Source of the DNA: Anaeramoeba ignava BMAN
Taxonomy: Eukaryota > Protista > Anaeramoebae
NCBI GenBank assembly: GCA_028826165.1
Contig: JAPDFW010000059.1
Coordinates: forward strand, 806,001 to 870,000
Length of the DNA stretch: 64,000 nucleotides
Direction of reading: 5' to 3'
Made by a program: the position numbers and the translations under genes. Below, piece after piece: positions 1 to 64,000 of this stretch. Position 1 is the first letter of the stretch. Every line of letters starts with the position of its first letter. The notes below the pieces were generated by a model that saw nothing but the letters and a program-made list of their open reading frames with translations, made no database searches and was not told the origin of the DNA.

Positions 1-1900
1 TGCCAAAAACTTTTGTTTATAATTCCAAAAATAACAACGAATTTGATCCAAATTTTCACTCAAATCTTTTGCAATTTGTTGAGCTCTTAGTAAATTCTCT
101 TTTGAAAAATAAACAGATTTCTTATCACTAAAAATATGAAATAAAACTATTAAAGGAAATCTATTTTTTGGATTTTTTGAATGGAATTCTTCAATTTTAA
201 CGAGATAAAAATCCATTTTCTCTTTTTTGATTTGGTTATTCAAAATAAAGTGGTTCAAATAGTTCCAAGCACTTTCATTATCATCGACTTTAGCCAATTT
301 TTGCAAACAGAAATCGATCTCTCTTTGTTGGATTTCAGGTGTTGTTTGGATTGTTTGTTTTTTAGTCACAATGAAAAACCTAGCATTCCAAGCTGAATTA
401 TTTCGAATATCTTTTGAAATCATATTTTCAATAAATTCCAATTCATTATCCCATAAGTCAAAATTCTCAATAACCCATAAACGATATTCCCAAGCATGAT
501 AGTTTTTTTCATCCATTTTAAGTGCGGAATCAATGAATGCTTTTTCTTCGTTTGGATAATTTAATTTTTCACAAACTAATCTTCGATGTCTCCAAATTTG
601 ATAATTTTTTGTTGCAAGTGAAATTATATCAGAAATAAATACTAATTCGTCTTTTAGGTTTTTTCCCATTTTGTCTAATAAAAATCTTCGATATCCCCAA
701 ACTGAATAGTTTGCTGGGTTTAGTTTAATCATTTGTTTTGTTAATTCTAATGCTCTTTCACTTATTTCTTGTGATTTCCAAATTGCTCTAAAATAATCCA
801 TTGTGATAGCAACTAAACAAATATTTAAAGAATTTTAATTTTATAAATGAATTTTGATTTTATAAATGAATTTTAATTTTAATTTTATAAATGAATTTTA
901 ATTTTAATTTTAATTTTGAATTTGAATTTTGATTTTAATTTTAATTTTAATTTGAATTTAAATTTTGATTTTAATTTTGATTTTAATTTTGATTTGAATT
1001 TAAATTTTGATTTTAATTTTGATTTTAATTTTGATTTGAATTTTAATTTTAATTTTAATTTTAATTTTAATTTTAATTTTAATTTTTGATTTTGATTTTA
1101 ATTTTAATTTTAATTTTGATTTTGATTTTAATTCTAATTTTAATTTGAATTTTAATTTTAATTTTAATTTAATTTTAATTTTAATTTTGATTTTAATTTT
1201 AATTTTAATTTTAATTTTAATTTTAATTTTGATTTTGATTTTAATTTTAATTTTAATTTTAATTTTAATTTTAATTTTAATTTTTGATTTTGATTTGAAT
1301 TTTAATTTTAATTTTAATTTTAATTTTAATTTTAATTTTAATTTTAATTTTAATTTTAATTTTAATTTTGATTTTGATTTGAATTTTAATTTTAGTTTTA
1401 ATTTGAATTTTAGTTTTAATTTGAATTTTAGTTTTAATTTGAATTTTAATTTTAATTTTAATTTTAATTTTGAATTTTAATTTGAATTTGATAAATGAAT
1501 TGAATTTTAGTTAGATTTCAACATTAAAATTTTGATTTTCTCCTTTTTTTTTTTTAAAAAACAAAACTATCACAATGAATTAAATATTTACACTCAGAAC
1601 TATAAGAAATAGGACTTAAATTCTTTGAAGGATCTTCATCTTGAGGAATTGGTGTGACATCACTCCAATCAAACTTTTGTAAAAAAAATTCATCATCATC
1701 ATCATCACTTTCATATGAAATTTCAATATCTCCATCTGATTGTGAATTTGATTGTGAATCTGATTTGAAATCAAATTCTTTTTGGTTTTCAGTTTCTATT
1801 TTTTTTTCTTCAATTTGTATTTTTCTTCATTTTTTTATTTTCTTTTATTTTCTTTATTTTCTTTAATTTTATTTTCTGTATTTTCTTGATTCTCATTCAT
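1..1900 (-). CDS. FNTA: Protein farnesyltransferase/geranylgeranyltransferase type-I alpha subunit (3' end runs off the window; intron 813-1591)
   Basis: Manual translation gives DWSDVTPIPQDE..ISYSSE|FAITMDYFRAIW..SERALELT..LNPANYSVWGYRR..KNYQIWRHRR..KNYHAWEYR..RNNSAWNARFF, i.e. PPTA repeats. A GT-AG intron joins the exons in frame. Confidence 0.93.
835..1500. repeat. (TTTTAA/TTTTGA)n microsatellite filling the FNTA intron
   Basis: Visible hexamer repeat; it explains the spurious NF/IL ORF at 1145-1480. Confidence 0.9.
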
Positions 1901-2021
1901 TATAATTAAAAAAAATGAAAAAATGAAAAAAATGAAAAATGAAAAATGAAAAAAATGAAAAAAATTAAAACAAATTTCGAAATTTTTTGATTTTTGCTTT
2001 TTTTTTAATCTTTTGGATTTT

Positions 2022-5000
2022 TTAATTTGTTAAACAATTTGAAATAAAATCTTTAATTAAAGTATCATAATTTTGTTTTCTCCAAGCTGTTTCACTCTTT
2101 TCATTTTGAAAAATATAGAAAATAGTTTCTTTTGATTTTTTTGCTGATTGATATAATTCTTTTGTCATTTTTGGAGGTCTAAATAATAAGAAAAATTATT
2201 TTTTTCAATAAATAAATTTCCAAAAAAAAAATAAATCAAATACATAAAAAGTTCATCTGATGAACTTAAAAATAATATTGGTGTTGTAATTTCTGGAATA
2301 AGTTTTGAATTATCCCATTTTGTTCGAAAAAGAAAATTTGGAACAAATCGGAATAAATTTGATGAATGAGAAAATAATTTTGGAACAGAAGTAAATGGAG
2401 CTTCAACAATTAACCCTTTAATTTTTTCTTCCTATTTTAATATTTTAAATATTTTAATATTTATTTAAATATTGATTTAATTATTGATTTAAATATTGAT
2501 TTAAATATTTATTTAAATATTAATTTAAATATTGATTTAAATATTTATTTAAATATTAATTTAAATATTTGATTTAAATATTGATTTAAATATTTGATTT
2601 AAATATTGATTTAAATATTTGATTTAAATATTTGATTTAAATATTTGATTTAAATATTTGATTTAAATATTTGATTTAAATATTTGATTTAAATATTTGA
2701 TTTAAATATTTGATTTAAATATTTGATTTAAAATATTGATTTAAATATTGATTTAAATATTTGATTTTAAATATTGATTTAAATATTGATTTAAATATTT
2801 GATTTAAATATTGATTTAAATATTTGATTTAAATATTTGATTTGAATATTGATTTAAATATTGATTTAAATATTGATTTTAATATTGATTTTTAATATTG
2901 ATTTAAATATTTGATTTTAATATTGATTTAAATATTGATTTAAATATTGATTTAAATATTTGATTTTAATATTTGATTTAATATTTATTTTAAATATTTA
3001 TTTAAATATAATTGATTTAATTATTTGATTTGAATATTTATTTAAATATTTATTTAAATATTTGATTTTAATATTTGATTTTAAATATTGATTTAAAATA
3101 TTGATTTAAATATTGATTTAAATATTGATTTAAATATTGATTTAAATATTGATTTAAAATATTGATTTAATTATTGATTTAAATATTGATTTAAATATTT
3201 GATTTAAATATTTGATTTAAATATTTATTTAAATATTGATTTAAATATTGATTTAAATATTGATTTAAAAATATTTGATTTAAATATTGATTTAAATATT
3301 TGATTTAAATATTGATTTAAATATTTATTTAAATATTTGATTTAAATATTTGATTTAAATATTTGATTTAAATATTGATTTAAATAAAATATTGATTTAA
3401 ATATTGATTTTAAATATTGATTTAAATATTGATTTAAATATTGATTTAAAATATTGATTTAAATATTTGATTTAAATATTGATTTAAATATTGATTTAAA
3501 TATTGATTTTAAATATTGATTTAAATATTTGATTTAAAATATTTGATTTAAAATATTTGATTTAAATATATTTGATTTAAATATATTTGATTTAAATATT
3601 TGATTTAAAATATTTGATTTTAAATATATTTGATTTAAAAATATTTGATTTAAATATTTGATTTTAAATATTTGATTTAAATATTGATTTAAAATATTGA
3701 TTTAAATATTGATTTAATTATTGATTTTAAATATTGATTTAAATATTTGATTTAAATATTGATTTAAATATTTGATTTAAATATTGATTTAAATATTGAT
3801 TTAAATATTTGATTTAAATATTGATTTAAATATTGATTTAAATATTGATTTAAATATTTGATTTAAATATTTGATTTAAATATTTGATTTAAATATTGAT
3901 TTATTTGATTTAAATATTGATTTAAATATTTGATTTAAATATTTGATTTAAATATTTGATTTAAATATTTGATTTAAATATTGATTTAAATATTGATTTA
4001 AATATTTGATTTAAATATTTGATTTAAATATTTGATTTAAATATTGATTTAAATATTTGATTTAAATATTGATTTAAATATTTGATTTAAAATATTTGAT
4101 TTAAATAATTGATTTAAATATTTATTTTAAATATTAATTTAAATATTGATTTAAATATTGATTTAAATATTTGATTTAAATATTAATTTAAATATTTGAT
4201 TTTAATATTGATTTAAATATTTATTTAAATATTGATTTAAATATTGATTTAAATATTGATTTTAAATATTGATTTAAATATTTGATTTAAATATTGATTT
4301 AAATATTGATTTAAATATTGATTTAAATATTTGATTTAAATATTTGATTTAAATATTGAATATTGATTTTAAAATATTTATTTTAATATTGATTTAATTA
4401 TTGATTTAAATATTGATTTTAAATATTGATTTAAATATTTGATTTTAAATATTTGATTTAAATATTGATTTAAATATTGATTTTAAATATTGATTTAAAT
4501 ATTGATTTAAATATTGATTTAAATATTGATTTAAATATTGATTTAAATATTGATTTAAATATTAATTTAAATATTGATTTAAATATTGATTTTAAATATT
4601 GATTTTAAATATTAATTTAAATATTGATTTAAATATTGATTTTAAATATTGATTTTAAATATTGATTTAAATATTTGATTTAAATATTTGATTTAAATAT
4701 TTGATTTAAATATTGATTTAAATATTTGATTTAAATATTTGATTTAAATATTTGATTTAAATATTTGATTTAAATATTTGATTTAAATATTTGATTTAAA
4801 TATTTGATTTAAATATTTGATTTAAATATTTGATTTAAATATTTGATTTAAATATTTGATTTAAATATTTGATTTAAATTTTGATTTAAATATTTGATTT
4901 AAATATTTGATTTAAATTTTGATTTAAATATTGATTTAAATATTTGATTTAAATATTGATTTAAATATTTGATTTAAATATATTGATTTAAATATTTGAT

Positions 5001-5949
5001 TTAAATATATTGATTTAAATATTGATTTAAATATTGATTTAAATATTGATTTAAATATTTGATTTAAATATTGATTTTAATATTGATTTAAATATTAATT
5101 TAAATATTTTAATATTTCATTCTATTCTACATTTTTTGAAACTAAATCTATCGCAACTGCAGCTCCAAGTCCTCTTCCAAAAACAAAAAAATTTTTATTT
5201 GTAAGTGATTCTAATTTTAATAAATAATCTAATGCTGTTTGAGAATCAATTTTCAATCCTTTTTCTGATGGACTTCCTTCACTAAGACCAAAACTTTCAA
5301 TTATAATAATAATTATAATAATAATAATAATAATAAATTATATAAATTTTAATAAAAATTAATACCCTCTATATTCTACAAGAAAAATATTTAAATCCAT
5401 TGAATTCATTAATTTCTGAATTGCTTCAATTCTTTGAGTGATATCTTTATAAAAAAATTGTATTTTTTGTTTTTGTTTTTGTTCCACATTTTTTTGTTAA
5501 AATTTTCAACTAATAAAAAATATTTTCTTCCTTATTTTAAGAAATTTAAAAATCTTACTTCCTTTATTTCCATGAAAATAAATAAGAGTTGGGAATGAAT
5601 TAGATTTAATAAATAATAAACTAAAGATAAGAATATTATCTTTTGTTAATAACCAAACCTATTTATTATAAATTTAATAATAATTTAATAAATAATTTAA
5701 TAAATAATTTTAAAAGTTTTTCTTTTGTTTTTACTCTTTCCATATTTAAATTCTTTTTTAAATTTTCAGTAATATCCTAAATAAAATAATTTTAGAAAAT
5801 TGAAAATAATTTTATTAAATATTTTTTTCAATCATTTTTTTCAATCATTTTACAGAAAATTTTGGATAAGGATGATATAATCCTTGATCTTGTAAACAAT
5901 AAAATAATAGAATAATTAAAAAAAGAATAAAAATAATAATTAAAAACAT
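2022..5949 (-). CDS. ABHD13/Bem46-like alpha/beta hydrolase with N-terminal TM anchor, 7 exons; catalytic Ser and His apparently lost
   Basis: Spliced translation: [116 protein letters not shown]. All introns are GT-AG. Confidence 0.85.
2432..5130. repeat. 2.7-kb intron made of a 12-13 bp minisatellite (ATTTAAATATT[T]G)n
   Basis: Directly visible tandem repeat, bounded on the minus strand by GT (5130) and AG (2432). Confidence 0.9.
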
Positions 5950-6058
5950 TTTTTAAAAAAAATGAGAAAAATGAGAAAATAAAAAAATGAAATTATTTTT
6001 TTCATTTTTTTTTTCATTTCAATTTATTTTGTTAATTTTAATATTAATATTAATAATA

Positions 6059-8145
6059 ATGGGCGCACACTTAGAAAAAGAAATTCGAAGCAGAGTTAAA
6101 GTAAAAAAATTAATTTAATTTATTTAAAAAAACAAATAAATAAACAAAAAAAAATTTGGAATTTTTGCTTTTTTTTTTAATTTTCTTAAATAATTTTCTC
6201 CTTTTAAAATAATTTAGAAAGCGAAAAAAACTAAATCACTCAATTTAGATTCATTAGAAATTGAATTTATTCCAAAAGAAATTTTTGATTTAGAACATTT
6301 GGAAGAAATTATTCTTAACAACAATAAAATCATTGAAATACCAGAAGATTTAAAAAAATTAAAAAATTTAAAGAAACTTCGATTAAGTCATAATAATTTA
6401 CAATTTCTTCCTAATTTTTCTGATTTACCAAAACTTGAGGTTCTTGATTTAAGTTATTATACTGGAAAATTAACTAAAGAACTTTTTGATTGCAAATCTA
6501 TTACTTGTTTTGGATTAAGATTCTGTCAATTAAAAGAAATTCCTCAAGAAATTTTTTCACTTGAAAATTTGAGAATTTTGGATTTACGTTGTAATAATAT
6601 TGAATTTATTCCAACTGGTATTCTTGCATTGAAAAAGCTTAAAACTTTATATCTTGATGATAATCCTATTTTTTATCCTCCTCCAAAATATTTACAATCA
6701 ATTTATCAAATTTTTCAGTATTTAGAAGGTAATTTTAATTTTATAAATGAATTTTATAAATGAATTTTATAAATGAATTTTATTTCAAATAGGAATTGAA
6801 TTCTTAATAGGAGAAAATTCACAAAAAAATTCTGATCAAACAGAAGAAACAAAACAATTTGTAAGAAATTAATTCAAATCTAAAAAAAAAATTGGTTGAT
6901 TAAAATTTGGAAAATTCAAAAAAAAAAAGACAAAACTTTCTTATCAAATTAATCTCATAAAAGAATTAGCAACTGTTTTTGTACAACGACTTGAACATAC
7001 TAATCCAAAAGAAGATTTAAAAGAAAATTCATTAATTCAAGAATTACTATCCAAATGTGAAACTGTTGAAGATCGAATGCAAACATTGATTGATCAAGTT
7101 TCATCAAATGATCAACTGAAGGCACTTTTATTAGAACAAAAAGATTCAATAAAAAATGCACTTCAACTTTATCAAGATTATCTTCAAGGAAAAAGACCAG
7201 AAAAAAAAGAAACACCCAATTTCCAAAAAGAACCAAATCAAAATGAGGAATTCAAACCTTATCAAGTTGGTGAACAACAAAAACTCCATCAAAATCAAAA
7301 TCAAAATCAAAATCAAAATTTTAATATCAATACAGATACTAAATTTGGGTTATCTAATGTTTCTAACCAGAAAATTCAAATGAAATATCAACACACAACA
7401 AGTGATGATAATTTACTGGGCGGTTTTGGATTTTCAGTAAATCAAACACCAAATGAATTGCCAAAATCATCTCATGATCCAAATATTCAAAAAAAATCCA
7501 AATCCAAATCCAAATCAAAATTTTAATATCAATACAGATACTAAATTTGGATTATCTAATGTTTCTAACCAGAAAATTCAAATGAAATATCAACACACAA
7601 CAAGTGAGGATAATTTACTGGGTGATTCTGGATTTTCAGTAAATCAAACACCAAATGAATTTCCAAAATCATTTCATGATCCAAATATTAAAAAAAAACC
7701 TCAAAAAAAATCTAAAAAAAAACAACAAAAAAAACAACAACAACACATTCCTGAAGGATTTCAACAAGTATTTTCCCCTCAAATAGAACATAAACCAATA
7801 AGACCACCAAAATTAAAAGTTCCTGAAAATCAAAATCTAAATCAAAATCAAAATCAAAATCAAAATCAAAATCAAAACAAGAATCAAAATCAAAATCAAA
7901 ATCAAATTAAAATTCAAAATCAAAATCAAATTCAAAATCAAAATCAAATTCAAAACAAGAATCAAGTTAAAATTCAACATCAAGTTTTAAATCGACAAAC
8001 TACTGATGAACAATTTGAAGATTTTTTTAGTAATCGTCCAAAACGTTTTCAAGAAGATAAATTAGAATCAAATCAAAATGAAGAACAAATTAAAAAAGAA
8101 GAAATTAAAGAAGAAAAAGAAGAAGAAGATTTAATTAAATTTTAA
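6059..8145 (+). CDS. LRR protein with N-terminal MG (possible myristoylation), putative GAT-like helical domain and NQ-rich tail; apparent 1-nt frameshift near 7490
   Basis: Exon 1 MGAHLEKEIRSRVK, intron 6101-6217, then an LRR exon (LxxLxLxxN repeats). The exon from 6930 reads TKLSYQINLIKELA..NSLIQELLSKCETVEDRMQTLIDQV..DSIKNALQLYQD. ORFs 7077-7526 and 7453-8145 overlap. Confidence 0.75.
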
Positions 8146-8371
8146 TTAAAAAAAAGAAAAAAGGAGAAAAAAACAAAAATTAAAAAATTAAATAAAAAAG
8201 GAGAATTTATTTTTATTTATTTTTTTTTTGCTTTTTTAATTAATTTTTCAATTAAAAAAATTTTTTTTATTTTTCATTTTTCGTTTTTTTCTTTTATCAA
8301 ATTGTGTGCTTTTTTTTTCAAATTTTTTTTTTTTTGATTACGATTTACTGAATTAATTTTTCAATTTAATA

Positions 8372-11300
8372 ATGGGCACAAGTTTAGAAAAACAAGTTCG
8401 AAAAAGAGTGAAGGTAATTAAAATTTCAAATTAAAAATTTAAATTAAAAAAATTTTTTTTCTTTTTTAATAATTTTGTTTTAAAATGAAATAATGAATAC
8501 AATTAAAAATTATTTTAAAATTTAATTTTAAATTATTCTTTTTTACATTTCGAAAAATTTTTTTTTTTTTTTTTTTCAACGATCTTTCTTTTTTTCTTTT
8601 TTTCTTTTTTTGAATTTTGTTTTATTTTTTTTTTAAAAAGAAATTCGTCATAATTTAATAAATAAATAAATTAATAAATAAATTAATAAATTAATAAATA
8701 AATAAATTAATAAATAAAATTAATAAATAAATAAATTAATAAATAAATAAAATTAATAAATAAATAAAATTAATATATAAATAAATTAATATATAAATAA
8801 ATTAATAAATTAATAAATAAATTAATAAATAAATTAATAAATTAATATAATAAATAAATTAATAAATTAATATATAAATAATTTAATAAAATAATTTAAT
8901 AAATAAATTAAATAAATAATTTAATAAATAATTTCATAAATAAATCAATAAATTAATAAATAATTTAATAAATAAATTAATAAATAATTTAAATAAATAA
9001 TTTAATAAATAATTTAATAAATAATTTAATAAATAATTTAAATAAATTAATAAATAAATTAATAAATAAATTAATAAATAATTAAATAAATTTAATAAAT
9101 AATTTAATAAATAATTTAATAAATAAATAATTTAATAAATAAATTAATAAATAAATTAACAAATAAATTAATAAATAAATAAATAATTTAATAAATAAAT
9201 TAATAAATAAATTAACAAATAAATTAATAAATTAATAAAAAAAAATAAATAAATAAATTAATAAATTAAATAAATAAATTTAATAAATAAAATTAATAAA
9301 TAAATTAATAAATAATTTAATAAATAATTTTAAATAAATAAATTAATAAATAATTTTAATAAATAATTTAATAAATAAATTAATAAATAATTTAATAAAT
9401 AATTTAATAAATAAATTTAATAAATAATTTAATAAATAATTTAATAAATAATTTAATAAATAAAATAATTTAATTAATAAAAAAAATTAATAAATAAAAA
9501 TAATAAATAAATAAATTAATAAATAAATTAATAAATAAATTAATAAATAATTTAATAAATAATTTAATAAATAATTTAATAAATAATTTAATAAATAATT
9601 TATAAATAATTTAATAAATAAATTAATAAATAATTTAATAAATAATTTAATAAATTAATATATAAATAAATTAATAAATAAATTAATAAATAATTTAATA
9701 AATAAATAAATAAATAAATAAATTAATAAATTAATAAATTAATAAATAATTTAATAAATTTATAATTTAATAAATAATTTAATAAATAATTTAATAAATA
9801 AATTTAATAAATAATTTAATAAATAATTTAATAAATAAATTAATAAATAATTTAATAAATAAATTAATAATTTAATAATAAATAAATTAATAAATAATTT
9901 AATAAATAATTTAATAAATAAATAAATTAATAAATAAATTAATAAATAATTTAATAAATAAATTAATAAAAATAAATAAATTAATAAATAAATAAATAAT
10001 AAATAAATTAATAAATAATTTAATAAATTAATATATTTTTTTTCTCCTTTTAAAATAATTTAATAAATTAATTAATAAATAATTTAATAAATAAATAATT
10101 TAATAAATTAATAAATAATTAAATTAATAAATAATTTAATAAATAAATTAATATATTTTTTTTCTCCTTTTAAAATAATTTAGAAAGCAAAAAAAACTAA
10201 AACACTCAATTTAGATTCATTGGAAATTAAAGACATTCCAAAAGAAATTTTCGATTTAGAAAAATTGGAAGAACTTAATCTTAGCAATAACAAAATCGAA
10301 GAAATTCCAGAAGATTTAACAAAATTAAAGAAATTAAAGAAACTTCGATTAGCTCAAAACCATTTACAATCACTTCCCAAATTTTCTGAATTGGAAAAGC
10401 TTGAGGTTCTTGATTTAAGTTATTATGCCTCAGGATTATCTAATGAAATTTTTGATTGCAAAACTCTTAATTCCTTATCATTAAGATATTGTAAATTAAA
10501 AGAAATTCCTCAAGAAATTTTTTCACTTGAAAATTTGAAAATTTTGGATTTACGTTGTAATGATATTGAATTTATTCCAATTGGTATTCTTGCATTGAAA
10601 AATCTTAAAACTTTATATCTTGATGATAATCCTATTTTTTATCCTCCTCCAAAACATTTGGAATCAGTTTCTTCAATTTTTGAGTATTTAGAAGGTAAAT
10701 TTAATAATTAAATTAATAAATAATTTAATTAAATAAATTAATAAATTAATAAATTAATAAATAAATAATTTAATAAATTAATAAATAAATAAATTAATAA
10801 ATAATTTAAATAAAAAGGTGAAGAAAAAAAGAAACCAGAAGAAAGGGAATTCGAAACTCTTAAACAAGCATCTGACAAGAAAAAAAAAGGTTTAGTAGAA
10901 AAGCAACAACAAAGAGAAAAAGAAAAAGCTGAAAAAGAAAAAGCTGAAAAAGAAAAAGCTGAAAAAGAAAAAGCTGAAAAAGAAAAAGCTGAAAAAGAAA
11001 AAGCTGAAAAAGAAAAAGCTGAAAAAGAAAAAGATGAAAAAGATGAAAAAGATGAAAAAGATGAAAAAGATGAAAAAGAAAAAGATGAAAAAGAAAAAGA
11101 TGAAAAAGATGAAAAAGATGAAAAAGATGAAAAATCTAAATCAAAATCAAAATCTAAATCAAAATCAAAATCAAAATCAAAATCAAAATCAAAATCAAAA
11201 TCTAAATCAAAATCAAAATCAAAATCAAAATCAAAATCTAAATCTAAATCAACTTCAACTTCAGATGATGAAAAAGAAAAGAAAAAGAAAAAAGATTCTT

Positions 11301-11839
11301 CAGATTCTTCTTCAGATAAAGAAAAAGAAAAAGAAAAAGAAAAAGAAAAAGAAGAAGAAAAAGAAAGATTAAGAAAACAAAAAGAAGAAGAAGAAAGATT
11401 AAGAAAACAAAAAGAAGAAGAAGAAAGATTAAGAAAACAAAAAGAAGAAGAAGAAAGATTAAGAAAACAAAAAGAAGAAGAAGAAAGATTAAGAAAACAA
11501 AAAGAAGAAGAAGAAAGATTAAGAAAACAAAAAGAAGAAGAAGAAAGATTAAGAAGAGAAGAAGAAGAAAGAAAAAGAAAAGAAGAAGAAGAAAGAAAAA
11601 GAAGAGAAGAAGAAGAAAGATTAAGAAAACAAAAAGAAGAAGAAGAAAGATTAAGAAAACAAAAAGAAGAAGAAGAAAGATTAAGAAAACAAAAAGAAGA
11701 AGAAGAAAAAAAGAAGAAGAAATCAAAATCTAAATCAAAATCAAAATCAAAATCAAAATCAAAATCAAAATCAAAATCAAAATCAAAATCAAAATCAACT
11801 TCAACTTCAACTTCAACTTCAACTTCTGATTCGGATTAA
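8372..11839 (+). CDS. Paralogous LRR protein with charged E/K/R single-alpha-helix-like tail and SK repeats
   Basis: Exon 1 MGTSLEKQVRKRVK, intron 8414-10183, LRR exon highly similar to the upstream paralog, intron ~10695-10818, then (EKEKA)n, (SK)n and (EEEERLRKQK)n to TAA at 11839. Confidence 0.8.
8655..10150. repeat. (AATAAAT/TAATAAATAATT)n low-complexity array in intron 1 of LRR paralog 2
   Basis: Visible, almost purely A/T repeat. Confidence 0.85.
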
Positions 11840-12320
11840 ATCTTAAGATCTTTTTTAAAATAATCATTTAATCAAATAATTCTTATTCACTTTATTAATT
11901 CATTAATTCATTAATTCGACTTGATTCTTTTTTTTTTTTTGAATTTGGATCAGTTCATTTTTCTCATTGAAAGTTTTTTTTTTCTCATTTGGTTTTCATT
12001 TCCAAATTTTTTTTTTTTTGAGTTTTTTCTTTCTTTTAATTGTTTTTTGTTGTTTTTCTTTTTTTTCTTTTCAATTCCAATTTCAATTCTAATTTCAATT
12101 CTAATTTCAATTCTAATTTTAATTACAAATTTCAAAGAAAAAAATGATTAATAAAAAAGTAAGAAAATTTGAAATAAAAAAGGAAAAAAAAAAAGGAATA
12201 AGTTTAAAAAATGTTTTCTGGGAAATAAAACCAAAAACAAAAAAAAAATTTTTTCATTTTTCATTTTTTCATTTTTTCATTTTTTCATTTTTAAAAAACA
12301 AACAAACAAACAAAAACAAA

Positions 12321-17929
<5,609 letters not shown>

Positions 17930-18537
17930 TCCACTTAATCCGTTTTCTTTTTCTTTTCTTTTTCTTTTTCTTTTTCTTTTCCAATCTTTTTCTTTTCTCA
18001 ATTTTTTTCTCAATTAACAAAAAAACAAATTTAAAGACAAATTAAACAAGATTTTCAAAATAAAATTTAAATAAATTCTTTTTAAACAAAATTCAAATTT
18101 AAAGACAAATTAAATAAGATTTTCAAAATAAAATTTAAAACAAAATTTAAAAATAAATTTAAATAAATTCTTTTTAAAATTTTTATTAAATTTAATTAAT
18201 TAAAAAAAGGAATATTTTCTCTTTTTTTAGATTATTTTTTTGGATCTTTTTTTCTTTTTAATTTAAATAAAAATTTTAATTAAACAAGATTTTCAAAATA
18301 AAATTTAAAACAAAATTTAAAAATAGATTTAAATATTTTCTTTTTAAAATTTTTATTAAATTTAAAAATAAAAGGAATAAATATTATTTTCTTTTTAAAA
18401 TTTTTAAATTTAACAAGATTTTCAAATAAAATTTAAACAAAAATTTAAAAATAAAAGGAACATTTTCTCTTTTTTTTAGATTATTTTTTTGGATCTTTTT
18501 TTCTTTTTTCTTTTTCTTTAAGTTTTCTTTTTTTTTT

Positions 18538-18598
18538 TTCTTTTCGGATTTTGTAACCTCGAATCCTTTCGATTTATTTACAAATCGTCATTTAGAAA
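18538..18598 (-). promoter_or_regulatory. Eukaryotic type II SECIS element in the 3' UTR of the selenoprotein gene
   Basis: The minus strand reads AUGAC-GAUUUGUAA-AUAAA-UCGAA(AGGA)UUCGA-GG-UUACAAAAUC-CGAA. This gives an AUGA/GA core, helix II (GAUUUGUAA with UUACAAAAUC), an unpaired AAA and an apical mini-stem, ~70 nt after the TAA stop. Confidence 0.88.
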
Positions 18599-18662
18599 TT
18601 GAAAAAAAAAACAAAAAGAAAAGAAAAAGAAAAAAAATAATGAAAAATAAATTTTTTTTAGA

Positions 18663-19540
18663 TTAAGGAAGTGAATCAACAATTTCATTAATTTCTGGAA
18701 AAAAATCTTTGATTGTTTTTTTAAAAATTATTCTGTTATCTGCAAAAACATTAAAAAAAGGACAATCATCACTTTTTAAAAATAAAAAAATAATATAAAA
18801 TTAGAAAGAATTTTTTTCACCTTTTGTTTTTTTTTTTTGTTTTTTTTTGGATTGATTGATTGAAAAAAAAAATTTAATCAAAAATTATTTACGTTTCATA
18901 TTTTCGGTTAAGTTTAACATCATAAAGAAGATCTTGTAATTCATTTTTAAGAATATAAGCTTCTGAAGAATAAGATCATCCTTTTTTTAATTTAAATAAA
19001 AATCAAAAATCAAAAATTAAAAATCAAAAATCAAAAATCAAAAATTAAATTAAACCTCCACAAAATTCAATTGTAATTAAAGGAAGAGAAGGAACAGAAG
19101 GAATTTCAATATCTGGTCCGAAATCAAAATCTGAATCTGAATCTGAATCTGAATCTAATTCTAATTCTATTTTTGAATCTAAATCTATTTTTTCATCCAA
19201 TATTTGATCTATTTGTTTTTTTTTTTGAATTGAAAATTTTAAAAGATCAAATAAGAATAAAAAATAACGAAATAAAAAATGAAATAAAAAAAAATAATAA
19301 CTTTGTTTTGATTTTTGTTTGAGATTGTCTAGATTTGTTTTAATTTGTGTTTTAATATCAAAATCGATTTGATCTCCACAATTTTCTTTGAGAAAAAATA
19401 ATTAAATTAAAAAAGTAATTAAAATGAAAAAATTTAAATTAAAAATTAAATTGTTATTTACTTTTTTCAGAAGAGGAATAAATTAATTTAGGAAAGAGTA
19501 AAAGAAATAAAAAGAAAAGAAAAAAAGAAAATAAATTCAT
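18663..19540 (-). CDS. Rdx-family (SelW/SelT/SelH-like) selenoprotein, 170 aa, signal peptide plus CGGU motif (Sec107)
   Basis: Exons 19540-19462, 19385-19302, 19208-19056, 18980-18893 and 18771-18663 are all GT-AG and phase-consistent (513 nt). Translation: ...LITIEFCGG(TGA)SYSSEAYILKNELQ...PFFNVFADNRIIFKKTIKDFFPEINEIVDSLP*. SECIS downstream. Confidence 0.88.
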
Positions 19541-19627
19541 ACAATTAAAAAAATAAAACTTGAGAAAAATGAATTTAACGTTTTTTTTTTTCATTTTTTC
19601 ATTTTTTTCATTTTTTTCTTTTCAAAA

Positions 19628-21445
19628 ATGAATGATTGTTTATATTTTGGTGATAACGAAGAACCAAAACTTATCAAAAATGAACCAGAAAAAATAACAA
19701 AACCAATTCAATTTAAATTTGAAAATGAAAATGAAAATGAAAATGAAAATGAAAATGAAAAACAAATTAAACAAATTTCATCAGGTTATTTTTCAACAAT
19801 TTTCCTTTTTAAAAATGGAAAAGCAATAGAATATTTAACTGAAAATGATTCAAATCAAAATCCTGAAAAAATCCAAATTGAAGAAAATATTCAAAAAGTA
19901 ACTGTTGGTTATGATAATGAAGCTATTTTAACAAAAGAAGGAAATGTATTTGCAAAAGGAAAAGATATTAATCCAGAAAATTCAAAAGAATTTATCAATA
20001 TTTCATCATTAATTGAAGATAAAAATGATAGAATAATTCAAGATATTGTTTCCGCAACTTTTTCAATTTACTTATTAACTTCAAATCAAAATGTTTATGG
20101 AATTGGTTCAAATGAATTTGGTCAACTTGGTTTTGATTATGAAACACTTGAAAAAACAGAAAAACCAATTTTAATGATGAAAAATGTTTCTAGAATATTT
20201 TCAGGAAATTCTTCAACATCCATTTTTCTTTTAAATTCAAATCAAGAATTATTTGGATGCGGATGGAATTATTCAGGACAACTTGGATTAGGATATCCAG
20301 AATATGAAGGTTTAATCCAAAAATTAACCAAAATCCAAAATATTCCAAAAGGTAAAATAATTGATATTCAATGTGGATTTTATCATTCAATAATATTGAT
20401 TGAAAATGAAAATCAAAATGAAAATCAAAATGAAAACCAAAATCAAAATCCAAAAAGAAAACTTTATTCATGTGGAAATTATAAATTTAATGGACTTGGC
20501 AAAACTCAAAATACTTATGAATTTACTGAAATCAAATCATCTTTATTTGAAAATGATGATAATATTCTTGATTTTTCTGTTGGAAATGTTCATACTTTGA
20601 TTTTAACTTCTAATTCGAAATTAATTGGATTTGGAGATAATGAATATGGTCAATTAGGAACTGGAGATACAATAAATCAATCAATTCCAATTCAAATTGA
20701 ACTTCCTGAATTAAGATTTAATGAAAATATTTCCAATTATCATATTTATTGTGGATTTCGCAAATCATTTCTTTATTATTCTCTTCCTTCTTTTTCCAAT
20801 CTTGAAGAAGATTTGATAAAACTATTTGAAAGAAAAGAATTTTGTGATATTTCATTTAAAACCGAAAATGGAGAAATAATTTCAGCTCATAAATTAATAT
20901 TGAAATATAGATTAAATCAAAATGAAAATGAAATTGAAAAACTTCAAGAAATTATTTCAAATAAATCAATTAAAGAATCAAATCAAATATTTGAAATGAT
21001 TTATTCAAACAGAATTATAAATCCAAAATTATATTCAGAAATTAAAGAAATTATAAATTTAAATGAAAAAATTGAAGAAACAATTAAAAGAATTTATTTA
21101 AATGAAAATGAAAATGAAAATGAAAAAGATTTTATTATTGAAAGAAAAGAAAAACAATATAAATTTCCTAAATTAATATTAATAATGAGAAGTGAATTAT
21201 ATCGAGGAATGTTTTTATCTGTAACTGAAGATAAATCAAATAAAGTTACAGATTATAGTGAATTAAGTAATAAATCATTCCAAATATTTGAATATTGGAT
21301 TTATTCAAATCAAATTAAAGATGAAATTCAAATTACACAAGAAATTATTGATGAAGTTCGAATTGGAATTGATTATTTTCAATTAAATCAAACAAATCCA
21401 AATTTAATTGATTTATTAATTAACAAATTTCATAATCAAAATTAA
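19628..21445 (+). CDS. RCC1-repeat plus BTB/POZ protein, copy 1 (intronless)
   Basis: RCC1 motifs (GSNEFGQLG, CGFYHS, VGNVHTLIL..GDNEYGQLGTG); BTB-like FCDISF..ISAHKLIL and KDFIIE..RSELYRGMF. Confidence 0.9.
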   Translation: MNDCLYFGDNEEPKLIKNEPEKITKPIQFKFENENENENENENEKQIKQISSGYFSTIFLFKNGKAIEYLTENDSNQNPEKIQIEENIQKVTVGYDNEAILTKEGNVFAKGKDINPENSKEFINISSLIEDKNDRIIQDIVSATFSIYLLTSNQNVYGIGSNEFGQLGFDYETLEKTEKPILMMKNVSRIFSGNSSTSIFLLNSNQELFGCGWNYSGQLGLGYPEYEGLIQKLTKIQNIPKGKIIDIQCGFYHSIILIENENQNENQNENQNQNPKRKLYSCGNYKFNGLGKTQNTYEFTEIKSSLFENDDNILDFSVGNVHTLILTSNSKLIGFGDNEYGQLGTGDTINQSIPIQIELPELRFNENISNYHIYCGFRKSFLYYSLPSFSNLEEDLIKLFERKEFCDISFKTENGEIISAHKLILKYRLNQNENEIEKLQEIISNKSIKESNQIFEMIYSNRIINPKLYSEIKEIINLNEKIEETIKRIYLNENENENEKDFIIERKEKQYKFPKLILIMRSELYRGMFLSVTEDKSNKVTDYSELSNKSFQIFEYWIYSNQIKDEIQITQEIIDEVRIGIDYFQLNQTNPNLIDLLINKFHNQN

Positions 21446-21587
21446 AATCAAAATTAAAATTAAAATTAAATTTAAAATTAAAATTAAAATTAAAATTAAA
21501 ATCAAAATTAAAATTAAAATTCAAATTAAAATTAAAATTAAAATTAAAATTCCAAAATCATTTTTTCATTTTTTTTCTTTTTCAAAA

Positions 21588-23429
21588 ATGAATGATTGTT
21601 TATTTTCTGGAAGAAATAGATATCCAAAACTTATCAAAAACAAACAAGAAAAAATAACAAAACCAATTCAATTTAAATTTGAAAATGAAAATGAAAATGA
21701 AAATGAAAATGAAAATGAAAAACAAATTAAACAAATTTCAACAGGAAATTTTTCAACAATTTTCCTTTTCAAAAATGGAAAAGCAATAGAATATTTAAGA
21801 AGTTCAAAACAGAATCCTGAAAAAATCCAAATTGAAAATATTCAAAAAGTAACTGTTGGATATCATAATGAAGCTATTTTAACAATAGAAGGAAATGTAT
21901 TTGCAAAAGAAAGAGTTATTAATCCAGAAAATCCAAATGAATTTATCAATATTTCATCATTAATTGAAGATAAAAATGATAGAATAATTGAAGATATTGT
22001 TTCTGGATACAGTTCAACTTACTTATTAACTTCAAATCAAAATGCTTATGGAATTGGTTCAAATAGTTATGGTCAACTTGGTTTTGATTCTGAAACACTT
22101 CCAGAAACAGAAAAACCAATTTTAATGATGAAAAATGTTTCTAAAATATTTTCAGGAAATTCTTCAAGTTCCGTTTTTCTTTTAAATTCAAATCAAGAAT
22201 TATTTGGATGCGGATATAATGAATGGAAACAACTTGGATTAGGAGAATCAAGAAAAGAAGAAAAAATAATCCATAAATTAACCAAAATTCAAAATATTCC
22301 AAAAGGCAAAATAATTGATATTCAATGTGGAATGTTTCATTCAATAATGTTGATTGAAAATGAAAATCAAAATGAAAATCCAAAAAGAAAACTTTATTCA
22401 TGTGGAAATACTCAACATAATGGACTTGGTAAAAACCAAAATACTTATGAATTTACTGAAATCAAATCATCTTTATTTGAAAATGATGATAATATTCTTG
22501 ATTTTTCTGTTGGATATAAACATACTTTGATTTTAACTTCCAATAGAAAGTTGTTTTCGTTTGGAAATAATTTTTATGGTCAATTAGGAACTGGAGATAC
22601 AAATAATCAATTAATTCCAATTCAAATTGAACTTCCTAAATTAAGATTTAATGAAGATATTTCCAATTATCATATTTATTCTGGGCATTTTATTTCATTT
22701 CTTTATTATTCTCCTTTTCTTTCTTCTTTTTCCAATCTTGAAGAAGATTTGATAAAACTATTTAGAAGAAAAGAATTTTGTAATATTTCATTTAAAACCA
22801 AAAATGGAGAAATAATTGAAGCTCATAAATTAATATTGAAATATAGATTAAATCAAATTGAAAATGAAATTGAAAAACTTGAAGAAATTATTTCAAAAAA
22901 ATCAATTAAAGAATCAAATCAAATATTTGAAATGATTTATTCAAACAGAATTATAAATCCAATATTATATTCTGAAATTAAAGAAATTATAAATTTAAAT
23001 GAAAAAATTGAAGAAACAATGAAAAGAATTTATTTAAATGAAAATGAAAATGAAAAAGATTTTATAATTGAAAGAAAAGAAAAACAATATAAATTTCCAA
23101 AATTAATATTAATAATGAGAAGTGAATTATATCGAGGAATGTTTTTATCTGTAACAGAAGATAAATCAAATAAAGTTACAGATTATAGTGAATTAAGTAA
23201 TAAATCATTTCAAATATTTGAATATTGGATTTATTCAAATCAAATTAAAGATGAAATTGAAATTACAAAAGAAATAATTAATGAAATTCAAATTGGAATT
23301 GATTATTTTCAATTAAATCAAACAAATCCAAATTTATTTGATTTATTAATTAATAAATTTAATAATCAAAATCACGATCAAAAAAAGAAAAGAAAACCTT
23401 TTTTAGAAAAAGAAAGATTCAGAAAATAA
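21588..23429 (+). CDS. RCC1-repeat plus BTB/POZ protein, copy 2 (basic C-terminal tail)
   Basis: Tandem paralog with the same motifs; ends in KKKRKPFLEKERFRK. Confidence 0.9.
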   Translation: MNDCLFSGRNRYPKLIKNKQEKITKPIQFKFENENENENENENEKQIKQISTGNFSTIFLFKNGKAIEYLRSSKQNPEKIQIENIQKVTVGYHNEAILTIEGNVFAKERVINPENPNEFINISSLIEDKNDRIIEDIVSGYSSTYLLTSNQNAYGIGSNSYGQLGFDSETLPETEKPILMMKNVSKIFSGNSSSSVFLLNSNQELFGCGYNEWKQLGLGESRKEEKIIHKLTKIQNIPKGKIIDIQCGMFHSIMLIENENQNENPKRKLYSCGNTQHNGLGKNQNTYEFTEIKSSLFENDDNILDFSVGYKHTLILTSNRKLFSFGNNFYGQLGTGDTNNQLIPIQIELPKLRFNEDISNYHIYSGHFISFLYYSPFLSSFSNLEEDLIKLFRRKEFCNISFKTKNGEIIEAHKLILKYRLNQIENEIEKLEEIISKKSIKESNQIFEMIYSNRIINPILYSEIKEIINLNEKIEETMKRIYLNENENEKDFIIERKEKQYKFPKLILIMRSELYRGMFLSVTEDKSNKVTDYSELSNKSFQIFEYWIYSNQIKDEIEITKEIINEIQIGIDYFQLNQTNPNLFDLLINKFNNQNHDQKKKRKPFLEKERFRK

Positions 23430-23526
23430 AATTAAAATTTAAAATTAAAATTAAAATTAAAATTAAAATTAAAATCAAAATTAAAATTTTTCCAAAATTC
23501 ATTTTTCATTTTTTTCATTTTTAAAA

Positions 23527-25338
23527 ATGAATGATTGTTTATTTTTTGGTTTAAAGGAATATCCAAAACTTTTCAAAAATAAACAAGAAAAAATAACAAA
23601 ACCAATTCAATTTAAATTTGAAAATGAAAATGAAAATGAAAATGAAAATGAAAAACAAATTAAACAAATTTCAACAGGTTTTTATTCAACAATTTTCCTT
23701 TTTGAAAATGGGAAAGTAATAGAATATTTAAATAGATCTAGAAATTCAAATGAAAATCCTGAAAAAATCCAAATTGAAAATATTCAAAAAGTAACTGTTG
23801 GTTATGCAAATGAAGCTATTTTAACATTAGAAGGAAATGTATTTGCCAAAAGATATGATGCTAATACAGAAAATCCAAAAGAATTTATCAATATTTCATC
23901 ATTAATTGAAGATAAAAATGATAGAATAATTCAAGATATTATTTCTGGAGGTTTTACAATTTACTTATTAACTTCAAATCAAAATGTTTATGGAATTGGT
24001 TCAAATCATTCTTGTCAAGTTGGTTTTCTTTCACCAAACAAAACAGAAAAACCAATTTTAATGATGAAAAATGTTTCTAAAATATTTTCAGGAAATTCTT
24101 CAATTCATGTTTTTCTTTTAAATTCAAATCAAGAATTATTTGGATGCGGGAATAATGGTCATGGCCAACTTGGATTAGGAAAATCAATAAAAGAAGCAAT
24201 AATCGTAAAATTAACCAAAATCCAAAATATTCCAAAAGGCAAAATAATTGATATTCAATGTGGATTTTATCATTCAATAATTTTGATTGAAGAAGAAAAT
24301 CAAAATGAAAATCCAAAAAGAAAACTTTATTCATGTGGAGATTATCAATATAATGGACTTGGCAAAAATCAAGATTCTTATGAATTTACTGAAATTAAAT
24401 CATCTTTATTTGAAAATAATGATAATATTATTGATTTTTCTGTTGGAAATTTTCATACTTTGATTTTAACATCCAAATCAAAATTATTTAGTTTTGGGAA
24501 TAATGAATATGGTGAATTAGGAAATGGAAATACAAAAAGTCAATCAATTCCAATTCAAATTGAACTTCCTAAATTAAGATTTAATGAAGATATTTCTAAT
24601 TATCATATTTCTTGTGGATATCGCAATTCATTTCTTTATTATTCTCCTTTTCTTTCTTTTTCCAATCTTGAAGAAGATTTGATAAAATTATTTAGAAGAA
24701 AAGAATTTTGTAATATTTCATTTAAAACCAAAAATGGAGAAATAATTGAAGCTCATAAATTAATATTGAAATATAGATTAAACCAAAATGAAAATGAAAT
24801 TGAAAAACTTGAAGAAATTATTTCAAATAAATCAATTAAAGAATCAAATCAAATATTTGAAATGATTTATTCAAACAGAATAATAAATCCAAAATTATAT
24901 TTTGAAATTAAAGAAATTATAAATTTAAATGAAAAAATAGAAGAAACAATGAAAAGAATTTATTTAAATGAAAATGAAAATGAAAAAGATTTTATAATTG
25001 AAAGAAAAGAAAAACAATATAAATTTCCTAAATTAATATTAATAATGAGAAGTGAATTATATCGAGGAATGTTTTTATCTGTAACTGAAGATAAATCTAA
25101 TAAAGTTACAGATTATAGTGAATTAAGTAATAAATCATTTCAAATATTTGAATATTGGATTTATTCAAATCAAATTAAAGAAGAAATTCAAATTACACAA
25201 GAAATCATTGATGAAATTAAAATTGGAATTGATTATTTTCAATTAAATCAAACAAATCCAAATTTATTTGATTTATTAATTAACAAATTTAAAATTCAAC
25301 CAAAAACAAAAGAAACAAGTGATTGTTTGATTTTTTAA
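23527..25338 (+). CDS. RCC1-repeat plus BTB/POZ protein, copy 3 (C-terminal CaaX-like CLIF)
   Basis: Tandem paralog; ends in KTKETSDCLIF. Confidence 0.9.
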   Translation: MNDCLFFGLKEYPKLFKNKQEKITKPIQFKFENENENENENEKQIKQISTGFYSTIFLFENGKVIEYLNRSRNSNENPEKIQIENIQKVTVGYANEAILTLEGNVFAKRYDANTENPKEFINISSLIEDKNDRIIQDIISGGFTIYLLTSNQNVYGIGSNHSCQVGFLSPNKTEKPILMMKNVSKIFSGNSSIHVFLLNSNQELFGCGNNGHGQLGLGKSIKEAIIVKLTKIQNIPKGKIIDIQCGFYHSIILIEEENQNENPKRKLYSCGDYQYNGLGKNQDSYEFTEIKSSLFENNDNIIDFSVGNFHTLILTSKSKLFSFGNNEYGELGNGNTKSQSIPIQIELPKLRFNEDISNYHISCGYRNSFLYYSPFLSFSNLEEDLIKLFRRKEFCNISFKTKNGEIIEAHKLILKYRLNQNENEIEKLEEIISNKSIKESNQIFEMIYSNRIINPKLYFEIKEIINLNEKIEETMKRIYLNENENEKDFIIERKEKQYKFPKLILIMRSELYRGMFLSVTEDKSNKVTDYSELSNKSFQIFEYWIYSNQIKEEIQITQEIIDEIKIGIDYFQLNQTNPNLFDLLINKFKIQPKTKETSDCLIF

Positions 25339-25418
25339 TATAATTTTTTTGAAAGAAAAAGAAAAAAAAATAAAGATCAAAAAATGGAAAACAAAAATCC
25401 AAATTGAGAAATAAAAAA

Positions 25419-26087
25419 TCAATTAATCTGTTCTTTTTTGGAACAAAGGGGAACAAATCTGACACCAGTAATATAATTTTGGACTATTTTATCTTCAGTT
25501 TTGATGACATCATATAAAGATTGACTATAAGTACCAACAGGAATAACTAGATGACCACCGACCTTTAATTGGTCGATAAGAGCTTGAGGGATTTCAGGAG
25601 CAGCAGCACCAACATGGATTGCATCAAAAGTGAGATCAGGCAAACCGACAAAACCATCGCCTTCGACAATATTGACAATACCATCCTCGATTAAGTCAGG
25701 AGAATCATTTTTAATATTTTCAATTGACCAATCCACAAGTTCTTTTATATGATCAATTCCATAAACTTTTCCTTCTTTTCCCACTATTTTCCCTAAATAG
25801 GCACAAATAATTCCAGATCCTGATCCGACATCCAAAATTGTCTGTCCAGGTTCTGCATGAAGTAATTCTAATTGCATTGCGTGCATGTGAGGCGCGCTTA
25901 TTGTTACTGAATATCCTATTGATTGTGGTGAATCTTGATATGCATATGTTTTGTGTGATTCAATCATGTAGTTTTTTCGATCTACTGCTTTCATTGCTTC
26001 ATATACTCCTGTTGTTTTTATTAATCCATTTTTTTTTAATGTTTCTACAAGTTCAATGTTTGTTTTTCCACTACTTCTCCAAGACAT
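25419..26087 (-). CDS. PCMT1: Protein-L-isoaspartate O-methyltransferase
   Basis: AYQDSPQSIGYSVTISAPHMHA, LDVGSGSG SAM motif, FDAIHVGAAA, QLKVGGHLVIPVG, VRFVPL. Confidence 0.95.
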   Translation of the reverse strand: MSWRSSGKTNIELVETLKKNGLIKTTGVYEAMKAVDRKNYMIESHKTYAYQDSPQSIGYSVTISAPHMHAMQLELLHAEPGQTILDVGSGSGIICAYLGKIVGKEGKVYGIDHIKELVDWSIENIKNDSPDLIEDGIVNIVEGDGFVGLPDLTFDAIHVGAAAPEIPQALIDQLKVGGHLVIPVGTYSQSLYDVIKTEDKIVQNYITGVRFVPLCSKKEQIN

Positions 26088-26221
26088 TATTTTTTGTTTT
26101 TTGAAAAATTTAAAAATGAAAAAAATGAAAAAAATGAAAAAAATTAAAAAGAAAAATTTTTGCTTTTTTTTTAAAAAATAAAAATGAAATCTAAATTAAT
26201 AAACAAACAAACAAACAAACA

Positions 26222-27870
26222 AAATTTATTATTAATTTATTTTAAAAATTTATTTAAAAAGTGGAATTAAATTTAATATTAATTTATTTCAAAATTTATT
26301 TTAAAAAAATGGAATAAAATTTATTATTAATTTATTTAAAAAATTTGGAATAAAATTTATTATTAATTTATTTCAAAAAAAATGGAATTAAATTTAATAT
26401 TAATTTATTTCAAAAAAATGGAATTAAATTTAATATTAATTTATTTAAAAAATGTGGAATAAAATTTAATATTAATTTATTTTAAAAAAGTGGAATAAAA
26501 TATATTATTAATTTATTTAAAAATTTAATATTAATTTATTTCAAAAATGGAATTAAATTTAATATTAATTTATTTCAAAAAAAATTGGAATTAAATTTTA
26601 ATAAAAATTTATTTAAAAATGGAATAAAATTTAATATTAATTTATTTCAAAAAAATGGAATAAAATTTATTAAAAATGGAATTAATTTATTCAAAAATGG
26701 AATTAAATTTATTAATAATTTATTTAAAAAAAATGGAATTAAATTTAATATTAATTTATTTCAAAAAAATGGAATTAAATTTATTATTAATTTATTTAAA
26801 AAATGGAATAAAATTTAATATTAATTTATTTAAAAAGTGGAATAAAATTTATTTCAAAAATTTATTTAAAAATGGAATTAAAATTTATTATTAATTTATT
26901 TAAAAAAAAAGTGGAATAAAATATATTATTAATTTATTTAAAAATTTATTTCAAAAAGTGGAATAAAATTTATTATTAATTTATTTCAAAATTTATTTTA
27001 AAAATGGAATTAAATTTATTATTAATTTATTTAAAAAATTTATTTCAAAAATGGAATAAAATTTATTATTAATTTATTTCAAAAATGGAATAAAATTAAA
27101 TTTATTATTAATTTATTTTAAAAATGGAATTAAATTTAATATTAATTTATTTAAAAATGGAATTAAATTTATTATTAATTTATTTTAAAAATGGAATAAA
27201 ATTTAATATTAATTTATTTAAAAAGTGGAATAAAATTTATTTCGAAAAATTTATTTTTAAAAAGTGGAATGGGAATTAAATTTATTATTAATTTATTTAA
27301 AAAGTGGAATAAAAATATATTTATTAATTTATTTAAAAATTTATTTCAAAAAAGTGGAATAAAATTTATTTATTAATTTCAAATTTCAAAATTTATTTTA
27401 AAAATGGAATAAAATTTATTATTAATTTATTTAAAAATTTATTTCAAAAATGGAATAAAATTTATTATTAATTTATTTCAAAAAAATGGAATTAAATTTA
27501 TTATTAATTTATTTAAAAAAATGGAATAAAATTTAATATTAATTTATTAAAAAAGTGGAATTAAATTTAATATTAATTTATTTCAAAAAAAAATGGAATA
27601 AAATTTATTATTAATTTATTTAAAAAAAATGGAATAAAATTTATTATTAATTTATTTAAAAAAATGGAATTAAATTTAATAATAATTTATTCAAAAAGTG
27701 GAATAAAATTTAATATTAATTTATTTAAAAAAATGGAATAAAATTTAATATTAATTTATTTAAAAAAATGGAATTAAATTTAATATTAATTTATTTCAAA
27801 AAAATGGAATAAAATTTATTATTAATTTATTTAAAAATTTATTTCAAAAATTTATTTTAAAAAAGTGGAA
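26222..27870. repeat. Intergenic ~33-35 bp minisatellite (AAAAATGGAATAAAATTTATTATTAATTTATTT)n
   Basis: TGGAAT-anchored unit recurring over ~1.65 kb. Confidence 0.85.
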
Positions 27871-27959
27871 TCTTTGATCATTTAAATCTATTTCCAAAAA
27901 AAAAAAATGAAATTAAAAATGAGTTAAAAAAAAATTTTTTTCTTTAATTTCCTTTTTTG

Positions 27960-28900
27960 TTAAACCATTTTTCGAGTTGGATTGTGATAAAATTGAGCAT
28001 CAAAAATTGTAAAAAAAGAAAATAAAGCTATAATTGGAGAACCAACACCATGCCATAAAGAATGGGCATCAAAATAACCGAAAAGAGGTTGAAAATCGAA
28101 TAATTCCAAAGGAGAAAATAAGAAAATTGCAATATAAAATGACAAAACCCATTTACATTGAGGCAACTCTTTAAAATGTTTAATTGACCAAGCCAACCAA
28201 ATAAAAAAGGAAGAAAATATGAAAAAAACGGACATTTTCATATGCCAAGCATAATCAAAAGAAACAAAGCCCATTTGATAAGCAAAATAAAGGAAAACGA
28301 CTATAAAAGGAATTGCGAGTTTTTTTAGTGTTTGTTTATTAGTTATCCATAAGGTTCTCACAAGTGATATATAAGTCATATATAAAGGGCATAGAAAAGC
28401 AAGATAATAATCACAAAATTCTGTTATAACATTATCTCTTGCATGGAATAGTGTTGAACTTCCATAAGTTACTATCCATAATATTGAGTTCATTTTCCAG
28501 AGATAATGAAATGGATATATTAATGTAGAATGTTCAAATCCAAGTTTTTTTGTATAAAGAAGTCTATTGTGCGTATTTAAATTGAAAAAGATTTAAATCA
28601 AGGAATAAATTAAAAAATAAATTAAAATTAAAATTCATTTATAAAATTAAAATTAAAATTATAATTAAAATTAAATTTAAAATTCAAATTAAAATTAAAA
28701 TTAAAATTAAAATTAAAATTAAAATTAAAATTAAAATTAAAATTAAAATTAAAATTAAAATTAAATTTATAATTAAAATTAAAATAAAATTTTCTTTTTT
28801 AAAATTTAAAAGGATATAAAGTTGTAATTAAACAAATTAAGGAAAAAAAAGAAGAAGCTGGTTGTTGAATAATCCATAAAGATTCTGGTAAAATTTCCAT
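27960..28900 (-). CDS. PGAP3: PGAP3/Per1 (CREST-family GPI remodelling phospholipase), 2 exons joined by an AT-AC intron
   Basis: Exon 1 (28900-28818) MEILPESLWIIQQPASSFFSLICLITT; exon 2 (28572-27960) ..SSTLFHARD..DYAWHM..LELFDFQPLFGYFDAHSLWH. Confidence 0.88.
28573..28817 (-). other. U12-type (minor spliceosome) AT-AC intron, 245 nt
   Basis: 5' end ATATCCTTTT; branch site TTCCTTGAT at 28605-28597, ~25 nt before the terminal TAC. Removal restores the frame (TT|G CAC = Leu-His). Confidence 0.85.
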
Positions 28901-29077
28901 TAAAAAAAATGAAAAGAAAATTGAAAAAGAAAAAAAAAAAATGAAAAAGAAAATTTTTTTTAATTTTCATTTTTTTAATTTTCATTTTTTTCTTTTCATT
29001 TTTTTTTCTTGTTTTGTTTTGTTATTTTTTTTCTTTACATTCTCAATTTTAAAAAAAATTTTTACAATTTGAAATCA

Positions 29078-31740
29078 ATGGCAAATATGCATTGGAATCC
29101 AAATATCCAATCGAGACCAACACCACAACCTCATTTTTCAGAACAAATAAGTTATCCTATTTCTCCTCATCAAAATTCTAACTATATATTTGATTACAGC
29201 CCACGAACGAATCCCGAAAATGTTCAGGAAGATGATAACGTACGCAACGGTTAAATAATTTCATTCCCAAAATTCTTATAAAAATTATAGTTTAAAAAAA
29301 TATAACGAAAAAATCTTATTTTTGGATTCTCATTTTTTTTTCTGATTCTGATTCTTCTTTGATAAATAATTCACTGGTAATATTTGTAGATCCCGAGTTT
29401 ATTTCAATACGACATCGCGCAAAAACAGAATCAAAACCCTCCTACAATGCAACAAAAATATGTTCATATGAACCCTTATGCCGAATCTGCTTATTTTGTT
29501 AATCAAAATAATAGTGCTAATATCCCTCGAAATATGAATTCTCTAAATTCAAATTCTTCTCCAATTCGAGGTAAATATTTTTCTATAATTCTCCGTTATT
29601 ACTATTTTTTTTATTCGTGAAATATTGGTTGAAAAATAAAATCTAAAATCCAAATTTAAAACGAAAAAAAAAAGAGATTTTAAATTAAAAAAAAAATTAA
29701 GAATTTGAATCAAAAAAAAAAGAAGAATTAATAATTTCTTATCATTTCTTCTTTTTTGGTTTATTTATTAAATTTATATTAACTTGAAAAATCAATTAAA
29801 AAAAATCAATTAAAAAAATCAATTAAAAATAAATTATTATGATTAAAAATAGTGCAAAGTCCTAATAATCAACAAATGACAAGAAGTAATCCAAACATAG
29901 AAAATTATCACGGACATTCTACTCATCCACAAATGAGCCACATGAATCACATGAATCAGATGAATCAAATAAACTCAATGAATCCAATGAATCAAATGCA
30001 ATTAAATCAAATGCAATTAAATCAAATGCATCAATTGAACCAAATGCATCAATTAAATCAAATGAACCAAATAAACCCCCAAATGCATCAACAAATCAAT
30101 CCGCAAATAAATCCTCAAATATATCAACAAATACACCCGCAAATAAATTCACAAATGCATCAACAAATACATCCGCAAATGCATCAACAAATAAGCCCCC
30201 AAATTCATCAACAAATAAATCCACAAATGCAACCAAAAATCAATCAAATGAGCACAGTTAATCCAATAAACTCGATGAATCAAATGAATCAAATCAATCC
30301 AAATCAATTTTCTCAAGATACAAGATATTTCAATGCAAATCCTTTTGATTCCGAAATGATTCAAACACAAGATTCTTATTCAACGAATCAAAACATGATT
30401 AAAAAAACGTATCCAAATAACAACGAATATATCCAAAACAACTACAATAATGATTTCACAAATGATACCTCTTTATGGCAAACAACGCCAAATGAATCTT
30501 TTCAATCTCCTCAAGCAAATCCATATTTCGAACAAGAAATTCAACAGCAAATATATCCAAATCAAACAAACTATCGTGATTCAGTTGTTGAAAAATCTAA
30601 AACAGAAAATATCCCAAATAACAAACAAGGTGGATTCACAATGAATACTGAAGACTTTCCTGTTCTTGGTGGTGTTAATTCTGAACAGGAACAAACCTCT
30701 AAAAAAAAGAAAATTATTAAAAATGGAAAAAATTCTAAAAATCAAAAAAGTTCAAATTCAAGTCCTTCAGAGAATCAAATTAATAGAACTGAAGAAGATG
30801 ATAAATATGGACTTCCTGGTATTTTACAGTTAATTGAAAATGTTGATCCTGATTTAAAAGCTTTAGCTCTTGGAATTGATTTATCAACACTTGGACTTCA
30901 TTTAAATTATCTTGAGTAAATAATTTTAATTTTATTTATATTTATGATTTTAATTTTAATTTTAATTTTAATTTTAATATTAATTTTAATTTTGATTTTA
31001 ATTTTAATTTTAATATGAATTTTAATTTTAATTTTTATCCGATTTTAATTATAATTTTAATTTTAATTTTAATTTTAATTTTAATTTTAATTTTATTTAT
31101 AATTTTATTTATAATTTTAATATTAATTTTAATTTTAATTTTAATTTTAATTTTTTATCCGATTTTAATATTATTTTTAATTTTAATTCTAATATTATTT
31201 TTAATTATAATTATAATTTTATAAATGAATTTTAATTTTATTTATATTTATAATTATAATTATAATTTTAATTTTAATTTTAATTTTAATTTTAATTTTA
31301 ATTTTAATTTTATTTATAAATGAATTTTATTTTTAATTGAAAAAAAAAAAAGGGATTTCTCAACAGCTTTCCCTTCTGCTTGGGGAGACGATTTAATCTC
31401 TTATGAAACACCAGATTGTTATCAAACAGAAGAACTAGGAATATCACTAACACCAAAATTAATAGAAAAATTTCGAGAAAAAACACTCTTTTACATTTTT
31501 CATTATTCTGATGATGAAAATGCAAAGAATTTAGCAACTCAAGAATTACAAAGAAGAGGTTGGATTTTGAATTATAAATTTACTTGTTGGATGAAAAGAA
31601 AAGGAGAACCACCTTTAAGAACAGAAACAACAGAAACTGGTTCTTTTATTTTCTTCGATTCTCAACGTTTTGCTGAAATTGAACAAAACGATTTCAAACT
31701 TGAATATGAGCACACAAAACCAATTCAGTTTAATAAATGA
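29078..31740 (+). CDS. CNOT2: CCR4-NOT subunit NOT2-like, 4 exons, Q/N/M-rich N-terminal region
   Basis: EDFPVLGG, DKYGLPGILQLI..DLKALALGIDLSTLGLHLN; last-exon NOT-box EKTLFYIF..LATQELQRRGWILNY..CWM..GSFIFFD. Confidence 0.85.
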
Positions 31741-31986
31741 AACTGAAAAATTTTTTCTTCCACTTTTTTTTTTTTTTTGCTTTTGAAAAATTTCTTTTTT
31801 TATTTTTTTATTTTTTTTTTTCTTGATAATCAAAAAAGAAAAAATAAAAGAAGAAAAAGAAGAAAAAAATTTTATTTTTAATTTTTAATTTTTTATTTTT
31901 GATTTTTTCTCCTTTTTAGTTCTTAATTTTTTAATTTATTTTTTCATTTTTTCATTTTTCATTTTTCATTTTTTTATCATTTTAAA

Positions 31987-33945
31987 ATGAAATCAAATCA
32001 ATTAATTGAACTTCTTTATTGTTCAAACTGTCAAAAAAAATTTGAAAATGATTGTTATAGTTTGCCCACTTGTTCACATTCACTTTGTCATAAATGCTTA
32101 GCAAAATCACTTGAATCAAAACCTGAGTTTCAAAAAACCAACGAAACTGATGAATTTATAACCCTTTTAACTTGTCCAGTTTGTTCATATAAATATCAAT
32201 TAGAAGACGAAATTTCCGAAGAAATTCCAATGAATAAACAAATCAATTTTCTCGCAAAAGTTGAAGCCTCACCAAAAAAGAACGAAGTTATGAACTGTCA
32301 AGAATGCGAAAAAGAAAAAGCAGTTTTTTTTTGTGAGAATTGCCACGTGTTTTTCTGTCAAAATTGTTGCAAAACAATCCACTCTTTCAAAGCGTTTGAG
32401 AATCATCAGATAAGCCCGTACAAGGGGGATGAGCATATAGTGGTGCATCATGCGCTTGAGTGCAGTGAGCACCCGAATAAGGTCAAAGAGTACTATTGCA
32501 AGGAGTGTCAGGAGTCAGTGTGTATTGATTGTGTTATCATTGGAAAGCATAAAAATCACATGATCACAAAGCTCGAAAGTTTGTCCATAGGATCCGACTT
32601 AAGGGTCTCTCTTGCGTTGAAACGGAACCAATCTCTTATCCAGATTCTCGATAAAAAGACCAATGAAATAGCCGCTCTTCTCGATGTTGTCAACGGAGTG
32701 ATTCCTGTCGCCAAAAATAAAATTGACGAAAATTTTAAAAAAGCGTTTGATTTGTTCCAGAAAAGAAAAGAATCCCTTTTGATTCAAGTAGATCAAATTT
32801 CGCATTACGTCACGAACCAAATCAGAAAGATCAAGACCAAATATGACAAACGAATTGCGGAGCTCAAACTTTGCGAATATTATTCAAATAACTTACTTGA
32901 AAACCCAACGGATTCTACAATTCTTTACGAAATGGAAGGGATGCTCAATAAATTACAAGATGTGGAAGAGCTAACCGATGAGAGCTACGTCGCAGACGAT
33001 TTCGCAATGGCGGTTGATTTCGATAATTTGCCCACTTTCTTCGACTCTTTAGGCTATGTGGATGCGCCTTTGATGAACTTGAAAGGAGGACCAGGAAATA
33101 TCCAAATCACATCAAATCAAGAAATGAGCGGAGAAATCAAGTGTTCCACTTTTGTGGTCAAATCCGGTGCTGTTTTAACAGTTAAGCCTTGGGATGGTAA
33201 ATCAGGTGGTGTTTTAAAAATACTTGCGAGATCAAAAATCATCATTGAAAAAGGTGGAAAAATTGATTTATCAGGAAAGGGCTATCGTGGAGGTCCCGCA
33301 GTATTCCAAGCCACAAACGGAAAAGCCAAGCAAGGCGAGTCTTATGAAGGCCAAGGATCCGATTTGCAAGAAGCTAATAAAGGCGGCGGTGGAGCTGGAT
33401 TAGGAACAGGTCAATTTGGCGGTTATGGTGGCGGCGGTGGCGGCTATGGAACCCCTGGAGACGATGCTGAGCCCAACCGTTACAGTGGACAATTCCATCC
33501 AGGTGCCAAAGGAGGAGAATCTTATGGCGATGAGAGAATCACAGAGCTCTATATGGGATCTGGTGGAGGTTCGGGTCATCCTTATTCTAACGGACAAACT
33601 AAAGGTAAAGGTGGAAATGGCGGTGGAGCTCTTCTTCTCCAATCAAGACGTATTGTCAACGACGGTGAAATCATCTCAAATGGTGAAGACGGTGAAGATG
33701 GTGTGCCTAGTACTTATGGTTCTGGTGGCGGTGGTGGAAGTGGTGGTTCTATCTTGTTTATTTGTAATCTTCTTATAAATAACGGAACTGTTTCAGCTCT
33801 TGGTGGAAAAAAGGGTATTGCTCATCCTTCTTATTCTCAGGGTATTAATTCTTCTGGTGGTAAAGGTGGTGATGGTAGAATTGCTGTTAAAGGTCGTGCT
33901 AAAGGAAACACTACAAGCCCAACTTGGTTCATTTATAAGAAATGA
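31987..33945 (+). CDS. TRIM/RBCC-like protein: RING, two B-boxes, coiled coil and glycine-rich C-terminal domain
   Basis: CxxC..CxHxxCxxC..CPVC RING; B-boxes CQEC..CENC..CxxC..H..H and CSEH..YYCKEC..VCIDC..HKNH; GGGGGSGGSI-type Gly-rich repeats. Confidence 0.88.
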   Translation: MKSNQLIELLYCSNCQKKFENDCYSLPTCSHSLCHKCLAKSLESKPEFQKTNETDEFITLLTCPVCSYKYQLEDEISEEIPMNKQINFLAKVEASPKKNEVMNCQECEKEKAVFFCENCHVFFCQNCCKTIHSFKAFENHQISPYKGDEHIVVHHALECSEHPNKVKEYYCKECQESVCIDCVIIGKHKNHMITKLESLSIGSDLRVSLALKRNQSLIQILDKKTNEIAALLDVVNGVIPVAKNKIDENFKKAFDLFQKRKESLLIQVDQISHYVTNQIRKIKTKYDKRIAELKLCEYYSNNLLENPTDSTILYEMEGMLNKLQDVEELTDESYVADDFAMAVDFDNLPTFFDSLGYVDAPLMNLKGGPGNIQITSNQEMSGEIKCSTFVVKSGAVLTVKPWDGKSGGVLKILARSKIIIEKGGKIDLSGKGYRGGPAVFQATNGKAKQGESYEGQGSDLQEANKGGGGAGLGTGQFGGYGGGGGGYGTPGDDAEPNRYSGQFHPGAKGGESYGDERITELYMGSGGGSGHPYSNGQTKGKGGNGGGALLLQSRRIVNDGEIISNGEDGEDGVPSTYGSGGGGGSGGSILFICNLLINNGTVSALGGKKGIAHPSYSQGINSSGGKGGDGRIAVKGRAKGNTTSPTWFIYKK

Positions 33946-34244
33946 TTCATTTTTTTCCAATTTCAATTCAATTCCAATTTCAATTCCAATTCAAATTTCA
34001 ATTCAAATTCAAATTTCAATTCAAATTCAAATTTCTTTTTGTCTTCTTTTTTTTAGATTTCGAAACAGAAACTATTGAATTTTAAATCATTTTTTTTGTT
34101 TCAATCTTTCAATTCAATTCCAAAATCAATTTCCATTTCAATTCCAATTTCAATTCCAAATTCAATTCCAAAATCAATTTCCATTTCGATTCCTTTTCAA
34201 ATTCAATTTTTTTGATTTCTTTTATCAATTCAATAAAGCACAAA

Positions 34245-35645
34245 GTTGAATTAAATTTATATTAATTTTGGAATTAATTTTAATTAAATAATTATAATAA
34301 ATTATTAATAAATTTAAAATAAATTATTAATAAAATTAAATAAAAAATTTAATAAAAAAAAGTGGAATAAAAAATTAAATTTATTTTTAATTAAATTTAT
34401 ATTATTTTTGAAATTAACTTTAATTAAATAATTATAATAAATTTATATTATTCAAATTATTTTAAAATAAATTATTAATAAATTAAAAATAAATTGAAAA
34501 TAAATTAAATAAAAAATTTAATAAAAAAAAGTGGAATAAAAAATTAAATTTATTTTTAATTAAATTTATATTATTTTTGAAATTAATTTTAATTAAATAA
34601 TTATAATAAATTTATATTATTCAAATTATTTTAAAATAAATTATTAATAAATTAAAAATAAATTATTAATAAAATTTAAATAAAAAATTTAATAAAAAGT
34701 GGAATAAAAATTAAATTTATTTTTAATTAAATTTATATTAATTTTGGAATTAACTTTAATTAATAATTATAATAAATTTATATTATTCATATTATTTTAA
34801 AATAAATTATTAATAAATTAAAAATAAATTATTAATAAAATTAAATAAAAATTTAATAAAAAAAAGTGGAATAAAAATTAAATTTATTTTTAATTAAATT
34901 TATATTATTTTTGGAATTAACTTTAAATTAAATAATTATAATAATTTTATATTATTCAAATTATTTTAAAATAAATTATTAATAAATTTAAAATAAATTA
35001 TTAATAAAATTAAATAAAAATTTAATAAAAAAAGTGGAATAAAAATTAAATTTATTTTTAATTAAATTTATAATTTTATAATTAACTTTAATTAAATAAT
35101 TATAATAAATTTATATTATTTAAATTATTTTAAAATAAATTATTAATAAATTAAAAATAAATTATTAATAAATTTAAATAAAAATTTAATAAAAAAAGTG
35201 GAATAAAAATTAAATTTATTTTTAATTAAATTTATATTATTTTGGAATTAACTTTAATTAAATAATTATAATAATTTTATATTATTCAAATTATTTTAAA
35301 AATAAATTATTAATAAATTTAAAATAAATTATTAATAAAATTAAATAAAAATTTAATAAAAAGTGGAATAAAAAATTAAATTTATTTTTAATTAAATTTA
35401 TATTATTTTTGGAATTAACTTTAATTAAATAATTATAATAATTTTATATTATTCAAATTATTTTAAAATAAATTATTAATAAATTTAAAATAAATTATTA
35501 ATAAAATTAAATAAAAAATTTAATAAAAAAAAGTGGAATAAAAAATTAAATTTATTTTTAATTAAATTTATATTAATTTTGGAATTAACTTTAATTTAAT
35601 AATTATAATAGATTTATATTATTCATATTATTTTAAAATAAATTA
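34245..35645. repeat. ~167-bp tandem satellite, ~8 copies, between convergent genes
   Basis: GTGGAATAAAA marker at ~34362, 34531, 34699, 34866, 35034, 35198, 35363 and 35533. Confidence 0.9.
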
Positions 35646-35709
35646 TTTTCTGTTAAAATGTTTTATTTGGGTTCCTAATTGATTTTTTTAATGAGAAAAA
35701 AAAAATGTT

Positions 35710-36936
35710 TCATAAATATTTTGAAACATCTTTTTGGAAATTAATCAAGGGATCAACAACTGGATGATATAACTCAAAAAACTTTTCTCTCAAAGCAACC
35801 AACTTTTCCTTTCTTTGATTTTGATCAACTCTTTTAATTGAAGGATCAAGAGTAAAAATAGAAAGTTCATCATTCTCAATAAATTGCATAAAATAAAAAC
35901 AATAAGAAAAAATTTCTGCATGAATTTCCATACGATAAGCAAGTTGGTGATTAAAAAGAAACCAATCATAACCGACAACAAAATAAAGAAATTGTTCAGG
36001 AGATAAACTTTTATGAATAACTCCATCAGCCCAAAGTGAAGCTCTACACAAACAAACAAATTGGGGAGTGCGATCCCAACCAGAAAGACAGTGGAACAGA
36101 AATCCACCTTTGAAATCATCACAGATCAAAGTGGCAAGCATCATTTTGAGGTAATTTTTGGATAGTAAATTGATTTCCCATTTTTGATATTCATCAAAAG
36201 AAATTGGAATTAAAGAAGGCAATTTTTTGATTGGTTCAGGAATCATCAATTCCGCATCATTTCGCGAATTTTCCCACTTATAATGGATCCCTTTTGCATC
36301 TGATTTGTTCAGTTTGTAGTTGATGAAAAATTTCACTCCGGGATAAGGTGTTGCAATTAAATGGAAATGATGATATGGTTTTTTTGGAGCTGTTAATTCA
36401 GATCCACCTGAATAATCGGATCCCTTTTGTCTTGATTTCTCGAGCATGAAATTCAATACAGATTTGACACCAAACATCTCCAAAAGTTCAACATCAGCAT
36501 TAATTGCTTTTTCAAGTAAGTTGTTTTTTTTTTGCTCTTCATTCATAAGTTGATCAGTTGAAACCGTTGATGATCTACAAAAGAATTTATTATTATAATA
36601 AAGAAACGGAATTGGGAATCTTTTCCGACATCTGGCAAATCTTGATGTTTCAATCAAATTGCGAATTTTTTCTTTATCTAATTTTTTTGCCTGTTTTCTT
36701 GATTCATCCGGCAAATTTTTCCCAAGTGGAATTAATATTCTTGATGGATAAGTTGCACAAAGTTGATCTTCTTTATCGTTTTCAATTGTGATAAATTCGT
36801 TGTCAATTGACCATAAATTAATACAGTTTTGCATTACTTTTTCATAATTTTCTGTTGTTTTTTTGTTTTCTGACATCTTTCCAAATGTTTCAAATAAATG
36901 TATTAAATCCTTTTCTGTGATTTGAATTAGTTCCAT
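35710..36936 (-). CDS. MTMR14: Myotubularin-related protein 14-like phosphoinositide phosphatase
   Basis: LCATYPSRILI, SRFARCRKRFP, PYPG, CX5R motif FHCLSGWDRTP, SLWADG, YDWFLFNHQL. Confidence 0.88.
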   Translation of the reverse strand: MELIQITEKDLIHLFETFGKMSENKKTTENYEKVMQNCINLWSIDNEFITIENDKEDQLCATYPSRILIPLGKNLPDESRKQAKKLDKEKIRNLIETSRFARCRKRFPIPFLYYNNKFFCRSSTVSTDQLMNEEQKKNNLLEKAINADVELLEMFGVKSVLNFMLEKSRQKGSDYSGGSELTAPKKPYHHFHLIATPYPGVKFFINYKLNKSDAKGIHYKWENSRNDAELMIPEPIKKLPSLIPISFDEYQKWEINLLSKNYLKMMLATLICDDFKGGFLFHCLSGWDRTPQFVCLCRASLWADGVIHKSLSPEQFLYFVVGYDWFLFNHQLAYRMEIHAEIFSYCFYFMQFIENDELSIFTLDPSIKRVDQNQRKEKLVALREKFFELYHPVVDPLINFQKDVSKYL

Positions 36937-37063
36937 TTTAAAAATTTAATCAAAAAGAAGAAAAAGAAGAAAAAGAAGAAAAAGAAGAAAAAAAAGAAAA
37001 AAATGAATTTTTAATTTTTTAATTTTTTTTTTTTCATTTTTTTATTATTATTATTTAAAACAA

Positions 37064-38998
37064 ATGGATTATTCTCGTGATTCTTTTTTTAATTCATTTC
37101 AAAAAATTGATTTTGTTGGATTTGATTTAGATCATACTTTAATTCACTATAAAATTCAAGAACTTGGAAAATTAGTTTTTGATTGTTTAAAACGTTATGT
37201 TGTTGAAATTAGAAGTTTTAATAAAGATCTTCTTCAAGTATTTTTAACACACAAAAATTTTGAATCAATTCTAATTTAATTTTTCTTTTGTTTGTTTTTT
37301 TTTTAAATTAAATTTTAAAAGGTTGAATATGATCCTGAAATTTGTGTAAAAGGCAATCTTTGTGATATTTCAAAAGGAAATTTAATTAAAATTGATAATG
37401 ATAATAAAGTTAGGGTAATTTAATCAGATTCGGAATCAATTTCAAAATCAATTTCAAAATCAAATTCAAATTCAAAATCAAAATCAAAATCAAAACCAAT
37501 TTCAAAATCAAATTCAAAAAATCAATTTCAATTTCAATTTCAAAATCAAATTCAATTTCAAATTCAATTTCAAAATCAAAATCAATTTCAAAATCAAAAT
37601 CAAAATCAATTTCAATTTCAAAATCAAAATCAAAATCAATTTCAAAATCAAAATCAAATTCAAAATCAAATTCAAATTCAATTTCAAAATTAATAAAAAA
37701 ATATATTTAGAGAGCTTTTCATGGTGTTAATAAGCAATTATCTCTTACTGAAATTGAACAACAATACAATCAAGATAAAATTATTGAATTTAGTGGTCAT
37801 CGTACAGAAAATTTTTTACCAGTTTTTTCATATTTTGAACTTGGAATGGGAAGTCTTTTTATTGTTATGGTATTTTTTATAATTTTGATCTTTATATCTA
37901 AAAAAGTTATTGATGATGAAAAATACTTATAATTTATTTAAGGTTGATTTTTTTGATGAAAAAAAAGATCAAACATGTAAAAATTATGCAGAAATTGCAA
38001 AATTAGTCTTGGATGCAATGGATTATATTTTTAATGATTGGAATAGAGGTTATTATTATCCAACAATTACAAATAATTTAGATAAATATATCAAGAAATC
38101 TCCAAAAATTAGAAAACTTTTAGAAAAAATGAAAGAAAATGGAAAAGGATTATTTTTAATAACAAATAGTCTTCCTGAATATTCTAATTATTTACTTTCA
38201 TGTAAATTCAAAATTAAAATTAAATTAAAATCAAAATTAAATTCAAAATTAAAATTAAATTAAAAATTAAAATTTAAAATCAAATTTCAATTTCAAATCA
38301 AAATTCAAATTCAAAATTAAAATTAAAATTAAATTAAAATTAAATTAAATTTTATTTAAAGTCTCAATTGGTTCGGATTGGGAAAAATTATTTCAAATTG
38401 TTGTGTTTTTTGCAAGAAAACCTTCTTTTTATGACTCTAAAGCTCAATTTGAAATTATTTCTCGTAAAAATATAAAAACAAAATGATTTAAATTTGAAAA
38501 TAATTTTTGTTTAAATTAAATTTAAAAAAAAAAATAATAATCAAGAAAATGAAAAATCAATGAAACTTATGTTTGGAAATTATAATGAATTTAAAAAACT
38601 TCTATTTAATTCAACTCCAAATAAAAAGGAATTCAAAACTTGTTATTTTGGAGATCATTTAATTGGAGATATTAAAGAATGCAAAGCGTAAATAAATTCT
38701 AATTTGGAAAAAATTCTCATCAAAAAAATAATATTATTATTATTATTTTTCTTTTTTAATTAATAGTAAAACTGATTGGAATACAGTTGCAATAATAGAA
38801 GAATTAAAACCAAATTCAAATGATTTATTAGAAAGTCCAAAATGGGGATCATTCTCATTTTGTGATAGTTCAAAAGAAACCAAAGAAGAAAAAAAGAAAA
38901 CATTTTGGCAACAATTTGCAGATACTCATTCAGATTATTATGTTTATTCTTTAGAGGAATTTTATGATCAATATTGCGAATTTCTTTCAAAAAAATAA
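37064..38998 (+). CDS. HAD-superfamily 5'-nucleotidase (NT5DC1-like), multi-exon
   Basis: Motif I VGFDLDHTLIHY, LFLITNS, ARKPSF, YFGDHLIGDI and WNTVAIIEEL across GT-AG introns. Confidence 0.88.
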
Positions 38999-39085
38999 AA
39001 AAATTTTTTTCTTCTTCTTTTTTTAATTAAAAAATAAAACAATTAAAAAGATTTTATTCCTTTATTCTTTTTTGAAAGAGATTTT

Positions 39086-42000
39086 TTAGTTGTTCTTTTT
39101 ATTTCTCCATTTTCTGAATTTTTGGATAATTTGGGTTTTTTTTGAATAAACAAAAACAAAAACAAAAGCAATATTAACCAAAATGACCTTAATCATCAAA
39201 GCAACAGAAATTGCATTTTTAGTAGTTTTGTATTCACTACGGTTCATTAATTTAAGTAAAATTCCAGCAAGATAAGAAATAAGAAGACTGTAAAAACTCA
39301 ATAAACAAGTGTGATTATTTGAAGTTTTTGCATAAGGCTTGAAAACATGCTGAAGAAATATGGATGCCTGAAGAACGATATACATAAAAACAGTGATATT
39401 ATCAGAATAAAAGGGGATCACTGCCTGAATCAAAGTAATTGTTAATTTTCTAACTATATCCATTATAAACCACCAATAGTATTTCTTTGTGAATTGAAGA
39501 TAAAGAAATCCAATAATGATTTCGCGTTTTTGCTCGTTGCGTTTGAATTTGTAGATAATCAAGGAAAGAAGAATAGGGATCCCAATCAAATAAACAATAA
39601 ATAGAAAAATAGCTGTGCCAAGTATTCTTTGATATGCTTGATTTCCAGAATCACATCGATAATAAGGAACTGAATTCAAATATTTGTTATTGTTTGAGTT
39701 ATCTGTGAGTGTGCATCCAAAAACTTGCAAAATCGTACTTGAAACTGTGAAATAAACAACATTCAAAAGAAATAACACAATCGAAATGCTTTTGTATTTG
39801 AGCTTTTCTTTTGGACTGAATTTTACTTCGCTTGTTTTTGAGTTCGTTGTGCTCTTATTATCTCCATTGATGTTTTCGTTGTTCGATTCGTTTTGGTTTG
39901 CATCTTCATTGGATGAGTTATCTGAATTTTTTTCTGAATTGTTTGTGTTATTACTCTTCTCATTCAAATCGATATTTTCCAAAGATTGATCTTGATTTTT
40001 TTTTGGATTGATTTGGATTTCATCTTCGCTGTTGATTTTGGCTTGATTTTCCATTAAAGAAATTTCCAAATTTTTTGGAGGCTCTTCTTTGTCCTTTCCT
40101 TTGTATTTCAAAATAGCCAATCCAATATAATAAAAGATGACTCCGATAAGGATTGCCATAAGAGGAAGAGTCATTCGAATAACAAAAAATTGAGGATATC
40201 TTAGATCCGAATTGAAGCACCGCAGAAAAGAGAAGCTGAAGTTAAGAAGTTGAGAAAGATACGAGAAGAACAACAAGATGGAGTTTGGGAGCTTAATGCT
40301 ATCTGTGCACAGAATTTCGGAGATCTGAAAAAATGTGAAAACAATTTGAAGAAGCACAGTGTTTTTCCCATCCATTTTATATAAAACAATGATCAATCCA
40401 ACAACCAACCCAACAAACACAAATGGTTGAATAATTTTGAACGCAAGAGTGCATTTTTTACACTGCGGTTTGGAGAGATAATAGATTTCATTTCCGTTAT
40501 TAGCACACTCAGAACATAAACGGTTTGTATAACCCTCTTTGCATTCAAACGAAGTGCTTTGTCCAAGAGCGAGACCAGGAATCAAGAGAGTGCATGGATA
40601 GTTCTCTGATGATATTGAGGGGCATATGTTAATGGACAGTGGATTGTCTACATTTGGGCTTGGAAAACATGGTATTTCCGTGTTTTGATAACAATCGCAT
40701 CCGTAACTGCATTTAACACAAGATCCTTGAGAACCGCGATAGTATCCATTTTCACAAACGCATTCTCTGAAGTTGTCGTAACTGAAGTCAATAATAGCAA
40801 TCAGGTTTGGATTATTTTTCCCGATAATTTGAGGACAAACCATATTCGAATCTCCTTGTTCTATTTTGCTCCACTTGTCTCCCGATTTCGTCAAGAAGCT
40901 TGGAAGCGATGAGCCTGATGCTTTCGTAGCAGATACGTTTAGCAGTTGCAGCGCCTTGTGATTGCTCCATGCTTCTGGTATTGATCCTGTGATTGATGTG
41001 TTTGAGAGAATAATTTCCTCCAAAACGCCAGAATATCGAAAATAAGGAAATGTTCCTTCAAGTGATGGATTATCGGCAAGGTTTATATAGGCTAAATTAC
41101 GCGGTTCTTGTAGTGTAAATGTTTTTAAAATCCCTGAAAGATTTGAGTTTTGAATTTTAAGTGATGTTAGTTTTTCAACTGGAATATGCTTTAAAATATC
41201 TTCAAATGTTGATGAAAGTTGATTATGTGACATGTCAACAATTCCAAGAGTTGTAAAAAAGAGAGATTCTGTTATTGAAGTTAAGAAGTTATATTGCATT
41301 AATCTAAGAAAAAATCAAACAATAAAATTCCAAATATAAATTTTTTTTTTTGCATTTTGATTTAAATATTTTACAATGATTTCATTATCGATGATGAATT
41401 AAAATTAGGTAGTTCTCCTGATATGTTATTAAAACTTATATCAAGTGTTACTAAAGATGGAAGAGAACTAATAATTAAAAGAGAATCCATTTCTAATTGA
41501 TTGTTTCCAATTTCTCTATTTTAATTCAATCAATTAAATCAATAAATAATTTAATGAGTATTTCTTTTCTTTTCTTTTCTTTTCTTTTCTTTTTATTTCT
41601 TTTTTATAATTGATTTATTTACAAATTTTGTAAATTTGTTAAATTTTTAAAAGATTCTGGAAGTTGCTTCAAATTATTAGTTGTTAGATCACTAGAAAAA
41701 TAATCAAATAAAAATAATTCATTTTCTTGAATTACAAAAAAACAAAACAAATTCCTTTCTTACAAATCAATCAAATTTGTTAAATTTCCAATAGAATCAG
41801 GTAAGTATTCTAATCCTGTTATTGCACAAGATCTAAAAAAATTTTGGAAAAAAAAAAAAGTCACTTTTTTTATTTACTTATTTGATCAATTTTTAATTTC
41901 TATTTACAAAAGTGATAAATTTGTGAGTTTTCCAATTGTTTCAGGTAAAGTAGTAATATTATTAACAGAAACCCATCTAATTATAAAATATCAATATAAT

Positions 42001-43376
42001 TTTTATTTTTAATTTTTAAATTTTTAATTATAATTTTACAAAAATTGAAGATTTGATAAATTTCCTATTGAATCTGGAAGATGAGTAAATTGATTATAAC
42101 AAATATCACTATTTTCAAATTAAATCAAATCAAATCAAATCAAATTAAATCAAATTAAATTAAAAGAAAATTGGAAAAATTAATTTGGTTTTTATTTTTA
42201 CAGTGATCGAAGATTCATTAAATTTCCGATTGAATCAGGAATATGAGTAATTGAATTCCAAGAAGGATCTCTAATTGATTTAAATTTAAAATTTAAAATT
42301 GAAAAAATTTTTTTTTTTATTTTATCAAATAAATCTCTTACAAAATTTCTAATGAACTCATATTTCCAATTGAATCTGGAAGTGATTGAAGTTGATTATC
42401 ATCAATATCACTAATTTTTTTTTTAAAATTGAGGAAAAATGTTTGAATAAAAAAATTTTTTTTTTTTTTGGAATAATTTTTTCTTACAATATTTTTAAAT
42501 TTGTTAAATTTCCACAACTTTCTGGAATTTCTTGGATATTATTTGAGAATAAATATCTTTTAAAAACAAAAAAACAAAAATAGAAATTAATTAATAAATT
42601 TAATCAAATGAATAAATTTCTTACAAATTTTCTAAATTATTTAAATTTCCTATAGAATCTGGTAATACTGTTATCAAATTAGAATATAAAGATCTTTGAA
42701 TAAAAAGAAGAAAAAGAAGAAAAAAAAATATTTTTTTTTGTGTTAATTAAAGAATTTAGATCAAGAAAAAGAAAAAGAAAAAGAAGAAAAAAAAAAGTGA
42801 ACTTCTTACAAATTCTTTAAATTTGTTAAATTTTCAATTGAATTTGGAATTGAATAAATTTCATTTTCATCTAAACTTCTAAGAAAAAAGAAAAAAGAAA
42901 AAAGAAAATTTTTGATTTTGATTTTTTTTTGAATAATCTTCATCAATCCAAAACTTACAATTCTGTTAAATTTTCTAAATAACCAATATTCTCATGGATA
43001 TCACCAACTAAATTATTTGCTCTTAAATTTCTTTTTTTTTTTAAATTTTTTTTAATTAATTTTTAAAAAGAAAAAAAGAAAAATTTTTTTTTAATTTTTT
43101 AGAATGAATAAATTTTCGAATAATTTTAAATTAAATAAAAAATAATACATACATTTCAATTACACTACAATTATCACAAGTATTTAAATCACAATCGTTA
43201 CAAGAAATACCAAACCAATTGCAAAAACAAATTGATGAATTTAACCATTTATCATTATGAATCCAATTATTTCCATTTAAATTATTATAAAAATCTGTTA
43301 AAATTTGAAAAGAATCATTGGGGGATGATTTTGTCAATAAAAATAAAATGAAAAAAATTATAATTATTTTTCTCAT
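39086..43376 (-). CDS. LRR ectodomain, Cys-rich region and multi-pass TM receptor-like protein
   Basis: Signal peptide plus LRRNT cap (LTDFYNNLNGNNW..W..CNWFGISC); ~10 short exons each encoding one LRR; CKEGYTNRLCSEC; about 7-9 hydrophobic helices with GIP and YYWW..IVRKL motifs. Confidence 0.85.
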
Positions 43377-43587
43377 TTTAAAATAAAAAAAAGAAAAAAA
43401 GTGAAATAAAAAAAAAAATGTTTTTTTAAAAATAATAATTTTTTTTATTTAAAAAAAGAATTTGTTTTCTTATTCAAAAATAAAAAATAGAAATAAAAAT
43501 ATAAAATAATAATAATAATAATAATAAAAAGGGAAAAAAAGTGGAACAACAAAAAAAAAAGAAGAAAATTATTTTTCCTTTTTTTTT

Positions 43588-44181
43588 TTAATTTGTTTTT
43601 TTTCTTTGATAAACAGTTTTTCCTCTATGAACCTTACTGAGCTTTTTCAAACCAATTCTTTCGAAATATAAATCAACTCCTCGATAAACATTTTTTTTCA
43701 GTTTATTTGTTGCACTTGAAATGATTGTAAAAAATTTATCATGAATTACAATTTTTTCAGGAACATTTTTTAATTTTTTTTCATCTTCTGGATTGCAATG
43801 AGACCAACCTTCTACAAGATTTGTATTTGTATCAGTGAAGAAATTCAATTTTTTTGGAACTGAAGGTCTTGGTTTTGATTTTAATAAGGATCTTAACTCT
43901 TGTTTCCATTCTTTTGAGTTGAATTGAGACTGATTAATTTTGTCGTTTTTTTGCTTTTGTTTTTCTTCTTCAATTTGTATTTTTTTTTCTTCTTCTTCTT
44001 CTTTTTCTTCTTCTTCTTCTTTTTCATTTCTTTCTTTTGTTAAATATCCACTTTCTTGAATAGATTGTAACAAATTTTGGATTTTGTGAGCTTGTTGATA
44101 ATCTGAAAATGCTGAACAAATATCACCTCTTAAATAAAGAGTTGAAAGAAAGTGTGCAATTTCAATCTCTTCTTGCATCAT
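43588..44181 (-). CDS. Hypothetical protein (acidic linker, basic C-terminal domain)
   Basis: Intact 197-aa ORF of mostly ordinary composition; no family recognised. Confidence 0.65.
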   Translation of the reverse strand: MMQEEIEIAHFLSTLYLRGDICSAFSDYQQAHKIQNLLQSIQESGYLTKERNEKEEEEEKEEEEEKKIQIEEEKQKQKNDKINQSQFNSKEWKQELRSLLKSKPRPSVPKKLNFFTDTNTNLVEGWSHCNPEDEKKLKNVPEKIVIHDKFFTIISSATNKLKKNVYRGVDLYFERIGLKKLSKVHRGKTVYQRKKTN

Positions 44182-44549
44182 TTTATTTTTAAAAAAAAAT
44201 TTTTGGAAAAATAAAAATAAAAATAATAAAAATAAAAAAAAATAAGGAAAAGAAAAAAAATTGGAAAGAAAAAAAGTGAAATTTTTAATTGTCCGTTTTT
44301 TTTTTTTAAATTTAATTTTTGAAAAAAAAAAAAAATAAAAATAGACAACTTTTTAAAAATAAAAAAAAAAAAAAGGAAAAAAAAAAAAAAATAAAATATG
44401 TCCGATTTTTTAATTAATTTTTTAATAATAAAAATATTATCAAAAATTTTCATTTTATTTTAGATTTAATTTAAAATCCAAAATAGAAATAAATTAATTT
44501 TAAAAACAAATTAAAAAAATAAATAGGACAAATAATTTGGAATTATTTT

Positions 44550-45720
44550 AAAATCAAAAATATAAATAAATTATAAATAAATTATTAAATAAATTAATTT
44601 AAAATTATTAATAAAAAATTAATTAAAATTTAATTTAATTTTTTAATAATAAAAATAATAATAATAAATTTAATTTTAATTTAGAATTGATTTAAAATCA
44701 AAAATATAAATAAATTATAAATAAATTATTTAATAAATTAATTTAAAATTATTAATAAAAATTAATTAAAATTTAATTTAATTTTTAATAATAAAAATAA
44801 TAATAATAAATTTAATTTTAATTTAGAATTGATTTAAAATCAAAAATATAAATAAATTATTTAAATAAATTATTAAATAAATTAATTTAAAATTATTAAT
44901 AAAAATTAATTAAAATTTATTCCAATTTTTAATAATAAAAATATTAATAATAAATTTAATTTTAATTTAGAATTGATTTAAAATCAAAAATACAAATAAA
45001 TTATTTATAAATTATTAAATAAATTAATTTAAAATTATTAATAAAAATTAATTAAAATTTAATTCAATTTTTAATAATAAAAATATTAATAATAAATTTA
45101 ATTTTAATTTAGAATTGATTTAAAATCAAAAATATAAATAAATTATAAATAAATTATTTAATAAATTAATTTAAAATTATTAATAAAAATTAATTAAAAT
45201 TTAATTTAATTTTTAATAATAAAAATAATAATAATAAAAATTTAATTTTAATTTAGAATTGATTTAAAAATTAAAAATATAAATAAATTGTAAATAAATT
45301 ATTTAATAAATTAATTTAAAATTATTAATAAAAATTAATTAAAATTTAATCTAATTTTTAATAATAAAAATAATAATAATAAATTTAATTTTAATTTAAA
45401 TTTGATTTAAAATAAAAATATAAATAAATTATAAATAAATTATTTAATAAATTAATTTAAAATTATTATAAAAATTAATTAAAATTTAATTTAATTTTTA
45501 ATAATAAAAATAATAATAATAAATTTAATTTTAATTTAGAATTGATTTAAAATTAAAAAAATATAAATAAATTATAAATAAATTATTAAATAAATTAATT
45601 TAAAATTATTAATAAAAAATTATTTAAAATTTATTCAAATTTTTTAATAATAAAAATAATAATAATAAATTTAATTTTAATTTAGAATTGATTTAAAATC
45701 AAAAATATAAATAAATTATC
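44550..45720. repeat. ~143-bp AT-rich tandem satellite, array 1
   Basis: TTAGAATTGATTTAAAATC marker recurs about every 143 bp (approx. 44681, 44823, 44967, 45109, 45253, 45396, 45536, 45682). Confidence 0.88.
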
Positions 45721-45928
45721 AAATAAAGTAATTAAGAAAAAAGAAAAAAGATAATTTGAGAAAGTGAAAGAAATTTCATTCCAAAAATGTCGAAAAGAAA
45801 AAAAGATAATTGAAAAAACCAAAAAAATGATCAAGAAGAAGAAGAAAAAGAAAAAGAAAAAGAAAAAGAAAAAGAAAAAGAAAAAGAAAAAGAAATGGAA
45901 TGAAATGAAAGAAATTAGAAATTAGAAA

Positions 45929-48059
45929 TTAGAAGAAGAAAAGAAGAGAACCAATCAATAATCCAAAAGATAAAATCATTGTAGATTGAGCATTAGTTGA
46001 ATGGCAATTCCAGTAAGCAGAAGTATAAAAAGTATCTTCATAATTTGTAGACATAGCACATTGAAGATTTTTTACTTCATTCAAACAATGATTTATAGCA
46101 CAACTTCCTAATTTAAATGGATCATTAAAAAGACATTGATATTCACCAAAACAACTTAATCCATTTTCAATTTCATTCATTGAATTGAAATTTCCAGTTT
46201 GTGTGCAAGTTGATGAATTACAATCACAAATTGTTCCAAATGGACAATCATCTCCATTTTCACAATAAATTGTATTTTCTATAAAGTTTTGGCATGTTCC
46301 TATTGGTGAAGGATTTTGACAATATAATCCCAATTTACATCCAAAATGAGTTGTACAATATTCTCCAATATCTCTTGAAAATATATCATCACATATAAAA
46401 TCTGTTGCATTTCCATTAGGCATACACATTCTAAAATCTTTACAAAGATTTTTATACTCATCACCACTTGAAAGAACTTGACTTGCAGATGTACAACTTT
46501 CTTCAAATTCAATTGATTCTGTACATTTATATCCTGTTCCAAAATCTCCACAAAAAGCTTCTTGTTCACAACTTGAACGACTTCCATTTAAACATGTTTC
46601 TCCTATTGAAATTCCTTGACATATTCCATTAGTGCAATTATTTGTTGTATAACATTGTTCATTTATTTGACATGAATCACCTGGTACTTTCCTTTTGTTT
46701 ATTTATTTATTTAATTAATTATTTTATTACTATTTTGAAATTTAAAAAAAATATAAAATAATTTACTGAAATCCAAGACATTCATTATTGTAACAAAAAT
46801 GAGATGAACAACTTTCATTACTTTCACAATAAGCTCCATTATTTTGATAAGAACATTTATAATCTACACATTCCAAAGATTGGTAACATGAAATATTTTC
46901 AGATTTATTGCAATATTCTCCAAGATGTGCAAATGTAGTTGGGCATTGATCTGAATAAATAAAATAAATTAAATTTAAAAAAGGATAATTAAAATAAATT
47001 AAATTAAAATAAAATAAATTAAATCATTAATAAATTACTATTTGAATGGCAATTCCAATAAGCAGAAGTATAAAAAGTATCTTCATAATTTGTAGACATA
47101 GCACATTGAAGATTTTTTACTTCATTCAAACAATGATTTATAGCACAACTTCCTAATTTAAATGGATCATTGAAAAGACATTGATATTCACCAAAACAAT
47201 TTAATCCATTTTCAATTTCATTCATTGAATTGAAATTTCCAGTTTGTGTGCAAGTTGATGAATTACAATCACAAGTTGTTCCAAATGGACAATCATCTCC
47301 ATTTTCACAATAAATTGTGTTTTCTATAAAGTTTTGGCATGTTCCTATTGGTGAAGGATTTTGACAATATAATCCCAATTTACATCCAAAATGAGTTGTA
47401 CAATATTCTCCAATATCTCTTGAAAATATATCATCACATATAAAATCTGTTGCATTTCCATTAGGCATACACATTCTAAAATCTTTACAAAGATTTTTAT
47501 ACTCATCACCACTTGAAAGAACTTGACTTGCAGCTGTACAACTTTCTCCAAATTCAATTGATTCTGTACATTTATATCCTGTTCCAAAATCTCCACAAAA
47601 AGCTTCTTGTTTGCAACTTGAACGACTTCCATTTAAACATGTTTCTCCTATTGAAATACCTTGACATATTCCATTATTACAATTATTTGTTGTATAACAT
47701 TGTTCATTTATTTGACATGAATCACCTGGTACTTTCCTTTTGTTTATTTATTTATTATTATTATTTATTTTATTATTTATTTATAATTATTTTGAAATTT
47801 AAAAAAAATATAAAATAATTTACTGAAATCCAAGACATTCATTATTGTAACAAAAATGAGATGAACAACTTTCATTGCTTTCACAATAAGCTCCATTATT
47901 TTGATAAGAACATTTATAATCTACACATTCCAAAGATTGGTAACATGAAATATTTTCAGATTTATTGCAATATTCTCCAAGATGTGCAAATGTAGTTGGG
48001 CATTGATCTGAATAAAGTGCCAAAGTTAAGATAATAATAAAAAAAGCAATAAATTTCAT
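45929..48059 (-). CDS. Cys-rich surface protein with an internally duplicated module, signal peptide and GPI-like C-terminal signal (4 exons)
   Basis: Starts MKFIAFFIIILTLALYSDQCP; two nearly identical Cys-rich modules are joined in frame by intron 47038-46951; ends AQSTMILSFGLLIGSLLFFF. Confidence 0.8.
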
Positions 48060-48144
48060 TTTAGAAAAAATAAATTTTTGAAAGAAGAGCAAAAATGATT
48101 TTTTAAATTAAAAAAAAAATAATCTTGCCCAAATAAATAAACTA

Positions 48145-48990
48145 AAAAATTAATTAAAATTTAATCTAATTTTTTAATAATAAAAATAATAATAATAAAT
48201 TTAATTTTAATTTAGATTTGATTTTAAAATCAAAAATATAAATAAATTATAAATAAATTGTCAAATAAATTAATTTAAAATTATTAATAAAAAATTAATT
48301 AAAATTTAATCCAATTTTTTAATAATAAAAATAATAATAATAAATTTAATTTTAATTTAGATTTGATTTAAAATCAAAAATATAAATAAAATATAAATAA
48401 ATTATTAAATAAATTAATTTAAAATTATTAATAAAAATTAATTAAAATTTAATTTAATTTTTAATAATAAAAATAATAATAATAAATTTAATTTTAATTT
48501 AGAATTATTTTAAAATCAAAAAAATATAAATAAATTATAAATAAATTATCTAATAAATTAATTTAAAATTATTAATAAAAAGTTTAATTAAAATTTAATT
48601 CAATTTTTAATAATAAAAATAATAATAATAAATTTAATTTTAATTTAGAATTATTTTAAAATCAAAAATATAAATAAATTATAAATAAATTATTTAATAA
48701 ATTAATTTAAAATTATTAATAAAAAATTAATTAAAATTTAATTCAATTTTTTAATAATAAAAATAATAATAATAAATTTAATTTTAATTTGAAATTGATT
48801 TAAAATTAAAAATATAAATAAATTATAAATAAATTATTTAATAAATTAATTTAAAATTATTAATAAAAGTTTAATTAAAATTTGTTCTTTTTTTTATTAT
48901 TAAAAAAAAGAACAAATTTTAATTTTAATTTAGAATTATTTTAAAATCAAAAGTATAAATAAATTATAAATAAATTATCAAATAAATTAA
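48145..48990. repeat. ~143-bp satellite, array 2
   Basis: Same unit as array 1. Confidence 0.85.
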
Positions 48991-49174
48991 TTAAGAAAAA
49001 AGAAAAAAGATAATTTGAGAAAGTGAAAGAAATTTCATTCCAAAAATGTCGAAAAGAAAAAAAGATAATTGAAAAAATCAAAAAAATGATCAAGAAGAAA
49101 AAGAAAAATCAAAAAAATGATCAAGAAAAAGAAAAAGAAAAAGAAATGAAATGAAAGAAATTAGAAATTAGAAA

Positions 49175-51231
49175 TTAGAAGAAGAAAAGAAGAGAACCAA
49201 TCAATAATCCAAAAGATAAAATCATTGTAGATTGAGCTCCATTTCCTTTACAATCCCAATAATAAGGAGGATAAAAAGTATCTTTATGATCTGTAGACAT
49301 AGCGCATTCAAGAGCTTTCAATTCATCCAAGCAATTACTCATAGCACAACTTCCTAAATGATAGGGATTATTGAAAACGCAATGATATTGACCAAAACAA
49401 CTTAATCCATTTTGAATTTCATTCATTGAATTGAAATTTCCAGTTTGTGTACAAGTTGCTGAATTGCAATCACAAGCTGTTCCAAATGGACAATCATCAT
49501 TTTTAGAACAAGTGACAGTGTTTTCTGCAAAATTTTGGCAAGTTCCTATTGGTGAAGGATTTTGACAATATAATCCCAATTTACATCCAAAAGATTGTGA
49601 GCAATATCCACCAACATCTCTTGAAAACAAATCACCACATATAGCACCTGTTTGTGTTTCATCTGGCATACATAATCTGAAATCTTTACAAAGATTCATC
49701 ATTTCTTCACCACTTGAAGTAACTTGACTTGCAGCTAAACAACTTGCTCCAGGATTAATAGATTCTGTACATACAAATCCTGATCCAAAATCTCCACAAA
49801 AAGCACCTTTTTGACAAGTTGATGTGCTACCATTTGTGCAAGGTTCTCCTATTGAAATTCCTTGACATACTCCATTAGTGCAATTATTTGTTGTATAACA
49901 TTGTTGATTTATTTGACATGAATCACCTGGTATTTGACTTTTTTGTTATTTATTATTTATAAAATAAATTGGAATAAAATAAATTGAAATAAAATAAATC
50001 AGAATAAAATAAATTGGAATAAAATAAATTGAAATAAAATAAATCAAAATAAAATAAATTGAAATAAAAAATTGAAATAAAATAAATTGAAATAAAATAA
50101 ATCAAAATAAAATAAATTGATATAAAATAAATCAGAATAAAATAAATTCGAATAAAATAAATTGAAATAAAATAAATTGGAATAAAATAAATTGAAATAA
50201 AATAAATCAATATAAAATAAATTGAAATAAAATAAATTGGAATAAAATAAATTGGAATAAAATAAATTGGAATAAAATAAATTGGAATAAAATAAATCAA
50301 AATAAAATAAATCGAAATAAAATAAATTGAAATAAAATAAATTCGAATAAAATAAATTGGAATAAAATAAATTGAAATAATAAATTGAAATAAAATAAAT
50401 TGGAATAAAATAAATTGGAATAAAATAAATGGAAAAAAAAATTGGAATAAAAAAAAATAAAAATAAAAAATAAATTGGAATAAAATAAATTGGAATAAAA
50501 TAAATTGGAATAAAATATAAATTGAAATAAATTCAGGAATAAAATAAATTGAAATAAAATAAATTGGAATAAAAATAAATTGGAATAAAATAAAATAAAT
50601 TGGAATAAAATAAATCAAAATAAATTGAAATAAAATAAATTGAAATAAAATAAATAAAATAAAATAATATAAAATAAATTAAAATAAAATAAAAATAAAA
50701 TAAATTGAAATAAAATAAATTGGAATAAAATAAATTGGAATAAAATAAATTGAAATAAAATAAATTGAAATAAAATAAATTGGAATAAAATAAATCAGAA
50801 TAAAATAAATTGAAATAAAATAAATCAAAATAAAATAAATTGGAATAAAATAAATTGGAATAAAATAAATTGGAATAAAATAAATTGGAATAAAATAAAT
50901 TGAAATAAAATAAATCAAAATAAAATAAATTGGAATAAAATAAATTGAAATAAAAAAAATTGGAATAAAATAAATTGAAATAAAAAGAATACTTACCCAA
51001 CTGAAAGACATACACTGTTATAACAAACTTGTGATGAGCAATTATCATTACCTTGACAAGAAGCTCCATCATTTTGATAAGAACAAACATTGTTGGTACA
51101 CTCCAAAAATCATAACATGAAATATCTTGAGAATTGTTACAATATTCTCCAAGATGTGCAAATGTGTTTGGACATTGATAAGAGAAAGTTGTCAAAAATA
51201 AGAAAATTAAAAGAAAACCAAAAAAATTCAT
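49175..51231 (-). CDS. Single-module Cys-rich GPI-type surface protein paralog (apparent 1-nt frameshift near 51107)
   Basis: MNFFGFLLIFLFLTTFSYQCPNTFAHLGEYC..; adding one T in the T-run restores YDFLECTNNVCSYQNDGA. Intron ~50996-49938. Same C-terminal hydrophobic signal as the paralog. Confidence 0.75.
49955..50990. repeat. 15-mer (AAATTGGAATAAAAT)n array inside an intron
   Basis: Visible repeat; it explains the spurious YFIPI/NLFY ORFs. Confidence 0.85.
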
Positions 51232-51479
51232 TTCAAAAAAAAATAAATCCTTTCAAAAATAAGAAAAAGAATGAATTTTTAAATTAAAAAAAAAAATAAT
51301 TTTTTATTTAAAATTTGATCAAAAACAAAAAATTAAAAAAAAAACCAAAAAAAAAAAACAACAACACTTGCCCAAATAAATAAAACTTTAAAAGAAATTT
51401 TGAAGTAATCAAAAATAATTTTGCTTTTTTTTCATTTATTCAATTAATTTTCTTTTAAATTTAATTATTTAATAAATTT

Positions 51480-52620
51480 CGAAATTTAATTTAATTTTTT
51501 AATAATAAAAATAATAATAGTAAATTTAATTTTAATTTATAATTGATTTGAAATCAAAAATATAAATAAATTATAAATAAATTATTTAATAAATTAATTT
51601 AAAATTATTAATAAAAAATTAATTAAAATTTAATCTAATTTTTTAATAATAAAAATAATAATAATAAATTTAATTTTAATTTATAATTGATTTGAAATCA
51701 AAAATATAAATAAATTATAAATAAATTATTTAATAAATTAATTTAAAATTATTAATAAAAAATTAATTAAAATTTAATCCAATTTTTTAATAATAAAAAT
51801 AATAATAATAAATTTAATTTTAATTTGAAATTATTTTAAAATCAAAAATATAAATAAAATATAAATAAATTATTTAAATAAATTAATTTAAAATTATTAA
51901 TAAAAAAATTAATTAAAATTTAGTTCAATTTTTTAATAATAAAAATAATAATAATAAATTTAATTTTAATTTAGAATTATTTTAAAATTAAAAATATAAA
52001 TAAATTATTTAATAAATTATTTAATAAATTAATTTAAAATTATTAATAAAAATTAATTAAAATTTAATCTAATTTTTAATAATAAAAATAATAATAGTAA
52101 ATTTAATTTTAATTTAGAATTATTTTAAAATCAAAAGTATAAATAAATTATAAATAAATTATTAAATAAATTAATTTAAAATTATTAATAAAAAAATTAA
52201 TTAAATTTTAATCCAATTTTTTAATAATAAAAATAATAATAGTAAATTTAATTTTAATTTGGAATTAATTTAAAATCAAAAATATAAATAAAATATTTAT
52301 AAATTATTAATAAATTAATTTAAAATTATTAATAAAAAATTAATTAAAATTTAATTTAATTTTTTAATAATAAAAATATTAATAATAAATTTAATTTTAA
52401 TTTAGATTTGATTTAAAATTAAAAATATAAATAATTTATATTTTATAAAATAAATTAATTTAAAATTATTAATAAAAATTAATTAAAATTTAATTTAATT
52501 TTTAATAATAAAAATAAAATAATAAATTAAATTTTAATTTATAATTGATTTTTAAAAATAAAAATATAATAAATTTATTTTAATTTGGAATTATTTTAAA
52601 ATTAAAAATATAAATTAATT
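51480..52620. repeat. ~143-bp satellite, array 3
   Basis: Same unit as arrays 1 and 2. Confidence 0.85.
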
Positions 52621-52639
52621 TAAAAAAATTTTTAAAAAT

Positions 52640-52688
52640 TTTTCATTTTTTCATTTTTCATTTTTTCATTTTTCATTTTTTCATTTAA
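52640..52688 (+). promoter_or_regulatory. Tandem TCATTTTT initiator-like array directly upstream of an ATG (example of a window-wide motif)
   Basis: About six TCATTT copies before ATG 52689; the same sense-strand motif precedes most genes in the window. Confidence 0.6.
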
Positions 52689-53110
52689 ATGCTTACAAAA
52701 TTTGTTATTAAAACATCAGTAGATGTAACTCTTGTTGCTGCAATTACATCAGCAGTTAGAAGAGCAGCAGCAATTACGTAAAAAAAATTTGAAATTTTTT
52801 TTTACTTTAAATTTTATTTTGAAATTCTTTTTAAAATTGTTAATAAAAAAAATAAAAAAGAATTGATACATCCTCAATTGAAAACAACACACTAAGAAGC
52901 TTAACTAACGGGTTTCTAAGTTTAGGAGATTATGTTGTTGATACTGGAATTGGAGTAAATTAACCAAATTAATTTTTTATTCAAATTCTAAATTTAACGG
53001 AAAAAAACTTTTTATTAATTTTTTGATTATTTTTTATTCATTTTTAGTTTTATAACTCTTTGACATCTAAAACACCAAAAAAAAACACAAAAAAACCAAA
53101 TGATCCATAA
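52689..53110 (+). CDS. Small 3-exon protein (~80 aa), DUF1748-like
   Basis: MLTKFVIKTSVDVTLVAAITSAVRRAAAIT|IDTSSIENNTLRSLTNGFLSLGDYVVDTGIG|FYNSLTSKTPKKNTKKPNDP*. GT-AG introns; TCATTTT array upstream. Family call is from memory of the motif pattern. Confidence 0.65.
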
Positions 53111-53297
53111 TTTTCTTTCTTCTTTTTTTTTTCCCTTTTTTTGATCAAAATTTTTCACTTTTTTTTTTTTTCTTTTCAAAAAAAAATGAATTAAAATGGA
53201 TTGAATTCAAATTGGTTTATTTTTTAATTTTTATTATTTAAATTTGAAAAAAAACTAAAGATTGTTTTTGTTTTTGTTTTTGTTTTTGTTTTTGAAA

Positions 53298-54213
53298 TTA
53301 ATTCAATAATTTTAAAATTTTTGGTAAAATGATTTGTTTTGATTGACTAAAAAACATAACTTTCCAAGCAGCTCTTGAAGCTCTTAATTTTGCAACAAAC
53401 CAAGTTTTTTGGATAATTTCTCTCTTTTCAAGTTTCTTTTTGGAAAATAAAGATCGAATAAATAAATCACAAGGATAAGTAATTAAAGTTGATTCAAAGG
53501 CTGACAATCCACCTTTAAATAGAGCAATGAAACTGCGATAGAAAATTGGAGGGTTTTTCTGAGGGATATGTTTAGACAACCAATATGTGTTGGCTTGAAA
53601 TAAACTTTGCATTGTAGAAACATATAAAACTTCACTAAAAGTTTGACTTGAAAAATCAAGCAAAATTTTTTTAAAATCAATTTGCTTTTTTGTATTTTCT
53701 AAAATTCTTAAATTGGGAATTTTTTCTAGATTTTGATTGAGTTTTATAGCGTTTTGCTGATTATCTGATTGAGAACTATTAAAATCATCAACACAATCAG
53801 ATTTTTTGAAGTTAATCTAAAAAAAAGAAAAAAAGAAAAAAATTTTTTTTTAACAGAAAAAAGTGAATTTTTTTTTGGACTCAAGAAATAAGAAAATTAA
53901 GATGTACACAGAAAGCATTCACAGCAGCTTTTGAGATTCCCATACAAGCACCAACAAGGATTCCAAGTTTCCATGCATCTTTTTGAGTAACGTGAATTTT
54001 ATTACGCCAATAATGCTTCCAATTCTCATTAAAAATATCAATTAATCCATATTTAAAAAAAACAAAAGGTATGTTTTCTGTTTTCATTCCTAGTAGTTTG
54101 CACGTTATTTTATCAGATAAAACTGAACTTGTTCCACCTGAAATATAATAGAAACTGTTGGAAATGATTTTTTTTATTTTTTCAATGCTTTCTTTTAATT
54201 GATTTTGTGACAT
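53298..54213 (-). CDS. Hypothetical 2-exon protein
   Basis: ORF 54213-~53908 splices in phase 0 (TGT|GTACAT..TAG|ATT) into the frame of ORF 53298-53663. Confidence 0.6.
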
Positions 54214-54373
54214 TTTTTTTTTTAATTCAAATAGTAAGGAAGAAAAACTAAATAAAAATGAAAAGAAAAAATGAAAAATTTTTTTTAGGGAATTTTCAAT
54301 CTTTTTTTAAATCTTTTTTTATTATTATTTAAAAATGTTCTTTGTTAAAAAGAAAAATATCATCTTTTGTTGA

Positions 54374-57300
54374 TCATTTCTTCTTTTTTGGAATTTCCTT
54401 TTGAAATCTCGAAATCTTTTTTTGAACAAGATCTTCTTGAGAAAGTTGAGTTTTGGAAATTGATCCTTCTTTAAGATATTTGAATAAATTTTTAACTGTA
54501 ACATCATCTTCTTTTGGAATTTCTTGAGGGGATTTTGACTCTTGGGGACTTTTTGCTTTTTTTTGTTTTTCCCTCTGTTTTCTTTTTTCCTTTTTTTCTT
54601 TTGCTTTTTCCAAATCGACTCTTTTCTTTTCATTATCTTTTGCGGCTTTTTGGAAAGCAACTAAGAAATCATGGAAAATCAAGAAAAAATCTGTTGAAAC
54701 CATTTTTGCAGGATCTTCACCAAAAAATTTAACAACGGTATCAAAAGAGTTCTTCATAACCTTTGCATTCTTTTCCAAACTTACGAATTTTTCATTTGAC
54801 GTTTTGAGGAAAGTGTTAATCTTATTGAAAACAAGTTGTTCGTCCTTGAACAACGGAGCATGTGTTTCAACGGTTTTAAGACTTGCTCGAATTTCCGTGA
54901 TGTCTTTTTGGATCGTTTCAATGGCAACATAAGTTCCTGAAAAAGTCTTTTTGGATCTCATAAGAAACGTCTATCAAATCGGGGTTATTTTTGTAAACCA
55001 AGTTTGCAATATAGTTGATAAATGATAATGAGTTATCAACTACGGATCGTGTTTGTCCGATTTTTGTCAAGAAATCAATTTTGAATCCGACTGCGTTTGA
55101 TCGTTTTGTTGCTGAGTTTGCGAAGTTGCCGATAAGAAGGATGTATGAGAGAATCTTTTTAAGAAGTGGCGATTCAATCAGAATGGATGAAGCACTGTGG
55201 ATGTTTTTGATGTAAGTTAAAATTTCACCAATTTTTTCATCAGTATGTAATTGGATTGAAAAAACCTCAATTCGTTGAGGAAGCTTGTCGATCCGCAAGG
55301 AATCGTACATAAACTTATCTGCAAACTCGAGTTTTTCAGGTTCTCCTTTATATCCCAATAGCGTTCGACTTTCTTCTTCTCTTGGAAGAATAACTTGGAA
55401 AGTTGTCAGTTTTTCGAAATCAAAAACATTTTGATCAAAATTCACAATTGCTTGGAATAGCATTTCAGGCGTCATCTTCCAGTTCTTCAGAACAGTCGAT
55501 ACAATTTCTGTGCGTTTTGCATCGATCATTGTGACTTTCTTCTTGGATTCTTCTTTGTTTGATTTTTTGTCTTCCTTCTCAATTTTCTGGACGCAAAAAT
55601 GATTTTCGATGAATTGGAAATCGGGAACAAAATCGGATTTTTGGAGATCCGAAACAATGACTTTCCAAATAGTTGATTCGTAGTTTCTGAACGGGATTTT
55701 ATTCCAATAAAACTGTTTCATTTTAACATTTGGTTCAGGAAGTTCGAAAACTTTAACTTCTTGATATAAACCAGGACCGCCCATTGGTGGAGGCGGACCT
55801 CCCATTGGTGGTGGTGGTCCTCCCATTGGTGGTGGTGGTCCTCCCATTGGTGGCGGCGGACCTCCCATTGGTGGTGGTGGTCCTGCTCCTCCTGTTGGTG
55901 GTGGAAATACCCCGAATTGAGGAGGAAATACTCCAATTTTTGGTTGTGAATTTTCATTGGATAAAGGTGATTTCATCAAACTATCAAGATTGATCAACTC
56001 AAGATCCCGTGAATCGTTTTCCTTTTTTTCTAATGAATCTTCATTTCCATCCATTTCATTACTGTTATTGCTATTATTATTGTCATTATTATCCTTGCTA
56101 AATTGTGATCTGAATCCCTTCGCTTGATTTGAAAATCCTCTCACCAAATCTCTTGGTGTATCAGGCTCATCAACTCCATCTTGCAGCTCCGTTCCAAAAA
56201 AGCTTTCTTTCAATTTCAATAGTCTGTTTCTCGAGGAAATATCCGAGAAATCATCTTCGTCAAAACCTTTTCGTGCGAGTTTCTTGAGTTCTTCGTAAAG
56301 TTTCTCAATTTCCTTTTGGATCGCCATTTTTTCTTCTGTTGATAATTCACTGTTTTTCATCATGTTTTCTTTCTCCTCAATTTGCTTGAGAATCTCAATT
56401 TTCTTATGTTGGTCTTCAACGATCGGGTCAACAATCTTGATCAACGATGATTCGAATTGCATTCTTTGAGTAATTGAAGGTAATTGATTGAATATTTGGA
56501 GATTTATGAAATCATCGGGTGTTTCAATCAAATAGCTCATAATCAAATCCAAAAATCGCCACATCAAAACATCTGCCGAATGCTTTGCCAACATTGATAA
56601 TTTGTGGGAGATTGATTGGAAGGTTCCGTATTGAGGAGAGTCTCTGAGCTCGTTGTTTAGTCTTGTGAGCAAGATTAATGGACTAATATATTCTTCTCCC
56701 CGAAGTTTCATTTGCTCTTCATCAATCTGCTTTTGGTTCAGGTAGTTTGAGATCTGGAGATCAATTTTCGGCACTCCTAACTCCATTAATTCATGTTCCA
56801 TTATCACAGAAAGTCCTGCTTGATCGAGTTCATCCCGAATTATCATTCTATTTGTTACTAAATTTGGTCGAGAAATTAAGCAATTCATTAGAAGAAGGAA
56901 GTTTTCTTTGTAAACTAAGTCTTTTTCTTTTTTGAGAGTTTTGACGAAAGAATGAAAGCGGAATCTTTCGTATCCAATTTCTTTAGCTTGAGTGAATCCA
57001 TTTAAGACGAGTCTTTATAAAATATTTCAAATAAATATTTCAAATAAATATTTTAAATAAATATTAAATAAATATTTTATATAAGTATTTTATATAAATA
57101 TTTTATATAAATATTAAATAAATATTTTATATAAATATTTTAAATAGATATTAAATAAATATTTTAAATAAATTTTTTAAATAGATATTAAATAAATATT
57201 TTAAATAAATTTTTTAAATAAATATTAAATAAATTTTTTAAATAAATATTAAATAAATATTAAATATATTTTAAATAAATTATTAATAAATTTTAAGTAA

Positions 57301-60300
57301 ATATTTTAAATAAATATTAAATAAATTTTATATAAATATTTACAAATAAGCCTTTTCGGAATATAATATAAAAACTGCTAAAAGCTTCATGATTTTTTTT
57401 TTCGCTTCTAAATTATCTGAATAAAGCATTAAAACTAATTCTTTAATGTAATCTCTTTTTTTTCTAATTGCTGTAATTCCTCCTTGTTTTTCCATAATTT
57501 TTTTAATAACACCAATACATAATATTTCAATTAATCTATCAAGTGAATTTCTTTTTGTTTTTTGTCTTTTTTGTGAAACAATTTGAAAAAGTAAATGTAA
57601 TCCTCCAATTTCAATAAATTTTTGAGTCCAAACAGAATCTTTTAACTTAATATTATATTTCAAATCTTCTAAAGTATAAGGAACAGGATAAACTTCTAAT
57701 CTCACATAAAAATTTTCAGGAGTTTCAATAGTTCGATTGATTTTTGTTAAAGAAACCTATTTATTTTTTTTTAAAAATTAAAAATTGAAAAATTAAAAAA
57801 TCGAAAAATTTAAAAAATTAAAAATATTGATTACCATTTCAGGAATATTTTTAAACTTTTTAACACTAGGACTCATCATATAAACTGTTGAAAAATCTTG
57901 GAAATAAAAACCTATTCTTGTTCCTTCTGCGTGATCAAGTATTGAAAAATCTGCAATAAGTGAAATTTCATCACCATCTTGAAGTTTTTTTACTTCTTTT
58001 CTTCCAATAAGTTTTCCATTTAAATATGTTCCATTTCTACTTAAATCTTGAATATAACAACCAGGTGCATTTTTGTGATATGATGTTACACAAAATATTT
58101 TAGTATGGTAACTTGAAATTTCCATTGAAGAAAATCTAACTTCACAATCTCGATGTCTTCCAAGAAGCATAGCTGGTTTTGATAAATCAAATGAATCTTG
58201 TTCTGGAAATAAACTATTTTGAATATAAATTAAATATAAATTGAATTGAATATTGAATATTGAATATTGAATATAAATTGAATATTGAATATTGAATTGA
58301 ATATTGAATATTGAATTGAATATTGAATATTGAATATTGAATATTGAATTGAATATTGAATATTGAATATTGAATTGAATATTGAATATTGAATTGAATA
58401 TTGAATTGAATATTGAATTGAATTGAATATTGAATATTGAATTGAATTGAATATTGAATATTGAATATTGAATATTGAATATTGAAATTGAATATTGAAT
58501 ATTGAATATTGAATATTGAATATTGAATATTGAATATTGAATTGAATTGAATGAATATGAAATTGAATATTGAATATTGAATGTGAATATTGAAAATTGA
58601 ATATTTGAATTGAATATTGAATATTGGAATTGAAATTGAATATTGAATATTGAATGAATATTGAATGAATGAATTGAAATCGAATATTGAATATTGAAAT
58701 TGAATATGAATATTGAATATTGAATTGAATATTGAAATTGAATATTGAATTGAATTGAATATTGAATCGAAAATTGAATATTGAATTGAAAATCGAATAT
58801 TGAATATTGAATGAATATCGAATTGAATATTGGTGAATATTGAATTGAATGAATATTGAATATTGAATCGAAAATTGAATATGAATATGAAAATGGTGAA
58901 TATTGAAATTGAATATTGAATGAATTGAATATTGAATGAATGAAAATTGAATATTTGAATATTGAATTGAAATTGAATTGAATAAATATTGAATATTGAA
59001 TGAATATTGGAATCGAATTGAAATTGGAAATATTGAATATTGAATATTGAATTGAATCGAATGAATATGAATGTGAATAATAATGGCCGAATATTGAATG
59101 AATTGTGAATATTGAATATTGAATTGAATATCGAATATTGAATGAATGATTGAATTGAATTGAATATTGAAAATTGAATATTGAAATTGAAATTGAATTG
59201 AATATTGAATACGAATACGAATTGAATATCGAATCGAATGAATATTGAAATTGGAATTGAATATTGACGAATATTGAATATTGAATGAATATTGAATGAA
59301 TATGAAATCGAATATTGAATATTGAATATTGAATTGAATATTGAATGAATATGAATTGAATATTGAATATTGAATATTGAATGAAAATTGAATATTGAAT
59401 GAATATTGAATGAATTGAATATTGAATATTGAATATTGGAATATTGAATATTGAATTGAATATTGAATTGAATTGAATATTGAATGGAATATTGAATCGA
59501 ATGGTGAATATTGAATGAATGAATTGGGAATTGAATGGAATGAAAATGTGAAATGGATGGAATTGAAATGAATATGAAATTGAAATCGAATGAATATGGA
59601 ATATTGAATATTGAATATTGAAATTGAATATTGAATGAATTGGAATCGAATTAAAAATAAATTGAATATTGAATTGAATTGGAATATAAATATGAATAAT
59701 CGAATGAATATTGAATATTGAAATTGAATATTGAATGAAATGAAATTGAATATTGAAATTGAAACGAATTGAAATAAAATTGAAATGAATATTGGAAATG
59801 AATATTGAATATTGAATATTTGAAATTGAAATTAAATGAATATTGAATATTGAATATTGAATCAAATTGAATATTGAAATCGAACTTGCGGAATATTGAA
59901 TATTGAATATTGAATTGAATATTGAATTGTATACTTGAATTGAATCCGATTGAAAATTGAATATTGAATATTGAATATTGAATATTGAAATGGGAAATGA
60001 ATATTGAATATTGAATTGAATATTGAATAATGGAATATTGAATGGAATTGAATATCGATTGAATATTGAATATTGAATATTGAATATTGAATATTGAAAT
60101 TGAATATTGAATGAAATTGAATATTGAATCAAAATGAATATTGAATATTGAATATTGAATGAATTGAAATTGAATATTGAATATTGAATATTGAATATTG
60201 AATATTGAATATTGAATGAAAATTGAATGAATTGAATATTGAATATTGAAATTGAATATTGAATATTGAACGAATATTGAATATTGAATATTGAATATTG

Positions 60301-60827
60301 AATATTGAATTAAATATTGAATTAAATATTAAATTGAATATTGAATATTGAATATTGAATATTGAATTGAATATTGAATTGAATATTAAATATTAAATAT
60401 TGAATTGAATATTGAATATTAAATTGAATATTGAATATTGAATATTGAATTAAATTGAATATTGAATATTAAATTGAATATTGAATTGAATAGAAATTTA
60501 ATATAAATTGAATTGAATATAAATTAGATCATTTCCAAAATATTATTTTAATATAAAAGATCTTTAGTTTATGGAATTAAAAAAAAACCCCAAAGAACAA
60601 GTTATTTTTACATAATAAAAAAATAATTTGTTTTGGTTTGTTTTGGTTTGTTTTGGTTTGTTTTGGTTTGTTTGGTTTTGTTTGGTTAAATTAATTTATA
60701 TGTTGGAATTATTAATAAAAAATTTAAAGAGAAAATAAAACAAAGTAATAAAAAAATAATTTAAATAAACAAAACAAAACAAAAAATACCTTATTAATCG
60801 ACCCCAAACTTTTCCTAACTCACTCAT
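54374..60827 (-). CDS. FHA-domain formin (FHA, GBD/FH3, FH1, FH2); apparent 1-nt frameshift near 54945
   Basis: Exon 1 MSELGKVWGRLIS, then a 2.6-kb intron. FHA LGRHRDC..ISSYH..QDLSRNGTYLNG; WTQKFIEIGGL; poly-Pro (GGPPPPM)n; FH2 MKQFYWNKI..GNFAN..AVGFKIDFLTKI..FFGEDP. Confidence 0.88.
58230..60520. repeat. (TTGAATA)n heptamer-based array in formin intron 58214-60789
   Basis: Visible repeat, degenerate in the middle; it accounts for most of the 779-aa IQYSIFN ORF. Confidence 0.9.
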
Positions 60828-61297
60828 TTAGATAGAGAAAAAGAAAAAGAAAAAAAAAGAAAAAGAAAAAGAGAAAAAAGAAAAAAGAAAGAGAATGAAA
60901 AAAATGAAAAAAATTTTTTTCTAATTAATAAACAAAAACAAAAACAAAAACAAATTTTCTCTTTTTAATGAGATTTTAAATTTGTTTTAAAGTAAATTTT
61001 CCTTTTCAGAATTTTATTTTCTCTTTCAAAAAAAAAAGAAATAATTTAAGAAAAATTAAAAATTTAAGAAAAATTAAATCTTTAAAGAAATTAAATTAAA
61101 ATAAAACAAAATAAATTAAAAAAAAGACAAGAATTGAATTAAAAATTATTAAAGAATACAAAAATAATTCCGATCATTATTTATTATTTAAAATTCCAAA
61201 AAAAAATTTCCAATAAAATAAAAATCAAAAAATCAAAAAAAAATTTTTTTCATTTTTTTTTTTTCATTTTTTTTCTTTTTTATTATTTTATTTTTTA

Positions 61298-64000
61298 ATG
61301 ACATCTCCTCAAAAAAAATTTACAAATCCAAATTTATCAACAATTTCTCGACCAAAAAATCCACAAATTGTTCAATTACCACCAAAATTACCACCAAAAC
61401 CTCAACCAGAATTATTTCGAAATTCTCGTTCAAATATCCATTTTCAGCATTTCAATCAAAAACAATTTCGCAAAAGACCTGAACAAAAATCATTTAAAGT
61501 AAAATTTTTTATTATTATGAATATATTTAACGATTTTTAAAATTTTTTTTTAAATATTTTTTCTTCTTTTTTTTTTTAAAAAATTAAAAAGAATTTCAAT
61601 AAACCAATTAGAAAAGAAATTGTAATGCCAGAAAAACCTCCAGTAGATTATGAGAAAAATCCTCATTTACGTAAATTATTTGACTTTTATAAACAAGAGA
61701 AATGAAATTTTCAATTAAATTTTTTAATCAAATTTTTCCTATTTAAATTTTTCAATTAAAAGTTTTAAATAATGACGAACAAGAAGATAGATCATTTTGG
61801 TTTGCAAAATTAATGGAAAATAATCCAGAAATTCGTAATTTACATGAAAGAGTTTATCCAATTGAAAGAGCTTTTACGTAATAAAATAACTACTTAATAA
61901 ATTCAAAAATAAATATTTATATTTATAATATTTATATTTATATTTATATTTATATTTTATAATATTTATATTTATATTTATATTTATATTATTTGTATTT
62001 ATATTATTTATATTTATATTTTAAATATTTATATTTATATTTATATTTATATTTTAAATATTCATAATTATGATTGTGGATTATTTTTCTTTTTTAGTTT
62101 TACTAAAACTTATGATCTTGGATTTAATGATCTTTTTGAAAAAATTACAGATGATGATATTTATCAGATTATTTTACAGCATTTATCTTGTCTTGGCTTT
62201 CGAAAAACTAAAGAAACATTAGAAAAAGAAGCAAATATTAAATGTAAAAAAAATTTGAATTAAAAAATTTGAATTAAAAAATTTGAATTAAAAAATTTGA
62301 ATTAAAAAATTTGAATTTTTCTTTTTTAGTTGAGGATAAACATTTTAAAGAAAGTTATCTTCTTTCTATTCTTCGGAAATCAGTTAAAGAAATTGATAAA
62401 GTATTTGATATTGCTTTAGAAGAAAGAGAAGTAGCAATTCCTCGAACATCAAATGTTGAATCAGATTTACAAAATGAACAAGAAAATCAACGAAAAGAAA
62501 AAACCAAAATTATTGATGAAAATGCAGATCGTTCACAAGAATTAATTCAATATTTAGTTGATTTAGGGTTTATTATTTTATTATAATTTATTTTACTTAA
62601 TTTCTTATAGATAAAAAAATTTATAAAAAAAATATAAAAGTTATGAAGATGAAGAAGAAGATATTGAAGATGATATCCCAATTTGGAAAGAACCTCCAAA
62701 TTCAGATCAAAATATTCTTTTTATGGAAGGACCTAAAAAAGGTTAAAACAAAAAGAAAAAAAGAAAAAAGAAAAAAAGAAAAATTTTTTAATCAAATTTC
62801 TTTCAAAATGAATTGTTTTTTTTTTCAAATAGAAATTAAAGCAGCAACACTTAATAAATTAGTTGAAAAACTTACATCAGAACAATCGGATGGAGTTAAA
62901 ACTGATACATTTTTAATGACATTCCCTTCATTTACAACACCAAAACGTTTATTTTATAAATTAGTTCAAAGGTACTTTTTAAAAATTAAAATTAAAATTC
63001 ATTTATAAAACAAAATTAAAATTAAAATCAAAATTAAAATTAAAATTAAAATTAAAATTAAAATTAAAATTTATTTATAAAATTAAAATTAAAATTCATT
63101 TATAAAATTAAAATTAAAAAAGATTTCATGTTCCAAGAGCAAAATCTTTAAATGAAGAAGAATATCTACAAATGAAGAAAACAATACAATTAAAAGTTGT
63201 AAATGTAATTACAAAATGGGTTGAAAAATATTTTTCAAATTTTAACAGTCAATTAGTTCAAGAAATAAAAGATTTTATTGATGAAACTTTGGAAAATGAA
63301 GATCGAAAACTAGCAGAAAAACTAAGAGCAGTTATAACAAAGAAAATTGGAGGAATTGGATCAAAAAAAATAGTTTATGAACCACCAAATATTCCTGATC
63401 CAATTGTTCCCAAAAATATTTTTTCACCAACATTATCTATTTTTGATGTTGATGAAGAAGAAATTGCGAGACAGATGACTCTTATTGATTTTCAATTATA
63501 CACAAAAATTGAGGTTAAAATTAAATTTAAAATTCAAAATTATAAAATTTAAAATTAAAATTATAAAATTAAAATTCATTTATAAAAATTATATTTATAA
63601 AATTAAAATTAAAATTCATTTATAAAATTCATTTATAAAATTAAAATTCATTTATAAAATTATAAAATTTAAAATTATAAAATTTAAAATTAAAATTAAA
63701 ATTAAAATTCATTTATAAAAATTATATTTATTAAATTTAAAATTAAAATTAAAATTCAAAATTAAAATTAAAATTAAAATTCATTTATAAAAATTATATT
63801 TATAAAATTAAAATTATAATTAAAATTATATTTATAAAATTTAAAATAGCCAACAGAATTACTAAATCAATCATGGAATAAATCAAAATACAAACATAAA
63901 GCACCTAATGTATTAGCATTTATACAAAGATTTAATGATGTTTCACTTTGGGTTGCAACAAGTGTTGTTCGACAAGATTCATTAAAATCACGAATGGGAG
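61298..64000 (+). CDS. LisH plus RasGEF (REM and CDC25) protein, Aimless/GefA-like, runs off the window
   Basis: LisH-like DIYQIILQHLSCLGFRKTKETLEKEA; IKAATLNKLVEKLT..TFLMTFPSFTTP; VVNVITKWVE; EEIARQMTLID..ELLNQSWNK..APNVLAFIQRFNDVSLWV. Confidence 0.9.

Follow-up and report, generated by a model that had tools for sequence, protein, structure and literature searches.

Does an in-frame TGA at the start of an exon in the Anaeramoeba ignava genome encode selenocysteine (Sec), or does splicing remove it from the message? The codon lies in the window (the whole stretch of 64,000 nucleotides analysed here), at a locus for which a preliminary description proposed a hidden selenoprotein gene and for which GenBank carries a gene model free of the TGA. 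We consider it likely, from features read in the DNA, that this is a genuine selenoprotein gene, mis-spliced in GenBank and encoding a SelW-like oxidoreductase of the secretory pathway.

The locus is on the minus strand, in DNA that is very rich in AT (GC 8–22 %). Its five exons (19540–18663, minus strand), separated by introns of which four out of four run from GT to AG, sum to 513 nt, or 170 codons plus a TAA stop; this total and the exon-by-exon translation bear out the five GT–AG exons and 170-residue product proposed earlier. The features are:

19462..19540, minus strand: exon 1; ATG at 19540, then MNLFSFFLFFLFLLLFPKLIYSSSEK; hydrophobic N-terminus, a probable signal peptide (judged by eye); ends in phase 1

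19302..19385, minus strand: exon 2; K-NCGDQIDFDIKTQIKTNLDNLKQKSKQ; short polar segment; junctions as in the public protein P0001

19209..19301, minus strand: intron 2; 93 nt, weak donor GTTATT, in frame and stop-free; spliced out here and in the public model

19056..19208, minus strand: exon 3; acidic, Asp/Ser/Glu-rich low-complexity linker, then strand beta-1 and the start of the redox motif

18981..19055, minus strand: intron 3; phase 1, 75 nt, directly before GA-TGA

18893..18980, minus strand: exon 4; 88 nt, beginning GA-TGA-TCT TAT...; completes Gly, then the putative Sec codon, then SYSSEAYILKNELQDLLYDVKLNRKYE

18976..18978, minus strand: in-frame TGA, putative selenocysteine codon supplying the U of CGGU; Rdx profile position 10

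18963..18980, minus strand: alternative-acceptor segment; 18 nt, Gly-Sec-Ser-Tyr-Ser-Ser; intron in the public model, with AG at 18964-18963

18663..18771, minus strand: exon 5; DDCPFFNVFADNRIIFKKTIKDFFPEINEIVDSLP; C-terminal half of the Rdx domain; TAA at 18665-18663

18536..18599, minus strand: type II SECIS candidate; AUGA 18591-18588, AAA 18575-18573, mini-stem 18572-18559, GA 18545-18544

The N-terminal run comprises 14 residues of Leu/Phe with one Ser. Exon 3 ends in ...SVPSLPLITIEFCG (PLITIEFCG) plus the first base of a Gly codon, and the motif across the exon 3/4 junction reads ITIEFCGG-TGA-SY. Hydrophobic N-terminus, acidic linker, redox motif and Rdx-type C-terminus are all present in the exon translations, as the preliminary description had them. 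By a crude tally of stop codons, in-frame TGA is depleted in the window.

A search with the stop-free frame 19383–19057 identified the GenBank gene at this locus as M0811_00292 (P0001), a hypothetical protein of 164 residues. Its sequence equals exons 1, 2, 3 and 5 exactly (exon 1 is identical to its N-terminus), with intron 2 spliced as here. At the redox motif P0001 reads ...ITIEFCG/EAYILKNE..., using a downstream acceptor (AG 18964-18963) that keeps the frame and drops the TGA. This acceptor has the better polypyrimidine tract, TTATTCTTCAG; the gene's other accepted acceptors are of the A-rich AAG/TAG type, and two AAG acceptors are used by the public model itself.

The public models of three Rdx relatives also drop the TGA, each through a different, non-homologous splice choice: P0002 skips ...VCIFLELG-U-CK, P0003 skips G-U-GIYGEFLYV, and P0004 skips one whole exon and 11 further codons. 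Because these non-homologous solutions surround a single splice site that is conserved in the relatives, they point to stop avoidance. The annotated splice at the window gene likewise reads as stop avoidance by the gene predictor, because the upstream acceptor is conserved in the relatives and only the TGA-containing model fits Pfam Rdx without gaps. The earlier expectation that automated annotation would truncate or miss the gene is therefore only half right: the gene is annotated, with the same other exons, but its model appears wrong at the TGA, around which it is mis-spliced. The preliminary description had also named an acceptor that removes the TGA as evidence against its own reading; such an acceptor does exist, both in the DNA and in the GenBank model, although comparison within the genome favours the upstream one. 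Neither its presence nor the open frame of intron 2 had been pointed out in that description.

At least six Rdx genes were seen in A. ignava. Searching the genome in six frames with Pfam Rdx returned four other loci and did not pick up the window locus, a SECIS search returned five loci, and six-frame searches with exons 4 and 5 found only the window gene itself. The clearest reference is L001 (contig C71), an unambiguous, single-exon SelW-like gene reading MNVHIEFCLV-TGA-NYDPEF..., whose match to Rdx is full-length, spans the TGA and scores 66 bits; its first residue after Sec falls on Rdx profile position 11, so its Sec occupies position 10. In L003, MQVSITFCGG is followed by a long repeat intron and then by AG/GA TGA GGA.... 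The acceptor of L002 is AG/GA-TGA, as in L003; its first exon was searched for and not found, so among the paralogs FCGG before the intron is seen in L003 and L012 only. L012 (contig C1, ~510 kb), which lies on the same contig as the window gene and ~300 kb away, reads MIRFFLLLFILFLS...LSLLIEFCGG, intron, AG/GA TGA TCC....

The window gene, L002, L003 and L012 all have a phase-1 intron that splits the Gly codon just ahead of the Sec codon, and the position of the window TGA matches the Sec of L001, L002, L003 and L012. The CGGU of the window gene recurs in L003 and L012 and in the public P0003 and P0004, and L002 is grouped with them by its Sec exon; all of them are mis-spliced in GenBank. Closest in layout is L012, which shares the hydrophobic N-terminus (a putative signal peptide), an 88-nt Sec exon and a second intron, of phase 2, three codons before an extra Cys-Pro that is common only to these two genes. 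Unlike the window gene, however, L012 has no acidic linker and totals 105 residues, and L002 and L003 are without a signal peptide. Identity between the CGGU paralogs and the window gene is low outside the motifs: BLASTP of single exons against L012 gave no alignment, and piecewise alignment of the two genes against shuffles gave z = 2.5 for exon 4 and z = 4.5 for exon 5.

We assessed the domain itself against Pfam Rdx (PF10262: SelW/SelT/SelH; gathering threshold 22.6 bits). When exons were searched singly, exon 5 was the only one with a Pfam match, and Rdx the sole family matched (positions 44–70, E = 0.022, 15.4 bits, below the gathering threshold). P0001 as annotated scored 14.2 bits, also below threshold, and aligned only at positions 42–70, leaving the N-terminal half unaligned. 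Against a profile of four in-genome Rdx genes, hhalign matched exon 5 over 30 columns (E = 7.9e-4) and found no match for exon 4. The geometry of the profile links this C-terminal match to the redox motif: counted from the TGA, residue 6 of exon 5 is expected at position 44, which is where Pfam places it. Rdx proteins carry CxxC or CxxU directly after beta-1 (positions 7–10), and ITIEF-C-G-G-TGA has this arrangement, with the spacing to the C-terminal match as in the profile. The TGA-containing model is ungapped, whereas the annotated one requires a deletion of six residues.

Structure prediction agrees. An AlphaFold2 model of P0001 residues 97–164, built from a shallow alignment, reached pLDDT 80.4 with the order beta-alpha-beta-beta-beta-alpha; its input alignment held Rdx paralogs, a possible bias toward the fold, and the model is without the six skipped residues. 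Among the Foldseek PDB matches listed down to rank 11, the last before a gap in rank, all are SelW-related Rdx structures (TM 0.61–0.69), led by 2p0g, 2fa8, 3dex, 2ojl, 2obk and 2oka; mouse SelW (2npb) follows at rank 24. The ESM Atlas's own single-sequence model, which is independent of the AlphaFold2 alignment, places an Rdx cluster first among its listed structural neighbours (TM 0.73). We also considered SelM/Sep15 on account of the CGGU and rejected it: neither the pieces nor P0001 match PF08806 at E up to 10, and the structural neighbours are Rdx. Sequence support is thin yet consistent and the predicted structures concur, suggesting a domain of Rdx type. Three proposals of the preliminary description hold up here, namely an Rdx match downstream of the TGA, a CxxU motif (with the TGA on the same profile position as the Sec of L001) and, from the ungapped spacing to the C-terminal motif, the lack of a SelT membrane insertion.

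A candidate SECIS lies 72 nt after the TAA, within the range of the genome's other SECIS elements (58–131 nt). It has 12 nt between AUGA and AAA, a 5-bp mini-stem and one bulged A in helix 2, and it carries the AUGA-N12-AAA-UC, mini-stem and GA-then-A pattern common to most SECIS elements of this genome. A descriptor-plus-energy scan of 128 kb ranked it best of three sites at -8.4 kcal/mol, compared with -4.8 to -7.7 kcal/mol for genuine SECIS elements scored by the same scan; block-wise dinucleotide shuffles yielded 0.05 sites per 128 kb at its energy. By plain minimum-free-energy folding, the hairpin and its flanking sequence did not outdo shuffled DNA (z = -0.1).

Covariance models are less favourable. 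The full-length match to Rfam SECIS_1 scores 18.9 bits, below the gathering score of 35 (E = 1.9 over 4227 families and 3 kb, ~4.5e-4 for SECIS_1 alone). We also built lineage models from the genome's own elements (R1 from 5 sequences, R2 from 8), for which the noise floor in the window is 15–20 bits. The candidate obtains ~10 bits in these, below roughly a hundred A/U-rich chance matches in the window, against 38.6 bits for the held-out true element of L012, 36.8 for that of SPS2 and 34.2 for that of L004. Paralog elements overall score 26–39 bits, that of L012 reaching 21.1 bits in Rfam. What the lineage models penalise is the A bulging from helix 2, a C.C pair adjoining the core and the greater length of the mini-stem. 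We count the candidate SECIS as present but atypical, and the type II element previously placed ~70 nt after the TAA accordingly stands in its anatomy and distance but is weak by score.

Components for reading such a codon are encoded elsewhere in the genome. We found a tRNA-Sec (70.3 bits, ARAGORN anticodon TCA), SepSecS (404 bits), a three-exon SPS2 with an in-frame TGA of its own, whose SECIS is found by the lineage model, and eEFSec, marked by two diagnostic domains (PF21208 and PF21131). The top selB match was rejected as eEFSec, being eEF1A; eEFSec lies at another locus. A KTI12/PSTK-family gene was also found and is ambiguous. Because tRNA-Sec, SepSecS, a TGA-bearing SPS2 and eEFSec all occur in one genome, A. 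ignava clearly uses Sec decoding, with UGA recoded rather than reassigned by a code change, in keeping with what the preliminary description anticipated on both counts. Separately, a TrxR-like ORF with a SECIS ends in GC-TGA-G (GCUG).

Could the public model nevertheless be right? The downstream acceptor would then be used, the TGA would be intronic and the product would be a Sec-free protein of 164 residues with one Cys left at the former redox site. This is the gene as deposited (M0811_00292), its acceptor combines a classical pyrimidine tract with a preserved frame, and the candidate SECIS scores weakly in lineage-specific models. Set against this, six residues would be lost at the most conserved site of the fold, leaving an N-terminal half that cannot be aligned to Rdx; four genes share the position of the upstream acceptor; three Rdx relatives, too, lose their TGA in this annotation, at sites that are not homologous, and this argues for stop avoidance; and a GC island shaped like a SECIS, at a distance from the stop typical of such elements, would go unexplained. 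We regard the public model as unlikely. About as improbable, and at most a shade less so, is a decaying paralog in which the TGA exon is spliced in and the SECIS is dead, with UGA terminating translation to give a 107-residue stub or an mRNA that is degraded. A candidate element at ~10 bits beside held-out true ones at 34–39 bits would suit such a gene, as would its orphan status, with fast-evolving low-complexity sequence and no ortholog detected. Yet the frame is kept in all five exons, an Rdx motif and a foldable domain persist downstream of the TGA, and the hairpin retains every canonical SECIS element while being more stable than genuine ones in the same scan.

There is far less to be said for pure coincidence, in which an AT-rich stretch without any real Rdx gene would by luck contain a hairpin, a CxxTGA and a frame that can be spliced. 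Single scores are indeed below threshold (Pfam 15 bits, Rfam 19 bits), and AT-rich DNA folds easily and readily matches A/U-rich models; but the gene was annotated independently with the same four other junctions, and the motif, the phase of the intron, the length of the exon, the spacing in the profile, the fold and the place of the SECIS are mutually consistent, making this explanation very improbable. The reading we favour remains a selenoprotein gene of the SelW-like Rdx type whose Sec codon the GenBank model splices away.

How does the predicted protein compare with known selenoproteins? Like SelW, it has its redox motif after the first beta strand (CGGU here), a compact beta-alpha-beta-beta-beta-alpha order with no insertion, a C-terminal motif of the type F-x-V...I-F-K-K...F-P, and mouse and bacterial SelW-related proteins as structural neighbours. 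The redox motif of mammalian SelW is CGAU. SelW is cytosolic, about 87 residues long and without a signal peptide, whereas in the window protein ~100 residues precede the Rdx domain, among them the hydrophobic N-terminus and an acidic linker of ~70 residues. The window protein differs further in its extra Cys-Pro and in falling below the Pfam cut-off piece by piece. SelT combines an Rdx fold and CxxU with ER targeting by a signal sequence at its N-terminus; between its Rdx halves, however, lies a hydrophobic insertion of ~60 residues, where the window protein is ungapped, with no hydrophobic stretch in exons 4 and 5. SelM and Sep15 resemble the window protein in pairing a signal peptide with a thioredoxin-like domain, and the mammalian SelM motif is CGGU, but the C-terminal motif of the window protein is of Rdx type. 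A phmmer search with P0001 against 1.84 billion representative proteins returned only P0001 itself, and word-indexed searches, for which the window ORF, the family alignment and P0004 served as queries, returned only A. ignava proteins. No homologue beyond this genome was thus detected, and comparison across the TGA stays within A. ignava.

In the favoured reading, the signal peptide recognized by eye would take the chain into the secretory pathway; behind it would come the acidic, Asp/Ser/Glu-rich linker of ~70 residues and then a C-terminal SelW-like, thioredoxin-like Rdx domain, with a predicted Cys-Gly-Gly-Sec active site after the first beta strand. Given the parts present, the UGA at 18978-18976 would be recoded to Sec through the candidate SECIS hairpin of the 3' UTR and the tRNA-Sec and eEFSec that the genome encodes. 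SelW and SelT suggest, by analogy, that the product may be a thiol/selenol oxidoreductase with a selenenylsulfide step in its cycle. A more speculative extension, to which we give little weight, is that Anaeramoeba evolved its own small family of SelW-like proteins with signal peptides (the window gene and L012) whose site of action would lie beyond the cytosol, be it the secretory pathway, the cell surface or the lumen of the symbiosome that houses sulfate-reducing symbionts, where a selenol might resist the sulfide-rich, strongly reducing milieu better than a thiol. If true, this would be an extracytoplasmic function, of which none is known in the SelW branch of the Rdx family. We found no description of an architecture in which a SelW-type domain stands behind a signal peptide without the SelT membrane insertion, and it would provide a handle on extracytosolic Rdx function.

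A. ignava is an anaerobic marine amoeba rather than a dictyostelid, and the five selenoproteins of D. discoideum comprise neither an Rdx protein nor a TrxR. Several published observations bear on Sec use in the lineage of A. ignava. The string "selen" occurs nowhere in the A. ignava genome paper; two tRNA-Sec genes, and by inference selenoproteins, are noted for A. pumila in a 2026 preprint; and Sec machinery is reported in other metamonads, namely Monocercomonoides and Spironucleus. Because tRNA-Sec occurs in A. pumila and the machinery in other metamonads, Sec use in A. ignava is therefore to be expected, and selenoprotein mis-annotation is a familiar problem. For an anaerobe the apparent set is rich, with at least six Rdx genes, a TrxR ending in GCUG, SPS2 and others. 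Our analysis would correct the public gene model at the window locus and, with the relatives, suggests that in the A. ignava annotation Sec codons are systematically lost to invented splice sites; the selenoproteome of a recently described anaerobic lineage would therefore be hidden in databases. The conserved intron directly before the Sec codon offers a practical marker for re-annotating the Rdx family.

Eight SECIS elements of the A. ignava genome (from loci L001, L004, L008–L012 and L016) form our reference set. All eight are type II, and 7/8 contain AUGA-N12-AAA, usually with UC directly after it; the exception, L001, has N11. In the five genes measured, the element lies 58–131 nt 3′ of the stop codon. 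Trained on five of these elements, a covariance model recovered the three held out, with scores of 34–39 bits. The loci compared here, by contig of the A. ignava genome (G000), are as follows.

G000:C1:508941-511998, minus strand: L012, paralogue of the window gene (gene at about L012:2207-1608, SECIS at L012:1550-1509)
G000:C137:505846-508956: L003, SelW-like gene, no signal peptide
G000:C15:54170-57337: L002, SelW-like gene, no signal peptide
G000:C71:141838-145059: L001, single-exon SelW-like selenoprotein (gene at L001:1498-1731)
G000:C78:149312-152506: L004, Rdx gene
G000:C2:448278-451340: L009, thioredoxin-reductase-like ORF
G000:C73:330704-333765: L010, SECIS locus

The paralogue L012 has a signal peptide (N terminus MIRFFLLLFILFLS...) and spans about 105 codons, running from LSLLIEFCGG through an intron to TGA-SDSRTARTLRETLEKEGFEVDVKKIDD, then a further intron and ..RCPTVDLLTSDGEVLFSKYKSGRYPHKEDIFEILREFLK. 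Its SECIS scores 38.6 bits with the lineage covariance model, and the public protein M0811_00167 (P0004) leaves out the redox-motif exon. The SelW-like gene L001 has 87 codons in one exon, reading MNVHIEFCLV-TGA-NYDPEF...; it matches Rdx at 66 bits, and its SECIS lies some 115 nt 3′ of the stop. L003 begins MQVSITFCGG, after which a repetitive intron (>400 nt) runs right up to GA-TGA; for L002, no first exon was found. The SECIS scores are 39.5 bits for L003 and 26.4 bits for L002. Public protein P0003 is mis-spliced and is missing G-U-GIYGEFLYV.

Exon 1 of L004 reads MSREIKYRVCIFLELG-TGA-CK and gives way to a repeat-filled intron; the resulting G-U-C is an arrangement unlike CxxU. The SECIS of this gene scores 34 bits with our own covariance model, and its public counterpart P0002 lacks the stretch around Sec. 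The ORF of L009 ends ...GC-TGA-G; beyond it come an extended repetitive 3′ stretch and a SECIS that scores 32 bits. The L010 element scores 29 bits and carries two U.U mismatches in helix 2; the gene upstream of it could not be identified.

In the window gene, intron 2 (19209–19301, minus strand) is 93 nt long, stop-free and in frame, with a weak donor (GTTATT). The public model removes it by splicing; its retention would add 31 Phe/Leu-rich residues resembling a membrane span. A second in-frame ATG lies at 19594, upstream of the annotated start (region 19540–19640), and its use would extend the hydrophobic N terminus into a possible signal anchor. A divergent RCC1-BTB ORF begins at 19628, only 33–87 nt from these two start codons, so any promoter region common to both genes is very short.
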